Positions 1 to 64,000 of a stretch of 64,000 nucleotides of DNA are shown in pieces. The notes below the pieces were generated by a model. That model was not told where the DNA came from. It saw only the letters and a list, made by a program, of their open reading frames with translations, and searched no databases. The DNA is from Candidatus Poribacteria bacterium. GTDB taxonomy: Bacteria > Poribacteria > WGA-4E > PCPOR2b. The position numbers were made by a program, and so were the translations under genes. Location of the stretch: the NCBI GenBank assembly GCA_965208675.1, contig OZ242351.1:1344001-1408000 (forward strand), in the 5' to 3' direction. How positions within the stretch are numbered: position 1 is the first letter of the stretch; each line of letters begins with the position of its first letter.

Positions 1-1014
1 ATAGCAATTATTCGCGTTGTAACCCCTTAACGCAAAGGCATCCCTCGGCAAACCCGCCATCATAGGTAGATTCGGCCAACTTGTCCCCTCGCTATTCACC
101 CACCATGTGTAGCCATAGTTGGGGTTCATTGATTGAGAGGTTTTGGTGGCGAGTTCCATCCACCACGCAGGCATGAGTTGCTTCCCGTCCCACACCCCGT
201 TGTGGAGCGCAAGGTAACCGAAACGCGCCAGCTCTCTCGACGAAATATAAATTCCGCTATCCCCGTTCGTGTGAGGTCCGATGAACCCGCGGCCCCCTAG
301 TAAATTCCAACTCAATTCTTCTATGCCGATCGGCGCAAACACTCGCTCCTGCATGTAATCTCTCATTTCGACGCCCATAATATTAGCAAACGCCAGCGAC
401 AGATGCTGCAACCCGAGGTCGCTGTATTCCCAGTGCGTCCCTGGATCGGCCGCCAATGTCTCTGCCCAATAACCGTGCCGGTTCGGGCATCTTCCAAGCA
501 CGTGTTCAAAGGCGCCCTGTCCCTTTTCCATCGGCATGCCGACGCAGCCTGAAGAATGGCCGGCTACCCCCGATGTCATAGTAAGCAAATGTCGTATCGT
601 GATATGCTCTTTGCGGGAATCGGTAAGCGGATACCCCTCGGGGATGAACGGGTATGCCGGGCTATCTAGCTCCACTTTCCCGCCTTTTGGCAGGTCGTTT
701 CGGCGGCTAGCCTCAAGTAAAAGCCCCCACGCCGTACCCGTGAAGGACTTGGTACCCGACCAAATGTTGAAGCGCGTGGGAATTGGGATATTGAAAGTGT
801 GATACTCACGGACTAGATAGCCGTGCCGAATGATTACTACCGACCACTGGTCGCCGCCGTAATGAAAGGCTTGGCTCTGGAGAACGAGATCGAGCTTGTC
901 CGGGTCCATACCTGTCACATCGCGCACCTGATCGTCATTTTTGGCATAACGCCATTCACCAATTGACTCTGGAGGGGGATAATAGCGGTCGACATCTCGC
1001 GACGGGATTAACAA
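1..1014 (-). CDS. Serine hydrolase, beta-lactamase/class C-like family (3' end runs off the window)
   Basis: Not in the ORF track because it is truncated. Manual translation from TTG at 1014 (SD AAGGAGGAGG upstream) gives MLIPSRDVDRYYPPPES...VVIIRHGYLVREY...NIWSGTKSFTG (SxxK) and a later WEYSDLG (YxN-equivalent). Confidence 0.85.
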   Translation of the reverse strand, partial: MLIPSRDVDRYYPPPESIGEWRYAKNDDQVRDVTGMDPDKLDLVLQSQAFHYGGDQWSVVIIRHGYLVREYHTFNIPIPTRFNIWSGTKSFTGTAWGLLLEASRRNDLPKGGKVELDSPAYPFIPEGYPLTDSRKEHITIRHLLTMTSGVAGHSSGCVGMPMEKGQGAFEHVLGRCPNRHGYWAETLAADPGTHWEYSDLGLQHLSLAFANIMGVEMRDYMQERVFAPIGIEELSWNLLGGRGFIGPHTNGDSGIYISSRELARFGYLALHNGVWDGKQLMPAWWMELATKTSQSMNPNYGYTWWVNSEGTSWPNLPMMAGLPRDAFALRGYNANNCY

Positions 1015-1163
1015 CCCTGAACCTCCTCCTTGGATGGACATCTAATCCTCCTTAAACCGCTGCGGGCGATTGATGAAAACGCCTCTCGGCATCCAACCGA
1101 ATCGCCAAAGTGCGTCTACAGCGTTTATTCAGATGGAGGCGTTCATCCGACTATAGAAGCGCC

Positions 1164-1193
1164 ATTATATCAGTCGTTTCTTTTCGCTGTCAA
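1164..1193 (-). promoter_or_regulatory. Sigma70-type promoter for the serine hydrolase
   Basis: Minus strand reads TTGACA-18 bp-TATAAT with a TGn extension. Confidence 0.7.
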
Positions 1194-1419
1194 CCGTTTT
1201 CCACAGGGTAGCGTAATGAAGGTTGGGTCACTAATTCAGGAGCATACGCCGTGCAAGTCGCCGAGATTGAAATTGCCCTTACTCGGCTTGCATTGTGCGA
1301 AGCAGCAGAGCCGGTCGGCTTGCCGCCAACCGATTGAAATTCGCGTTAACCTCGTACACATGGCCGTCAACACATTGGTCCCGGCCAATTCGCACCGCGC
1401 CGCCATAAACGCAATCTAC

Positions 1420-1448
1420 TTGACACAGATTCTGCCAACGAGTAAAAT
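1420..1448 (+). promoter_or_regulatory. Sigma70-type promoter upstream of the 1641 gene
   Basis: TTGACA-17 bp-TAAAAT. Confidence 0.65.
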
Positions 1449-1640
1449 ATTTAGCATCCACGGTGCATTTCAATCTCAGTTGCTCCTTGAGCTACGGCTT
1501 CTGCCAAATCCCAAACCACGCAATCATGGCTAATGGGTCAACAAACGATTGGATACTACCCGTGAAAAATCAGATTCTGTACTGATGGATTAGGTCTGCC
1601 AAGTGTCACCTAATTTACCGTAAGGAGGTACACACAAACT

Positions 1641-2894
1641 ATGAACGCCTTTAGTGCTTGCTTAAATCCCTTCTCAAAGATAAACAGGTACGCAGCAATA
1701 ATGTTATTGCTGGCAATTTTGCCCGCAGTGGATGGTATCGCAGCATCAAAGCGAGTCGCGGTCTTATATTTTGAAGACCACAGCCGATTCGATTCCGCGA
1801 CCGGTTGCGGCTGCATCCCAAATCCATTTGGGATATTTGGCACTGGTAAGGGTCGAACAAAGTGGAATTTGAAAGAAGGATTCCCATATCTTTTGAACCG
1901 CAAACTTAAACAGACTCAAGTGTACGAACCGGTTTCCAATGCGGAAATCAAAGATGCCATGGCGAAATTAGGATTATCTCTAAAAGACGTTCGGTCAAAG
2001 GCTGAGAAGCGGTCACAGTTGGCAAAAGCGTTAAACTTGGATGCTTTTATTGTGGGGGACATACGGAAGTTTAAACAAGAGAGAGCCAAGGCAACGCGTT
2101 TTCAGACACTTAAAGGGGCAGCAGGAAGCGGGTTTAATATGGCTGCGGGGTTCGTCGGCGGCGCACAACTTGTAGGATATTATTATAGCGCTACCGTTCA
2201 CCTGAAAATGAAATTCTACGGCAGTTCCGGAGATGAAATCACAACTCGCAAAATTGCTGCGACCAAAAGGCACCAACTTGGCGGCGCAAAGATTGCCGCC
2301 TTAGAAGCTGTTGTTAGCGAACAGGGAACGGAGTTTCAACTTGGACAGATGCCGAATCCCGATAAAAAACCCCGCCCAATCGTTAGCTACATGAAGCTGA
2401 ACCAGATAAAATTTCCCAGCCCTGAATACGATAAGACCTTATTTGGGCTTGCCACTGACGAGGCATTAACGAAGGTGGTGCTGGCACTCGGCGATACCAT
2501 CGGCCCCGAATTCGTCATGCCGGGAACCACGCCTTCACAGGAAGAGGGCTCAAAGGAAATCGCCTCGGTTAAACACCACGGTCCTCTTAAAGCAGATGTC
2601 ATTTTTGTCAATCCGGACGATCCCGAAGATGCCTATATTAACGCTGGCTCGTCCAAGGGTGTTCTGGTGAGGCAGCAACTAGCGGTTTATACGGATGGCG
2701 AGGCGTTAATTGATCCAAACACTAAAGAAATACTTGGCAATGTCCCCAAAATGATTGGTAAAGTCGAGGTTGTTGAAATCAAAACCGACCGTCTCTCCCG
2801 AGTCCGAATCATCGAAGGTTCGGGCACAATTAAAAAAGGGGACAAAGTCGAACGGACACAGTCCTCACCATCGGAGACCCAGACAGCAAATTAG
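1641..2894 (+). CDS. Exported CsgG/TolB-N-like protein with C-terminal FlgT_C-like domain
   Basis: Signal-like N-terminus; 'KRVAVLYFED' and 'LAKALNLDAFIVGDI' (CsgG-like); 'YINAGSSKGV...LIDPNTKEILG...IGKVEVVEI' (FlgT_C-like); SD AAGGAGG. Confidence 0.6.
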   Translation: MNAFSACLNPFSKINRYAAIMLLLAILPAVDGIAASKRVAVLYFEDHSRFDSATGCGCIPNPFGIFGTGKGRTKWNLKEGFPYLLNRKLKQTQVYEPVSNAEIKDAMAKLGLSLKDVRSKAEKRSQLAKALNLDAFIVGDIRKFKQERAKATRFQTLKGAAGSGFNMAAGFVGGAQLVGYYYSATVHLKMKFYGSSGDEITTRKIAATKRHQLGGAKIAALEAVVSEQGTEFQLGQMPNPDKKPRPIVSYMKLNQIKFPSPEYDKTLFGLATDEALTKVVLALGDTIGPEFVMPGTTPSQEEGSKEIASVKHHGPLKADVIFVNPDDPEDAYINAGSSKGVLVRQQLAVYTDGEALIDPNTKEILGNVPKMIGKVEVVEIKTDRLSRVRIIEGSGTIKKGDKVERTQSSPSETQTAN

Positions 2895-2929
2895 GGCTAG
2901 CATTCGCGGCGAAGCTGCCGGAGGATAAG

Positions 2930-3961
2930 ATGATTGGCAAAATTAGAATCTTCTCTGCTGCCGTTTTTTTCATGGCAGGCTTCATGAGTTACGGCGGTGA
3001 AAATGAACGGCTGCACAGGGTCGGAGATGGCATCAAAATTGGGCTGTCAATGGACTCGTTGCGGGTTGAACGTTGGCGAAAAGACCGAGATATATTCATA
3101 AAACGTGCGGAAGTGCTGGGCGCAGAGGTGATTGTACAGCACGCGGACGGAGATGCGCGCAGGCAAAATGAGCAAGCGGAGAACATGATTACGCAGGGCG
3201 TTGATGTTTTAGTGGTAATCCCGAAAGACGGCGTTGCCGCGGCGCAGATTGTAGAAATCGCTCACAAAGAAGGGGTCAAGGTCTTGGCTTATGATCGGTT
3301 AATTATGAAGAGTGATGTGGATCTTTATATCTCCTTCGACAATGAACAGGTCGGCTATTTGCAGGCGGAATATGTTGCTCGTAAGATTCCTAAAGGGAAC
3401 TACTTTTTGCTTGGCGGCGCCCCGACAGACAACAACGCGCATCTTCTGAGAAAAGGACAGATGCGGGCGCTGCAACCGCTCATAGATCGTGGGGAAATTA
3501 AGGTTGTTGCAAAACAGTGGGCGATTGATTGGGACGCGCGGGATGCGCTAAAAAAGACCGAGCAGGTTTTGACGCGTCATGATAACCAAATTGATGCGGT
3601 CGTCGCTTCAAACGACGGTACCGCAGGCGGGGTTATCCAAGCGCTGGACGCACAAAAGCTGACGGGTAAAGTGCCAGTTTCCGGGCAAGATGCGGAGAAA
3701 GCCGCGTGCCAACGCATTCTCGCAGGGACGCAAGCCATGACCGTTTACAAGCCGATTCACCTAATCGCAATTACTGCTGCGGAAGCAGCGGTTGCTCTAG
3801 CCAAAGGGGATGCAATCCCGCAAGCAACTCAAACAGTAAACAACGACAAAACGGAAGTCCCCGCCATCCTCTTAACCCCAATCCAAGTGGATAAAGATAA
3901 TCTTGACGTGGTCATCGAAGATGGGTTTCACAAGCGAGAAGATATCTACAAGAAAAAGTAA
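2930..3961 (+). CDS. xylF: D-xylose-type ABC transporter substrate-binding protein
   Basis: XylF motifs: 'ERWRKDRDIF', 'VLAYDRLI', 'YISFDNEQVG', 'GAPTDNNA', 'ASNDGTAGG', 'SGQDA', 'MTVYKP'. Confidence 0.85.
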   Translation: MIGKIRIFSAAVFFMAGFMSYGGENERLHRVGDGIKIGLSMDSLRVERWRKDRDIFIKRAEVLGAEVIVQHADGDARRQNEQAENMITQGVDVLVVIPKDGVAAAQIVEIAHKEGVKVLAYDRLIMKSDVDLYISFDNEQVGYLQAEYVARKIPKGNYFLLGGAPTDNNAHLLRKGQMRALQPLIDRGEIKVVAKQWAIDWDARDALKKTEQVLTRHDNQIDAVVASNDGTAGGVIQALDAQKLTGKVPVSGQDAEKAACQRILAGTQAMTVYKPIHLIAITAAEAAVALAKGDAIPQATQTVNNDKTEVPAILLTPIQVDKDNLDVVIEDGFHKREDIYKKK

Positions 3962-3966
3962 AGCCG

Positions 3967-5661
3967 TTGAAAGTTATCCTACAATCGACTAAGCCACTGA
4001 AAACGCGGGAAATATTTCTCATTTGCGTTTTGCTGAATCTCGCCGTCTTCATGCAGAATCCCAATTCTGCAAATGCGCTTCCCGAATATGTCGAGATTAC
4101 CGAAGCCGCCGGTATCGATTTTGTTCACAATACAGGCGCATTTGGCAAAAAGTACCTGCCGGAAACTATGGGATCCGGTTGCGCATTCACTGACTACGAC
4201 AACGATGGTTGGGTTGACATTGTATTGGTAACCTGTAAAGATTGGGAAGGCCACCCTACCGGAAAGCGGCAGACTATGGCGCTTTATCGTAACAACCGCA
4301 ACGGGACGTTTTCGGATGCCACGGCGGGCGCCGGGCTTTCCGTGGAAATTTACGGGATCGGCGTCGCGGCTGCTGACTACGATAATGACGGCGATGACGA
4401 CCTCTATGTCAGTTGCCTTAAGGCGGATCGGTTGTTCCAAAATCAAGGCGATGCAACCTTTCTTGATGTGACGGAGCAAGCAGGCATTGACAACCCCGGC
4501 TTCGGAACGAGTTGCGCATGGTTCGACTATGACAAGGACGGCTATCTCGATTTATACGTAGCCAATTATGTGGAGTGGACCATTGAAACAGATATTTTCT
4601 GCACCCTAGACGGTACGAACAAGGCATATTGTACGCCCGAGTCATATCAAGGGCAATCGAGCCGCTTGTTTAGAAACCGGGGCGATGGCACCTTTGCTGA
4701 TGTGTCACGGATTTCCAGGATTGAAGATCCGACCAGCAAATCGCTAGGCGTCTGCATCTTCGATTACAATTCTGATGGATTGCCGGATATTTTTGAGGCT
4801 AACGATACACAGCCCAATAAGCTCTATCACAACAATGGCGACGGAACTTTTATCGAAACGGGACTAAACGTGGGCATCGCGTTTAGCGAGAATGGTGTTG
4901 CAACCGGTGCAATGGGCATTGATGCGGGCGATTATGACGGCAGCGGCAGGGAAAGTTTGGTAATTGGCAATTTTTCTAATGAGATGATGAATCTCTACAA
5001 TAACGAAGGAGAGATTTTTATTGATGATGCCCCCATTGCCAACATTGGACATGCCAGCTTGTTGACGCTGACATTTGCGTGTTTCTTCTTCGATTTTGAT
5101 CTTGATGGGTGGCTTGACATTTTTGCGGCGAACGGACACGTTGAAAATGAAATCAACGCCGTGCAGAGTGAGGTCACATACGCACAAGTGCCTCATCTGT
5201 TTCGTAACACTGGTAAAGGGACGTTCCGGGATGTCGCGCTGAAGGTCGGCGCTGACCTAGCGAAACCGATAGTCGGACGCGGCGGCGCGTACGGAGACAT
5301 TGACAATGACGGCGATTGGGATATCCTGGTCACCACGTCTAACGGTCCCGCCCATTTATACCGAAATGACGGCGGAAATCAGAACCACTGGATAAAACTG
5401 AAATTTATCGGCACCGAAAGCAACCGCAACGGTATCGGCGCTAAAGTTTCGATTACGTCGAAATCCGGGACGCAAACGCGAACGTTAAAGAGCGGCTGCA
5501 GTTATTGCTCACAGAGCGAACTGTCTCTAATCTTTGGAATTGGACAAACTCCCCTAGTTGACATGATTGAGGTGAATTGGCCCAGCGGGATTGTCGATCG
5601 ACTTGTCAACGTAAAACCGAATCAACTTATTGTTGTTGAAGAAGGGGAAACCAAAGATTGA
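3967..5661 (+). CDS. CRTAC1 family protein (FG-GAP/VCBS-like repeats plus ASPIC/UnbV domain)
   Basis: 'ETMGSG', repeated DYDNDG/DFDLDG motifs, C-terminal 'NRNGIGAKV...SYCSQSE...FGIG...VNWPSG'. Confidence 0.9.
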   Translation: MKVILQSTKPLKTREIFLICVLLNLAVFMQNPNSANALPEYVEITEAAGIDFVHNTGAFGKKYLPETMGSGCAFTDYDNDGWVDIVLVTCKDWEGHPTGKRQTMALYRNNRNGTFSDATAGAGLSVEIYGIGVAAADYDNDGDDDLYVSCLKADRLFQNQGDATFLDVTEQAGIDNPGFGTSCAWFDYDKDGYLDLYVANYVEWTIETDIFCTLDGTNKAYCTPESYQGQSSRLFRNRGDGTFADVSRISRIEDPTSKSLGVCIFDYNSDGLPDIFEANDTQPNKLYHNNGDGTFIETGLNVGIAFSENGVATGAMGIDAGDYDGSGRESLVIGNFSNEMMNLYNNEGEIFIDDAPIANIGHASLLTLTFACFFFDFDLDGWLDIFAANGHVENEINAVQSEVTYAQVPHLFRNTGKGTFRDVALKVGADLAKPIVGRGGAYGDIDNDGDWDILVTTSNGPAHLYRNDGGNQNHWIKLKFIGTESNRNGIGAKVSITSKSGTQTRTLKSGCSYCSQSELSLIFGIGQTPLVDMIEVNWPSGIVDRLVNVKPNQLIVVEEGETKD

Positions 5662-6005
5662 TATCAGGAAGCGTTTTCCGCCCATACACCACCTCGCGCG
5701 GCAAAATACCGCATGCGAACCGCTACTCACCTAGCATTAATCACCGCCCAACCTTGTGCAGGGATTTCTGCATCTATCCAATCCGATAATGAGAGCGACG
5801 CCGCGCAGACGTTTTCCGTAACGCGGCGTATACGAGCACACTGTGTCTCGAATTTGGCTCGTAATCTAGCGCACAGCCTTCGAACTTTCACGTTGGCGCT
5901 TTATTTTTGGAGCGAACAAGTTCCTAAACCTCACCTCACCTGCTGCGTCTAATTAGAGCAATTTGGAGCTAGGTAAGCCGCAAAATTACATAGGCAGGTT
6001 CCCTT

Positions 6006-7760
6006 ATGCAAAATGCACCAGCTAAATCATTGGCTCAAGCGATGCTTGATTCACACCTCATTTCCGACGACACGTATCGGCAGGTTTTTGAAGAGGTAGA
6101 GAATACAGGCGTTTCGATGGATGAATCGCTGAAAAAGCGCGTCGGTGAAGGCATGCTTGCACTTGCCAGAAAGAGCATTGAGTATGATGTCCCGTGCGTT
6201 TTGTTGGAGCGAGCTATTCCGGAGTCTGAGGCAACAGCCAAGGTTCCCGCAGGCTTTGCCTATAAAAACAAGATTTTCCCGATTCGCCTAGAGAACGAAA
6301 CGTTAACCGTGGCAATGGCTGACGCGCTTGATGTCGTCTTGATCGATGAAATTCGACTGGTTGCGGGGTGCGAGATAAATCCGCTCCTCGCGGACGAAGA
6401 AGACATCGAAGCCGCAATCATCCGCTTCTACGGCAAGACGGCAGCCCAAATTCTTAGTGAGAGTATTAAAGGGCCAGTCGGGGCGGTTGCCACACTTGAA
6501 CGGGAGACAATAGAAGATTTTGGAATTGATGAGAAGGACCTAATCCAAGATCCAACGGTGATACACGCAGTTGATCAGATGATTATTGACGCCGCACGCT
6601 TAGGTGCGAGCGACATTCACATCGAGCCGTTTCCGAGTGAACTAAAGATTCGTTTTCGAATTGACGGTGTTTTGGAGGAACAACCGCAGCCGCCGCCGCA
6701 TCTGCAATCCGCAATTACATCCCGCGTCAAGATTATGTCGGGAATGAATGTCGCAGAGCGGCGCCGTCCGCAAGACGGAAAGATAAGCAGGGAAATTCGA
6801 AGTGTAGGTAACCGCCAGATAGATCTCCGTGTTTCGACAGTGCCAACCGTCGCGACGCTCCATGGCGAAAGCGTCGTCCTCCGAATCCTAGACAAGCAAT
6901 CCATTTCCTACGGCTTAGAAGAACTAGGTTTAATGGAGGACAATCTAGAACAGTTTGACCGAATGATTCGCAAACCTCACGGCATCATCTTGGCGACGGG
7001 GCCGACGGGGAGCGGAAAAACAACAACACTATATGCCTGTCTAAAAGAGATAAATACACCGGATATCAAGATTATCACTATTGAAGAACCGGTCGAGTAT
7101 GAGTTGGAGGGAATTAACCAGATTCAGGTCAATCCAGATATTGGTGTCACATTTGCGGCCGGGTTGAGACACATTCTACGGCAGGATCCGGATAAGGTGC
7201 TCGTGGGTGAAATTCGAGACTATGAGACAGCAGAGATGGCAATTCACACGTCGTTGACCGGACACCTTGTGTTCAGTACACTGCATACGAACAATGCGCC
7301 GGGGGCAATTACACGGCTCATTGACATGAGTGTGGACGCCTATCTTGTGGCTTCAACATTGGAAGGAATAATCGCGCAGCGGCTCGCTCGGCGTGTCTGT
7401 CGAAATTGTTGTGACATGTACCAACCAGAATCGCATTACATCCGAGAGATTTTCGGCGGCCAGTCGTTAGCTGTCGATTCAAATTTGGTGATTCCGAGGG
7501 CTGTCGGCTGCAGTGAATGCCGAGGGCGGGGATATAAGGGGCGTATCGGCATTTTTGAGGTCATCTTGATGAGTGAGGAACTTAGAGAAATGACACTGCA
7601 TCGCGCCTCGACAAGCCAACTCAGACGCGCAGCAATGCGGTTAGGCATGAAAACGCTGCGTGAAGACGGATGGAGAAAGGTCGCCGCCGGCTACACGACT
7701 GTCGATGAAATTGTGCGCCTCACCCAAGAGGATGATTTTGACACCCGGGAAGTCGTATAG
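6006..7760 (+). CDS. gspE: Type II secretion / type IV pilus assembly ATPase (GspE/PilB)
   Basis: 'ASDIHIEP', Walker A GPTGSGKTT, 'LRQDPD..LVGEIRD', His box 'TGHLVFSTLHTN', two CxxC motifs, N-terminal T2SSE_N domain. Confidence 0.93.
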   Translation: MQNAPAKSLAQAMLDSHLISDDTYRQVFEEVENTGVSMDESLKKRVGEGMLALARKSIEYDVPCVLLERAIPESEATAKVPAGFAYKNKIFPIRLENETLTVAMADALDVVLIDEIRLVAGCEINPLLADEEDIEAAIIRFYGKTAAQILSESIKGPVGAVATLERETIEDFGIDEKDLIQDPTVIHAVDQMIIDAARLGASDIHIEPFPSELKIRFRIDGVLEEQPQPPPHLQSAITSRVKIMSGMNVAERRRPQDGKISREIRSVGNRQIDLRVSTVPTVATLHGESVVLRILDKQSISYGLEELGLMEDNLEQFDRMIRKPHGIILATGPTGSGKTTTLYACLKEINTPDIKIITIEEPVEYELEGINQIQVNPDIGVTFAAGLRHILRQDPDKVLVGEIRDYETAEMAIHTSLTGHLVFSTLHTNNAPGAITRLIDMSVDAYLVASTLEGIIAQRLARRVCRNCCDMYQPESHYIREIFGGQSLAVDSNLVIPRAVGCSECRGRGYKGRIGIFEVILMSEELREMTLHRASTSQLRRAAMRLGMKTLREDGWRKVAAGYTTVDEIVRLTQEDDFDTREVV

Positions 7761-7796
7761 TGCAATCCCTCGTTTCCCCTATAACGTGAGTTTTTA

Positions 7797-9023
7797 ATGC
7801 CAAGATTCCGCTACGAAGCGCTCACAAGCACAGGCAACACTGTAAGTAACACCCAAGAGGCGCACTCTAAAGCCGAACTTGTGTCTAACCTGAAAACAGA
7901 AGGGTATTGGGCAACAAGTATTGTTGAAGAATCTGCGTCGGAAATGCAGGAAAAGCGGTTTCAATTTTCGCTATTTCGTGGACGAATCAAAGCATCGGAA
8001 GTTGAATTCTTCACTTATCAGATGGCAACGCTCATCAATGCTCATGTGACTTTGCCGCGGGCATTGGGAATCACCCTCGAACAGATTTCGAATCCGAAAC
8101 TCAGAAGCGTTGTTGAGCAGGTCAAATACGATGTCGAACATGGCGCGATATTCAACGCTGCACTTGCACAACACCCTAATGTTTTTTCCGATCTCTATGT
8201 TAACATGGTGAGAGCAGGCGAGGCCGGAGGCGTGCTCGGCGTTGTACTCGAACGGCTATCTGAATTTGCTGAGCGGCAGCGCTTGCTGAGAAACGAAGTC
8301 ATTTCATCCTTATTTTATCCTGCGATTCTTTTGGTTTCTAGCATCATTGCTCTTGCTGTGTTAACCATTTTCGTCATTCCCAAACTCACTGTTATGTACG
8401 CAGACATGGGGGTTGACTTGCCTTATCTGACCCAGTTTCTGATTGCCGCCACTGATTTTGTTAGCGTGTACGGGTGGATTGTTTTGGTAGCGTGTGTTGC
8501 TGCGTTTTTTGGGATTAGGCAATTCGTGCGTACAGAAAACGGCCGCCTAATGTCCGATCGCCTGAAACTCAGGCTTCCTCTCGTCGGAAGTGTTTATAGT
8601 AATGTTGCACTTGTGCGTTTTACGCGCACAATGGCAACCCTCCTCGAAAATGGAGTCGTATTGCTGTCGGCGCTTCGAGTTGTGAAGGATTCAATTGGAA
8701 ATCAAGTTTACACCGGTGCGGTAACGGAATCCGAAAAAGGGATTGAACGGGGTTCCACCTTATCAAAAGAGTTGCAGGAATCCAATGTCTTCCCACGCCT
8801 CGTTACTCACATGATTACAGTTGGAGAAGAATCAGGCAATCTCGAACAGATGCTAGCAAAGCTATCAACATATTACAATTTGGAAATAAAGAAAGACTTG
8901 GAACGGTTGACGAGTTCAATTGGGCCTTTGGTGATCTTGGTTATGGGAGTAGTGATAGGGTTTCTCGCGGTCGCAATGATACTTCCGATTTATGGAGCCA
9001 CTGACTTGGTGGCTGGGCAATGA
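7797..9023 (+). CDS. gspF: Type II secretion inner-membrane platform protein (GspF/PilC)
   Basis: 'YVNMVRAGEAGG', 'MITVGEESGNL', three TM segments. Confidence 0.93.
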   Translation: MPRFRYEALTSTGNTVSNTQEAHSKAELVSNLKTEGYWATSIVEESASEMQEKRFQFSLFRGRIKASEVEFFTYQMATLINAHVTLPRALGITLEQISNPKLRSVVEQVKYDVEHGAIFNAALAQHPNVFSDLYVNMVRAGEAGGVLGVVLERLSEFAERQRLLRNEVISSLFYPAILLVSSIIALAVLTIFVIPKLTVMYADMGVDLPYLTQFLIAATDFVSVYGWIVLVACVAAFFGIRQFVRTENGRLMSDRLKLRLPLVGSVYSNVALVRFTRTMATLLENGVVLLSALRVVKDSIGNQVYTGAVTESEKGIERGSTLSKELQESNVFPRLVTHMITVGEESGNLEQMLAKLSTYYNLEIKKDLERLTSSIGPLVILVMGVVIGFLAVAMILPIYGATDLVAGQ

Positions 9024-9050
9024 CAATCTAGAATTTGGGAGGGAAAACCG

Positions 9051-9497
9051 ATGTTGACACGATTGAAAGCACATGAAGCTGGTGTGACGCTCATCGAACT
9101 TTTGATCGTTATCGTAATTCTTGGGCTGTTGGCTGGGGTGATAGCCTTAAATGTGATGCCCCAAAGAGACAAAGCAAAGGTTGCTACAACCAAACAAAGT
9201 ATTGATGCGCTGGACATGGCGCTTCAGATTTATTCTATCGATGTTGGCGATTATCCGACGACTGAACAGGGGTTAGATGCGCTGCGAAATCCCCCCAATC
9301 CTCTGCCTGCGGATTGGAATGGGCCTTATGTGGGAAAAACAACATTCAAGGACGCATGGGGGAATGATTTCATATATCAATACCCTGGCATTCACGCGGG
9401 TTATAGTTATGACCTATATTCGCTAGGAAAGGACGGCAAAGCGGGAGGTGAAGACCATAACGCCGACATCACAAACTGGATTGAGGAAACGCAGTAG
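9051..9497 (+). CDS. gspG: Major pseudopilin GspG
   Basis: Prepilin motif G|VTLIELLIV; 'YPTTEQGLDAL', 'WNGPY', 'DAWGNDFIY..PG', 'YDLYSLGKDG..GG'. Confidence 0.93.
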   Translation: MLTRLKAHEAGVTLIELLIVIVILGLLAGVIALNVMPQRDKAKVATTKQSIDALDMALQIYSIDVGDYPTTEQGLDALRNPPNPLPADWNGPYVGKTTFKDAWGNDFIYQYPGIHAGYSYDLYSLGKDGKAGGEDHNADITNWIEETQ

Positions 9498-10167
9498 CTG
9501 CCGTAATTTCGATTCAGCTTTTACGCTAATTGAAATTATGATAGTGCTGACGTTGATTGTAATTTTATCTTCGATTGCGATGCCTTCCCTACGCGGCTTC
9601 ACCGCGTCATCGCGTTTAAAATCATCAGCGCATGGGGTGCGAGACATGCTGCGTTTTGCACGCGATATGTCGATTACTGAACGGTCGCCATATCTTGTAG
9701 TGTTTGATTTTGAATTGAACAAATACTGGCTCGCTTCCAGCGAGACTTTCGAAATCACGGACGTGTCCGCGTCTTCGATTGCCAGTCCTTCAAGCACGGT
9801 TATATCGGTCATAAATCAGCAAAGACTGGAAAGCGAAAGTTCTGTAACGGGTCGCCCAATGGTTTCGCGCACAAGTAATATCCTCGGTCATCCGCAGTCT
9901 CTGGGCAAACATGTGACCTTATCTCACATGACAACTAACCATAATTTACAATCAAGGCAGGTAGACTCCGGTGTCGATTATATTTACTTCTCCCCAACGG
10001 GTTCTTCGGAAGAAACAACGCTGTACATTCAAAATCGACAGGGAAAACTGATGTCCATCACCGTCGAGGGCGCTACAGGTCGCACTCACACTGAAGGACT
10101 CAGTAGTCAGCAAGCTGGATCATTGGGACATGCTAATACCGGGGATTCCAATCTCAATAGTGATTAA
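9448..10167 (+). CDS. gspH: Minor pseudopilin, GspH/FimT-like
   Basis: A|FTLIEIMIVL motif, 'IYFSPTGSS', position after gspG. The start overlaps the gspG end and is uncertain. Confidence 0.75.
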   Translation: MKTITPTSQTGLRKRSSCRNFDSAFTLIEIMIVLTLIVILSSIAMPSLRGFTASSRLKSSAHGVRDMLRFARDMSITERSPYLVVFDFELNKYWLASSETFEITDVSASSIASPSSTVISVINQQRLESESSVTGRPMVSRTSNILGHPQSLGKHVTLSHMTTNHNLQSRQVDSGVDYIYFSPTGSSEETTLYIQNRQGKLMSITVEGATGRTHTEGLSSQQAGSLGHANTGDSNLNSD

Positions 10168-10324
10168 AACCTTGGGTTTCTATTGATCACTGCGAGACAT
10201 TCCACGTATCGGGGGATCTTTTATATATACTTGGCTATCCAACAGATGATACTTGAATTCGTTAAGTTCGAGACCCTTCACGCACGAGCAAACTGCCTAA
10301 ATTGCCTGAAAGGAAATTGGGGTT

Positions 10325-10771
10325 TTGTACATGACTCCTCTGAAGGTTTCCGTTTCGTATCTCCATAAATCGGCGCGAAGCAACGGCGGATTTACATTGA
10401 TTGAAATTGTCGTGACTTTAGCAATTCTGTCCCTCGGATTGCCAGTGCTCCTCCAATCATTTTCTAACGCGGCAAACAATCAAAGGAATTCGCAAGATAT
10501 GACGACTGCAATTTTCCTCCTCAAAACCCGCATGGCGCAAATCGAACTTGAGGGATATCCGGATATTGGTCAAGAATCGGGAGACTTTGGTGAATACTCG
10601 CCGTACCGTTGGCGCTCGGAAGTTCACGACGTGGTATCGGATGAGTTCGAGGAAGGGCTTCGTGCTGTCAATGTAACAGTCATGTGGCTAGAGCAGGGAA
10701 AGGCGGAGTCAACATCAATGATGACATATTTCGCCAATCGGCAGATGCCGCAACCGGAAAATGGCAGGTAG
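10325..10771 (+). CDS. gspI: Minor pseudopilin, GspI-like
   Basis: G|FTLIEIVVTL, 'YRWRSEV', 'VNVTVMW'; size and gene order. Alternative ATG at 10331. Confidence 0.75.
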   Translation: MYMTPLKVSVSYLHKSARSNGGFTLIEIVVTLAILSLGLPVLLQSFSNAANNQRNSQDMTTAIFLLKTRMAQIELEGYPDIGQESGDFGEYSPYRWRSEVHDVVSDEFEEGLRAVNVTVMWLEQGKAESTSMMTYFANRQMPQPENGR

Positions 10772-10802
10772 ATAAAGTTAAAGTGGAGGATGAAAGGGCG
10801 GT

Positions 10803-11708
10803 ATGGGGAAATTTGCCTCACTAGCCACGCCTGACGTTTCACACGAGGGCGGACTAACATTGATTGAACTGCTTATAGCGGTGAGTATTCTTGTCATCAT
10901 CAGCGGTTCTACCTACACCGCTTTCAATATGGCGATGAATGTATATCAGAAAACAGGATCGCGGATAGTAATGTCTCAGAAGTGTAGAATTGCGTTAGAC
11001 CGAATCGTCACAGATTTAAGCAATTTGCAGGCGGTGCAGGGAGATGATGCACTGGCGCTCATCTCGCAGGAAAATTCGAATGAAACCGGCGAGTGGGATC
11101 TGGTTAGCTTTGTAACACTCGCTCATACGGCTCCCGATCCGTTCCTTGCTGAATTGAACGCAGCGAGAGGATTGGTAGATGAAGGCGGCGAAATACAGGA
11201 AACGCTCGCCGGCGACGTGCAGCGCGTCAGCTACTATATTGGTAGAGATCCGATTCGGGAACAGGGCGGTTCGGCGTTACGCGGCGAAATGTTAGGCATA
11301 AATGGCCAAGCAGATGAGACGACGGCGCTTTTACGGGTGACAACAGCATCACTGAATCCTGAAACAGTGGTGCTGCCGCTCATTGAAACTGGATCAATCC
11401 CGCCCGAAGATGACGAGGGCAATCCTATAGAGGTGGACATTGTTCCAATTATCAATCAGATTGCCTCCCTCGACCTAAAGTATTTTGACGGAGAAACCTG
11501 GTACGATTCATGGGAGAGCGGAGAGATGATTCCAAAGGCAGTTGAAGTGACAATTACCGTTGCTAGCGAGAATAGCATTCAATCGAGAACACAAGCCGCA
11601 CGCCAAGGTGTTGCGCACGAGACCCAATCCACTATGGTGTATCTGTTAATGAGCGCGAATTTTAACGAGCAACCGCCCAGTAGCCCCAACGCCGCACCGG
11701 GCGGCTGA
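10803..11708 (+). CDS. gspJ: Minor pseudopilin, GspJ-like
   Basis: G|LTLIELLIAV, 'VQRVSYY', 'YFDGETWYDSW...PKAVEVTIT'. Confidence 0.8.
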   Translation: MGKFASLATPDVSHEGGLTLIELLIAVSILVIISGSTYTAFNMAMNVYQKTGSRIVMSQKCRIALDRIVTDLSNLQAVQGDDALALISQENSNETGEWDLVSFVTLAHTAPDPFLAELNAARGLVDEGGEIQETLAGDVQRVSYYIGRDPIREQGGSALRGEMLGINGQADETTALLRVTTASLNPETVVLPLIETGSIPPEDDEGNPIEVDIVPIINQIASLDLKYFDGETWYDSWESGEMIPKAVEVTITVASENSIQSRTQAARQGVAHETQSTMVYLLMSANFNEQPPSSPNAAPGG

Positions 11709-11716
11709 ATGGGTGA

Positions 11717-13276
11717 ATGAATAATTTTAGGAAACCACATCTATACTTTTCAGGTGACAAATTAGGTGTCCCGCATTGCCGCTCCTGCCCGGTATGCAAC
11801 TGCGAATTAGGCTTGTCGCTGATCGCCACGCTGTGGATATTGACAATCCTCTCTGTGCTAGCAACCCAGTTTCTCTATTCAATCCGCCTCGAACAACGAG
11901 CGCAGGCTAATTTTGTTGAACGAACGAAGTTCTACTATACGGCGAAAGCAGGTTTTGAGAAGTCAATCGCAATTCTGCGCGGGGATACAACGTCCTACGA
12001 TGCGCTCGGCGAAAACTGGGCACAGGACATGGAAGAGCAGATTGAAGAGGCAAGCAGGGTTGGGAACGCGCTAACCTATCGAGTGTCTATCACGGACGAA
12101 GAATCAAAAGTCAATTTGAATTCGGCGGATGTAAACGTAATACGAGGGTTGCTTGGTACTGTAGGCCATGACGTGGCGGAATCGGCAGAACAATCGCCGC
12201 TTGCAGACGCAATCGTAGAGGGGCGCCCCTATCGGACAGTATTGGACGTGGCGCGAATTGAAGGCATGACACAGGAATTACTCTACGGCCGGCGACGCCT
12301 CACCCAAGGATTCTCCGCCGTAAATCGGAATCAAGACGCAGCGGAAGGATCCAACACGAAAGGTCTAATTGATTACGCGACAATTTATTCTATTGACAAA
12401 AACACCGACGCTAACGGGCAACCGAGGGTAAACGTCAACAGTGCAGACGCTCAACAGATATCACAGATCCAGGGCTCGAATAATCAGCCGGTGTTTTCAC
12501 AAGGCGAAGCGGAGTCACTAATCCACCAGCGATCGCTCAAGGGTATAGGCGATCTGATAGACGCTCAAGCTGTTTCAAATCAAATTTTTGACAATATTCG
12601 CGCTCGAATCACCGTAGAAGACAGCGATGGGGAAAACAACCAGGAAAACGCTGAGAACGACAATGAGAATAGCGATAAGGAAAGCGGTGAGAACAACCAA
12701 GAACAGGTCAACATTAACACCGGCGATGCAGGCAATTTAGCATCACTTGACGGCATCGATCAAGGAATTGCCGAACGGATCATAGAACATCGCGAAAACG
12801 AGGGCGCGTTTGAAAATGTGGATGAACTCAAGGAAGTTAAATTAATTACGTCAGATGAGTTCAAGAGCATTGTCGATCGAATCACCACCGTTGACGATGC
12901 GACGCGTAGCGGACTAATTAACGTCAATACCGCGTCCAACGAGATTTTACAGTTGTTGCCGGGGATGGATTCAAATAAAGCCCAAGCAATTGTTAACCGC
13001 CGTGAGGCAGCCCCGGCAAGCGGACAACAGAATCAGGCATTAGTGCAAAATGCAATTACCGGAAACCCATTTACAAACACCGCTCAACTGCTTGATGTAG
13101 AAGGAATTGATCTAAACACGTTCCGGCAGATTGTAGATCTCATTACCTACCGGTCGCACGGCTTTCTCATCGAATCTTCCGGTGTCGATTCACGAGGAAA
13201 ATCGCTTGCGTCCTGTGTCGGCGCGATTGATCGGACTGGACCTCAGGTTGTCGTCAAGTATTGGAAGCAGGATTGA
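11717..13276 (+). CDS. gspK: Minor pseudopilin GspK with expanded helix-hairpin-helix units
   Basis: G|LSLIATLWIL (no E5, as in GspK), 'ITDEESKVNLNSA', repeated 'VN[IV]N[ST]A/G...L..L.G' units, C-terminal 'FLIESSG'. Confidence 0.8.
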   Translation: MNNFRKPHLYFSGDKLGVPHCRSCPVCNCELGLSLIATLWILTILSVLATQFLYSIRLEQRAQANFVERTKFYYTAKAGFEKSIAILRGDTTSYDALGENWAQDMEEQIEEASRVGNALTYRVSITDEESKVNLNSADVNVIRGLLGTVGHDVAESAEQSPLADAIVEGRPYRTVLDVARIEGMTQELLYGRRRLTQGFSAVNRNQDAAEGSNTKGLIDYATIYSIDKNTDANGQPRVNVNSADAQQISQIQGSNNQPVFSQGEAESLIHQRSLKGIGDLIDAQAVSNQIFDNIRARITVEDSDGENNQENAENDNENSDKESGENNQEQVNINTGDAGNLASLDGIDQGIAERIIEHRENEGAFENVDELKEVKLITSDEFKSIVDRITTVDDATRSGLINVNTASNEILQLLPGMDSNKAQAIVNRREAAPASGQQNQALVQNAITGNPFTNTAQLLDVEGIDLNTFRQIVDLITYRSHGFLIESSGVDSRGKSLASCVGAIDRTGPQVVVKYWKQD

Positions 13277-13314
13277 CGTATAAATTTGGTAACCATCGGA
13301 CTTAAGGCATAAAT

Positions 13315-15069
13315 GTGGCTAAGCACCAGGTTGTATCTATTGACATAGGCGCAAGCGCAATAAAATTATCGCGGCTAGAGCAAACGCCGGCAGGGCTGCA
13401 ATTGGTTTGTGCAGGAATAGAACAGTACCCGCAAGATAACCCAACGGGGGAGATTGACGACAAGACGATTCAACAGACGTTGCAGAAACTCTGGAAGAGG
13501 ATTCTAGGTCGAAAAAAAATTCCAGTCGTCTTATCCATTCCCAGGCTGTTGGTGACTTCACGGCGTTTAACTAACCTGCCAGATGCCGTGACCAACGATC
13601 AGCTCGCAAGTCTTGTTGCTATCCAAGCGGAAACTGAATTGCCATTCACGCCGGAACAGGCCGTCTTCGATTATCATGATGTGCGCCGTGACGGCGAGAC
13701 TGGGGTGTCCGTGGAACTCATTGCGGCGCGGCGAGACGCGGTGCAAAAACAGATAGATTATCTGCAACCACTTGGAATTCTGCCAAGGGCGATGCTGCCT
13801 TCGACGTTAGCAATTTGTGTGTTGGCGGGCATGGAACTCAACGGTAATTCGTCCGATCAGCGAATATTGGTCGTGGATATTGGGGCAAGCCGGACGGATT
13901 TGTGTGTTATGCGAGGGAAGGTCCTTCAGTTTTCGCGGAGTTTTCCTATCGGTGGAGATTCATTAACGCGCTACTACCAAAGTGAAACAGGTGACGACTT
14001 TGGGAGCGCTGAACGTAATAAGATTGCTAACGCTGAACTAAACGGGAGGTATCAAAGCGCAACACCTACTTATGTATGGGCTAAAGAATTCATTACTGAA
14101 CTGAAACGGTCGATTGGCGCGGCAAGCCGGGAACTCGATTTGACGGAGAGTGAACTCGTCCGTGAAATCTGGTTATGCGGCGGAGGTGTCCAAATCTCCG
14201 GCTTTTCGACTTACGTCGCTGCTCAACTGCAAATTCCCGCACGTCTATGGAACCCACTCGAAGCACTTAGGTCTTCAATCCCCAACCAATCCTTGGAAAA
14301 TCTGGATGAATTACAGCCGAACCGCCAATCTATTGAGGGTTTTGGAAGCAGTCTAGCTGTATCGCTCGGGCTCGGAGTGAATGCCCTCACTCGTCAGATT
14401 ACGCTGGATCTCCTGCCAAAGGAAGAAAAAGCTAAGCTCACGCAAGCGGAAAGAAAGTCGCAGATGTTCATGGGTATCGCGGCAGGAGCGGTGCTGCTCT
14501 TCGGTTTGGCATTAGGTGGGTTGACATGCCGCGCATCCCACCAATCGAAAATCGATGACTTGGACGACGAGATTCGAAGTATAAAAGGGGCGGAATCTCG
14601 CGCAAAAAATGCATTAGTCAAAAATTTGGCAATAGCAGACCTATTGACGCCTCGCAGCTCGCCCTTAGATATTTTTCGTGAATTTAGCCTCCGCTTCACC
14701 GATCGCACGAAAATCGCCTGGACAAATTTGAACATCAGCCATCTTGATGACCCCGATAAAGCGAAAATTGTGTTTAGTGTAGAAGCTAGCTCCCATCAAG
14801 AAATTAGCAAGATGCTCAGCACAATGGCCCAATCTGGGCTGGTCAAGGACATTAAATCTGGACAGATTACAAGTATCGATCGTGACAAAAAACAGATTTC
14901 CCAGGTGCAAGTGACTTGCAACCTGTCACCGCAATCTGTACGACTGTTTGCTCAAGCGCGGCACCGCCATCCGGTTGTGGGTCAGATTGAGACAGAAGAG
15001 ACGGATATTTGGTCAGAAAAAGACGAAAAACAGTCTGAACCGGCAGAAGGCGACTACAACGAAGAATAG
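13315..15069 (+). CDS. pilM: PilM-like actin-fold protein fused to a TM segment and PilN/GspL-like periplasmic domain
   Basis: 'VSIDIGASAIK', 'LVVDIGASRT', 'FPIGGDSLT', 'IWLCGGG', then 'LDLLP' (PilN INLLP-like), a TM helix and a periplasmic domain. Confidence 0.8.
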   Translation: MAKHQVVSIDIGASAIKLSRLEQTPAGLQLVCAGIEQYPQDNPTGEIDDKTIQQTLQKLWKRILGRKKIPVVLSIPRLLVTSRRLTNLPDAVTNDQLASLVAIQAETELPFTPEQAVFDYHDVRRDGETGVSVELIAARRDAVQKQIDYLQPLGILPRAMLPSTLAICVLAGMELNGNSSDQRILVVDIGASRTDLCVMRGKVLQFSRSFPIGGDSLTRYYQSETGDDFGSAERNKIANAELNGRYQSATPTYVWAKEFITELKRSIGAASRELDLTESELVREIWLCGGGVQISGFSTYVAAQLQIPARLWNPLEALRSSIPNQSLENLDELQPNRQSIEGFGSSLAVSLGLGVNALTRQITLDLLPKEEKAKLTQAERKSQMFMGIAAGAVLLFGLALGGLTCRASHQSKIDDLDDEIRSIKGAESRAKNALVKNLAIADLLTPRSSPLDIFREFSLRFTDRTKIAWTNLNISHLDDPDKAKIVFSVEASSHQEISKMLSTMAQSGLVKDIKSGQITSIDRDKKQISQVQVTCNLSPQSVRLFAQARHRHPVVGQIETEETDIWSEKDEKQSEPAEGDYNEE

Positions 15070-15080
15070 GGTGAGCGTGG

Positions 15081-16610
15081 ATGAAAAAATTTACGAAGCG
15101 TGAAAGAGTGTTGCTGGTTATTGTCGTCGTTGTTGTTGTCGCCATTTTAATTGTGCAGCTTGGACGCGCAGCTCGTCAAGGGTTTTCAGGAGGAACGCTG
15201 GCTGATAAACGCAGCGCGCTGCAGACCGCTCGTGAACTAGTTTCACTCTCCGAAATAATCGAACGAATTGGCGGAAACCTACGGGAGAACGTCGGTCTTC
15301 AGGGACAAATTATCTCCGATTCCTTATATGATGTGCTTGCAAGTCAGATTGACCTAGACGACCTCAATCGTGTGCAGCACGCGTCCGGTCTGGCAGTTTT
15401 GCACCCCGCACTCGGTGGAAAAGCGGATACACTTGTTGCGTTTAAGAAACGGAATGGAGATTTCAAGAGTTTAGATGAGTTGAAAAAGGTGCGTGGCCCC
15501 ATTTTTGAGGGAGAGCAACCCGAGGCGGTGATATCACGGCGAATTGCTATTCTAGCTGGGAAAGCGGGGCTTCGGCCGAACTATCAACTGAATATGAAGG
15601 CTAGGCCGGGCAGGAACACTGAGGCGATTGCATCTCACGTGAAAAGAAGCCTCGTGGTTTATTTATACAATAGTGAGTTAAACGAGGAATTAAAACAGCT
15701 ACAGGCGCGGCAGAAATCAATTGAGGAGGAAAGCAATACCAGAATGGCGGAAATGGACGAGGAGGCATCGGATGCTATGCTTGATGCATGGCTGAATGAT
15801 GATAAATCTGATGCGGGGAAATCAGAAGCAATGGAAAACTCCGCGGCAGACAAACCCCAGACAGAGGGAGAAGTGAACGATATTTCCGTGGATGAGCAAG
15901 ATGTAGAAATGAATCTACCTAACGGATCCGAAGAAAATTCGCCGTCGAATCTAGATTCTCAGTTAGTGGCTTCTAGCATGAACAAGAGCGATTATGCGGT
16001 AAGAACGGTGCCATCCGATCGTCAATTCATTCCATTGCCCGAGGTAATTGATTTACCGGTGCGTATTCAGCTAATCCAATTTATACAACACAACTTAAAA
16101 CTTGAGATGGCGGGTGCCGCGGAATCTAAGGAAGGGTTTGTTGCAAATGAGATTGCTTCCGCGATGGACGTGGTACAGAGTAAGTTCTTGGGGTTTGGCT
16201 CAAAACGGCAGACAGTACGAGTTCAGTTGAGACCGGATAGCGAACTGCGGCTAAAACTCTGGGAATTGGTCAATCGGCGTGAAAGCGAACAGAGCATGTT
16301 TGAAAGCGAGATTGAAGAAGCAGTCGATTTTGATGAACAACTAATAGCACTCACCGCATACGTAGCTGACATTCAACAGCGTATAGAGGAACTGCTGGGA
16401 TTGCTTGCAAAAATCCCTTCAACCTACCACCCGGAAAAATATATTGTTGAAATGAACTTCAAAGGCGAAATGGGTAAGATTGTCGAACTGATGAGATTAA
16501 TCGAATCGTCATCAAGATGGTTGTTTCTCAGAGATCTCAGAATTTCCATCGCTGACAGGAAGGAAACAGTGCTCAGTGCCGATTTGTCCATGATTGCAAA
16601 GGTGCTTTGA
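15081..16610 (+). CDS. GspM/PilO-like bitopic protein with inserted HhH-like and acidic regions
   Basis: 'FTKRERVLLVIV' N-terminus and C-terminal 'VEMNFKGEMGKIVELMRLIESSSRWLFLRDLRI' are typical of GspM/PilO; position in the cluster. Confidence 0.65.
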   Translation: MKKFTKRERVLLVIVVVVVVAILIVQLGRAARQGFSGGTLADKRSALQTARELVSLSEIIERIGGNLRENVGLQGQIISDSLYDVLASQIDLDDLNRVQHASGLAVLHPALGGKADTLVAFKKRNGDFKSLDELKKVRGPIFEGEQPEAVISRRIAILAGKAGLRPNYQLNMKARPGRNTEAIASHVKRSLVVYLYNSELNEELKQLQARQKSIEEESNTRMAEMDEEASDAMLDAWLNDDKSDAGKSEAMENSAADKPQTEGEVNDISVDEQDVEMNLPNGSEENSPSNLDSQLVASSMNKSDYAVRTVPSDRQFIPLPEVIDLPVRIQLIQFIQHNLKLEMAGAAESKEGFVANEIASAMDVVQSKFLGFGSKRQTVRVQLRPDSELRLKLWELVNRRESEQSMFESEIEEAVDFDEQLIALTAYVADIQQRIEELLGLLAKIPSTYHPEKYIVEMNFKGEMGKIVELMRLIESSSRWLFLRDLRISIADRKETVLSADLSMIAKVL

Positions 16611-17455
16611 CCCCCATGAAAAGACACTTGCTATTTTACATTACCATTGCATTGTTCACCATTAGAATATTGCCGGCAAACGGCGATATGGACATACCCC
16701 CATTTGCGAAAGATATACTTGAAAAAAAAGGCATTTCAATAGCCGACTTACAAAACGACCCGGAACTTCGCAAAAAGTGGTTAAGGAAATTCCGGGACAT
16801 GGGCGGCAATAAGCAACACGACAAAACACCAGACGACGTTGGCGTAGATTTGAGCCCTGATCCTCAATTCTATAAGGTCATCACTGAAAACAACCTATTC
16901 CGTCCACTCGGATACCGCAAGGAAAAACCGGGACCGCCATTTGAACTCCTTGCTACCGTCGTCAATCATGAATCTGCCGGAAGCAAAGTTTTAATCCGAA
17001 GCAATGCTGATCGGCAAGTCTATTATGTAGGGGTTGGTGAAGAGTTTGCTGGCGCAAAGGTTGAGTTGATTGAACCACTAAAAGTGATGGTTTTCCACCA
17101 CGGGAAATCACAGGAATTTCGAGCTTCAACAGGAGAATTTCTTGGAGGTGGCGGTCATGAGCGCAAACATCAGCACCGCACGAGAAATCGCGAATCCGCG
17201 GCGAAATCGGAGGGCAGAGAATCCAATTTTGGCCGCGGAGACCGCGAATTTGAAGGTATGGAACGAAAACTCAGACATCTGCCGCCAGAAGAACGAAGGA
17301 AATTTATGCGTGAAATGATGCGAAAGCGGAGGGAAGCATCCGGAGGCAAACGTCGAGGGAATCGAGGCAAGGAACGTGAAGAAAAAGAGGAGCGAGATGA
17401 CGAAGATGAGAAGAAAGATGACAATCGCACCGACGAAAAGAAAGACAGAAAGTAG
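16607..17455 (+). CDS. GspC-like protein with a charged low-complexity tail
   Basis: 'NNLFRP...FELLATVV....KVLIR....YYVGVGEEFAGAKVELIEPLKV' resembles the GspC HR domain; lies before the secretin; R/E/K/D-rich C-terminus. Confidence 0.55.
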   Translation: MTPMKRHLLFYITIALFTIRILPANGDMDIPPFAKDILEKKGISIADLQNDPELRKKWLRKFRDMGGNKQHDKTPDDVGVDLSPDPQFYKVITENNLFRPLGYRKEKPGPPFELLATVVNHESAGSKVLIRSNADRQVYYVGVGEEFAGAKVELIEPLKVMVFHHGKSQEFRASTGEFLGGGGHERKHQHRTRNRESAAKSEGRESNFGRGDREFEGMERKLRHLPPEERRKFMREMMRKRREASGGKRRGNRGKEREEKEERDDEDEKKDDNRTDEKKDRK

Positions 17456-17667
17456 TTGCAATTGGTAGATGCTCATATAAATCGTAAATGTAGCACTCTT
17501 CGCTATGTCATTAGGAATTCAAACAGTAAGATTTAGAAATCATTGACGAAGGTTTTCCGTATTTCGCCATACTTAATCGGCACCAGGGGCGGGCTGAAAA
17601 TCCAAAGTTATTCCATACATTGAGTAGATATTTAGATTAATTTCATGAATCAGTCCAGGGGTATTCT

Positions 17668-20600
17668 ATGAAAATACGTTCCGAAGCAATTCAGAGGTTA
17701 GAAATCTTAATATTCTTGGTTTTAGCGGCGATTGTTACTGCGGGCACTGCCGGGTATGTAACGCCTGCCTTAGGCGAGGAAGACAATCGGAAGGGGATGA
17801 AGGTCGCGGAACGGGATGAAGCCGGAAAAGCCGTCAGATTCGACTTCGACTTCACAAGTGGAGATTTGCAAAACCTAATTAAGTTCATCAGCGAAGAAGC
17901 CGATCTCACGATTGTCGCCGCCGAAAACGACATTAAAGACAAGAAGTTCGCTCTTACTAATCTCAGAAATGTGACAATTGAGGAAACGTTGGAAGAAATC
18001 AAAACTGTTTTATCACAATACAATCTGACAATGATACGTACCAATAAAACAGTACTTATCACCACATTTAACAAAGCAGTACAGATGAAAGTACCCGTCA
18101 AACGCGTCACTGCTGATCCCAATCTAATTGAGCCGACTGACGAAATCCAAACCTACATCATCCAGTTGAATAGCGCTACGGCATCGGAGTTGGTAGGAGG
18201 CATTAAACCGCTACTGAACAGTGCAGCGAACATTTTCGCCGACGCAAACAGTAATTCGCTGATAATCACCGATCTCGCCTCCAATATTCGCAGGATTGTT
18301 ACCATTTTGCAGGTCGCGGACGAAGATCCGGACGTACCGTTAAAGGTCGAGGTAATTCCATTGACCAATGCAACAGCCAGGTCCTTAGCACAAACCCTTA
18401 GCGAAGTGTTTCGCCAAGAAGAACAAGTTACTAACATACTCAGGAAAATGAGCTATACCAGCAATCCGGATGAAATGCGTGAGATGATGGAAAAAGCCAA
18501 GAACAGCGGCGCGGGTATTGACATGATTCGCGGCCGCATCCAGATTGCTGCAGACGAAAGTTCAAATTCGCTCATCATTAAAGCGTCCGAGCCGAATCTT
18601 GTTGTGCTTAGGGAACTGATTCAGCAATTAGATACGGCGCCGAGCGTCCAAACAGAAATGCGTATCTTCCGATTGAAACATGCTATAGCTGAAGACATCG
18701 CTCAAACACTCGAAGAAATCATTACTGGCCAAACCGCCGGGCGTCGTCCGGGTCGATACGCCAGTAGGTGGGAAAGACGCGAATGGCAGAACCGGCGCAG
18801 CCGTTTACGCAGAGAGACTGCTGAACAGGAACATCAAGGCATTATCGGTACGGTAAATATTGCATCAAGCGATCACTTGAATGCTGTGGTTATCGCCTCA
18901 GATCCGCGAAACTTCCCAATTATCGAAAAACTCATTACAGAACTCGACCAATCCGACCCGCAAGAAGAGATTCGACTCTACTTTATGAAATTTGCACAAG
19001 CCGTGACAATAGCGCAGAATCTTCAAGATCTCTTTGAAGGCGGCAGCGCGGGGCGCGATCAAAACCGAACCTGGTGGGATCGGCAAGAGCTTTCTCGGAC
19101 AGATACAGCGGGGTTTGGCATCCAAGGGCCTGTCCACCTTGTGCCGGATGCGAGATTGAATGTTTTGATGGTTTCCACAGCGGAACAGAATTTTGAAACC
19201 ATTGAGGATCTCATTAAACGACTTGACGTGAGCATGCCGGACCAAGAATGGGCGACACGGGCTTACTTCTTGGAATATGCAGACGCCGAGAATGTCGAGA
19301 CGATTATCAATAACCTATACCGCCAAGGCGGCGGTACATCACGCGCGTGGTGGATGCCTAATCAACCGAACCAAAACCGGAGCGCGCTTGCCGGAAATGT
19401 GACGGCCGAGGCTTACCCAACGCTGAATGCAGTCTTCATTTCAACCGCGACACAGCGTAATTTCGAACTCATTTGGGAGGTTATTGAGCAGATAGATGTG
19501 CCAACACCGGAAGCGCAGAAGGAGATTACAAAACCCATTCGCCTCGAATACGCTAACGCAGAGCAGATAAAGGATGTGTTGAGTGAAGTATGGGAAGGTG
19601 ATGACGAACGCCAAGGTTTCAGTTGGAGACGCTACTTCACACGCGGTGGACGCGGTGAACAGAAAGATATCAATTCCCTGCGCGGTAAAGTCACCGTCTT
19701 CGCCGACCCAGACACCAATTCGCTCATCGTAACCACGGCTCAGCGCTATCTGCCAGACGTTGAAGCCCTGATTCGAGGCCTTGATTTCGTGCGCGGTCAA
19801 GTCTGGATCGACATCCAGATTCTTGAGGTGACGCTGGATGAAACCACGAAATTAGGCCTTGAATTGACCGCACAAGAAAATAGGCTATTCGGTGAGGAAC
19901 TGCGCGCTGGCAATCCCCTGGTCGGGGGTTTAAATACTAAATTCGCTCTTGATCAGGAAATCAGTGGTTTCACCTACAGCGTGGCGACGAAAGAATACAT
20001 GGCGCTTCTTCACACACTAATGCGGGAAAACAAAGTCAAGACGTTATCGACCCCTTCACTGCTAACGCGGGATAACCAGGAAGCGACGTGGAGCCGCGGA
20101 CGTTCGATTCCGTATCTACAGAGTGTTGATACCAGAAGCCTTTTGGGCGACACGGTCAATCAGCCCTTGTTTAATTACGATTTCATTACGCCGCCCGTCG
20201 GCATCAACATCACGATTAAGCCCCACATTGCAAAGTCTAAAGCGGGACCAGACGGCAAACGCACGATAGGGTTGGAGATTGTGCAAATCCAAGCCAGTAA
20301 CTTTATTGAGTTTACAGACTTCAACGCGCCAATCACGGAAGATAGCTCCATCAGCGCTTACATTGACGTGGAGGACGGACAGAGAATTGTGGTAGGGGGA
20401 ATGATCAAGCAAAAACAACAGAAAATTGAAAGTAAAATGCCAGTCTTGGGTGACATTCCATTTTTGGGCAACTTGTTCAGAAGGACAGAAACCGTGACTG
20501 AAAATTCTGAGATTGTCATTATTATCACCCCCCACATCATTGATATTAAAAACCCGGACGATCTCCGCAGGCTAGAAGAACAGGCAAAGGAGTGGCGTTC

Positions 20601-20694
20601 AAACAACAATAGTACGCCAATTGAACAAGGGCAAGGTGAAGGTGAAACCAGCCGAGCCATCAGCGAAGAAGCGGGCGAGAAAATGGACAAGTAG
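17668..20694 (+). CDS. gspD: Type II secretion secretin GspD, elongated (N0, six KH-like N domains, secretin domain)
   Basis: N0 'DLQNLIKFISE'; repeated 'L..A.A..I...L / AD..NSLI' units; 'QVWIDIQILEV', 'LSTPSLLTRDNQEA', 'PVLGDIPFLGNLFR', 'IIITPHII'. Confidence 0.92.
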   Translation: MKIRSEAIQRLEILIFLVLAAIVTAGTAGYVTPALGEEDNRKGMKVAERDEAGKAVRFDFDFTSGDLQNLIKFISEEADLTIVAAENDIKDKKFALTNLRNVTIEETLEEIKTVLSQYNLTMIRTNKTVLITTFNKAVQMKVPVKRVTADPNLIEPTDEIQTYIIQLNSATASELVGGIKPLLNSAANIFADANSNSLIITDLASNIRRIVTILQVADEDPDVPLKVEVIPLTNATARSLAQTLSEVFRQEEQVTNILRKMSYTSNPDEMREMMEKAKNSGAGIDMIRGRIQIAADESSNSLIIKASEPNLVVLRELIQQLDTAPSVQTEMRIFRLKHAIAEDIAQTLEEIITGQTAGRRPGRYASRWERREWQNRRSRLRRETAEQEHQGIIGTVNIASSDHLNAVVIASDPRNFPIIEKLITELDQSDPQEEIRLYFMKFAQAVTIAQNLQDLFEGGSAGRDQNRTWWDRQELSRTDTAGFGIQGPVHLVPDARLNVLMVSTAEQNFETIEDLIKRLDVSMPDQEWATRAYFLEYADAENVETIINNLYRQGGGTSRAWWMPNQPNQNRSALAGNVTAEAYPTLNAVFISTATQRNFELIWEVIEQIDVPTPEAQKEITKPIRLEYANAEQIKDVLSEVWEGDDERQGFSWRRYFTRGGRGEQKDINSLRGKVTVFADPDTNSLIVTTAQRYLPDVEALIRGLDFVRGQVWIDIQILEVTLDETTKLGLELTAQENRLFGEELRAGNPLVGGLNTKFALDQEISGFTYSVATKEYMALLHTLMRENKVKTLSTPSLLTRDNQEATWSRGRSIPYLQSVDTRSLLGDTVNQPLFNYDFITPPVGINITIKPHIAKSKAGPDGKRTIGLEIVQIQASNFIEFTDFNAPITEDSSISAYIDVEDGQRIVVGGMIKQKQQKIESKMPVLGDIPFLGNLFRRTETVTENSEIVIIITPHIIDIKNPDDLRRLEEQAKEWRSNNNSTPIEQGQGEGETSRAISEEAGEKMDK

Positions 20695-20883
20695 CAACTG
20701 CCGACTGAATACGCCTCGCATTTCACAGTTTAAATTTATCGCATCGGCATTCTGTGCACTCGGTAAACCTCGGAGACGTCAGCAAATCTCGTTAAACACT
20801 CCCGACTTGATGTATACGATCTGAGTTCGCGAAAGGATAACATCCTCCTGCGAAAATATAGCGCTTACCTTCCCGCCCTCCTG

Positions 20884-22014
20884 ATGGATTTCTGTTTTAG
20901 CGCGGTGTTCACAAATACCGCATTCTATTCAAGCTACCTCCATCTCACTTCAACTTTTTTAGGTACGCTCACGGCGATAAGCTCTGCAATATACGTTATA
21001 CTTGCCATTCCCTTCGGACGGCTATCCGATCGAATTAACCGAACTCACAATCTCGCCGCAGGATGCCTGTTACTCGCGATCCTTAGCTTTTCACTTCCGT
21101 TCTGTTTCCGTAAGCTCCATCTGGCGTTGGTCTTCCCGTGCGTTGGCATAAGCCAAGCGTTGTTTTGGCCCGCCTACGAAGCGTGGCTTGCGGAACGAGG
21201 TAGCGGCAGGTATCTGATTAAGCGGCTGCGGCTCTTCAACCTGTTTTGGAGCACTGGCATTACAGCCGGACCAGTTACATCGAGTTACCTGTATCGGGGC
21301 ACAAATCCGGTTATACCTTTCTATCTTGCGGGCGGTTTTAGTCTGCTCAATTGGTTCACCATTTATTCCCAACCAAAGATTCATAAAGGCGTAGGAAACC
21401 GTGCAATGCCCGCCTCACGTTCCGAGAGCACATGGGTGGAAGCGCAGCCAACTCCTACATCGCAACGCGTTTTTTTGCAGATTGCGCGGATTTCTAACTT
21501 TGCATCGTGGTTTTGCTTGGGCGTCTTGCGGCGAATAGCGCCAAAATTAACGCTAGAGATGGGCATCTCTGCGAAGATGTTCGGCAATCTTATGTTGACG
21601 CTGGGTGGTGTGCAAACGCTCACGTTTCTTTGGTTCGGCACGGATTACTCGACGCGGTGGCATTACCGGTTAACCCCTCTGGTATGTGTGCAATTACTAG
21701 CTGTGATGGGGTTTGTGGGATTGTGGTGTTGGACGCACGCCGTAATCTGGGCGTTCGCGTTTGCATCTATTGCAGTGTGTGCTGCCGTTACCTATTTCAG
21801 CAGTTTGTATTACAGTTTACATGAGGAGGAAAGCAAGGGCGACAAAAGTGGATGGCACGAAGCAATACTTGGGAGTGGAATTTTGTTAGGCCCCTTTCTG
21901 GGTGGGGTATTTGCGGATTCAGCGTTGGGAATCAAGAGTCCCTATCTGCTTTGCGCCGGCGTAATTGCAGTTTGCATCTTCCTCGAAGGATTGAAACGGT
22001 TGCGGGCACGGTAA
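20884..22014 (+). CDS. MFS transporter
   Basis: 'FGRLSDRINR' (MFS motif A), about 11-12 hydrophobic segments, 'GILLGPFLGG'. The true start may be CTG near 20848 after SD AAAGGA. Confidence 0.85.
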   Translation: MDFCFSAVFTNTAFYSSYLHLTSTFLGTLTAISSAIYVILAIPFGRLSDRINRTHNLAAGCLLLAILSFSLPFCFRKLHLALVFPCVGISQALFWPAYEAWLAERGSGRYLIKRLRLFNLFWSTGITAGPVTSSYLYRGTNPVIPFYLAGGFSLLNWFTIYSQPKIHKGVGNRAMPASRSESTWVEAQPTPTSQRVFLQIARISNFASWFCLGVLRRIAPKLTLEMGISAKMFGNLMLTLGGVQTLTFLWFGTDYSTRWHYRLTPLVCVQLLAVMGFVGLWCWTHAVIWAFAFASIAVCAAVTYFSSLYYSLHEEESKGDKSGWHEAILGSGILLGPFLGGVFADSALGIKSPYLLCAGVIAVCIFLEGLKRLRAR

Positions 22015-22064
22015 CGCCGCATCAGGTACGCTCTCCCGCGAGTCCTTTGTCCTACCAGATTTTC

Positions 22065-24314
22065 TCATTCCGAAAGCATCTTCTGCATCTCATCAATCTG
22101 TTGACGCGCATAAGCAACGACGACGCTCTCCGGATGACTATCAATCAACGCTGAATAAACTTGCATTGCTTTTCTAACGTCCCCCAGTTGCCAGCGATAG
22201 GTATCGGCAATCTTTGACTGTGCTTCCGGCGCACGTGGACTCTCCAAAGTGACAACCTGGTAATACGCCTCGATCGCGCTTGTGTGGTCGCCTTGTTTCA
22301 GATAAATATCCCCGAATAACAACCTGATCTCATCAATGATTAGCGCATGAGGGTATAAGTCGATCGTTTCCGCCCCTTGTTCTAATGCTTTTTCCGTTTT
22401 CCCATTTATGTATGCGTGTAATGCTTTGACGTACCGCTTGAGTGGTTCGCGGTTAAAATCTGAATTGGAGTTGATTAGGACGATTCGATCCAGAGCATCA
22501 TTGCTCGCGGGATGAAATGCGGCAACTTCCAACACGTTATTGTACGCCGTAACTGCATCCTCAAAGCGTTCCTGAAAAAGTAATGAATCTCCAATTAACT
22601 TCTGGGCTTCAGCTTGGAATTTGCCATGTCCTCCAGCAATTGGGCCCAGCACATTTTGAGCCAGATCATGCTGACCTTGTAGAATGTGGCATTCTGCCAA
22701 ACGCAGTTGAACTTCCGTCTGTTGTGCAGATGTCAAGGGCTGACTGATTAACGATTGGTAGGTTCGCATTGCTGACGCAACATCACGGATGCCATGCAAC
22801 CATACATGTCCTAAGAGGAGCAGTGTGTTTACATCCTCGTGCCGACGCGTCATCTGGATCAAAACCGCTAACGCATCCTGCCAGCGTGCCGTCTGCACGT
22901 AGATTCGCGCCAACTTCATCTTTGAAGTCCAAGCCAAAACACTATCTGGAAAAAGCGAAATGATTGTTTCGTAATAGTCACCGGCTTTTGGATGCTTTTG
23001 CCGTTCCAAAATGTGCGCATATTTCTCTAAGAATTGACCGCGATCCGGTGGATAAATCTGATGAATTCGGGCAAGACTCTCAAGCGCTAAATCCAAATTC
23101 CCTTGATGAAAGTAAATTTCGGCCAATGCTAAAACGAGCTTCGGATTCTGAGGACTTTTCCGGAGTTCGGTTTTTAGGCGTGCAACAATCTTCGCAAATA
23201 AGCGCGCCTGTTGCTCTCCTTCATAAATCTCGGCGATGTTCACAATAAGTCTGTCACGACTGCTATACCCAATATCAACCGCATTCAACGCTCGTAGATA
23301 GGTGTTGATTGCATTTTCGATTTGGCCCTGAATTTTGTAAACATCAGCAAGGTTAGTATAGAGAGAAACGCTTGTTGTATCGCGTTTCAGTGCAGTCTGA
23401 TATACTTCAATCGCCTCATCATACATGTGATGGGAAACATAGATTTCACCGAGTTGTTGGTATCGGTGTGGTTGAATTGAACCACGCTTGATGATTTTCG
23501 ACCACTCGTGAACAGCTTGATTACGTTCGCCGCGCTCCGCGTGTAATTCACCAATTTTTTTTAAGAGATTTATATCGTTCGGATTGTGCTCAAGTGCCGC
23601 ATGGTAAAGGCTCAACGCTTCACTATGCTTACCCTGTTGTTTGTATAGGTCTGCCAGTTGCTCCATCAAATCTGTATCACCGGAATTTTGGCGGAGATAA
23701 TCTTGAAGTAATTCGTGCGCCTCGTCGTGCCGGTTTCGAGCGAGGTATAGCCGTACGAGACTGTGCAGCGCGCTGACATGGTAAACAGAATTCGGAAAAT
23801 CCTTCAAAAACCCACGGTAATTCTGAATTGCCTTATCGACCATGCCGCCGGAGTTCATATACTGTGCGATTAAGTAGCGCGCAATTTCTGCTGCGTGAGT
23901 ATTCGGATATTTTTGTACGAGTTCATTGCACGATCGAATTGCCTCTTTGTATTGATACCGCTGAATATAGAGATTTCCAATTTGGTGAACCGCTTGGTTC
24001 GCGTATGAACCGCTTGGATTATCATCAATTATGGCGCGGAAAGTTTGGGCGGCAAGCGCATCCTCACCGAGATGCACATAGCAGCGTCCCATATTTATGC
24101 GGATGGCATCTCTCGTATTCGGACGCAGTGGTGTTTTCAAAAGGGGCTGATACGCCGCAATCGCCTCTGAATATTTCCGAATGTAGAAGAGATCATGGGC
24201 AGACTGGACGGCCTCGACATCTTCCTGCACGTCGTGGTTTTGGGCAGACACCGTCAGTGGGATTAACACAGAAAGGATAAATTGCGCACAAATCAACAAT
24301 TTTCCAATCAACAA
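22065..24314 (-). CDS. Exported tetratricopeptide-repeat protein
   Basis: Signal peptide followed by many TPR units (e.g. 'LADLYKQQGKHSEALSLYHAALEHNP'). Confidence 0.88.
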   Translation of the reverse strand: MLIGKLLICAQFILSVLIPLTVSAQNHDVQEDVEAVQSAHDLFYIRKYSEAIAAYQPLLKTPLRPNTRDAIRINMGRCYVHLGEDALAAQTFRAIIDDNPSGSYANQAVHQIGNLYIQRYQYKEAIRSCNELVQKYPNTHAAEIARYLIAQYMNSGGMVDKAIQNYRGFLKDFPNSVYHVSALHSLVRLYLARNRHDEAHELLQDYLRQNSGDTDLMEQLADLYKQQGKHSEALSLYHAALEHNPNDINLLKKIGELHAERGERNQAVHEWSKIIKRGSIQPHRYQQLGEIYVSHHMYDEAIEVYQTALKRDTTSVSLYTNLADVYKIQGQIENAINTYLRALNAVDIGYSSRDRLIVNIAEIYEGEQQARLFAKIVARLKTELRKSPQNPKLVLALAEIYFHQGNLDLALESLARIHQIYPPDRGQFLEKYAHILERQKHPKAGDYYETIISLFPDSVLAWTSKMKLARIYVQTARWQDALAVLIQMTRRHEDVNTLLLLGHVWLHGIRDVASAMRTYQSLISQPLTSAQQTEVQLRLAECHILQGQHDLAQNVLGPIAGGHGKFQAEAQKLIGDSLLFQERFEDAVTAYNNVLEVAAFHPASNDALDRIVLINSNSDFNREPLKRYVKALHAYINGKTEKALEQGAETIDLYPHALIIDEIRLLFGDIYLKQGDHTSAIEAYYQVVTLESPRAPEAQSKIADTYRWQLGDVRKAMQVYSALIDSHPESVVVAYARQQIDEMQKMLSE

Positions 24315-24418
24315 AATTCTCCTTAACTCAGCGTTTATCCTCGGTTATTGGATTAGATTGCAAGGTTAACCGGGTGGGAAACGGCCGTTATGGAATTTTC
24401 AGCCGCGAATGCAATTTT

Positions 24419-25399
24419 TCATGAACTAGGCAACAACTTTAAAACCATGACTTCTAATGCCAACGTGCTGTTGACGTTACGTTTAAGCAAATCCTTGGTT
24501 TCAAAGACTGTTTTGATGGCTGTTTGCAGTTTCATCCGCGAATATCGGGAAGTCAGTTGTTGAAGACGCTGCGCGTGATAGATATGAGTCAATGATTCCG
24601 CCGGGGCACCCTGGTGCAACAGTAACAAATCTCGATACCAAGTTACAAGTTGTTCAAGCGCCTCCGGATTCTGATTGAACTTCTCGGCTATGCGAAAAGC
24701 CGTCAATCTGTCGCTAGACTCTATAATTTCCGGTATTTCTTGTTGAGAAATATCTACATTTTCTCTCAGTCGGGTCAACGCATTTCCAACTGCACCGCGT
24801 GATAACGATGCGATGTGAAACGCTTTGTGTTCTTCAAGGTTAAATTGTTGAACAAGGTACTCTGCAAGTTCAGGAATTGCAAGCGGGTGAAAGTCAATAA
24901 TCTGGCACCGGGATCGGATCGTAGGCAATAACGCATCTAAATTTGAAGTAATCAATACTAAAACCGACGCCGCTGGCGGTTCTTCTAAAGTTTTGAGTAA
25001 GCAATTCGCCGCCTCCAGATTCATGCAATCTACTTCAGTCAGGATATATACTTTTCGTTTACCCTCAAGCGGCCGGTAGACAATCCATTTTTGTAAATCT
25101 CGAATTTGATCTATTTTCATCCATGCGCCTAATGGATTGATTTTTTTCACATCTGGATGGTTTCCATTATCGATTTTTCGGCAAGACAAACACGAGTTAC
25201 ACGGCCTCTGTTCCGACGCAGTGCAGTTAATCGTTTTCGCAAAGTAGATGGCAATGGTTTCTTTGCCAATATTTGCGGGTCCTGCGAATAGATATGCTCC
25301 TGCCACACGATTCGATTCAATGGCATGGAGTAGTTGTTCGATTATCTGTTCGTGACCAATGATACGTGACTGCATAGGCAGTGAATCAGCGGATCGCAA
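24419..25399 (-). CDS. holB: DNA polymerase III subunit delta'
   Basis: 'AYLFAGP.NIGK', zinc motif 'PCNSCLSC..I..GNHPDV', 'AANCLLKTLEEPP', 'LLPTIRSRC'; follows tmk. Confidence 0.95.
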   Translation of the reverse strand: MRSADSLPMQSRIIGHEQIIEQLLHAIESNRVAGAYLFAGPANIGKETIAIYFAKTINCTASEQRPCNSCLSCRKIDNGNHPDVKKINPLGAWMKIDQIRDLQKWIVYRPLEGKRKVYILTEVDCMNLEAANCLLKTLEEPPAASVLVLITSNLDALLPTIRSRCQIIDFHPLAIPELAEYLVQQFNLEEHKAFHIASLSRGAVGNALTRLRENVDISQQEIPEIIESSDRLTAFRIAEKFNQNPEALEQLVTWYRDLLLLHQGAPAESLTHIYHAQRLQQLTSRYSRMKLQTAIKTVFETKDLLKRNVNSTLALEVMVLKLLPSS

Positions 25400-25401
25400 T
25401 C

Positions 25402-26055
25402 TTACAGTTTACGTTCCATCCCTTTCGTTAGCAATAGGCCGTCTATTTCCGCCTTAATCAATTTATGTATGCTATCTACCTTGGCTAGGGCATCAATTAC
25501 CGTAATACGATTGGGCTCTTGATTTGCAATTGCAAGATAGGCTTGGCGGATTCGATTGTGAGATTCGAAATCCTCTAAATCTAAGCGATTCATTGCACTC
25601 TGCCTTTGTTGTACACGTTTTAAGCCGATTTCTACCGGCAAATCTAACACAAAAGTTCGATCTGGTGACAACTCGCGTGCCGCGATACGATTCAGCTTGC
25701 GAATCAGATTCAAATCCAATCCGCACCGATAGCCTTGGTAAACGACCGTTGCGTCAGAAAATCGATCGGAGATAACAATCTTCCCACTATCCAGCGCAGG
25801 CAAGATAACATCGGACACATGTTGCGCCCTCGCCGCAGCAATCAGCAACAGCTCCGTCGTTGATGCCATTTCATTGTGATTCGGATTCAAGAAGATTCCG
25901 CGGATTTCTTCTGATATGGGTGTCCCGCCAGGTTCACGTGTAACGCATACGGCATAGCCCGTTTGACTGAGAAACGCCGACAATTTTTGAATTTGCGTCG
26001 TTTTCCCTGAACCTTCCATACCCTCAAATGTGATAAGTAGACCGTCTTTTGCCAC
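25402..26055 (-). CDS. tmk: Thymidylate kinase
   Basis: 'ITFEGMEGSGKTTQ', 'TREPGGT', 'SDRFSDAT..YQG'. Confidence 0.96.
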   Translation of the reverse strand: MAKDGLLITFEGMEGSGKTTQIQKLSAFLSQTGYAVCVTREPGGTPISEEIRGIFLNPNHNEMASTTELLLIAAARAQHVSDVILPALDSGKIVISDRFSDATVVYQGYRCGLDLNLIRKLNRIAARELSPDRTFVLDLPVEIGLKRVQQRQSAMNRLDLEDFESHNRIRQAYLAIANQEPNRITVIDALAKVDSIHKLIKAEIDGLLLTKGMERKL

Positions 26056-26342
26056 AGTTTACCTTATTTTCTTGATTCATGTGATAGCATAGAAATTGCC
26101 ACTTGCGAGCATGGTCATGAGGAATAATGGAAATGCGGATTTATACTGAGCATACCGCTGGCTTATTTGACGGCGAGATTGGTCTGAAATGATTCTAAAC
26201 TCACCCTGTGGCGGCATCTATCTGAAATCCTCCCGAACCGCGCCGCTAAAATTGGCGCAATATAATGGGAGGCGGATAGTCGCTAGAGGTGCGTGTAGCG
26301 TGGCACTGGCGAACACCTAGTTGGTGAATCGGTTTTGCAGGA

Positions 26343-27251
26343 TTATAACTGTACCAATTTCTGGATTTCAGAATAGCGTTGGTTGATATCCAAGCGCGTA
26401 AGGGTGCGTTGTCGGTTTAGACTGAAATCCTCAACGTCGAATGAGGCGATGACCGTCCCGTAGATTATGGCTTTGCGAATTGTCGGCTCTGACATGTCGC
26501 CGGTAGACGCCAAATAACCCAGGAATCCGCCTGCAAAACTATCGCCGGCACCGGTTGGATCCGACACGCATTCCAGTGGATAAGCCGGCGCGGAAAAAAA
26601 AGTGGAATCCGTCAACGAAATCGCACCGTGTTCACCCTTCTTGATAATCACTCGGTTCGGTCCACGAGTTAGGATTTCCTTTGCGGCGCGAATAAGATTG
26701 CTTTCATATGTTAAAAGACGGGCTTCGGTATCGTTGATAATCAGTATATCGACCCTACTCAAAGTGCGCATGAGTGCATCGCGGCTGTTATTTATCCAGA
26801 GATTCATTGTGTCGCAAACAATTAACTTTGCATCCGTTGTTTGCTGGAGGACGCTCAACTGTAGTTCAGGATTGATATTCGCTAAAAATACGTAGGGTGT
26901 ATCTTTATGATTTACCGGCAATTTCGGGTTAAAGTCGCCATAGACATTCAAATCCGTGAAAAGTGTAAGCGCAGCGTTCGGATCGTCCGTATAACGACCG
27001 CCCCAACGAAAGGTACTGCCGCCTTGAATCTGCTCCAACCCCGTTAAATCTATTCCGCGTGACTGGAGGAAGTTTATGTGTTCTTGAGGAAAATCATCTC
27101 CGATGACAGCCACCAAGCGGATTGGATTGTGGAAAAAACTTGCTGCTACAGAAAAATAGATTGCCGATCCACCGAGTGCGTTCTCGACATGACCGGCGGA
27201 TGTTTCAACTGAATCCAGTCCAACGGATCCAACAACCAATATGCTCATCAA
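26343..27251 (-). CDS. PfkB-family carbohydrate/nucleoside kinase (possible adenosine kinase)
   Basis: 'LGGSA', 'INDTEA', 'DPTGAGDSFAGGF'; downstream of ahcY. Confidence 0.88.
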   Translation of the reverse strand: MMSILVVGSVGLDSVETSAGHVENALGGSAIYFSVAASFFHNPIRLVAVIGDDFPQEHINFLQSRGIDLTGLEQIQGGSTFRWGGRYTDDPNAALTLFTDLNVYGDFNPKLPVNHKDTPYVFLANINPELQLSVLQQTTDAKLIVCDTMNLWINNSRDALMRTLSRVDILIINDTEARLLTYESNLIRAAKEILTRGPNRVIIKKGEHGAISLTDSTFFSAPAYPLECVSDPTGAGDSFAGGFLGYLASTGDMSEPTIRKAIIYGTVIASFDVEDFSLNRQRTLTRLDINQRYSEIQKLVQL

Positions 27252-27330
27252 TCAACCTTTCAGATTGGCACGGCCCTTTGGCTATAGTTTTTTGAGGTAT
27301 CGAAGCGTTCGGTAGCCCATAATGGAAAGT

Positions 27331-27549
27331 TCATTGGCGGTTTTTGTTCCGCAGCGCATACACAACGCGGCGAACGCGGCGAACCAGGATAACGACGAGA
27401 GTCACCAACAAAACCCCCTGGAGTATTTGACCCAACCGAAACATACTTTCAGATAGTCGCGACGGATCGGATTGTAACAACCAGATGGGCAAAAATAAAA
27501 TCGCCGCTAAAAGCAATATTATACTTTCCCATAGCTCCGATTTCTTCAT
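27331..27549 (-). CDS. Small two-TM membrane protein
   Basis: Two hydrophobic helices, basic C-terminus, SD GAGGA, located between ahcY and pfkB. Confidence 0.6.
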   Translation of the reverse strand: MKKSELWESIILLLAAILFLPIWLLQSDPSRLSESMFRLGQILQGVLLVTLVVILVRRVRRVVYALRNKNRQ

Positions 27550-27587
27550 CGGCCGGATATCCTCAAGTTATGCGCATGACACAACTT

Positions 27588-28850
27588 TCAAGTGCCCATC
27601 GTCCAGGAATTTAGATAAGTGCGCTGTTCTTCTGTCAACTCATCAATAGTAATGCCGAGTGCTTGCAATTTCAGCTGGGCAACGGATGCATCAAGTGCGG
27701 GCGGTACGAGGTAAACACGATTTTCCATTTGCGACTCGTTCTTGACGATGTACTCGGCAGACAAAGCCTGATTAGCAAAACTCATATCCATGACACTCGC
27801 GGGATGGCCTTCGGCCGAGGCTAAATTGATTAACCGCCCTTCACCAAGCAGACAGAGTCTGCGTCCATCTTTCAAAGTATATTCCTCGACATATTCCCGG
27901 GCTGTTCTCACTTCGACGCTCAAATCTTTTAGTGCGGGGATATCGATCTCAACATTAAAGTGCCCCGAGTTACAAATAATTGCGCCATCCTTCATCACCT
28001 CAAAATGTTCGCGGCGCAACACATGGATATCCCCCGTCAGCGTGACAACAACATCCGCCTCCGCAGCCGCATCAATCATCGGCATGACACGGAAACCATC
28101 CATCACCGCTTCCAATGCACTCAATGGGTCAACCTCTGTAACGATGACGTTCGCTCCGAGTCCGCGCACTCTGTTAGCAAATCCACGACCACACCAACCG
28201 TAACCGACAACGACAACGGTTGTACCAGCAATTAGCAAATTGGTCGCACGAATAATTCCGTCCAACGTGCTTTGCCCCGTACCGTACCGATTGTCAAAGA
28301 AGTGCTTTGTCTTGGCGTCATTCACGGCGATAATTGGGTACCGAAGAACGCCTTCAGCAGCCATGCTTTTTAGCCGAATCACTCCGGTTGTCGTCTCCTC
28401 TGTCCCCGCAAGCACCTGTTCGGCGTGAGCGGGGTTCGTGTTTTCGGAATGGAGTTGAGAAACCAAGTCGGCGCCGTCATCCATCGTAATTAAAGGCTGA
28501 AAGTTCACGGCTGCATCAATGTGTTGGTAGTAGGTGTCATTGTCCTCGCCTTTAATCGCAAAGACAGAGATGCCCTCATGCGCGACGAGGGATGCAGCAA
28601 CAGCATCCTGGGTGCTCAGTGGATTTGAAGCGCACAGCGCAATCTCCGCGCCGCCGGCTTTCAAAGCTCGCATAAGGTTAGCGGTCTCCGTTGTAACGTG
28701 CAAACACGCAGAGATTCGAACCCCATCCAATGGACGTTCCGCAGCAAACCGTTCACGGATTAGGCTGAGAACCGGCATAAAACGTTCCGCCCAATCAATC
28801 CTCTGTTTCCCTTCCTCTGCTAAGTCAACGTTTCTAATATCGTAATCCAT
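27588..28850 (-). CDS. ahcY: Adenosylhomocysteinase
   Basis: 'ASNPLSTQD', 'EETTTGV', '[10 protein letters not shown]', 'GYGWCGRG', '[14 protein letters not shown]'. Confidence 0.97.
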
Positions 28851-30038
28851 TTATTCTCCTGTACAGCGCTGTGCCTCGGATCTGAGGCGTTCGACATAAT
28901 CGGTCAATTCCCAGGTAAAACCGTCTTCTTCGCGTCCGAAGTGACCATAAGCCGCCGTCCTAAAGTAAATTGGTCTGCGCAGTTGTAGACGTTTGATAAT
29001 TCCGGCGGGTGTTAAATCGAAAACTTCCTTCACAACACAAGTCAATGTTTCATCTGATAGCCTCACGCCGTCAATAGTTCTTCCGGTACCAAAAGTATCA
29101 ACCATGACTGATATTGGTTCGACAACGCCAATGGCGTAAGATATTTGGACTTCACACCGTTCTGCCAGCCCTGCCGCCACGATATTTTTCGCAACATGCC
29201 GGGCAGCGTAGCAAGCGCTGCGATCGACCTTCGTTGGATCTTTACCGGAAAACGCGCCGCCGCCGTGCCGTCCCATACCGCCGTAGGTATCAGCAATTAT
29301 CTTTCGTCCAGTTAAGCCGGCATCGCCTTGGGGACCGCCGACGACAAATCTCCCCGTGGGGTTAACATGGATTACCATATCCTCGCCGCGCAGATTCGGC
29401 GGAATCACACGGCAGATAACTTCTCTAATTATGTCGTCTCTCATAACGCTGTCTGTCAACCCACAGCTCTCAAGTGGGTGGTGCTGGGCAGAAATGACAA
29501 CCGTGTGGACATACTCAGGATGCCCATCAATATACTGAACCGTAACCTGCGACTTTCCATCAGGACGCAGATAGTTGAGTGTACCGTCTCGCCGAACTGC
29601 TGCCAAACGCCGGGTCAGTTGATGAGCCAGCATAATCGGCATCGGCATCAATTGGGGGGTTTCACGGCAAGCATAACCGAACATCATGCCTTGATCGCCA
29701 GCGCCGAGTTTATCAACACCCATCGCAATATCGGGGGACTGCTGATCAATCCTCGCCTGCACCTCACATTCTACGGTGTCAAATCCGTAATCGGCTTGGG
29801 TATATCCAATCTGCCGAATCACTTCAATAGCGATTGAGCAAATATCAATGTTGGTGTTTGTAGTGATTTCACCCGCGACGAGTGCAAGCCCGGTTGTCAC
29901 CAAGGTCTCGCATGCAACGCGTCCATTTGGATCTTCCGCCATAACGGCGTCAAGCACCGCGTCAGAAATCTGATCTGCAATTTTGTCAGGGTGACCTTCA
30001 GTTACAGACTCTGATGTAAATAAATAATTTTGGCTCAA
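28851..30038 (-). CDS. metK: S-adenosylmethionine synthetase
   Basis: '[13 protein letters not shown]', 'GAGDQG', '[16 protein letters not shown]'; abuts the ahcY start. Confidence 0.97.
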
Positions 30039-30636
30039 TTGATTGCTCCTAACCTCAACTTTAGGTAGATGTATTTTGCGTGTTTACGCGATTAACCGTA
30101 TCAATGTTGTTCGTGTTTGTCCCCGCCAAATCTTCAATACCGCATTTGTAGTAGACACTTATGGTTTCCCTCAATGTATTTAAACCAACTCAATTTTTAT
30201 GTTCCGACTTCATCAAATCTATTCGCGAATATTCTCCGAATTCAATTCAATGACTGAGCAAGTTTAGACCATCTGGACGCTTCGCAATACCCGGCTCGCA
30301 ACCGCCATAGTAATCTGCCCGGATTTGCATCCAAATACAGCGATGTCTACGGTCCCTATCTAGCCTAAGGAAAGAGGACAAATTACGGGTCTGTTATTTA
30401 CCTAAATCCACGTCAAAGAGGGAGGCGGGAAAGTCACCGGTAAGGTTATAAATGGAAAGGAATAAAAGCCGTTTTCAACAGTGATACCATCACAGAACAC
30501 ACTGCACAAGATTCTTGTTTCCTAACGACATAAATCTAGCGTATCGCACGGACACTCAGCCTCCCGCACGACTAGCAGTTAATTTGTTCAATGGCGTAAT
30601 TCAAGGATTCAGTGATCGCGTATCATTCCCGTTCTG

Positions 30637-32655
30637 TCACTCCTCAGAACCGGATTTATCAAGTTCTTCTCTAAGCAAGGCGCCCAACGTAGTGGTTGGC
30701 TCTTCGGGATCCTCCGTTTCTTGCTGTTCCTGATATTGTGTTACGGTTGCACGTTCTTGCTCTGCGCGTGCTCCTTTCAGACTCAAACCGATGCGGCGTT
30801 CCGTTGCATCAAGATGAATCACTTTCAGGTCAAATACGTCGCCAATCGAGACTACATCTTCAGGCTTATCAATACGTTGGTTAGCAAGTTCAGAAATGTG
30901 AATGAGTCCCTCAATGCCATCCTCAAGCTTTGCGAATGCGCCGAAATTCGTCAAATTCACAATTTCCCCGCGTACAATTGAATCAATATTGTACTTCTCG
31001 GGAACCTGCAACCATGGATCCGGTTCAATCTGCTTAAGGCCCAATGAAACCTTTTGCTCTGCGGGATCTATACTTAAAACCATAACTTCAACTTCATCAC
31101 CTTCCCTGAGAATCTCACGCGGGTGGACATCTCGCTTGACCCAAGAGAGGTCTGTAGTATGAATCAGACCATCCACCTCATCTTCAATTTCAACAAAGGC
31201 GCCAAAATCTGTCAGGTTTCTTACACGGCCAACAATTTTTGTACCAATCGGATACTTGGTTTCCAAGAGTTCCCATGGATTGGGCTGGAGTTGTTTTAAC
31301 CCGAGCGAAATTCTTTTGCTCCCTCTATCAATCTCAAGCACAACTGCCTCAACCTTGTCCTCTTTACTGAAGATTCTTGAAGGCGCAACATTTCTTTTAG
31401 TCCATGACATTTCCGATACATGAATGAGTCCTTCAACCCCTTCCTCAAGTTCAAGGAAAGCACCGTAGTTGACAATATTGACAACTCGCCCTTGAACCGT
31501 GGATCCAACCGGAAATTTTTCTTCAACTGTGAGCCACGGATCTGTGGTTTTCTGTTTCAAGCCGAGCGATATTTTTTCGCTTTGGTGGTCAATGTCAGTA
31601 ATTTTCACTTCAATTTCGTCGCCAATCGAAATCATCTCGGAAGGGTGATTCACTCTACTCCACGACATATCCGTTTTGTGGAGCAGCCCATCAATGCCGC
31701 CGAGATCGACAAAAGCGCCGAAGGAGGTAATGTTCTTAACCACCCCGGACCGAATCTGTCCAATTTCAAGTGCACTCAGCAATTCCGCCTTTTGCGAAGC
31801 CAATTCTTCTTCGAGAAGAATTCGGCGCGACAAGACAATGTTGCGGCGGCGCCTACTGACTTTAACTACCTTCATCTCAAGCGTTTTTCCAATATACCGC
31901 TCGAAATTCTGAACAGGACGCAATTCAATCTGTGAAGCCGGTAGAAATGCGCGTAATTTACCAACCTCTACCCGAAGTCCCCCTTTGATGTGTTCTACAA
32001 CTTTGCCTTGAACGGGTTGCTTTTCTTCGTGGGCTTTGGCGATTTCGTCCCAGATAATCTTTTGGTCGGCAAATTGTTTTGACAAAACAATTTGGCCTTC
32101 GGCATCTTCCCTGCGTACAATATAGACATCAATCTCATCGCCAACGGACACAGACGGCAGCCCGTCTTTACCGACCTCAAATTCTCCTGTAGGAATATAT
32201 CCCTCGGATTTAAAACCGATATCAATCATGATTTCGTCGCGATTGACATCGACAACGGTGCCTTTAACAACTTCGCCTTCCGTGAAGGCTTTAAGAGAGT
32301 TATCATACGCCGCTTCTAGCGATTCCATATCCGCGATATCAGCGCCGGATGACTCCCCACCCGAATCCTCGGTTGCCTCTGCATCCGCGGGTTCAGTTGA
32401 AGACGTATCTTCAGTTTCTGTAGAAGGTTCGTTTAGGTCGCCTTCTCCCGAAGTGCCAACCTCAGCATGGCCTTCTACAGGTGTTTCCTCGCATGCCAGA
32501 ATCGTTTCTTGCTCGGTTGTTTGATTAATAGAAGCGTCAGCGCCTAAGTCTTCTGCGCCCTCTGACTGCGCCTCCACTCCAGTTGTGCCCGCCTCATCCG
32601 CTTCAACTGCGAATTCACCGGCATTCACTACCTCAGTTTTTGAATCATCATTCAT
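30637..32655 (-). CDS. rpsA: 30S ribosomal protein S1 with acidic N-terminal extension
   Basis: Six S1 repeats ('FGAFVDLGGIDGLLH', 'YGAFLELEEGVEGLIHVSE'). The frame extends to TTG 32685; ATG 32655 was chosen as the start. Confidence 0.95.
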   Translation of the reverse strand: MNDDSKTEVVNAGEFAVEADEAGTTGVEAQSEGAEDLGADASINQTTEQETILACEETPVEGHAEVGTSGEGDLNEPSTETEDTSSTEPADAEATEDSGGESSGADIADMESLEAAYDNSLKAFTEGEVVKGTVVDVNRDEIMIDIGFKSEGYIPTGEFEVGKDGLPSVSVGDEIDVYIVRREDAEGQIVLSKQFADQKIIWDEIAKAHEEKQPVQGKVVEHIKGGLRVEVGKLRAFLPASQIELRPVQNFERYIGKTLEMKVVKVSRRRRNIVLSRRILLEEELASQKAELLSALEIGQIRSGVVKNITSFGAFVDLGGIDGLLHKTDMSWSRVNHPSEMISIGDEIEVKITDIDHQSEKISLGLKQKTTDPWLTVEEKFPVGSTVQGRVVNIVNYGAFLELEEGVEGLIHVSEMSWTKRNVAPSRIFSKEDKVEAVVLEIDRGSKRISLGLKQLQPNPWELLETKYPIGTKIVGRVRNLTDFGAFVEIEDEVDGLIHTTDLSWVKRDVHPREILREGDEVEVMVLSIDPAEQKVSLGLKQIEPDPWLQVPEKYNIDSIVRGEIVNLTNFGAFAKLEDGIEGLIHISELANQRIDKPEDVVSIGDVFDLKVIHLDATERRIGLSLKGARAEQERATVTQYQEQQETEDPEEPTTTLGALLREELDKSGSEE

Positions 32656-32726
32656 CAGAATATTTGGTTCAATCCCAAAACGCAAAACAGCGTTCGATTT
32701 GACCCACCAGTTCCTCCTTTTTCCAA
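32655..32726 (-). CDS. Putative 23-aa leader ORF coupled to rpsA (MEKGGTGGSNRTLFCVLGLNQIF)
   Basis: SD AGGAGG lies just upstream of TTG 32726, and its TGA overlaps the rpsA ATG (TGATG). Confidence 0.35.
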   Translation of the reverse strand: MEKGGTGGSNRTLFCVLGLNQIF

Positions 32727-32779
32727 GTCACCCTCCTAATTTTTAGAGGGTTAAGACATTGGTTCAAAATTACTGACAT

Positions 32780-32809
32780 AGTATAGCACAAATTAATGCA
32801 TTGACGCAA
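32780..32809 (-). promoter_or_regulatory. Candidate sigma70 promoter for rpsA
   Basis: TTGCGT-18 bp-TATACT with a TGn extension. Confidence 0.5.
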
Positions 32810-33150
32810 CTTCAATCCCAGATTTGTTAAAAAATTCCCCTTTTATAGTCAATTCCCTTCATAATTGCACAAGTTTCAGTAAGTGCGCACTATAATCCTG
32901 TGCCGATGTAGGTGTGCGGCATTCCGCGCAGTTGGTATCAGCGTATTCAATTAGGGGCTGTTACCTCGGAAGCTGCCGGTTCTACCCGCATCTGCAAAAT
33001 GCAATACTGCCGGTTCGGTTGGGAAAACGAACCTGCTGGCGTATACCAATAATTTTTGGTCGTACATGGCACTTAATTATTGGCGAATTTTGAGAAAATC
33101 CTGGTTGGCTGCTGGACGATTTTAGGCTTGAGCCAAGCAAAGCAAATACC

Positions 33151-33179
33151 TTGACATCCTTGTAGGCCTCATGTATCAT
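33151..33179 (+). promoter_or_regulatory. Sigma70-type promoter for the 33217 gene
   Basis: TTGACA-17 bp-TATCAT. Confidence 0.65.
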
Positions 33180-33216
33180 CGACCCGTGCAAACATAGTTT
33201 TTGAAGGGAGCGAAAG

Positions 33217-35124
33217 GTGGTACCAGACATAAAAAGCGACGCAATCTCCGCAGAGGATACACCGCGTACCCGTTTCATTATCCGTGCCCTGATTTTCGGC
33301 TCAATCCTCATTATACTCAACTGTTATTGGATTGTATCCGCGGAGAATCGGGTTGTGTGGGAATTGACAGACTTTTCAATTTTCCCCACGGTACTGTTTA
33401 CACTCTTCCTCGTGGCACTCGTAAACCTACTGTTGAAGCGCTTCTTTAAAGGCGCACCGCTGAGCGAGTCGGAATTAGCAATTGTATATGTCATGGTTTC
33501 GGTCGCGACAGCGCTTGCAGGACACGACATCGTCCGGCAGTTGGTGCCCATGATGGCAAACGCTTTTTGGTTCGCAACCCCCGAAAACGAATGGGAGGCC
33601 CTCTTTTTTCGATTCATCCCGTCATGGCTCGCGGTTGAAGATCGAAGCGTTTTACAAGGGTATTTTGAGGGTGATGATAGCTTTTGGCGGCGTGAGTATA
33701 TTGATGCGTGGCTCACACCCATGCTCGCATGGATGTTCTTCGTTGTCGTTATTCTGTTCGTCATGCTCTGCATCAACATTATAGTTAGAAAGCAGTGGAT
33801 CGACCATGAGAAGTTGAGCTATCCGCTGACCGTAATGCCGGTGGAAGTCATCGGCGGCAGCTCCAAATTATTCACCAACCGGCTCATCTGGATCGGATTC
33901 AGTATCGCTTTCTGCCTCGAAATCCTCGCCGGCATCAACTATCTTTATCCTGTTGTTCCATCACTCAAAGCAAAGTACGTAATTCGCTTCGTCGAAAAAC
34001 CGTGGAACTCGGTCGGTTGGGGAGGCAGCGGTGGGTTTCCAATGTATGTCTACCCTTTTGCCGTCGGATTTGGATTTCTGATGCCGCTCGATCTATCTTT
34101 TTCGTTATGGTTCTTCTATCTGTTTTGGACCGCACAACGAATCTTTTTCAATGCAATTGGCTGGACGACCGCAATCAGCTTGCAAGCACAGCAAAGGTCA
34201 GGTGCATGGCTCGGCGTTGGAATTCTGGCGCTGTGGACCAGCCGAAAACACATCGCCCGTATAGTAAACGGGGTCTTTTTTTCCAAAGCCGCTGATCCGC
34301 TTTATCGAACCGCTGTCTTCGGTATCATGTTCGGAATGGGATTCATCCTTTTCTTCTGGTTTCAGGCAGGGCTGTCGCTTTGGGTGGCGTTGGGATACTT
34401 CGGTATCTACCTTCTCCTCTGTATTGGAATGACCCGAATGCGGGCAGAGTTAGGTCCACCGACGCATGAATTGCACCACGCCCACCCGGACCAGATTATG
34501 ATTTGGTTAATTGGCACCCGTCCCATTGGCGCTGGAAATCTAACGAACACAACGCTCCTGTCGTGGCTGGCTTACGGTTATCGATGCCATCCCATGCCCC
34601 ATCAGTTGGAAGGATTCAAAATCGGATCGCATTTCAAAATCAACGAAAATCGACTGGTCGCGGCGTTCATCGTCGCATCGGTCGTCGGTACAATCATGGC
34701 GATTGGCGCGCATGTCGCACTATATTACAAATTCCAGTTCCATCATTGGGGCGTTGGCGAAACGCACCGACTGCATAGTTGGATCGCGTTTCCGCAAACA
34801 ACCGATATACCCGCAATTCAACACATGGGGTTTGGCTTCCTCTTCACAACGGCGCTTACTGTCCTGAAAAGACGATTCCTGTGGTGGCCCCTATACCCCG
34901 TCGGTTATGCTGTCGGAAACGGTTGGGCAATCGGTTGGATGTGGCTCTCCATCTTCTTCGGCTGGTTGTTTAAACGACTCCTATTTGCCGCGGGAGGCGT
35001 CAAATCCTACCGCCGCGCATTGCCATTCTTCCTAGGACTAATCTTTGGGCAATTTCTTGCCGGCAGCCTGTGGAGCCTTATAGGCGTTGTGTTAAACACA
35101 AATGTCTACACGTTATTCCCATGA
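33217..35124 (+). CDS. Polytopic membrane protein, DUF6785/DUF6784-like (distant OPT-type transporter fold)
   Basis: About 16 TM segments; 'RKQWIDHEKLSYPL', 'TRMRAELGPP', 'WWPLYPVGYA', 'YRRALPFFLGLIFG'. Family recalled from motifs, not searched. Confidence 0.7.
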   Translation: MVPDIKSDAISAEDTPRTRFIIRALIFGSILIILNCYWIVSAENRVVWELTDFSIFPTVLFTLFLVALVNLLLKRFFKGAPLSESELAIVYVMVSVATALAGHDIVRQLVPMMANAFWFATPENEWEALFFRFIPSWLAVEDRSVLQGYFEGDDSFWRREYIDAWLTPMLAWMFFVVVILFVMLCINIIVRKQWIDHEKLSYPLTVMPVEVIGGSSKLFTNRLIWIGFSIAFCLEILAGINYLYPVVPSLKAKYVIRFVEKPWNSVGWGGSGGFPMYVYPFAVGFGFLMPLDLSFSLWFFYLFWTAQRIFFNAIGWTTAISLQAQQRSGAWLGVGILALWTSRKHIARIVNGVFFSKAADPLYRTAVFGIMFGMGFILFFWFQAGLSLWVALGYFGIYLLLCIGMTRMRAELGPPTHELHHAHPDQIMIWLIGTRPIGAGNLTNTTLLSWLAYGYRCHPMPHQLEGFKIGSHFKINENRLVAAFIVASVVGTIMAIGAHVALYYKFQFHHWGVGETHRLHSWIAFPQTTDIPAIQHMGFGFLFTTALTVLKRRFLWWPLYPVGYAVGNGWAIGWMWLSIFFGWLFKRLLFAAGGVKSYRRALPFFLGLIFGQFLAGSLWSLIGVVLNTNVYTLFP

Positions 35125-35381
35125 ACCGTGCCTACCGTTTCTACAAAAATGCCTGTTGTAAATTCTTCCGGGTTATGCCATAATAGCTTTTCGTTTCGGT
35201 TGAGATTAAACTATCAACTGAGCGGGTAGGGAGGGAACAAGCGAGCAATTAGGAAGTCCGATAGTTTTCGTCTTCTCTAGCTTTTCCCATCGAAATGGAG
35301 GTAATCTGCAATACTCAATTACAATTACTATATACTTTGTAAATTGCCAAGCCAGCCAAATTCAGGAGGTCCCGAAACGCC

Positions 35382-36836
35382 ATGCACACGAAAAATATTC
35401 TACCGAACTACATTGGTAACCAGTGGCGCCATTCTAGCGCAAGCGAGCATCTAGACGTGTACAATCCCGCCACGGCTGAAGTCATCGGCGCCGTTCCGCT
35501 CTCGCCCGCCGCAGAAGTAGATCAAGCAGCGCATATTGCCTCTAAAGCGCTCGTCGAGTGGCGCCGCACCCCGCCGACCGAACGCGTACAATACCTATTC
35601 AAACTGAAAAACCTGCTTGAAGAACACTTTGATGATATTGCGCACACTATAACCTTGGAATGCGGCAAGACGCTTGATGAATCGAGAGGGGAACTGCGCC
35701 GCGCTGTTGAGAACGTCGAAGTCGCCTGCGGCATTCCGACCCTGATGCAAGGCTATAATTTGGAAGATATCGCCGCCGGTATCGACGAGATGATGATCCG
35801 TCAACCGGTTGGGGTCAGCGCCGCAATCGCCCCGTTCAACTTCCCTGGCATGATTGTTTTCTGGTTTCTTCCGTACGCTATAGCCTGTGGCAATACCGTC
35901 ATTGTTAAACCGTCGGAGAAGGTGCCGCTGACCATGCAAAAAATCTTCGGTTTGCTGGAAGAGATTGGTCTGCCGGAAGGCGTCGTTAATCTGGTTAACG
36001 GCACGAAAGAGACGGTTGATGCCATCTTGGATCACCCGACGATTAAAGCCGTTAGTTTCGTCGGTTCGACCGCTGTCGCCAAGTCTGTCTACGGTCGAGC
36101 CACGGCGAACGGCAAGCGGGCGCAGTGCCAAGGCGGCGCCAAGAATCCCATTATCGTCCTGCCCGATGCCGATATGGAGCTCGCACAGCGCACTGTTCCT
36201 GAAAGCGCGTTTGGCTGTGCCGGACAACGCTGTTTGGCGGGTTCGCTTGCGATTACTGTTGGCGAGGCGCGAAATTGGTTCACGGACATCATGGCAGACG
36301 CAGCCGCTAGCCGAGTAGTCGGCAACGGATTACATCCCGATGTTGAAATGGGACCCGTAATCACGCCCGAAAGTAAAGCCCGCATTGAAGGATTGATTCA
36401 ACAAGGCGCTGACGAAGGCGCCAAAATCCTGGTAGACGGCCGCAATGCCGAGATTTCAGGGTACGACAACGGATATTTCGTGCGTCCAACCCTGCTCGAC
36501 AATTTGAATCCAGACAGCGAAATCGCGCAAACCGAGATTTTCGGACCAGTGTTGAGCCTGATTCACGCCAACACCATTGATGATGCAATCGCGTTGGTCA
36601 ATAGCAGAAACTACGGCAACATGGCGTGCCTCTATACCAGCAGCGGCGCAGCCGCCCGAAAATTCCGATACGAGGCGGAAATCGGCAATATCGGAATTAA
36701 CCTCGGCGTCGCGGCGCCGATGGCGTTCTTCCCTTTCAGCGGTTGGAAGGATAGCTTCTTCGGAGATTTACACGGTCAAGGCCAAGACGCTGTCGAGTTC
36801 TTCACCCAAAAGAAAGTTGTCGTCGAACGTTGGTAG
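35382..36836 (+). CDS. mmsA: CoA-acylating methylmalonate/malonate-semialdehyde dehydrogenase
   Basis: '[18 protein letters not shown]', '[11 protein letters not shown]', '[11 protein letters not shown]', '[13 protein letters not shown]'. Confidence 0.92.
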
Positions 36837-36848
36837 CAAGGAATTGTT

Positions 36849-37316
36849 ATGCATAGACGTAAAACAGTTTACCTCGCGAATCCCTACGGTTTCTCGGACC
36901 AACAGCGAACAGTTCTGTTACCCGCACTCGTCCACGCACTCGAAGCGCTGGGCTTAGACGTGTGGGAGCCGTTTGCGCGGAACAATGAGGACACCTCGTC
37001 TCCCGGTTGGGCTTATCGCGTCGGGCAGGCGGACATGCAGGATGTAATGGAGGCGGACGCAATGTTCGCCATCGTGAACGGTGTACCGCCGGACGAAGGC
37101 GTCATGGTCGAACTTGGAATGGCGATAACCGCTGGCAAACCTACATTTCTATTTCGAGACGACTTTCGCCGCGCCGCCGATAGTGACGAATACCCGCTCA
37201 ATCTCATGCTATTCACCGGACTGCCGCAGCGAGGCTGGGAACGCTTCTATTACACGTCAATCGCCGAAATCTCATCACCCGACAAAGCCCTCGCACCTTG
37301 GGCAAAACCAACCTAA
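36849..37316 (+). CDS. Nucleoside 2-deoxyribosyltransferase family protein
   Basis: 'VYLANPYGFS', 'DMQDVMEAD', 'PDEGVMVELGMA', 'YPLNLML'. Confidence 0.85.
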   Translation: MHRRKTVYLANPYGFSDQQRTVLLPALVHALEALGLDVWEPFARNNEDTSSPGWAYRVGQADMQDVMEADAMFAIVNGVPPDEGVMVELGMAITAGKPTFLFRDDFRRAADSDEYPLNLMLFTGLPQRGWERFYYTSIAEISSPDKALAPWAKPT

Positions 37317-37400
37317 CCTCGTATCCATACGTCCTGCCTCCTTGAAAAGGGGGGCTGTAGTAAATTAGATTATCAATGATACCCTGCAGTACGATCGGTT

Positions 37401-37456
37401 TCCTAACCGAAGCAGTATTCTTCCAGTCCACTAGTGCGGTTGGAAACTGCACTAAC
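37401..37456. repeat. Dispersed REP-like element, copy 1
   Basis: Aligns without gaps over about 55 bp to 46766-46821; contains the palindrome TAGTGCGGTT-GGA-AACTGCACTA. Confidence 0.7.
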
Positions 37457-37532
37457 CGCAACTCTAGGGTGGGCCAACTTCCACACGTACAATGTCGTAT
37501 TTTCGAGACACAGCCCGTTGAGAACTCCATAA

Positions 37533-37857
37533 ATGAAAATCGTTACGAAATCAATTTGGATACCCCAAGCCATAGTCATTGCGATGCTATTGTACACTCT
37601 TTTTTTGGGATCGATATTATCCGCATATAACCTTGCTTAAGTGGGTCTGCTGTCCGGCCTTTGCGTATCTCGCGTCCGAGGCATGGAAACGACAGAAATC
37701 TGGTAGGGTTTGGGTCTTTGGGACGATCGCCGTTTTCTTTAATCCCATATTCCAACCTCATTCAGTTTGGAATATGTGGTATATCGTAATCCCATTCGCC
37801 ATAGGAATAGCCGCCGTCTCAATCATTGTCCTAAATTCCAAAAACCCGGAAAAATAA
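37533..37857 (+). pseudogene. DUF6804-like small membrane protein frameshifted at a T7 tract
   Basis: ATG 37533 frame MKIVTKSIWIPQAIVIAMLLYTLF stops at 37640. Removing one T from 37600-37606 joins it to WDRYYPHITLLKWVCC...WVFGTIAVFFNPIF. Confidence 0.65.
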
Positions 37858-38404
37858 CACTCGTACAGAATTTGTAGGCTGGGTTAAGCAGATTTACGAA
37901 AACGTTGATTTGAAGCTATGGGCGCAGCAGTTCCATCATGTTATAAAACCTCCGTGACATACCGCAACCCAATGTTTTTTAAATCCGAATCGAATTTCTT
38001 CAATGATATACATCTCAGCTTTTGACTGAAAAATTAAGGGATCGAAGAGTTTTCGTAATTTGCGCTGAGGGATCAACCGACCGAATAGGGAGGGCGATAG
38101 TCTTCCTTTTAGGCTCCCTTAGTCTGCTCTAGTCTTTCCAAAACCCATAACATCGAAACGTCCTAGCGGCGAAGCAGTAAATTCTGACACCACAATTTTC
38201 AACACCATGAATATAAACGGACGGCAAGGGAGTGGTTTGGTGTTCAGTAATCTCCAATCCATAATGATGGTTTTTTGTTGGGCGGAAGACAGGGAAGACT
38301 AGAGCTCTTGCGATTCGCACGTTTGATTAGTAAATCGTTTACCAGTTGTCTATCAAAACTACAAAAATTGACTATTTCATTACGCCTAGGAAGGAAACCC
38401 AAAA

Positions 38405-39469
38405 ATGCAGAAAAATCGGCGATGTTTTGTTCAACTTCCCCCTCATGTTAGCTTAGCAATAACTGTAGCTATGTTGTTCGTTATCACCATTAGTAGCTGC
38501 GACATCATTCAGGAACTTCTAATAACGGAAGACGCTCCCGAAGCCCCCCAAACCACAACCGTTACTATTCTGGGAGGCACGCCCGGCGGCAGCTTTACGC
38601 CATTTGCAGCCGCAGTGAGCGACATCGCCACACAAAATCAATCGCAATTTGAAATAGCTGTTGAAGCCTCTCCGGGATCGGTAGAGAATACGCGCCGCGT
38701 CAATGAAGGTCAGGATTACCTCGGCATCGCCTTTTCGTCGGAAAGTTATTTGGGTTACCACGGGCAAGAAGTATTCGCTGACGATGGTGCGAAAACTAAC
38801 ATCAGAGCCGTGACGCTACTCTATATCGCGTATTCCCAGACTGCCGTGCTGGCAGATAGTGGCATTCATCAGTTTGAAGACTTGGTTGGCAAGACTATAG
38901 CCAGCGGTAGAGTCGGATCCGGCTCGGCACAAACGATAGCGCGCTTGGCAACATCGGCTGGCATCTGGGACGATTTTATGGTGGTGCATAAGGGCAGTAA
39001 TGAAGGGGCAGCAGCGCTCCGGACCGGAGAAGTCAACGCTTTTCATATGTTGGTCAGTGTGCCGAACGATGCGATGGCGCAGCTCGCTGCAATAAACGAA
39101 ATTCGAATGCTGGACATGGACGCGCCCGCGCAAGCATCTGCGTTCTACGACCAGTATCCGTTTTACATATCCGGAGCACTTCCCGAGAATGCTTACGGTG
39201 GCAAAGTGGAGGCAGTTAACACACTTTTGATGCCGACATTGCTAATCGCTCACAAAGATATCCCAGCAGAAATTGTTTATACAATCCTCCAACGGGTCTT
39301 TACTCCAGAAGGGTTGCAAGCAATGCGCGAGGCCACCGGGGGCGCAGCGGCAGATATGACGACTGAAAATGCCCCAAAAGCATTTGTAATACCGCTTCAC
39401 CAAGGTGCCTACCAGTTTTGGAGTGAACAAGGCCTTGCAATTCCTGTGCACGCGAAGCCGGTAGATTAA
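38405..39469 (+). CDS. TAXI-family TRAP transporter solute-binding lipoprotein
   Basis: Lipobox 'ISSC', 'GGTPGGSF', 'SPGSVEN', 'DLVGKTIASG..GSGS', 'IPLHQGAYQFWSE'. Confidence 0.9.
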   Translation: MQKNRRCFVQLPPHVSLAITVAMLFVITISSCDIIQELLITEDAPEAPQTTTVTILGGTPGGSFTPFAAAVSDIATQNQSQFEIAVEASPGSVENTRRVNEGQDYLGIAFSSESYLGYHGQEVFADDGAKTNIRAVTLLYIAYSQTAVLADSGIHQFEDLVGKTIASGRVGSGSAQTIARLATSAGIWDDFMVVHKGSNEGAAALRTGEVNAFHMLVSVPNDAMAQLAAINEIRMLDMDAPAQASAFYDQYPFYISGALPENAYGGKVEAVNTLLMPTLLIAHKDIPAEIVYTILQRVFTPEGLQAMREATGGAAADMTTENAPKAFVIPLHQGAYQFWSEQGLAIPVHAKPVD

Positions 39470-39664
39470 GGATAGACGTCATATTTTTTTTCATCTCGCT
39501 CTAAAAGGGGTTCGTTAGTCTGTCCTAACGATTCTCAATCCAAACACACTGTCTCCGCAAGTCAGTTCTGGTAAGGTGAGTAGAGGGATCAATCAACCTA
39601 CAAAAACTGACATGATGCATCCTTATCGTATATAAGCGCATTGACCCATTTATCGGTTTATGGA

Positions 39665-39693
39665 TTGACCGTCTAGGTAGAATTTGCTATACT
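39665..39693 (+). promoter_or_regulatory. Sigma70-type promoter for the 39814 gene
   Basis: TTGACC-17 bp-TATACT with a TGn extension. Confidence 0.6.
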
Positions 39694-39813
39694 ATTCCTG
39701 TCGGCGACTCATGATCGGCAGAGGCTGAGGAACCGCGATGCGCTGCGGCGAGGGGATATATTTCGCTGAGCTTAGCAATTATAGAAGTGGCGCCATCGTT
39801 GGAGATTAAGGAT

Positions 39814-40481
39814 ATGACACGCATATCTGAGCTAGCCAAAAGGTTACGAACAAGATTGCTACTGATAGTAATGGGGATTTTGTCATGGACTATTATTTAT
39901 TGCGTGTACGCTAGCGCAGAAGAAATTGAAAATCTCGCCCGAGGCGGAGACTTCGAGACGCCTGACGACATGGCGCAGTGGGGCTTATGGAAAGCGGCGG
40001 CGACGCAAGGTAACATGAAAATAGACAAAAAGAACGCCGTGATCGGGGAATCCAGCCTCTATGTATTTGATATCATCTTGGATCCGGTCGACAAATGGAA
40101 ACCCAACATTGTACAGGTGGATATCTTTATCCTTGAGAAAAAAAAGATCCATACCTTCTCCGCATTCCTAAAGGCCGAAAAACCACGGCAGCTTAGACTA
40201 ACCTTTATCGATCATATCAACGAACCGTGGCCTATGGGTCCGGTCAAGATTTTTGATATTGGCACTGATGGAAGGAATACTGGGTGACTAGCATACCCTC
40301 CGCGCTCGCAGGTTCGCTGCAAATTACCAACGCGCCCGAAGGGTCTAGAGTAAATTACTGGATAGACGGTGTTAGGTTCTATCGGGGCGAATTTCAGCCG
40401 ACAATCCCGCCCAGGGCGGTGTCGGCGGCGGACAAACTCACAACGAAATGGGGAACCATAAAAACCCAATACGGTCGATAG
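39814..40481 (+). pseudogene. Secreted CBM4/9-like beta-sandwich protein with C-terminal 'WGxIK' motif, split by a 1-bp deletion
   Basis: Signal peptide, 'ENLARGGDFE', 'FSAFLKAE'. At 40261 the sequence ggc act ga tgg aag gaa tac tgg restores GT(E/D)WKEYW with one added base and joins the 40284-40481 frame ('YWIDGVRFY...AVSAADKLTTKWGTIKTQY'). Confidence 0.75.
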
Positions 40482-40553
40482 CTTGCATCGCCATTGAGTT
40501 GTTATCGTCATTGCGGTTCATGTTTACACTCGGAAGGAGTGGCCGACTAATAA

Positions 40554-40577
40554 TCGAGGCTAGGAAGCCTCTCCCAC
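40554..40577. repeat. REP-like palindrome (GTGG foot)
   Basis: Minus strand GTGGGA-GAGGCT-TCCT-AGCCTC. Confidence 0.45.
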
Positions 40578-40650
40578 AAGTTAATGAGCAAATGTATAAC
40601 TTTTAGTTGCAATGACCATATTTTTACATCATGACAGAAGGTGAATCATC

Positions 40651-41460
40651 ATGACCCCAGAACAAGAGAAGGTGCACTTTCACACGTTCGGCTTCATTAT
40701 CAAGCGGAGCTTGTTCAGTGCGGAAGAGATGGAGCAGTTTTCCCGCTGGTTTGATGAAGGCTGCGACGCGGTGTGCGGACCGTTCGCAGGCGTTGGGCAG
40801 ATGGGATATCCCGGACTGAGCATTCACGCGGGATTCTGCGATCATTTCCTTGATGACCTCCGTATTATGGACAGGCTGGAAAACTTGATGGGCGAAGGGT
40901 TCCAACTCATTGCCTCAGACGCGCAGCGCCACGGCGGGAATTCGAGTTGGCACCAGGACACGGTCATCCCGATGGAAGCCGGTAAGCCGACTGAATACTT
41001 GATGCTCAAGGTGATTATGTATCTGGACGATCACAGCCAGGGTCCGGGTTGTCTCTGGCTGCTCCCGGGAACACACCGCAGGGGCTACGGCGATGCGCTG
41101 CGCGGGTTGATTACGATGGGTAATCCGAGCGACGCAGACACTTTAACGCCGGCGGGCGTGCCGCCCACGGACCTCCCCGGCGCCATCGCCACGAACACGC
41201 GCCCGGGTGACATCATCTTTTTCAACCAGAAACTTGGCCACTCCTCATGGGGCGGAATGCCAGGACGCCGATTCTTGGGGCTGACCTTCGGTGCAAAGCC
41301 GATTGAGGATTGGCAGGTTGATTGGCTCGTACATCACGGTGAACAATGGAAACATAGCTGCGCCAACGAAAGGAATTCACAGTTTCCGGATCACTTGGTA
41401 AAGTCGGCGGGAGCGCGCCGCAGAGCACTAATCGAGTTTATGCACAGCCGGGGGTATTGA
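40651..41460 (+). CDS. Phytanoyl-CoA dioxygenase (PhyH) family protein
   Basis: 'MTPEQE..HFHTFGF', HxD 'WHQD', 'LWLLPGTH', distal His 'FNQKLGH'. Confidence 0.88.
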   Translation: MTPEQEKVHFHTFGFIIKRSLFSAEEMEQFSRWFDEGCDAVCGPFAGVGQMGYPGLSIHAGFCDHFLDDLRIMDRLENLMGEGFQLIASDAQRHGGNSSWHQDTVIPMEAGKPTEYLMLKVIMYLDDHSQGPGCLWLLPGTHRRGYGDALRGLITMGNPSDADTLTPAGVPPTDLPGAIATNTRPGDIIFFNQKLGHSSWGGMPGRRFLGLTFGAKPIEDWQVDWLVHHGEQWKHSCANERNSQFPDHLVKSAGARRRALIEFMHSRGY

Positions 41461-41488
41461 GCGCGTCACCGGGATAAAGTGTTACAAC

Positions 41489-42268
41489 ATGACAAATAAC
41501 GATATCCCCATCAGTGATTGGCAGATTGTGCAGTACCGGCAACAAGGGTACTTCACCGTTGACGGGCTATTCACGGCTGGCGAAGTCGAATCCGTGCGAA
41601 GCGAAATTACCAAAATTGTACGGCGTTATCCGAATGGCCCCGCGGGGCTGGTGGAATTTGAGCCGTCAGTTGAGAGCGGCGAAAATGCGCCTGAAGAGGT
41701 TGAATTAAGGGTTCGAAAACTCTCCAACGTGGTACGACACAACATCTTCTTCCGAAAGCTAGCCTTCCATCCAATGATGGCAGCGGTTGCGACGGCGCTG
41801 TTGGGGCCCGACGTTGTTCTACTGCAAAGCATCATGTTGCTAAAACCGCCGCACATTGGCAGCGCAAAGGTTTGGCACCAGGACAACGCATATTTTCGAC
41901 GCGATCCAAACCATATTGCCGGCTTCTGGGTTGCTTGCGATGATGCCACAGTCGAGAACGGCTGCATGCACGTTATCCCCGGTTCGCACACACGCGGAAT
42001 CCTGGAACATGGGGGTTTCAAGAATGAATACGGCACGCTAAAAGCGCCGTCGTTTGAAGAAGCCGTAGCAGTTCCGTTGAAGGCGGGCGATGCGTTGATA
42101 TTTCACGGCGAGTTGTTGCACGGGTCGCCGCCAAATAATACCGCTGCGCGTCGGCGTTCGATGCAATACCATTACGCATCAAGCAAATGCCGCAGATCCA
42201 AAGGGTGGGAATTGTACAAAGTAAAACCCGAGGCACACGTTGCCGGGCGGGATTACGGTTATGCTTGA
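41489..42268 (+). CDS. Phytanoyl-CoA dioxygenase (PhyH) family protein
   Basis: 'WHQDNAY', 'DDATVENGCMHVIPGSH', 'LLHGSPPN....RR'. Confidence 0.92.
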   Translation: MTNNDIPISDWQIVQYRQQGYFTVDGLFTAGEVESVRSEITKIVRRYPNGPAGLVEFEPSVESGENAPEEVELRVRKLSNVVRHNIFFRKLAFHPMMAAVATALLGPDVVLLQSIMLLKPPHIGSAKVWHQDNAYFRRDPNHIAGFWVACDDATVENGCMHVIPGSHTRGILEHGGFKNEYGTLKAPSFEEAVAVPLKAGDALIFHGELLHGSPPNNTAARRRSMQYHYASSKCRRSKGWELYKVKPEAHVAGRDYGYA

Positions 42269-42499
42269 GCCCGGGTGGTCCCGTCCGTTGACCAACCGCG
42301 GGCAGTGAACTCCTACTATACAGATACCATTGGGAAAAGCGGGTAGGGGAACCCAACCCCAACGATTGGTCATTTGGTTGGAGTTGCTCCGATTGTGTTT
42401 ATTGCCTCCTCTAACTACACCTTGGTTAGGGGTAGGATACAGAAGGCGGCAACCTATTATGATTACCTGTCAATGCAACAGAATATTGGAGAAATGCGT

Positions 42500-42853
42500 A
42501 TGAAACGCTATGCACAGACTGTTCTGCTGAAGGATGACACGAAAATCATCAGGCAGTACGAAGAATACCATGCCAATCCGTTTCCAGAGGTAATAAGCGG
42601 CGTCCAGCACTGCGGCGTATTGCGGCTTTTTATTTACCGCTATGGGCGGCAACTCTTTATGTTCATGGAGGCTGAAGACGACTTCGACTTGGAACGAGAT
42701 ATGCCAAAATACATGGCTCACCCTAGAGCTAGAGAATGGGACACGCTGATGCGCACTTTCCAAGAGACAGTTCCGGGGGCGCCGGAAGGTTCGACTTGGG
42801 TAGAGATGAAAGAGGTTTTCGCCTATGACGGCGAACTCATTCCGATATCTTAG
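42500..42853 (+). CDS. L-rhamnose/L-fucose mutarotase family protein
   Basis: 'YEEYHA..FPEV', 'IYRYGRQLFMFME', 'REWDTLMRTFQ', 'WVEMKEVF'. SD GGAG supports ATG 42500 rather than 42374. Confidence 0.88.
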   Translation: MKRYAQTVLLKDDTKIIRQYEEYHANPFPEVISGVQHCGVLRLFIYRYGRQLFMFMEAEDDFDLERDMPKYMAHPRAREWDTLMRTFQETVPGAPEGSTWVEMKEVFAYDGELIPIS

Positions 42854-42926
42854 CTGAATCTCGAGGAAACCTAAGCGAGTCGGTAACGCGAAGTAATGCG
42901 ATTTCGAATCAACCGGAGGTAACGAT

Positions 42927-43790
42927 GTGGCTCCTAACGTAATGCCAATTCCGCAAGATTTTACCAAGGTGACGCTAATCACTGGCGGCAGCAAGGGTAT
43001 CGGGTCCGGCTGCGCGCGGGTCTTTGTCGAAGCTGGCGCACCGGTCGTCATCTGCGCAAGAGGCAGTGAAGTCGGCGAAGCATTGGCCGCAGATCTAAAC
43101 TCACAAGGACCTGGCGAATGCCATTTTCGGCAGTGCGATGTATCCGTACCAGAAGACATTTATCGAGTCATAGACTGGACTGTTGACAGGTATGGACGCT
43201 TGGACTGTCTGATTAATAACGCCGGTATGCATCCGCCGCATAAAGCGATAGATGAATTTTCGGTCGAAGATTTTAAGCAATTGTTGGACCTGAACTTGGT
43301 CAGCTATTTTGCTGCGTCCAAGTACGCCCTGCCGCATCTGAGAGAGGTTCGCGGCAGCATCATCAATATGGGAAGCTTGGTCGGAACTATGGGGCAGCAG
43401 TTGGCGACTATCTATTGCGCGACCAAGGGCGGCATCAGTGCGTTCACCAAAGCGCTTGCTATTGAGGAAGCGCGACACGGCGTACGTGTAAACGCGGTGC
43501 TGCCGGGTAACATCTTGTCCAACAGCCGTGTCGAGGGGGTGGCTCAATCGGAGAACCCTGAAGAACTCAATAAGCTGGTGGATAGCTGGCAGTGGTCGGG
43601 GCGCAGCGGTTCTAATGAGGAAGCCGGTTATGTCTGTCTGTTTCTGGCGAGCGATTGGGCCAGTTATGTCACCGGTATTGACCTAATTATCAGCGGCGGA
43701 TCGGAACTGGGTTACGGGGTCAAAGCGCCGTGGAATATAGGGTTGGATTTGGTAAAATCACAGTATCCCGATCCGGTTAATCCGCTGTGA
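42927..43790 (+). CDS. SDR oxidoreductase, HSD17B14-like (probable L-fucose/6-deoxyhexose dehydrogenase)
   Basis: 'TGGSKGIG', 'NNAGMHPP', YxxxK 'YCATK', 'PGNI', C-terminal 'GGSELGYGVKA'. Confidence 0.85.
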   Translation: MAPNVMPIPQDFTKVTLITGGSKGIGSGCARVFVEAGAPVVICARGSEVGEALAADLNSQGPGECHFRQCDVSVPEDIYRVIDWTVDRYGRLDCLINNAGMHPPHKAIDEFSVEDFKQLLDLNLVSYFAASKYALPHLREVRGSIINMGSLVGTMGQQLATIYCATKGGISAFTKALAIEEARHGVRVNAVLPGNILSNSRVEGVAQSENPEELNKLVDSWQWSGRSGSNEEAGYVCLFLASDWASYVTGIDLIISGGSELGYGVKAPWNIGLDLVKSQYPDPVNPL

Positions 43791-43993
43791 ATCGGGTCAT
43801 AATTACGTTAGTAACAACCGCCACTTGACGATTGTGCACATTTCCCTCATTAAATGTGGTAAGTTTGATTTCCTAATTGAACCGGACTCATACAGTCTGT
43901 AGATACGGCTATAATCCGCACTTACCGAATCATGAGTAAAAATGAATCAAATGGACTATAATATGTGGCAAAATGAAATCAGGAGAAGTTTTT

Positions 43994-44776
43994 ATGGGTC
44001 AAGCAATTAACAAGTTTCGAGAGAAACTCAAATCGGGAACCGTCTGCCTGGGGCCGGGCATAACGCTAACAGATCCGCTCGTTACCGATGCATTGGGCGA
44101 CTCGGTAGATTTTTTTTGGGTCGACTTAGAACATAGTTTAATGAGTCCTGAAGCGCTCAACGGACACCTTTTGTCGGCGCGTGCTAGGGAAGTCGCTTCT
44201 CTAGTACGTGTGAGCGGCAGCGCAACACCGTTTATCAAGCCGGTGCTAGATGCGGGCGCGGACGGGATAGTTGTGCCGCAGGTTCAGAGTGCGGAAGAGG
44301 TGCGACAAGTTATCCGCGATTGCCACTATCCTCCGCTAGGCACCCGCGGCTTCGGTCCGCGAGTGCCGTCCAATTACGGCCGCGAGGGCGGGAGTGAATA
44401 CGTTGACCGCGCCAATGCAGACATCTTTGTTGCTGTGCAGATTGAAACTATGGGCGCGTTGGAAGCTATCGACGAGATCGTAGCCATACCGGGTATAGAT
44501 TCTTTGGTCATTGGTCCCCAGGACCTTTCGGGGGCGTTAGGACTGCTCGGCGATGTCGAACATCCCAAAGTCGTCGCCGCCATTGAAACGATAGTCAAGA
44601 AGGCGCGCGATGCCGGACTGTTTGTCGGCGCAGGGATGGGAACAGACCCAGACTACGCTTACATTATGGCGAAACGCGGCGTACAATGGCTTCAGATAGG
44701 CGGCGACTTTGGATACCTTATTGCATACATGGACGAACTCAATTTGTCAGTGCGAAGCAGGATAGAGAACGCATAA
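43994..44776 (+). CDS. HpcH/HpaI-family class II aldolase (2-keto-3-deoxy sugar-acid aldolase-like)
   Basis: 'WVDLEHS', 'LDAGADGIVVP', 'YPPLGTRG', 'VQIET', 'IGPQDLS'; SD AGGAG before ATG 43994. Confidence 0.92.
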   Translation: MGQAINKFREKLKSGTVCLGPGITLTDPLVTDALGDSVDFFWVDLEHSLMSPEALNGHLLSARAREVASLVRVSGSATPFIKPVLDAGADGIVVPQVQSAEEVRQVIRDCHYPPLGTRGFGPRVPSNYGREGGSEYVDRANADIFVAVQIETMGALEAIDEIVAIPGIDSLVIGPQDLSGALGLLGDVEHPKVVAAIETIVKKARDAGLFVGAGMGTDPDYAYIMAKRGVQWLQIGGDFGYLIAYMDELNLSVRSRIENA

Positions 44777-44803
44777 GATAATCGGTACGGGAGGTATAGC
44801 ACT

Positions 44804-45727
44804 ATGCTGATTGACGCACATGCGCACATTTTCCCCGAGGTGAACGGGATGAATGCGGCGGGCCCCACGCGCGGCTTAGGTTACGGGCGTGTCACAATCG
44901 GGGATCAACCGCTTCAACTATTTCCGCCCAACGGCGCGAAAACTGAAGTCACTCCCGAAATGCTTTTGGCATATATGGATTGGGGCGGAGTTGACAAGAC
45001 GATGCTGCTTCAGGGTCCGTTTTACGGTGAGTGCGACCAATACGTCCTTGACGCCATGAACAGTTATCCGGACCGCTTTATGGGCGCTGCCTACCTCGAT
45101 CCTTGGGCGTCGGATTGCCGTGAGGCATTGGACAGAATTGCCGCGTCAGCGGGTTTCCGCGCCGTAAAAATGGAGTGTTCTGAAGCTTCAGGCCTGTGCG
45201 GGATTCACCCCGAAGGAAGGCTGGATTCGCCTGATATCGAATGGATTTGGGATGACCTTGAGCGCCGCAATTGGGTACTTGTTTTCGATCTGGGCGCGGT
45301 AGGCAGCCGTTCTTATCAGACTAGCGCGGTGCGCGGAATTGCGGAATCGCACCCTAATCTTCGAATTGTAATTGCGCATTTGGGGCAGCCAAACCTAAGA
45401 GTCGAGTCCGACCCGGAACTTTGGGGGTTGTGGCAAGACCAGATAGATTTGGGAACGCTGCCCAACGTATGGTTTGACAATTCCGCAGTGCCAGCTTACC
45501 TCGCGGATGAAGGCTACCCATTCCCGAGCGCGGAGCGGTATATGCGTTTAGCAATTGACCGCTTTGGACCGTCCAAGTTGATGTGGGGTACTGATGTTCC
45601 GGGTTTACTATCTCAAGCGACCTATACGCAGCTCGTGAAGTTGGCCGAACTGCACACGCATTTTCTCTCCGCGGATGAACAAGCCATGGTACTTGGCGGT
45701 ACTGCTTTGCAGGTGTATGGGGGTTGA
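44804..45727 (+). CDS. Amidohydrolase_2 family protein (possible sugar lactonase)
   Basis: 'IDAHAH', 'IVIAHLG', 'LMWGTDVP'. Confidence 0.85.
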   Translation: MLIDAHAHIFPEVNGMNAAGPTRGLGYGRVTIGDQPLQLFPPNGAKTEVTPEMLLAYMDWGGVDKTMLLQGPFYGECDQYVLDAMNSYPDRFMGAAYLDPWASDCREALDRIAASAGFRAVKMECSEASGLCGIHPEGRLDSPDIEWIWDDLERRNWVLVFDLGAVGSRSYQTSAVRGIAESHPNLRIVIAHLGQPNLRVESDPELWGLWQDQIDLGTLPNVWFDNSAVPAYLADEGYPFPSAERYMRLAIDRFGPSKLMWGTDVPGLLSQATYTQLVKLAELHTHFLSADEQAMVLGGTALQVYGG

Positions 45728-46024
45728 GGTAATCTCAAAATAACCGCTTACATCAAAAGACGATCTATCTGGCATTTATACGCATTTGTGGGCTAGTTAT
45801 GATGGTAATTGCGTTGTCCAAATAATTGTGCCGCCAGGTGCAATTGGAGAATCGTTAATTGATGGACAAAACATGACGTATTAGACTAAGGTCATAGTCG
45901 TAACATTTTATACCGGTCAACAACGGTTCAAACTTGTCATTTAACCGGATAAAATTAGGTTTATTGATTGAGGCGTCGTTAGCGAGGTCGCAAAGCATCA
46001 TTGGGACGGGTATCGTCCTGTGTA

Positions 46025-46729
46025 TTAATATGAGGCCTCTTGTACGTGTTGCATGAGTAAATCCAACTTCCGCCGATCTCGCACACCCTTCGCCGATTCG
46101 ACGCCCGAACAGAGATCGATACCAAATGGGCGGACGTTTTCAATCGCGGCCTTGACATTATCAGTGCGAATTCCACCCGCCAAGAACGCTGGAATTTTTG
46201 CATCGCCGATTAGTTGCCTTGCGAGTTTCCAATCGCTAGTTTTGCCGGTACCGCCATATCGAACCCTTCCCTCGCCGAAATCGACCGTGTCGAACAACAG
46301 AGCATCTGCCCCGGCGTCAACGTAAGTTTTTGCTTTAGCATTGATGGTACCAGCATCAAATTCTCTCCCGGCATCTGACGGCAAAAACAGCGATTTCCAG
46401 ACTTCGCACGACAGCACCCGTTTCAATCGCAAGATTTCGCCGGGTGGTTCATCTCCAAGCAGTTGAACCGCAAAAGGATTTATCTTGCTCACCGCTTGTT
46501 GAATCCAATCTACCGGCCGATTATATATCAGCACAACCGTTGAAATTTGGACACAACGTGCAATTTCGGCAGCATGATCGATAGAAACAGACCGATCGGA
46601 GACAGATGCTTCAACTACTATCCCGATGTAATCCGCCTCGGCCTCGGCTGCCATCTGCGCGTCTATATTATTGGTTGTACCGCATATTTTGACCTTGCTG
46701 CGAGTTTTTGTCATACAATTCGTTCGCAC
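46025..46729 (-). CDS. trpF: Phosphoribosylanthranilate isomerase
   Basis: 'VKICGTT', 'YGGTGKTSDW', 'FLAGGIRTDNV', 'IDLCSGVES'. The start may be ATG 46714. Confidence 0.88.
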   Translation of the reverse strand: MRTNCMTKTRSKVKICGTTNNIDAQMAAEAEADYIGIVVEASVSDRSVSIDHAAEIARCVQISTVVLIYNRPVDWIQQAVSKINPFAVQLLGDEPPGEILRLKRVLSCEVWKSLFLPSDAGREFDAGTINAKAKTYVDAGADALLFDTVDFGEGRVRYGGTGKTSDWKLARQLIGDAKIPAFLAGGIRTDNVKAAIENVRPFGIDLCSGVESAKGVRDRRKLDLLMQHVQEASY

Positions 46730-46765
46730 CTAAGAACTAATCCGATAATCATTGATGCACAACCC

Positions 46766-46821
46766 TTCTAATCGAACCAGTATTTACTCAGTTCTTCGGT
46801 GCGGTTGGAAACCGCACCTAC
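46766..46821. repeat. Dispersed REP-like element, copy 2 (GTAG foot)
   Basis: Perfect 9-bp stem GGTGCGGTT-GGA-AACCGCACC ending in CTAC (GTAG on the minus strand); homologous to 37401-37456. Confidence 0.75.
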
Positions 46822-46922
46822 TTGGACTTGGCTTCTGCGCACACCGAATCATGAATGTCGCACCTGCCGAAACTTGTGAATACATGAATTGTAGGTTAAG
46901 GGTTAAAGCAAAGGATTTTTGA

Positions 46923-47672
46923 TTACAAATTAAGCACATCGCGCATGTATCGACAGCTCATGGTGATACTCTCATTTGGCGCTTTGTCAGTCCGATCTTG
47001 CTCGACCATCAGCCACTCAACGTCAATGTCGTCGACTGCCCGCATAATTGCCCCCCAGTCGAGAATACCGTGACCAACTTCTCCGAAAGAGCCGTCGGGG
47101 TTCATATCTTTGAAGTGAAGGTATGCAACTCTATTCGCATAACGCTTTAAAAACTCCGCAGGATCATCACCGCCGCTTTTTACCCAGTATGTGTCGACAC
47201 AGGCATGAACATATTGGGGATCGGTTGATTCATACAGCTTCACAATTCCGGTGGTGCCGCCAAAATCCTTAAATTCCCAATTGTGATTGTGGTAGCAAAG
47301 TTTTACTCCCGCGTTGTTGCAGCGGCGTCCAACCTCGTTGAAGATTTCAGCGGCACGTTCATAGTCTTCAAGCGAATCGTTTCCACCCACGCCGGAAACC
47401 ATGAGGTGGCCGCACGCCGCCGCCTCAGCGGATTTAATCATGCCGTCAAAATGCTTAAGGCTGCCGTAACCGGTGTGAACGCCGGCGGTCACTAAATTGT
47501 GGGACGTTAGCAGGTCATTCACTTCCTCAATTGACCGTCCTCCTGCAGTCGGGTCTCCAGTTTCTATACCATCGTAGCCGGCGGCGGAAATTTCGGCGAG
47601 GACGCCGGGAAGATCGTTACTTGGGCGATCGCCGTAGATAATGAAATGACAACCCACTTTGTACTTGCTCAT
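46923..47672 (-). CDS. Sugar phosphate isomerase/epimerase (xylose-isomerase-like TIM barrel, IolE-like)
   Basis: 'AGYDGIE', 'YHNHNWEF', 'DTYW', 'LHFKD', 'VEQD'. Confidence 0.9.
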   Translation of the reverse strand: MSKYKVGCHFIIYGDRPSNDLPGVLAEISAAGYDGIETGDPTAGGRSIEEVNDLLTSHNLVTAGVHTGYGSLKHFDGMIKSAEAAACGHLMVSGVGGNDSLEDYERAAEIFNEVGRRCNNAGVKLCYHNHNWEFKDFGGTTGIVKLYESTDPQYVHACVDTYWVKSGGDDPAEFLKRYANRVAYLHFKDMNPDGSFGEVGHGILDWGAIMRAVDDIDVEWLMVEQDRTDKAPNESITMSCRYMRDVLNL

Positions 47673-47951
47673 ACCACTCCTCCTTATATTCCTCGGAAAT
47701 TCGCAGAAATTGTACTTTTTAATACTTCAATTAGATGAATGTGCTCTAAACTCAAAGTGTGAAAATTTGGGATGCCCTGCAAATTTTGCACATCAACACA
47801 CCTCCGGTTACGTCATACTTTGCCCCCGCTATTAAATGTTCAATCTTCTTGTAAAACAGTAAATTACTACGGCTGAATTATTTACTCAAGTAAGATACCA
47901 TTTCAATATGCAAATCCGCAAGAGATTTATGAGATTGCTAGTTTTTGTGGC

Positions 47952-47980
47952 TTGACAAGATTTCTTGACTGTGATAGAAT
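47952..47980 (+). promoter_or_regulatory. Near-consensus sigma70 promoter upstream of the 48098-60166 operon
   Basis: TTGACA-17 bp-TAGAAT with a TGn extension. Confidence 0.75.
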
Positions 47981-48097
47981 CTCAAAGATTTTCATAAAGT
48001 TGCGAGAAACTGCCCCAAAATTGTACCGTCCCCAAAAACATCATTCGACCTATCTTCGCCTTGTGTAAACAAGGAGACAATCAACGGAGAACAAAAC

Positions 48098-51000
48098 ATG
48101 ACTGCGAGAAACTCGTTCGTCTGTGTTATAGCATTTTTCCTGCTCACGTTGATATCCACACAGATGCTCTTGGCATCCGAAGGAGACCAATCCATCGGCC
48201 TTTCAGAAATTGCCGTTGAGATTAGGGATCGGGTGGATATCGGCAGTATGCGAAAGGACATCGCACGGCTTTCTAGCCTATCGAGCCGCGTGACGGGTTA
48301 TCCCGAAGCGGCTTCTGCCAGCAAATACATCTTCGACCGGTTTGTTGAAATTGGCTTGCAAAATGTGGAAAGCCGTGAATTCCCAATCACAGTTCCGATC
48401 GACCAAGGCGACGGTACGCTGGCGGTGCTTGATGCAGACGGAAAGGCGGTCGTGACAATCGAAATGCGATCAGTTTGGCCAAACCTCGTCCGGACCTCAC
48501 TGCTTCCCATTGGAATTAAACATGTGGTTGAAGGCGGAGAATCTTTAGAGGCAATTGCTCAATCCTACCGCGTTGACGTTCAATCCATTCTTGATGACCC
48601 ACACAATAAGTTTCTCCAAGATCAGGCGACCGATGGGCGGGACAACAACGGTGATGGAGCGGTCGATGAACCCGGGGAATTCGCGTTGATTGACGGAAAT
48701 ACAGTTTTTATACCGACCGGCGGATTAACCGCGCCGCTTTTTTACGGCGGCGGCGGCGAACTAGTTGACTTCAACGGAAAAGACATCGGCGGTTTTTGGT
48801 ACGAGGTTCAGCCCGGTGATACACTGCGAGACATTGCTCATCGCTTTCGTATCGGAGTAGGCAGCATCACCGATGATGTGCTTAACGGCCATCTTCAAAA
48901 AACCGAGGATGGTATTGATAACAACGAGGATGGCCGAATTGATGAATACGGTGAAATTCCTCTCCTCGCCGATATATTACATTGGGATACAGACGGCATT
49001 GATAACGACGCGGACGGCTTTATTGATGAGCATCCCGGCGGAGAAACGGACGGAATTGACAACAACAACGACGGCCGTGTTGACGAGGAGGGCGAGTTCA
49101 TCGCTGCTTACGAATCAAGCATATTTATACCTCGCGGCAGCGTAGTATTAATTGATTTCAACTCCAGTACCAAATGGATAAACGCAGCAATGCTCGGCGC
49201 GAAGGCTGTGGTTTTTATTGAACCGGAAACCACAATTCGCGGGGAGGCAGAGAATAAGTTCCTGACAGTCCCTGCCAACATACCGCGGTTTTGGATTTCT
49301 CGGGCAGATGCTGACACGCTGTTGGCGATGCTTGGTGAATCTTCTGACCTTACATCCTCCACCGACGAACAACAAAGGGAGGTCACGGTCCGCCTCAGCG
49401 CAACGATGACGTGGGAACGACGAATTGGGCAGAATATCCGCGGTTTCCTTGATGGCGGCGACCCAGCACTCAAGGACGAACTTGTCGTAATCACGGGGTA
49501 TTACGACTCGATGTCGGTTGTTCCTGCGATTGCGCCAGGAGCTGATCCGACTGGTGGAATTGCTGCGCTTTTCGAACTGGCGCGCATATTTAGCAAAGCA
49601 GAATTCCGGCCGGGGCGTTCGATTCTGTTCGTTGCTACAGACGCTCATTTTCAGGGGCTGGCGGGAATGCGAGCGTTCATGGAGGGGATTGGCCAAGATG
49701 TCGTGGGGCGGGAAGCTGATTCACCCGGAACGCCAACAATGCGCGGACTGCGACGAGGTTTAGCAGCAGATCTGTTTGAATTCAAAGAACTTGGCCGCAA
49801 ACTGCTGCTGTCGATTGATCGGAACGTATTGGTGGATTTGCCTCCGAATTTCTTTTACGAAGTCCATCAGCTTGACGACGCCCTCGATTCGCTCCAAATT
49901 ACATTAGGTGATCTTGAGGGGACTCGTGGCCGCGTCGAATGGCTAAGGAACGCTCAACGGGATTATAAAGAGAAACAGAAGAAGAAGCTTGAAACCACTA
50001 AAAAGCGCGAAAAGCAGGGGTTTACCCAAGAGGAGCATTCCCGCCTCGAAATTAACTTGGCTAAGTACAAAAAAGATGCTTTACAGACTACCCAATTTTT
50101 GCGATCGGTGGTCAGACGTGTGGATAATTTACGATCCCAAGCGCTGGAAGAGTCTCGAAAGGCACAGCGGGATCTGATTGAGAATATCGCGTTGCCCATG
50201 GCGCGGCTTGATGAGTGGGCGATTACGAAACTGGCGGCTGATCTGGCGGCGAAAAACATTGGCGGCAACTACGATCGAACGGCCGACAGTTCCTACCTGA
50301 AACCGAATGCGGACCAAGACGGAAACTACTACCTCCCGGTGCCATCCGACTTGATTGACACGCCATTGGCTAAAGCAGTGAATCGGCTTTCCGACCATTT
50401 AGAGGATTGGGAACTCAAAGACCGCCGAAAGTTTGCACTTCAATATGCTCAAGAACAACTCCTGGATCGGCACCTCGATTTTCACGGCTTAGAACAGATA
50501 AAAGAATCCCGGGAAATTGTACATCGCGCGACTAGAGCTTTAGGTGAATACATTGCAGAAGAGGAACAGGTCTTAAACCGCACGCTTCAAAAGATTCCTA
50601 CCGACACAGACTCCGAGTCACGCATCAAAACCGCCATTAACGGTTTACGAAGGGATGCTGCTTACGCGCCCGAGGATATTGACACGATTGTCGGCCCATT
50701 CCTTGGTGAATCCAGTCTGAACCGCTACAAGGTCATTCAAAAACAGCTTCGCCAAAAATTGGCGGAAATCGAGAGCACCGACGCCGGCGCGGTGGATCGA
50801 GAATCTCACGCCATATTCATTGAAGAACTGACTAAAGATAAACAAGCCATCTTCGAAACCGCCATGCGAAATGCCAGGCTTGAAAGGCAGCGTATCGAAT
50901 CGCTTTTGGAATTGCAACGCCACGCGTCGTTGAACCGGCCGTATCTTGAGGAAGAATTATTGGTGTTGAGCCACTACCTACCAGCCGACGAAGTTGACAC

Positions 51001-54000
51001 TGCCATAGAGGTGCGCGCCCAGATTGTCGCACAACTTGAGCAACAACGTCTGCTTCGGCTAGTTAAACAGCGTGCGAAGAATGATGTCGTTGAACTTCAG
51101 AATATGTTAAACCGCTTAGACGAACTCGACCAAGATCTTCCAGAAGAGATGAAGACGCTGCTTCGAGATAACATGCTAACGCTGCGAAACGCGAGATTCC
51201 GTAACATCCAAAAACGGGTGCAGGTGATTGCACGTATTAGCAAGTCTGAATACGACCGGAAAGTTGCCAACATTGAGCAAGCAATTGCCCTCCAAGACCT
51301 TTTCAACCGCTACTATACCTCTTTGTTTGTTTCTATCGACTTATCTACCCAAAACGACAAATTTGGCGTGTTCAACAAAGGTTGGTTCTATGACCAGCAG
51401 CCTGAATTTGTGCTGAGGCGCGAGTTTGCTTTCATCGGCAACAAACTCGCCGAGTATGCCGAGGATGTAGATTTTGGCGTCCGCATTAACAACCTTTGGA
51501 CGTTTACGGACGATCAGATTCGGCAGGCTGTGATGAACAGTCAATGGGAAATCGCATCCGGCATTGAGTCCAAACAGGCAATAGAGGGCAAGTCGTTGGA
51601 GACGCTGATTGACGAACACTACACGACGTTAGTCAAGCTTTCCGGCGTTTCGCGTTTAATGAAGATGCAGTTTGAACAGATGAGAGACCGAGGCGAGCCG
51701 TCCGAGGATATGCTCAAGGACATGGACTATATCCGCAAGGAGGTCGAGCGATTCATCCGAAACGATCAGCGCGAAGCCCGAAAAGAACGCAAAAACAGTA
51801 TTCGCCTCTTCAACCGGCTGCCTGCAATGCTTGCCCTACGGAAAGTGAAGCCGTCCGATTTGACCGAGGAGGAGATTGATGACATCAAGACCCTTATAGA
51901 CATTGTCGGCTTAGGGGGAGCTACCAACTTCGTTAACGCGATTTCAGCTTCAGGCGGCAAAACGTGGACAACTTATATTCCCGGCAAAATTGCATTTGAC
52001 AGCGAAGTTGCGACGCTCGTCGGAAAAACGGGGATTGCATTTGCCACCATTGATGATGCGCGGGTGCTTACGGACACGCCGTTGGATACGATTGATAAAA
52101 TGGATTTGAGGGAAGACGGCAATCTGCACAAACAGGCGAAAACGCTTGCGGCAATTCTTATACAGGCGATGCGCGACCCGAAGATGCCTACAGCGGCGCG
52201 CGTAGGCAACTTCTATTGCAATCTGTTTGGCGACGTTGTAGAGTATGACGCGCGCGAGAGCGCCTTGCCGAACAAACCCGTACCGCACCCAATCCTTACG
52301 CTGCGGCGCAAAAATAAAACAATGATGGGCGTTCGCGGCGATCTCTTTACTATGGGAGATAACAAAGGCGTTTTTGAAGTCGTCGGATTGGCGATGGAAG
52401 GGCGCGCCATTCAGCGGCGCGGCGGCACGCAAGAGGTAGAGGCGTATATCCTTGATTCCGATTCGGGAGATATTGTCTACGCACCAGATTTGGGCAACTT
52501 TGGTGCCGAACTACTGCCGAATAAGGTGCCTATTACCACACGCCGGCGCGGTTGCCGCATCGTGGTTTTTCCGTGCGTGTCCACCACGATTTACGACTTG
52601 GTCGACCAGCGGTATTTGCGGACACTTCGCGAATTGAACGTCTACGATGCGCTAAGCGACAGTCCTCCGGAAAAATACGGCGTGTCCAAGCCGTGGCAAC
52701 AGCCGATGGTTTCGGCGACTGAACCGATTGCATTGGTCTATTCTGAACCAAACTCCCGCATCAAAATCGGCATGGCATACGGGCAAATTGGAAAGCGGCT
52801 GCTGCTGATTAAAGCTGGCAAGAGCGGCGCCAAAAACCCGACCCTTTACACTGGGGAAGGGTTCGTCGTACAGGAAAACGGCTCTGTTCGCCTCACCCCG
52901 TACGTCGTTGTACGCGACATGTGGTGGCTTGATGAAAACCGCACCAGCCTTTACAAACGGTTCGGTATTAGCAGCGATCGCTTAGACAAACTCCACCTAT
53001 TTTCGAACGAACATCTGGAACAGGCGGAAGTTGCTTTGGATAAAAAGGACTATTCCATGGCGATGAAGCTCGCGCGCGGGGCATGGGGTTACGAATCGCG
53101 TGCGTATCCAGATGTTAAAAAGACCGGCAATGATGTGGTTAACGGTGTTATGTTCTATCTCGCACTGCTAATTCCCTTTGCCTACTTTATGGAACGCCTA
53201 ATTTTCGCATTTCCGGATGTTCACAAACAGATTCTTGGTGTATTCGCCATCTTTCTCGTAGTGTTCTTTTTCCTTTCACAAGCACATCCAGCCTTCCAGA
53301 TTACCACGACGCCGGTTATTATCCTAATTGCCTTCGTTGTGTTAGCATTAACTGTGATCGTGATTAGCATCATCGTCCGGAAGTTTGAGGAGCAGTTAGA
53401 ACAGATTAAGCAGGAACGCTCAAAGGTTTATAAAGCGGATGTTGGCCGCCTTGCCGCTTCCGCTGCTGCATTTAGCCTTGGCATCTCCAATATGCGCAAG
53501 CGGAAAGGCCGCACTCTCCTTACATGCGCCACGCTGGTAATTTTAACATTCACGGTAATCTCCTTCACATCGGTTCGAACCTTTATGCAACCCAACAGCA
53601 CCTCTTTGCCTTCTGTAACGCCCCAATACACGGGCATGTTGATTCGTGACCAATACTGGATTCCATTGGAGGAACCGGTGATTACGTCGGTAACGAACGA
53701 TATGCGAAAAACACGGATTGGCGAAAATGAACTCCGGGTGCTGTTGAAAAAGAAAGGAAAATCGCCCGATGAAATTGACTCGCTGCTTGCCTCGGCTAAA
53801 ATTGACATGGATCATGGTACTCGGGTAGAGGACATGTCCTCGACTCCTACCAGCGGGTTGAAGGATCAAGCGTATATCACGGTGCACAATGTTGTCGCGC
53901 CGCGGGCGTGGTATCAGTCTTCGGGTACCGGCGATCAGTCGTTCGTACAGTTGACGCGTATTGAAAATCCCAAGGATCCTGTGCCGCCGAAAGATCCATT

Positions 54001-55525
54001 GACCGATGAACCGCTAAGTTTTGCGGCAAACATGCTGGTGGGAATGAGCCCTCAGGAACCGGGTGTCACTGGTATTGACCGTTACCTGCAGTACGGCAAA
54101 TGGTTTACCCCTGCAGACGAAGCGGAATGGCCGACCCAATGGCCGTATGCATGCGTATTGCCAAAAGGTATGGCAGACCTCTTGGAAATCAGCGAATCTG
54201 ATATGGGGAATGCCACCATCTCAGTTTATGGCGCAAAATTCACTGTCACCGGTGTTCTGGGCATTGGGTTTAAGGATTTAACAGACAATGACGGCGAAGA
54301 ACTCACCCCTGTCGATTATCAATTGATGCATCAGCAACAATCGCGCGGGGGCGAGGGGGAAGAAACGCTTGAGGGCGAGTTGCAGAAGTATCTCCACCTT
54401 ACGCCGGATAGCATCGCTATTTTGCCATACGAGGTGATAATCAATCAAGGCGGAACACTGCGATCAGTCGCGGTCAATATGAACCCTCAAGAAGGCGATC
54501 CGCCGTTCCTAACCGGCGTTGATAAGCTAGATTTAATCATGGCGCCCCTAATGAGCCGCATTGCACTCGACTTTTTCGTCGGTCGGAACAAAGATACTTA
54601 CCTCTACAGCTCAATTGGGATGACTTCCTTCTCCGGAATGGGCAACTTATTTGTGCCAATACTTATCGCATCACTAATCGTACTGAACACAATGCTCGGC
54701 GCCGTGTATGAAAGAGTTCGGGAAATTGGTATTTACAGTTCCGTCGGGCTAGCGCCGGTGCATATAGCTTTTCTGTTTCTCGCAGAGGCGTGCGTGTACG
54801 CGATTGTGGGGGCAGTGTTGGGTTACCTACTCGGTCAAGTCGTGGCTACTCTCCTAGTGAATTTCGGCTGGCTTGCCGGATTGACCCTTAATTACTCATC
54901 AATGTCCACAGTGGTGGCAACCATTATCGTTATGCTAGTGGTCATCAGCAGCACACTCTACCCCGCTGTTAAAGCCGGACGGATGGCTGTTCCCGACATT
55001 GAACGGAAGTGGAAATTACCTGAACCGGAAGGCGACGAGTGGCACTTTGACCTTCCCTTCACAGTTCTATCCGAGGAATCACTTGGCTTGAACGTCTTTA
55101 TGCGGGACTATTTTGAAGCCCACTCCGACGAATCTGCGAGCGATTTCTATACTGACCAAATCTCTTTTAACCGGTCAACCGAGGAGATTGAAGGCAGGGA
55201 AAAAGAAACGTACGCGATTAGCATGATGGCTTGGGTAGCGCCTTACGATTTAGGGGTCGGTCAATCCATTCGATTTGTGACTTCCCCGGTTGGCGGAGAA
55301 GAGGAAGATCTCTACAACATCACCCTTGATGTGCACCGTGAAAGCGGCGAAATTGCCTCTTGGAAACGCGTCAACCGGCGTTTCTTAAACCTAATTCGTA
55401 AGCAACTGTTGGTCTGGCGAACGTTCAGCGCCGAGGTTCGCGGCGAGTTTCACGAACGCGGCCGTCACGACCGCCAATTCACTGATGCTCCTAACCTTGA
55501 ACTAGCACCACAGCCGGCTGACTGA
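48098..55525 (+). CDS. Giant 2475-aa fusion: signal peptide, 2 LysM-like, 4 acidic DGxDN repeats, degenerate M28 peptidase fold with helical insertions, TM helices, MacB/FtsX ABC permease
   Basis: 'SRVTGYPEAASASKYI', 'GYYDS...APGAD..GIAALFELAR' (M28-like); 'YEVQPGDTLRDIAHRF' (LysM); 'SNMRKRKGRTLLT' (MacB TM1); 'NTMLGAVYERVREIGIYSSVG...FLAEA' (FtsX). Confidence 0.85.
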   Translation: MTARNSFVCVIAFFLLTLISTQMLLASEGDQSIGLSEIAVEIRDRVDIGSMRKDIARLSSLSSRVTGYPEAASASKYIFDRFVEIGLQNVESREFPITVPIDQGDGTLAVLDADGKAVVTIEMRSVWPNLVRTSLLPIGIKHVVEGGESLEAIAQSYRVDVQSILDDPHNKFLQDQATDGRDNNGDGAVDEPGEFALIDGNTVFIPTGGLTAPLFYGGGGELVDFNGKDIGGFWYEVQPGDTLRDIAHRFRIGVGSITDDVLNGHLQKTEDGIDNNEDGRIDEYGEIPLLADILHWDTDGIDNDADGFIDEHPGGETDGIDNNNDGRVDEEGEFIAAYESSIFIPRGSVVLIDFNSSTKWINAAMLGAKAVVFIEPETTIRGEAENKFLTVPANIPRFWISRADADTLLAMLGESSDLTSSTDEQQREVTVRLSATMTWERRIGQNIRGFLDGGDPALKDELVVITGYYDSMSVVPAIAPGADPTGGIAALFELARIFSKAEFRPGRSILFVATDAHFQGLAGMRAFMEGIGQDVVGREADSPGTPTMRGLRRGLAADLFEFKELGRKLLLSIDRNVLVDLPPNFFYEVHQLDDALDSLQITLGDLEGTRGRVEWLRNAQRDYKEKQKKKLETTKKREKQGFTQEEHSRLEINLAKYKKDALQTTQFLRSVVRRVDNLRSQALEESRKAQRDLIENIALPMARLDEWAITKLAADLAAKNIGGNYDRTADSSYLKPNADQDGNYYLPVPSDLIDTPLAKAVNRLSDHLEDWELKDRRKFALQYAQEQLLDRHLDFHGLEQIKESREIVHRATRALGEYIAEEEQVLNRTLQKIPTDTDSESRIKTAINGLRRDAAYAPEDIDTIVGPFLGESSLNRYKVIQKQLRQKLAEIESTDAGAVDRESHAIFIEELTKDKQAIFETAMRNARLERQRIESLLELQRHASLNRPYLEEELLVLSHYLPADEVDTAIEVRAQIVAQLEQQRLLRLVKQRAKNDVVELQNMLNRLDELDQDLPEEMKTLLRDNMLTLRNARFRNIQKRVQVIARISKSEYDRKVANIEQAIALQDLFNRYYTSLFVSIDLSTQNDKFGVFNKGWFYDQQPEFVLRREFAFIGNKLAEYAEDVDFGVRINNLWTFTDDQIRQAVMNSQWEIASGIESKQAIEGKSLETLIDEHYTTLVKLSGVSRLMKMQFEQMRDRGEPSEDMLKDMDYIRKEVERFIRNDQREARKERKNSIRLFNRLPAMLALRKVKPSDLTEEEIDDIKTLIDIVGLGGATNFVNAISASGGKTWTTYIPGKIAFDSEVATLVGKTGIAFATIDDARVLTDTPLDTIDKMDLREDGNLHKQAKTLAAILIQAMRDPKMPTAARVGNFYCNLFGDVVEYDARESALPNKPVPHPILTLRRKNKTMMGVRGDLFTMGDNKGVFEVVGLAMEGRAIQRRGGTQEVEAYILDSDSGDIVYAPDLGNFGAELLPNKVPITTRRRGCRIVVFPCVSTTIYDLVDQRYLRTLRELNVYDALSDSPPEKYGVSKPWQQPMVSATEPIALVYSEPNSRIKIGMAYGQIGKRLLLIKAGKSGAKNPTLYTGEGFVVQENGSVRLTPYVVVRDMWWLDENRTSLYKRFGISSDRLDKLHLFSNEHLEQAEVALDKKDYSMAMKLARGAWGYESRAYPDVKKTGNDVVNGVMFYLALLIPFAYFMERLIFAFPDVHKQILGVFAIFLVVFFFLSQAHPAFQITTTPVIILIAFVVLALTVIVISIIVRKFEEQLEQIKQERSKVYKADVGRLAASAAAFSLGISNMRKRKGRTLLTCATLVILTFTVISFTSVRTFMQPNSTSLPSVTPQYTGMLIRDQYWIPLEEPVITSVTNDMRKTRIGENELRVLLKKKGKSPDEIDSLLASAKIDMDHGTRVEDMSSTPTSGLKDQAYITVHNVVAPRAWYQSSGTGDQSFVQLTRIENPKDPVPPKDPLTDEPLSFAANMLVGMSPQEPGVTGIDRYLQYGKWFTPADEAEWPTQWPYACVLPKGMADLLEISESDMGNATISVYGAKFTVTGVLGIGFKDLTDNDGEELTPVDYQLMHQQQSRGGEGEETLEGELQKYLHLTPDSIAILPYEVIINQGGTLRSVAVNMNPQEGDPPFLTGVDKLDLIMAPLMSRIALDFFVGRNKDTYLYSSIGMTSFSGMGNLFVPILIASLIVLNTMLGAVYERVREIGIYSSVGLAPVHIAFLFLAEACVYAIVGAVLGYLLGQVVATLLVNFGWLAGLTLNYSSMSTVVATIIVMLVVISSTLYPAVKAGRMAVPDIERKWKLPEPEGDEWHFDLPFTVLSEESLGLNVFMRDYFEAHSDESASDFYTDQISFNRSTEEIEGREKETYAISMMAWVAPYDLGVGQSIRFVTSPVGGEEEDLYNITLDVHRESGEIASWKRVNRRFLNLIRKQLLVWRTFSAEVRGEFHERGRHDRQFTDAPNLELAPQPAD
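48632..49087 (+). repeat. Four intragenic acidic repeats DG[RI]DN[ND]xDGx[VI]DE
   Basis: DGRDNNGDGAVDE, DGIDNNEDGRIDE, DGIDNDADGFIDE, DGIDNNNDGRVDE. Confidence 0.85.
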
Positions 55526-55622
55526 TGAATTGGTGAATCGGAAAAGCCCTAGTAAAATTTCGCTAATGTCTAAGCAAGAATATTAAGGCATTTTGCACAT
55601 TACGGGAAGGGAATCAATACGC

Positions 55623-55802
55623 ATGGTAAACTTTGGAGAAAAGTTAGCAAGCTTTTTTATCATCATCGGCGTAATTCTTTGGGTCACATCTATCTTCTTT
55701 TTGGGAGGGCGGTGGCAGCCCCTTGTGCTTTCGGCCGCAATTTTGGTTGTCGCCATCTTTATCGCCCACATTTGGGAAGAACTCTTTCAGCAAAAAAAAT
55801 GA
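55623..55802 (+). CDS. Small two-TM membrane protein in the operon
   Basis: MVNFGEKLASFFIIIGVILWVTSIFFLGGRWQPLVLSAAILVVAIFIAHIW...; SD-like AAGGGA upstream. Confidence 0.6.
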   Translation: MVNFGEKLASFFIIIGVILWVTSIFFLGGRWQPLVLSAAILVVAIFIAHIWEELFQQKK

Positions 55803-55876
55803 CCGTGCGTTATACGAACGCGTAGCACCATAGGCTTTCACGCATTCCGTCACGTGCTACGAAAGGAGAATTTAAT

Positions 55877-57865
55877 TTGGCGAGAGAGAGAATATCGCAA
55901 GCCGAGGAGTGGCAGGCTTGGGCGCAGCGTTACGATATGGAGGGCGGGATTCGGACATTTGAATCCGGTTTAACCCTCAAAGTCGTTCTAGGGGCCCTTT
56001 TTGTGGGGCTGTTGATGATGCCGGGCTCAATCTACTTGCAGTTAGTGTCAGGCCAAACGGGTGCAGGCGCCGCACCGTGGGTAGCGGTCATTCTATTTAC
56101 GGAATTGGCGCGCCGCTCATTTACGACAGCCAGACGACAGGAGCTATTCTTACTGCTTGGACTTACTGGTGCAGCGGTCGGATCTGGACTTCAGTACCGC
56201 GGCTTCATCTGGTACGCCTATTTTGTGCAAACGCCTCAAGCGGAGTCCTATGAAATCGCCGACAAGATTCCTTTTTGGGTTGCGCCATCACCGGATTCGA
56301 TTGCAATCGCAGAAAGATCGCTCTTGCACATGGATTGGTGGACGCCTATTTGGATCTTTTTGGTCATGCGGCTGCTTGGTACAATTCGACATATCAGCGC
56401 AGGTTATTTTTTGTTCCGGCTCACTGCTGACCTAGAACGACTTCCGTATCCACTGGCGCCTATTGAAGCACAAGGCGCGACCGCTCTAGCAGAGACCACA
56501 GGCAGGGCGGAAACGTGGCGTTGGCGTGTGTTTTCTATCGGTTCCATGGCGGGGTTACTGTGGGGTTTTCTATATATCGGTATTCCTTCACTTACTGGCG
56601 TGATGATGTCAGAGCCGATTGAGATTCTAAAAATCCCATTTATTGATTTTACCCCTAGTATTGAAGGATTTGCTCCGACAGGAGTGTTTGCGCTCTCCAC
56701 CGATTTTGGACAAATTCTCTTTGGGTTTGTGCTGCCATTTCCAATCGTGATGACTGAATTCATCGCGGCAATGTTTACCCAGTTTTTCCTGAATCCGCAA
56801 CTTTACCAACATGAAATATTGTATCAATGGCGTGCAGGTTTGGATGTCCGCGGCGTAGGATTGTTCAATGGCTTGGATTTCTGGATTAGCGCCAATATGG
56901 GTAAAGCTTTCAGCTTCGCAGTCGTCGGCCTTGCTGCATCTGTTCCCATGCTTATGAAATTTCGATCTGCGAGACAGGAAACTACCGGTACGCGCGGGTC
57001 GCTCCAAACGCCGCCGGGGCGCGGAGATTTTCCGCTCTGGCTAATGGCGGGGTTGTGGCTTATCGGCATGATTGGTTTTGTGTGGATGGTGCATTGGATG
57101 GTACCGAATTTTCCGATGAAATTTTTGCTGGGCTTTGCTTTTATATACACTCCGCTAAATTCCTACGTCACTGCGCGGACATTTGGGGTATTGGGGCGCG
57201 ATCTCTTTGAAATCCCCTATATCCACGAGACAACCTTTATCTTGAGCCGTTACGAGGAAATCGACATTTGGTTCGTTGAATTACCAAATGAGGACTACGG
57301 CCGCGGCACACAAGGTTGGCGCGTGTGCGAACTGACGGGAACTACGTTTACAAGTAACATTGCAGCCCATCTATTGATTATGCCGATTCTACTAATTTCC
57401 GGAATTCTCGTATGGCATTTCATTTGGAAAATCGCGCCAATTCCTTCAGCGCAATATCCTTTCGCTCAAACTTGGTGGCCAATCTACGCAACCAACGAAT
57501 GTCTGTGGAAGACCTCGCTTCGCGATGGAAGCAGTCAGATGTTGCAGGCCATCCGAGGCGACTACGTTGCGACCGGATTTACCGGTTCGCTTGCTATCTA
57601 CGGCATCCTCTGGTTAGCGAAGATGCCTAGCATGTGGTTTTACGGCATCGTGGGTGGTATCGGCGCCGACCCAGGTATGATGATACCAAGACTAATCGGT
57701 GCAATAATAGGCCGATTTTATATGATTAAACGATTCGGCTTGAAACGGTGGTTTATGTTCAATCCAGTTTTGGCAGCCGGCTTTACATGCGGTGTTGGCC
57801 TCATCGGAATGGGAACTGTGGCTATTGCACTGGTATCCAAAGCAGTCATTGTTAAACCGTTCTGA
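55877..57865 (+). CDS. OPT/YSL-like peptide transporter (polytopic membrane protein)
   Basis: About 16-17 TM segments; 'LTLKVVLGALFVGLLMMPGSIYL.L.SG' (OPT TM1-2-like), 'ERLPYPLAPI...GATALA' (OPT 'L.FP...A' motif), 'PVLAAGFTCGVGLIG'; SD AAAGGAG. Confidence 0.75.
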   Translation: MARERISQAEEWQAWAQRYDMEGGIRTFESGLTLKVVLGALFVGLLMMPGSIYLQLVSGQTGAGAAPWVAVILFTELARRSFTTARRQELFLLLGLTGAAVGSGLQYRGFIWYAYFVQTPQAESYEIADKIPFWVAPSPDSIAIAERSLLHMDWWTPIWIFLVMRLLGTIRHISAGYFLFRLTADLERLPYPLAPIEAQGATALAETTGRAETWRWRVFSIGSMAGLLWGFLYIGIPSLTGVMMSEPIEILKIPFIDFTPSIEGFAPTGVFALSTDFGQILFGFVLPFPIVMTEFIAAMFTQFFLNPQLYQHEILYQWRAGLDVRGVGLFNGLDFWISANMGKAFSFAVVGLAASVPMLMKFRSARQETTGTRGSLQTPPGRGDFPLWLMAGLWLIGMIGFVWMVHWMVPNFPMKFLLGFAFIYTPLNSYVTARTFGVLGRDLFEIPYIHETTFILSRYEEIDIWFVELPNEDYGRGTQGWRVCELTGTTFTSNIAAHLLIMPILLISGILVWHFIWKIAPIPSAQYPFAQTWWPIYATNECLWKTSLRDGSSQMLQAIRGDYVATGFTGSLAIYGILWLAKMPSMWFYGIVGGIGADPGMMIPRLIGAIIGRFYMIKRFGLKRWFMFNPVLAAGFTCGVGLIGMGTVAIALVSKAVIVKPF

Positions 57866-57978
57866 TGGGCAACGACTGCGTGAGTCGACAGGATAGGTGT
57901 GCGGATTAACATTTCCTAACAAGTCCACGGGCAACATAGGTATGTCCGTCAGGAATTTCACGCCACGCGAATGACGGT

Positions 57979-58911
57979 ATGGAATGGACAAATTTTGGTT
58001 GGGCGGGTATCACTTTAGAAATTCCAGCGAACTGGGAGTTGAGTGGATTATCTGGTGACGAGAAAAAGGGGTATTTGCGGTTAGACGATGAGACGACACC
58101 GCGTCTAGAGTTAAAATGGTCTGAATCGAAGCAGAAAAAACCAGACCTGCATCGCGTCCTTGACGAATATTTTAAACTTATCCGTAAGAATTTTAAGCGT
58201 ACAGAGGCTAAACTTCATATTCAGCGGAATGTCAATCTCATCAAAGATGAATCCTTCCTTGACGGCAGAGACGCGGTATTCTTTAGTTGGAAGGGAAGTT
58301 ACCGAGCAAATGGTGTAATCTGCCACTGTCACACGTGCAAACGAATAACAATTGTCCAGGTGATGGGACATCTCAAGGAAAACCTCCGTACGACATCCGT
58401 GCGAATCTTGAGTTCGCTTCACGATCATCCGGCTGGGCCGACGCCCCTGTGGACCGCATACCAACTCAACGTTGAAGTGCCGCGCCGATACCGCCTTGAA
58501 AAACATCAATTCCTGTCCGGATATCTGTTAATGTCTTTCGTTGATGGCAGCCGCAAGCTTTCAATTGAACGATATGGACTAGCGGATATTACTCTCAAAG
58601 AGAGTGATTTGGAATCTTGGTTTCGAGCCAAGTATACCAAGGCTATTCGAGGATATGGCTTCAAAATGGAGTCTATCCAATCTGACGATGGAGATGAGCG
58701 GTTTACGTGTATTGGCGAACGCACACGTCTGACCGATCACGTACCGTTTGCACCTGTATTATTTATTGACAAAATTTTGCGGCGGCAGACCTTTGCCGCT
58801 CACATTCGGCATTGTTACGAGTCCAATCGCATCTATGTTTTACAAGCAGTCGCCAAGCGCGACGCAGTTAAGACTGTGGATGGGGTTGCGGCAAGCATTC
58901 GATGTCACTAG
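57979..58911 (+). CDS. Hypothetical cytoplasmic protein with an internal duplication (PsbP/DcrB-like fold inferred)
   Basis: Two similar halves: 'FGWAGITLEIPANW...GYLRL...CHTCKRITIVQ' and 'WTAYQLNVEVPRRY...GYLLM...CYESNRIYVLQ'. Confidence 0.7.
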   Translation: MEWTNFGWAGITLEIPANWELSGLSGDEKKGYLRLDDETTPRLELKWSESKQKKPDLHRVLDEYFKLIRKNFKRTEAKLHIQRNVNLIKDESFLDGRDAVFFSWKGSYRANGVICHCHTCKRITIVQVMGHLKENLRTTSVRILSSLHDHPAGPTPLWTAYQLNVEVPRRYRLEKHQFLSGYLLMSFVDGSRKLSIERYGLADITLKESDLESWFRAKYTKAIRGYGFKMESIQSDDGDERFTCIGERTRLTDHVPFAPVLFIDKILRRQTFAAHIRHCYESNRIYVLQAVAKRDAVKTVDGVAASIRCH

Positions 58912-58930
58912 AGAATAGTATTGAACGCAA

Positions 58931-59350
58931 ATGATTAATACCATTCTTTACAAACTCCGACTAAAAAAACGACCAGATTCGGAATTTGACCGGGAGCGTA
59001 TCTTAAACGCATTACCGCTTCGAAACCAATTAATCAAATGGGAAGTTGATGACAAAGAGGAGGTTTCACTTGTCATTCCCCAGCAGCAGAAACTATGGAT
59101 TCGGATAGCTTCCAGGATTTTTTCCTTGCCTGACAAACGCGTGATTGTTTTGGATGATGTCGGGTCTTATGTGTGGCGTCTATGCGACGGAAATAACTCG
59201 ATTAGCCAAATTGTAAAACACCTTAGTAAACAATACCGTATGACACGAAAAGAAGCTGAAACGTCGCTTTTCACCTTTATGCGGCAGTTGGGCAAACGAA
59301 ACATAATTGGATTTGCTGTTTCCAAAAAACCAAAAGGAGGGGAGAAGTAG
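58931..59350 (+). CDS. PqqD-family / RiPP recognition element (RRE) protein
   Basis: 'VLDDVGSYVWRLCDGNNSISQIVKHLSKQY....EAE.SL..FMRQL....II' matches the PqqD winged-helix pattern. Confidence 0.85.
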   Translation: MINTILYKLRLKKRPDSEFDRERILNALPLRNQLIKWEVDDKEEVSLVIPQQQKLWIRIASRIFSLPDKRVIVLDDVGSYVWRLCDGNNSISQIVKHLSKQYRMTRKEAETSLFTFMRQLGKRNIIGFAVSKKPKGGEK

Positions 59351-60166
59351 ATGGCAGAACCCGATGCGATTGATGCAAATAGTGGTGATGTTCCTGCCGA
59401 AACGACTGCCCGAGCTACGCGGCAGTTGCCGAAGGAAAACACCGTGCGCGTCAGGAATTTGATTAAAAGATATGAGATGGGTTCGAGTATCGTCGGTGCG
59501 TTGCAAGGCGTTAATTTCGAAATTCGCCGCGGCGAATACATATCGATTATTGGCCCCTCCGGAAGCGGAAAATCCACGCTTTTTAACATGATTGGGGGGT
59601 TGGATAAACCGACGGAAGGCAGGGTGTATATTGATGAGGTGGATATTGCGCAGTTAGATGCATATGAGCTTGCATGGCTTCGTTGCCGCAAAATCGGTTA
59701 CATATTTCAATCGTTTAATTTAATTCCTGTGATGACTGCCTTGGAAAATGTCTCCCTACCAATGATATTTGGAGGTATGACCGCCGATGACAGCCGCCAA
59801 AAGGGTGCGGACTTGCTTACACTGGTGGGGTTAGGCGACCGGATACAGCATAAACCGCTTGAACTCTCCGGTGGACAGCAACAGCGCGTTGCCGTTGCGC
59901 GCTCTCTTGCTAACGATCCGGCAATTGTGCTTGCGGACGAGCCGACAGGCAATCTTGATACCCATACAGGCCTGGAGATTATCGCCCTTCTAAAACAGTT
60001 GAACGAAGAAAACGGTGTGACAATCATCACTGCTACCCATGATACAAAGATGCTTGACGTATCGGACCGAATTTTCTATATGGCTGACGGCAAAGTTGAA
60101 AAGATTGAGACCCGCGACGAAATTGATCTGCAGGTCGGTCGGCTGGACGGTCAGGAAGTTGGGTAG
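59351..60166 (+). CDS. ABC transporter ATP-binding protein, LolD/MacB family
   Basis: Walker A GPSGSGKST, 'IGYIFQSFNL', LSGGQQQR, 'LADEPTGNLD', 'ATHD'; starts immediately after the PqqD stop. Confidence 0.95.
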   Translation: MAEPDAIDANSGDVPAETTARATRQLPKENTVRVRNLIKRYEMGSSIVGALQGVNFEIRRGEYISIIGPSGSGKSTLFNMIGGLDKPTEGRVYIDEVDIAQLDAYELAWLRCRKIGYIFQSFNLIPVMTALENVSLPMIFGGMTADDSRQKGADLLTLVGLGDRIQHKPLELSGGQQQRVAVARSLANDPAIVLADEPTGNLDTHTGLEIIALLKQLNEENGVTIITATHDTKMLDVSDRIFYMADGKVEKIETRDEIDLQVGRLDGQEVG

Positions 60167-60998
60167 GTTTTGCTCTATCACCAAATGTTGGAGTAAAACA
60201 ATTTGAAGAAAGGCCACACAGTGATACAGGCACAGGTATAGCACAAATTCTGACGAGAAAATAGTTTCAGGTTATACTCATAGCCAATTATTCGTCCGCG
60301 AACTATTGTCCCTTCCCTATCTCAATTTCGCAAGCCGTTAGCCGTTTTTCTTTTTCCCTCCAATTATTCGTGCTGATTTACCTTACACCGTAAATGAAGA
60401 GAAATGCCTTCAAGTTGAGTTGGACACCTGCCAGTCTCACTCAAGATGTCATTCTCTCCTTGCCGATAAATGGTGTAATGAGCAAAAATCTAGTAGCCTG
60501 ACAAATCGCATGTCCAAGAGCATGATTGAATAATAGGTGGCGAGGTGAAATTTTGCCTTTTGAATTGTAACATTCGGTGAAAATTCTATCGCGCTCCACA
60601 TTCGGTCGCTTAATCCAACTTTGGGGCTTTTGATTAAGGGGTAATTGGCGTTTCCATTTACCGTTCGCACTTCTAGGGTTTTGCTTTAACAGCTTGAATA
60701 AAAGCTGATGGCAGAATAATGTTTTTGTCATTTGTGGGACCAAATCATTGGATATTCAAGACACGTAATATCGAATATTCTCCCCCGAAGACAGTTTCGA
60801 ACTTTTCAAACAATTTGCATTAAAAGCCAGTTCATCAACCACAAATATCGGTTGCATTTCAGGCTCGAATTGTGAGATAATGTCCAATAGAACTGCATTG
60901 ATAATGTTTTTTTTGCAAGGCTTACCCGTTAACAAATTTTGAATTCAATTCTGGAATATACGGCTTATACTTAGAAAACCAAATGGAGGAAATTTACG

Positions 60999-62420
60999 AT
61001 GAGAATGCACATTGGCGGAGAGTGGGTTGATAGACCGCAGAAGATAGATGTGTTGAACCCTTTTGACAACTCGGTTGTCGACACGATTCCGAAATCAAAC
61101 CTCAACGATGTTGAAAATGCGATTGAAACCGCAGTGCGCGGTGCAAAAGCCATGGCGAAGCTGACCGGCTACGAGCGGTACGAAATTCTTCACAAAGCCT
61201 CAGAACTGATGGCGGAACGCGCGGAAGATTTAGGCCGCACGATTACATTAGAAGAAGGCAAGATTATCGCTGAAGGGCGAATGGAAGCTAGCCGTGCTGC
61301 CGAGATTATAGCGCTTTCGGCTGAAGAAGCCAAACGGCTGGGCGGCGAGGTTGTTCCGCTCGAAGGTGCACCAGGTGCTCACGGCAAGTTCGGATTTACT
61401 GTGCGCGTACCGTGCGGCGTCGTTGTAGGCATAAGTCCATTCAACTTTCCGCTTCACCTCGTCTGTCATAAGGTCGGACCTGCATTGGCAGCAGGAAACG
61501 CCATTATCGTTAAACCAGCCACTGATACACCGCTGTCGGCGCTCAAGCTCGTTGAGATTCTATTAGAGGCTGGCGCACCGCCAGAAGCGATTCAGTGTTT
61601 GACAGGCCAGGGCGGAGATATTGGAGATGCGCTATGTGCAGATCGACGCGTTCGAAAGATTACCTTCACTGGCAGCCGTGATATCGGCGAACATATTTGC
61701 CACGTTGCCGGGCTTAAACGGGTAACGATGGAGTTGGGTTCAAACTCGCCGCTCATTGTTATGCCTGATGCGGATCCGGAGAAGGTCGCCAAAGCTGCGA
61801 CGGCATCCGGATTCTCAAATGCCGGTCAGGTCTGCATCTCGACACAGCGAGTTATCGCTCACGAGAAGATTTACGGAGACTTTCTGGATGCTTTTAAAAC
61901 GACAGTTGAAGGAATCACTACTGGAGATCCGCTTGATGAGCCCACACGGATGGGACCGATGATCCGCGAGACTGATGCCATCCGAGTGGATCAATGGGTC
62001 GAGGAAGCTCTCGGTGACGGTGCTGAACTGATTGCAGGCGGGGGAAGGAACGGTCAGATTTATAATCCCACAGTTGTCGCCAACGTTAAACCGGAGATGA
62101 AAATTTCGTGCGACGAAATCTTTGGACCGGTTGTTGGAGTAACCCCCGCAGCTAGTATCGATGATGCCATTGCGTTAGCCAACGACACGAACTATGGGTT
62201 GAGTGCGGCGATATGCACCCAAAACATCGACTGGGCGATGAAGTTCGTGCGCGAGGTAGAGTCGGGTAACCTGATGGTGAATTGGGGAACCCAGTGGAGG
62301 GCCGACTTGATGCCGTATGGAGGGCTAAAAGAGAGCGGAATGGGCAAAGAAGGACCCAAGTACGCAGTGGAGGAAATGACAGAGCTGAAGATGGCAGTCT
62401 TCCATCTAAATGATACGTAG
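60999..62420 (+). CDS. NAD(P)-dependent aldehyde dehydrogenase (lactaldehyde dehydrogenase-like group)
   Basis: 'SPFNFPLHLVCHKVGPALAAGN', 'FTGS', 'MELGSNSP', 'GQVCIS', 'MPYGGLKESGMGKEG'. Confidence 0.92.
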   Translation: MRMHIGGEWVDRPQKIDVLNPFDNSVVDTIPKSNLNDVENAIETAVRGAKAMAKLTGYERYEILHKASELMAERAEDLGRTITLEEGKIIAEGRMEASRAAEIIALSAEEAKRLGGEVVPLEGAPGAHGKFGFTVRVPCGVVVGISPFNFPLHLVCHKVGPALAAGNAIIVKPATDTPLSALKLVEILLEAGAPPEAIQCLTGQGGDIGDALCADRRVRKITFTGSRDIGEHICHVAGLKRVTMELGSNSPLIVMPDADPEKVAKAATASGFSNAGQVCISTQRVIAHEKIYGDFLDAFKTTVEGITTGDPLDEPTRMGPMIRETDAIRVDQWVEEALGDGAELIAGGGRNGQIYNPTVVANVKPEMKISCDEIFGPVVGVTPAASIDDAIALANDTNYGLSAAICTQNIDWAMKFVREVESGNLMVNWGTQWRADLMPYGGLKESGMGKEGPKYAVEEMTELKMAVFHLNDT

Positions 62421-62615
62421 ACGTCTCATGTACGAGCTGTTTAAACCTTTAAGGACATTCCGCTTTAACACTTTCTGCCCGCGATGTGAATGGTCCTGCG
62501 GGTTCAACCTTTAAATTTGGACCTGATCTTTTACGACGTCATTTTTGCGGTTATCCAATAGCTAGGAACAATCCCGCAATTTACTCACCTACTTCGGGGT
62601 AAGTTTATTTTTCCT

Positions 62616-64000
62616 ATGACAAGGGCGCATTTTGTCTGTACGTTATGGATTGGAATCTTATTCGCTGTTTACGGCGGGTTTGCCTATGCTCTGGTATTCG
62701 GGGATACCGCCTTACAGGGGGCCATCTTTACCGCTGCGGATAGCTCACCCGCACAACAGCCGATATTCGAAATAAGAGGTTTATTTCACACAAATCTCTC
62801 TGCGCCGCCTAATTTCGGAGCACGATCTACTGTATCCGACGAAACCCAATCTACCACTAGAACCGAAACGTTAGATGAGTTGCGCAGAGAAAAATTGTCC
62901 GGTACGGCCCCATCTCCAAATTCCAGTTCAACACTCCCTTATAATTTTATTTCAAATTCAGATGAAAAGCAGATTGCGAAGTTGGTTTCCAATGCGGCAT
63001 CCATAACCGGTATCCGGATGCCAATGCGGTCGTCCTATGGGAAGCAGAGATATTGGAAATCAGTGACGATGCAAGTTCTGTTTATTCAACACGCCGCGTT
63101 GTAAAGATTCTGAACGAGGGAGGATTCAAATTCGGCGGGATTAGTATCCCTTACACGCGCGGAAATGATAATATCACCCTTCATCATGCACGAAGCATAA
63201 CGCCCGATGGGCGGGTGACTGAACTGGATAAGCGCAAAATTGTTAAAGATATTCCTCCGCCAAGTGCAGTCGAACGTGGGTTGTTTGTTGACGCTCGACT
63301 AATGCACTTCACAATCCCCGAAATGGCCAATGGCTGCGTCATTGACTACGCTTATTCGTCCAAAAACTTGGGCAACATCATGCAAGGCGAATTCTGGCGG
63401 CAAGTCTATTACCAAACATCCGCACCGGTACAATACTTCCGCTTCACAGTGCACCTGCCCAAAAATAAACCGCTCTATTACCAGATAAGCGGCCCGTTAA
63501 TTGAACCGGTGATTACGGAAGGCAACTACACGCGCACTTACACATTTGAAGTGCGCGATGTGCCAGCGTTACATCGGGAAGAATTCATGCCAGCCATTGA
63601 AGACGTCGCATACAATATCAGCATCTCATCAATCGCATCGTGGGATGAACTGGTCATATGGTATGCGTCACTCATCCAGGATCAGGATTTAATCTCGCCA
63701 GAAATTCAGGAGACCACAAAATCGCTGCTTAGGGGGGCTTGGACCCGAAAGGAGAAGATTAAGCGGCTTTACGAATACGTAACCGCGAACATCAATTACG
63801 TTGGAATCGAACTTGGGATTTGGGCGATTAAACCCCATCCGGCGCCCTTGATTCTCAAAGAAAAATATGGCGACTGCAAAGACAAAACAACATTGTTAAG
63901 TACCATGCTGGCTGCTACAGGGATTAGGTCGTATCCTGTGTTGATTTCAGCTGGCGCCTCCCGCAGTGTTGTGCGAGAAATTCCGTCGCTCGCATACTTC
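62616..64000 (+). pseudogene. DUF3857 plus transglutaminase-like domain protein, frameshifted near 63000, runs off the window
   Basis: The signal-peptide frame (62616) must shift -1 between 62966 and 63011. The second frame stays open to the window end: YPDANAVVLWE...RRVVKILN...VIDYAY...SWDEL..WY...YGDCKDKTTLL. Confidence 0.8.

Follow-up and report, generated by a model that had tools for sequence, protein, structure and literature searches.

The question raised by this locus is whether a peptidase-like domain joined to a bacterial ABC permease is still a zinc aminopeptidase of the M28 type or has taken on another role. We analyzed a 64,000-nucleotide stretch of Candidatus Poribacteria DNA (the window; positions 1,344,001 to 1,408,000 of contig OZ242351.1, assembly GCA_965208675.1), for which a sequence-only reading had claimed four altered M28 motifs. 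All four were found, in one frame, in a 2475-aa ORF (P0001) at positions 48098 to 55525 of the + strand, on which every feature described below also lies. They are GYYDS (aa 467 to 471, nt 49496 to 49510), GADPT (aa 481 to 485, nt 49538 to 49552), DAHFQ (aa 515 to 519, nt 49640 to 49654), and TDTPLDT (aa 1325 to 1331, nt 52070 to 52090). All 61 of the 61 genomes from the phylum carry the gene intact and free of internal stops. Its product consists, in order, of an exported PA+M28-like head, a middle domain, three extra transmembrane helices, a MacB/FtsX-type permease, and a cytoplasmic C-terminal domain.

The M28 fold, previously placed at 49480 to 52150, belongs to a larger PA+M28 module (aa 3 to 1427, nt 48104 to 52378), which HMM mapping divides into five pieces. 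The fold is split by four Poribacteria-specific insertions, which comprise two LysM segments, acidic repeats, and helical inserts of 527 and 143 aa. A hydropathy scan shows an N-terminal hydrophobic signal or anchor (aa 1 to 27, 48098 to 48178), and piece 1 of the module (aa 3 to 137, 48104 to 48508) corresponds to family HMM positions 7 to 124. The first part of the PA domain carries lineage-specific insertions (48509 to 49132), identified by Pfam LysM (31.8 bits, E = 1.4e-7), HMM mapping, and repeat positions: LysM 1 is within aa 138 to 202, LysM 2 and acidic DGIDNN-type repeats are within aa 233 to 345, and a short conserved piece (aa 203 to 232) separates the two inserts. The PA domain and the N-terminal half of the M28 core follow (aa 346 to 531, 49133 to 49690; Pfam, HMM mapping, and alignments) and hold Y468, D470, D483, H517, and F518. 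The 527-aa insertion inside the M28 fold (aa 532 to 1058, 49691 to 51271) forms long helices in the AF2 model with pLDDT mostly 80 to 95; E, K, R, Q, D, and L make up 53% of its residues, and by HMM mapping it is not present in the ~1500-aa relatives. The central M28 piece with D1081 (aa 1059 to 1125, 51272 to 51472; HMM mapping and profile alignment) is followed by the 143-aa helical insertion (aa 1126 to 1268, 51473 to 51901; HMM mapping and AF2 model). The C-terminal part of the module (aa 1269 to 1427, 51902 to 52378; HMM mapping and alignments) holds D1320, R1322, D1326, T1327, P1328, and D1330. In the cell envelope, the head is probably tethered or lengthened by its LysM domains, acidic repeats, and long helical inserts.

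An AF2 model of aa 346 to 1427 (pLDDT 85.1, pTM 0.68) was compared with solved structures by VIA-align. The aminopeptidase matches are BSAP 6hc6 (Z = 17.5, rmsd 4.5 Å, 278 residues aligned), 2ek8 (Z = 17.1, 7.0 Å, 278 aligned), 1amp (Z = 16.4, 3.1 Å, 211 aligned), and 1cp7 (Z = 15.6, 2.9 Å, 193 aligned), and the aligned ranges for 6hc6 and 1amp cover both halves of the split domain. M28-fold glutaminyl cyclases match at Z = 15.3 to 16.0 (e.g., 4fwu_A, Z = 16.0, 3.4 Å, 225 aligned), and 3kas_A, which we group with nicalin, nicastrin, and the transferrin receptor, matches at Z = 15.8 (6.6 Å, 264 aligned). Two nicalin-containing entries, 7tm3_7 (Z = 16.8, 4.3 Å, 312 aligned) and 9c7u_A (Z = 16.7, 4.2 Å, 318 aligned), and chain 8x52_A of gamma-secretase (Z = 15.5, 4.9 Å, 332 aligned) give similar values; judging by chain length, these three chains are probably nicalin and nicastrin. 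These comparisons, together with the profile alignments below, show that the PA+M28 aminopeptidase fold is complete in the head. The superposition matched the M28 fold that had been proposed, but it lends no specific support to the label "nicalin/nicastrin-like": active aminopeptidases and nicalin/nicastrin entries are tied (Z = 15.5 to 17.5), and by sequence only bacterial aminopeptidases are reached. In phmmer searches with a short family member, 2ek8 (E = 1.6e-9) and 6hc6 (E = 2.8e-9) were the sole M28-fold sequences reached, with no sequence kinship to nicalin, nicastrin, or the transferrin receptor. The nicalin and nicastrin matches would nevertheless fit a pure scaffold of the kind proposed for nicalin, in which the head binds no small ligand and acts as a spacer or gives partner proteins a platform for docking. 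We consider this improbable, and a nicalin match no better than the match to active enzymes counts against it; further evidence on this point comes from the pocket.

Pfam Peptidase_M28 matches aa 447 to 529 (30.8 bits, cut-off 21.3, E = 3.1e-7), and hhalign aligns the profile of the family's N-terminal module with the same genome's four canonical M28 proteins over 375 columns (probability 99.1%, E = 5.5e-19). In this alignment, Tyr pairs with the ligand His, Asp/Glu with the bridging Asp, His-Phe with Glu-Glu, Asp with the second Asp ligand, and Asp with the last His. When the short family member is aligned by phmmer with the solved aminopeptidase 2ek8, the pairing is identical at four of these five sites, and the second Asp ligand is left uncovered. 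By the Pfam match and these alignments, the four motifs truly correspond to those of M28 peptidases and are not chance resemblances. Substitutions affect three of the five zinc ligands (Tyr468 for His, Phe518 for Glu, and Asp1326 for His) and the general-base Glu, which is His517, while both Asp ligands, the bridging D483 and D1081 (in "SIDLS"), are kept; the site therefore reads Y/D/F/D/D at the five ligand positions with His as general base. The earlier tally was right about the three ligands and the general base, but it overlooked the retained fifth position, D1081, and it counted GADPT as a ligand loss, which it is not, since the Pro stands at a nonligand residue. Its central claim, an M28 fold without the canonical cocatalytic zinc set, is borne out by Pfam, hhalign, VIA-align, and the ligand pairing. 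Its warning about the name "aminopeptidase" was also sound: relatives are called "M28 family peptidase" in the sources, and the sequence gives such a name no support.

The altered site is a property of the whole family, which comprises 1319 clusters at E ≤ 1e-30, mostly from Armatimonadota. The canonical H-D-D-E-E-D-H pattern occurs in 0 of 125 representatives, as does Glu at the general-base position (0/125) and His at the last ligand position (0/125). At the first ligand position, 16 of 138 have Phe, 6 have Pro, 3 have Asn, and 9 have His. Nearly all members have lost the two His ligands, and in most the ligand Glu has given way to Phe, Gly, Cys, or Ala. Y468, D470, H517, F518, D1081, and D1326 are each found in 21 of 21 Poribacterial sequences, whose residue at position 483 varies (18 D, 1 E, 2 Q). 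A comparison of 60 sequences drawn from several phyla finds 27 invariant columns among the 390 of the core, including D470, H517, D1081, D1320, R1322, D1326, T1327, and P1328; D1330 is kept in 59 of 60, and the PA domain has its own invariant residues, R381, E385, K387, and R397. Of the Y, H, and D substitutions that the sequence-only reading had singled out, H517 and D1326 are invariant in these 60 sequences, and the Y position varies among the 138. Four of the seven canonical site positions are invariant, compared with 27 of 390 columns overall (hypergeometric P = 5.6e-4). The bridging position is nonacidic in 19 of 124 representatives, and in these the His is kept in 18, the D1081 equivalent in 18, the D1326 equivalent in 17, and D1320/R1322/D1330 in all 19. 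Judged from these alignments, loss of the canonical zinc pattern is ancient and family-wide, the pocket is remodeled rather than decayed, and D470, H517, D1081, D1320, R1322, D1326, and D1330 are under strong purifying selection.

How these residues are to be read bears on two explanations. Under the scaffold explanation, the invariant Asp/Arg/His network would be a structural clamp in place of the zinc ions; R1322 adjoins invariant carboxylates and could neutralize them, and the fold tolerates large lineage-specific insertions. However, the PA domain, which covers the pocket in active enzymes, has several invariant charged residues, and invariance at four of seven site positions, against 7% of core columns, is in our judgment more than a clamp seems to need. 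The other explanation, which we regard as unlikely but deserving of more weight, is that the head is still a peptidase or other hydrolase in which His517 is the general base, with one metal held on the carboxylates D/E483, D1081, and D1326 or with none, and in which the ABC motor feeds or positions the substrate. The invariance of H517, D470, D1081, D1320, R1322, and D1326 across phyla fits this, and conserved His, Asp, and Arg in a former active site are equally expected of a working enzyme. The M28 fold and the substrate-side PA domain with its four invariant residues are intact, and the glutaminyl cyclases, M28-fold enzymes that work with a single zinc, match the model. In addition, the E151H mutant of Aeromonas aminopeptidase is reportedly "functional," going by the titles of a PDB entry and of a listed reference, so His at the general-base position alone does not mean inactivity. 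Against a hydrolase stand the near-complete loss of His at both ligand positions, the residues found in most members in place of the ligand Glu, and the 19 representatives that keep the rest of the pocket without a bridging carboxylate; we also know of no precedent for an all-carboxylate site in an M28 enzyme. Because the bridging carboxylate is missing in these representatives, and because Phe, Pro, or Asn can stand at the first ligand position, a conserved two-metal site is unlikely: the alignments argue against a bridged pair of metals, but a catalytic pocket that holds one metal or none would be compatible with them.

The C-terminal half of P0001 confirms that the head sits on an ABC permease. 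A beta-rich middle domain with a helical stalk (aa 1428 to 1679, 52379 to 53134; AF2 secondary structure), which has no Pfam match, leads to three extra transmembrane helices (aa 1680 to 1759, 53135 to 53374; hydropathy and AF2 helices) and then to the permease core of TM1, periplasmic domain, and TM2 to TM4 (aa 1808 to 2287, 53519 to 54958). Pfam FtsX matches the core at 46.2 bits, and MacB_PCD matches at 19.2 bits, which is under its cut-off. In Foldseek searches, the AF2 model of aa 1428 to 2475 (pLDDT 80.5) matches MacB (5gko_A, E = 3.2e-11), LolCDE (9rlc_E, E = 5e-8), YtrEF (9o9x_C, E = 2.5e-6), HrtBA, and YbbAP. The cytoplasmic C-terminal domain (aa 2300 to 2475, 54995 to 55522; AF2 strands and helices) has no Pfam match. 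We conclude that this half is a MacB/LolC-type (type VII) ABC permease, to which the head is joined covalently via the middle domain and the three extra helices.

The genes downstream are conserved with it. A 662-aa multipass membrane protein (55877 to 57865) has no Pfam or NCBIfam match in its window copy; its Atlas features match "peptide transporter" clusters at 0.97 to 0.98, in which OPT is found in 15 to 33% of members, and 1 of 33 homologues matches Pfam OPT (E = 2.7e-5). On feature similarity and this one match, it is possibly of the OPT (oligopeptide transporter) type. Next come a 310-aa protein (57979 to 58911) without a signal peptide or a family in Pfam and NCBIfam searches, a 139-aa PqqD-like (peptide-binding RRE-type) protein (58931 to 59350; Pfam PqqD, 46.7 bits, E = 4e-12), and, starting at the base right after the end of the latter ORF, a LolD/MacB/FtsE-type ABC ATPase (59351 to 60166; Pfam ABC_tran, E = 3.2e-34). 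The best NCBIfam rows of the ATPase are LolD, MacB, and YbbA, each under its own cut-off, and its identity across phyla is 61 to 85%. Of 40 non-Poribacterial loci with 9 kb or more of downstream sequence, 36 have the 662-aa protein next to the giant gene, 30 have the 310-aa protein, and 34 have the ATPase; all three occur together in the 6 of 6 Poribacterial loci with a fetched downstream flank. The equivalent small ORF matches PqqD in 9 of 9 loci tested, and the operon of Armatimonadota includes a minimal second FtsX gene. Genes for an adaptor, TolC, LolA, or an amidase were not observed among the neighbors. Complex prediction for the 662-aa protein with aa 1592 to 1832 of the giant protein scored 0.36 (best of 3 controls, 0.00). 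Overall, 116 of 157 solved complexes reach that mark, as do 2 of 215 mismatched pairs; at scores of 0.60 or less, it is reached by only 18 of the 157 and by both passing mismatches. The runs share at least 91% of contacts, with partner pLDDT of at least 63, and the prediction is a weak pointer to a physical link. Literature searches found nothing on the family, and the gene cluster is widespread and appears to be unstudied.

Two LysM segments, long helical inserts, a type VII ABC motor, and a gene carried by every genome of the phylum, as fits a housekeeping role, could together describe a cell-wall regulator in which a dead-peptidase head, coiled coil, and LysM control peptidoglycan hydrolases, much as EnvC, a degenerate LytM protein, acts under FtsEX. 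This seems very improbable to us. The ~1500-aa relatives, which are most of the family, lack LysM and the helical inserts, so what the family does cannot be defined by these parts; the partners conserved with it, an OPT-like permease and a PqqD-like protein, include no amidase or division genes; and M28 is not known as a peptidoglycan-hydrolase family. The reading that we prefer, at roughly even confidence, is that the head is a nonhydrolytic binding head with a rebuilt zinc site, driven by the ABC motor. It would lack di-zinc aminopeptidase activity and act as a binding or gripping module, whose acidic pocket with one His and one Arg would be well matched to a cationic group, for instance the N terminus of a peptide. 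Cytoplasmic ATP binding and hydrolysis would shift the position or openness of the head via the permease stalk helices (mechanotransmission). Purely by inference from the neighboring genes, the ligand might be a peptide-like or envelope substrate on which the machine acts jointly with the OPT-like permease; the PqqD-like and 310-aa proteins cannot touch the head because both are cytoplasmic.

Among known systems, the PA-domain M28 aminopeptidases (Bacillus subtilis BSAP/YwaD, Aneurinibacillus AM-1, Aeromonas/Vibrio AAP, and Streptomyces SGAP) have the PA+M28 fold in common with the head, and they share its "TPxD" motif as well as the Asp that follows the first ligand, the bridging Asp/Glu, and the second Asp ligand. 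They differ from it at the ligand His (Tyr in the head), the general-base Glu (His), the ligand Glu (Phe), and the last ligand His (Asp); the head also has the additional invariant residues D1320 and R1322 and four insertions, and it forms one chain with a 7-TM ABC permease, whereas these aminopeptidases are soluble secreted enzymes. Nicalin, nicastrin, and the transferrin receptor, like the head, have an M28-type fold and a PA-like lobe, lack the canonical zinc set, and form the exoplasmic part of a membrane complex, but they are eukaryotic single-pass subunits rather than part of an ATP-driven bacterial permease. In nicastrin and the transferrin receptor the former M28 site has drifted, whereas the replacement residues of the head are invariant across phyla. 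For nicalin, PMC9630114 describes the complex as BOS, made up of TMEM147, nicalin, and NOMO. Type VII ABC systems (MacB, LolCDE, FtsEX-EnvC, YtrEF, HrtBA, and YbbAP) share with P0001 the FtsX four-helix core, the periplasmic domain between TM1 and TM2, and a LolD/MacB/FtsE-type ATPase, and the minimal second FtsX gene of Armatimonadota resembles the LolC/LolE pairing. FtsEX, moreover, works via a catalytically degenerate peptidase-fold partner, EnvC. In contrast to these systems, P0001 adds ~1800 N-terminal residues (~950 in short relatives) that form the M28-like head, the middle domain, and the three extra TM helices, carries a 175-aa cytoplasmic tail, and has as obligate neighbors an OPT-like permease, a PqqD-like protein, and a 310-aa protein.

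The giant gene (48098 to 55525, + strand) is a single open reading frame (ORF) of 2475 amino acids (aa). In Pfam, the giant protein has two LysM segments, a PA domain that is below threshold (aa 345 to 408; 20.5 bits versus a cut-off of 23.9), a Peptidase_M28 match (PF04389) limited to aa 447 to 529, which covers only profile positions 2 to 78 of 193 (30.8 bits versus a cut-off of 21.3), and an FtsX permease domain at aa 2186 to 2296. NCBIfam has no dedicated model for this protein and gives only generic, sub-threshold matches (ADOP, MacB, LolC, and FtsX). The gene was found in all 61 genomes of the phylum that were searched, with zero internal stops, which rules out both a two-gene arrangement and a disrupted gene.

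A phmmer search with aa 1276 to 2475 as the query against 1.84 billion cluster representatives (clusters at 50% identity) detects 6181 proteins at E ≤ 0.001 and 1319 at E ≤ 1e-30. Species-representative genomes contain 599 pattern matches, 595 of which encode a relative, so the family has at least 595 loci; the best 80 are mostly from Armatimonadota and also from candidate division WS1, Hebobacteria, Zipacnadia, and Desantisbacteria. Lengths of 1450 to 1700 aa predominate among the 150 best relatives, so the Poribacterial protein is an oversized representative of a large family. The FtsX domain is present in 31 of the 31 representatives scanned with Pfam, and Peptidase_M28 is matched at E ≤ 0.01 in 23 of them (21 of these exceed the cut-off). 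Several representatives have an uninterrupted M28 match, e.g., the short member P0193 (aa 222 to 436, profile positions 1 to 182). The family is large and appears to be unstudied; a search of openly accessible full-text literature found no paper on it.

An HMM built from the N-terminal 520 residues of 52 short members (the family-head HMM) covers the giant protein in five pieces (aa 3 to 137, 203 to 232, 346 to 531, 1059 to 1125, and 1269 to 1427). Based on this mapping, we conclude that the Poribacterial head contains four insertions and that its M28 module is complete but split. Insertion 1 (aa 138 to 202) contains the first LysM, insertion 2 (aa 233 to 345) contains the second LysM and acidic DGIDNN-type repeats, and insertions 3 (aa 532 to 1058) and 4 (aa 1126 to 1268) are helical in the AF2 model and rich in E, K, R, Q, D, and L. 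The LysM segments and helical inserts bear on the possibility that the protein is a cell wall regulator like FtsEX-EnvC. However, they are Poribacteria-specific additions, which weakens that explanation, and we consider it very improbable. The acidic repeats (D-G-x-D-N-N-x-D-G-x-x-D-E; window 48629 to 48682 and 48899 to 49117, aa 178 to 195 and 268 to 340) have only a weak NCBIfam match to an "acidic double-disulfide repeat" (E 0.62) and presumably resemble the calcium-binding loops of thrombospondin type 3.

A second giant-gene paralogue of ~2560 aa, 72% identical over aa 1 to 1899, is present in one Poribacterial family, at loci L040 (genome G019) and L041 (genome G001) and also in genomes G009, G010, G017, and G031. 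Zero partner genes are found within the ~9 kb fetched downstream of L040 and L041, and the L041 protein has Glu at the bridging position of the M28 site. In two Armatimonadota loci, a separate ORF of 560 to 640 aa downstream of the ATPase gene matches part of the family-head HMM (L082, 19754 to 20872, HMM positions 22 to 319; L065, 20985 to 21287, only positions 230 to 319) and may represent a portion of the head that exists as a separate protein. DNA near-identical to window 49133 to 52378 is present in sequencing runs of 11 studies, with half or more of the sampled words in 15 runs. The openly labelled runs are "sponge metagenome," and the best-matching run may be the source sample itself.

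The M28 alpha/beta fold of the head is recognisable by both profile and structure. In profile-profile comparison, the head aligns with four canonical M28 paralogues by hhalign at 99.1% (E 5.5e-19, 375 columns). These four proteins, encoded at loci L130 to L133 of the source genome, have full-length profile matches (114 to 125 bits) and the canonical H/D/EE/D/H consensus; the cell therefore has other proteins that could supply ordinary M28 chemistry. The AF2 model of aa 346 to 1427, made with a 60-sequence alignment, has a mean pLDDT of 85.1 and a pTM of 0.68. The VIA-align matches to this model span both halves of the split domain: the PA-M28 aminopeptidases 6hc6 (Z 17.5, 4.5 Å, 278 aligned) and 2ek8 (Z 17.1, 7.0 Å, 278 aligned), the nicalin-containing entries 7tm3_7 (Z 16.8, 4.3 Å, 312 aligned) and 9c7u_A (Z 16.7, 4.2 Å, 318 aligned), Aeromonas aminopeptidase 1amp (Z 16.4, 3.1 Å, 211 aligned), glutaminyl cyclase 4fwu_A (Z 16.0, 3.4 Å, 225 aligned), transferrin receptor 3kas_A (Z 15.8), SGAP 1tf9 (Z 15.7), and the gamma-secretase chain 8x52_A (Z 15.5, 4.9 Å, 332 aligned). 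The scores of all these groups differ by no more than about 2 Z units, which we treat as a tie. From chain length, we take the matched chains of 505 to 521 residues to be nicalin and 8x52_A to be nicastrin. Foldseek places 7tm3_7 in the top row (E 8.8e-4), with 6hc6 at 1.4e-3. When P0193 was compared with PDB sequences by phmmer at E ≤ 0.01, the only M28 folds matched were 2ek8 and 6hc6. Sequence and modelled fold together suggest that the head derives from PA-M28 aminopeptidases.

The hhalign pairing sets family AYYDS against canonical AHYDS (ligand His replaced by Tyr), PGA-E/D against PGASD (bridging Asp retained as Asp or Glu), GHF against GEE (general-base Glu replaced by His and ligand Glu replaced by Phe), LDLS against NFDL (second Asp ligand retained), and DTPxD against HSQED (last ligand His replaced by Asp). 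The phmmer alignment of P0193 with 2ek8 has the same pairing at four of five sites, the second Asp ligand being outside the alignment. The site in the window is thus Tyr468, Asp483, His517, Phe518, Asp1081, and Asp1326. Where the canonical ligand set is His, Asp (bridging), Glu, Asp, and His, the giant protein has Tyr468, Asp483, Phe518, Asp1081, and Asp1326, and where the general-base Glu is expected it has His517 (His in 60 of 60 aligned sequences and in 117 of 124 representatives). The four motifs on which the sequence-only reading had based a loss of the M28 ligand set are all in one frame (GYYDS, aa 467 to 471; GADPT, 481 to 485; DAHFQ, 515 to 519; TDTPLDT, 1325 to 1331). The loss stands for the His, Glu, and His ligands, which are replaced, but the second Asp ligand, Asp1081, had been overlooked and is retained. 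GADPT had also been read as a ligand loss, and it is not one, since the bridging Asp483 is retained in the profile pairing.

In 21 Poribacterial sequences, Y468, D470, H517, F518, D1081, and D1326 are each present in 21 of 21. At position 483, 18 of these sequences have Asp, 1 has Glu, and 2 have Gln. Among the 138 family representatives that have an N-terminal match, Tyr occupies the first ligand position in 85, Phe in 16, His in 9, and Pro in 6, with Asn also found; the bridging position is Glu in 84, Asp in 23, and non-acidic in 19; the general-base position is His in 119; the ligand-Glu position is Phe in 63, with Tyr, His, Gly, or Cys in 10 to 12 each; the second Asp position is Asp in 113; and the last His position is Asp in 105, Asn in 9, and Gly in 9. 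The canonical pattern is absent from all 125 representatives in which the seven site positions are aligned; Glu never occurs at the general-base position, nor His at the last ligand position. Y-D-E-H-F-D-D is the most frequent pattern (25 of 125), and the window's Y-D-D-H-F-D-D is found in 9.

The 60-sequence alignment, which covers several phyla, has 390 well-occupied columns. Of these, 27 are invariant, including D470, H517, D1081, D1320, R1322, D1326, T1327, and P1328 and, likewise, the PA-domain residues R381, E385, K387, P392, P396, and R397. Site positions are invariant at 4 of 7, compared with 27 of 390 columns overall (hypergeometric P 5.6e-4). The canonical site is absent, yet several pocket residues are invariant, which indicates that the site was rebuilt and then held fixed, without drift. 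The invariant replacement residues H517, D1081, D1320, R1322, and D1326 are clear targets for mutation.

The evidence is against a complete alternative two-metal site, which would have refuted the sequence-only reading, since the bridging carboxylate is missing in 19 of 124 representatives and the first ligand position can be Phe, Pro, or Asn. Among the 19 representatives with a non-acidic bridge, the His and the D1081 equivalent are each kept in 18, the D1326 equivalent in 17, and D1320, R1322, and D1330 in 19 of 19. By these counts, the bridging ligand is dispensable, and it is the residues most needed by a bridged two-metal center that vary. The head might still be enzymatic, as a rewired hydrolase with a one-metal or metal-free catalytic pocket. 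The E151H mutant of Aeromonas aminopeptidase is reportedly "functional," to use the word of PDB and reference titles, and His at the general-base position need not kill catalysis. We consider a rewired hydrolase rather unlikely. That R1322 and the carboxylates merely stand in for metals in a pure scaffold is quite unlikely, in our judgment.

The head is joined to a permease. Hydropathy analysis gives an N-terminal signal/anchor, three transmembrane (TM) helices in aa 1680 to 1759, one at aa 1808 to 1826, and further hydrophobic peaks across aa 2185 to 2287 that were taken as three helices. This predicted layout is consistent with a head on the outside, a core of the FtsX type, and a tail in the cytoplasm. 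The FtsX C-terminal domain (PF02687) scores 46.2 bits versus a cut-off of 25.5, with TM1 ahead of TM2 to TM4. The AF2 model of aa 1428 to 2475 (pLDDT 80.5, pTM 0.70) matches MacB (5gko_A, E 3.2e-11) in Foldseek, as well as LolCDE, YtrEF, HrtBA, and YbbAP chains and the isolated periplasmic domains 3ftj (E 1.4e-4) and 5udf_B (E 9.8e-4). MacB-type chains fill the Foldseek list for this model and mask the folds of the middle and C-terminal domains. Pfam at E ≤ 10 finds nothing credible on the middle domain (aa 1428 to 1721), on the C-terminal domain, or on aa 1722 to 1934, which comprise the TM segment and the first part of the periplasmic domain. The Pfam MacB_PCD score is 19.2 bits in the window versus a cut-off of 27 and is above the cut-off in relatives (40.1 bits in family member P0125), and a short member reaches LolF, MacB, YtrF, and LolC by sequence. 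The permease has the features of type VII (FtsX/MacB/LolC) transporters: an FtsX core, a periplasmic core domain, and a cognate ATPase.

That ATPase, of the LolD/MacB/FtsE type (59351 to 60166, + strand; ABC_tran E 3.2e-34), has LolD, MacB, YbbA, and FtsE as its best NCBIfam rows, all under the equivalog cut-offs. It is preceded by a 139-aa PqqD-like ORF (58931 to 59350, + strand; PF05402, 46.7 bits versus a cut-off of 23.4, E 4e-12), which an ORF cut-off of 150 aa would readily miss. The PqqD profile is matched by 9 of 9 equivalent small ORFs tested. The last base of the PqqD-like ORF abuts the ATG of the ATPase gene at 59351, which suggests translational coupling. A RiPP cluster, suggested by the PqqD-like protein, was rejected as the main explanation, as the conserved block has no radical-SAM, cyclase, protease, or precursor-like gene. 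The 832 nt after the ATPase gene (60167 to 60998) contain zero ORFs of ≥100 aa on the + strand. An ORF with DUF3857 and a transglutaminase-like core (63053 to 64000, + strand) runs off the window end and appears to be unrelated to the operon.

The other two partners are also conserved. Of 40 non-Poribacterial loci for which at least 9 kb of downstream sequence was available, 36 have the 662-aa protein, 30 have the 310-aa protein, and 34 have the ATPase; all three are found in 6 of 6 Poribacterial loci fetched with flank. The 662-aa protein, encoded like the 310-aa protein downstream of the giant gene on the + strand, is a multi-pass membrane protein. The window copy is unmatched by OPT (PF03169) in Pfam even at E ≤ 10, 1 of 33 homologues matches OPT (E 2.7e-5), and its family profile has zero matches to PDB sequences at E ≤ 1. 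Its Atlas feature scores are 0.97 to 0.98 to "peptide transporter" clusters, in which 15 to 33% of members have OPT. We treat its OPT-like character only as a lead. The 310-aa protein has only a weak, sub-threshold DUF7238 match (E 0.024; Pfam at E ≤ 10) and falls in the Atlas only in "hypothetical protein" clusters (Poribacteria, Gemmatimonadota, and Armatimonadota); NCBIfam at E ≤ 1 has zero matches for either protein. Complex prediction for the 662-aa protein with aa 1592 to 1832 of the giant protein scores 0.36 (best of three controls, 0.00), in a range (≤0.60) where only 18 of 157 solved complexes pass, along with both mismatched pairs that do so; overall, 116 of the 157 solved complexes reach the mark, as do 2 of 215 mismatched pairs. 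The runs agree in ≥91% of contacts, with partner pLDDT ≥63, and the prediction weakly favours contact between the two proteins.

In Armatimonadota, a second FtsX gene follows the PqqD-like ORF in 8 of 8 loci tested; of the products, six are minimal (209 to 229 aa), and the other two have 443 and 628 aa. The source genome encodes a minimal 243-aa FtsX-type permease outside the window (L122; G000:C1:1258741-1262400), ~132 kb upstream of the giant gene. It is 50% identical to the Armatimonadota operon mini-FtsX and is followed by a second LolD-like ATPase of 270 aa. By analogy with LolC/LolE, the transporter may be a heterodimer of giant and mini permeases.

The giant protein is an M28-fold head that lacks the canonical catalytic set, has a conserved replacement pocket, and is covalently tied to a MacB-type permease served by an ATPase. 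We put at roughly even the chance that the head has abandoned di-zinc exopeptidase chemistry and is a binding or gripping module that the ABC motor would move or open by mechanotransmission, with peptide-like cargo indicated by the OPT-like and PqqD-like partners. The pocket is acidic and has a single His and a single Arg, features that would favour a cationic group, e.g., a peptide N-terminus. A rather doubtful extension, which we offer tentatively and as a whole, is that the pocket receives a free peptide N-terminus or another cationic group, that the head captures substrate for an undescribed class of envelope machine, and that in this machine the MacB-type motor mechanically exchanges peptide-like cargo with an OPT-fold permease while the cytoplasmic PqqD-like protein receives or delivers it. 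If true, this would be an ATP-assisted route of peptide uptake or export found throughout Poribacteria and Armatimonadota and also in several other phyla. If the head binds peptides for the OPT-like partner, it would be a new way to couple ABC energy to peptide traffic.

Compared with the M28 family, the head shares the fold and lacks the defining catalytic features (the ligand set and the general-base Glu), and it should therefore not be filed as an M28 peptidase. The warning that an "aminopeptidase" annotation would mislead is borne out: databases use "M28 family peptidase" for heads without the catalytic zinc set, including a Zixibacteria member, and this name and "LysM domain protein" both misdescribe an ABC permease of 1500 to 2500 aa. 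As a carrier, the protein is of the same type as other type VII ABC permeases, but with unusual additions. Nicalin, nicastrin, and the transferrin receptor likewise place an M28 fold that lacks the zinc set on a membrane complex, and the proposed likeness to nicalin and nicastrin is correct to that extent; the fold score, however, is tied with those of active aminopeptidases, and no specific kinship was found. The conserved pocket differs from those of nicalin, nicastrin, and the transferrin receptor. Nicalin and nicastrin are single-pass subunits of eukaryotic complexes (BOS and gamma-secretase), whereas the head is fused to a bacterial permease, in one polypeptide with at least seven TM helices and an FtsX core. 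The BOS complex is made up of TMEM147, nicalin, and NOMO (PMC9630114). In the giant protein, a peptidase fold has become, in bacteria, a non-canonical module of an ATP-driven mechanotransducer.
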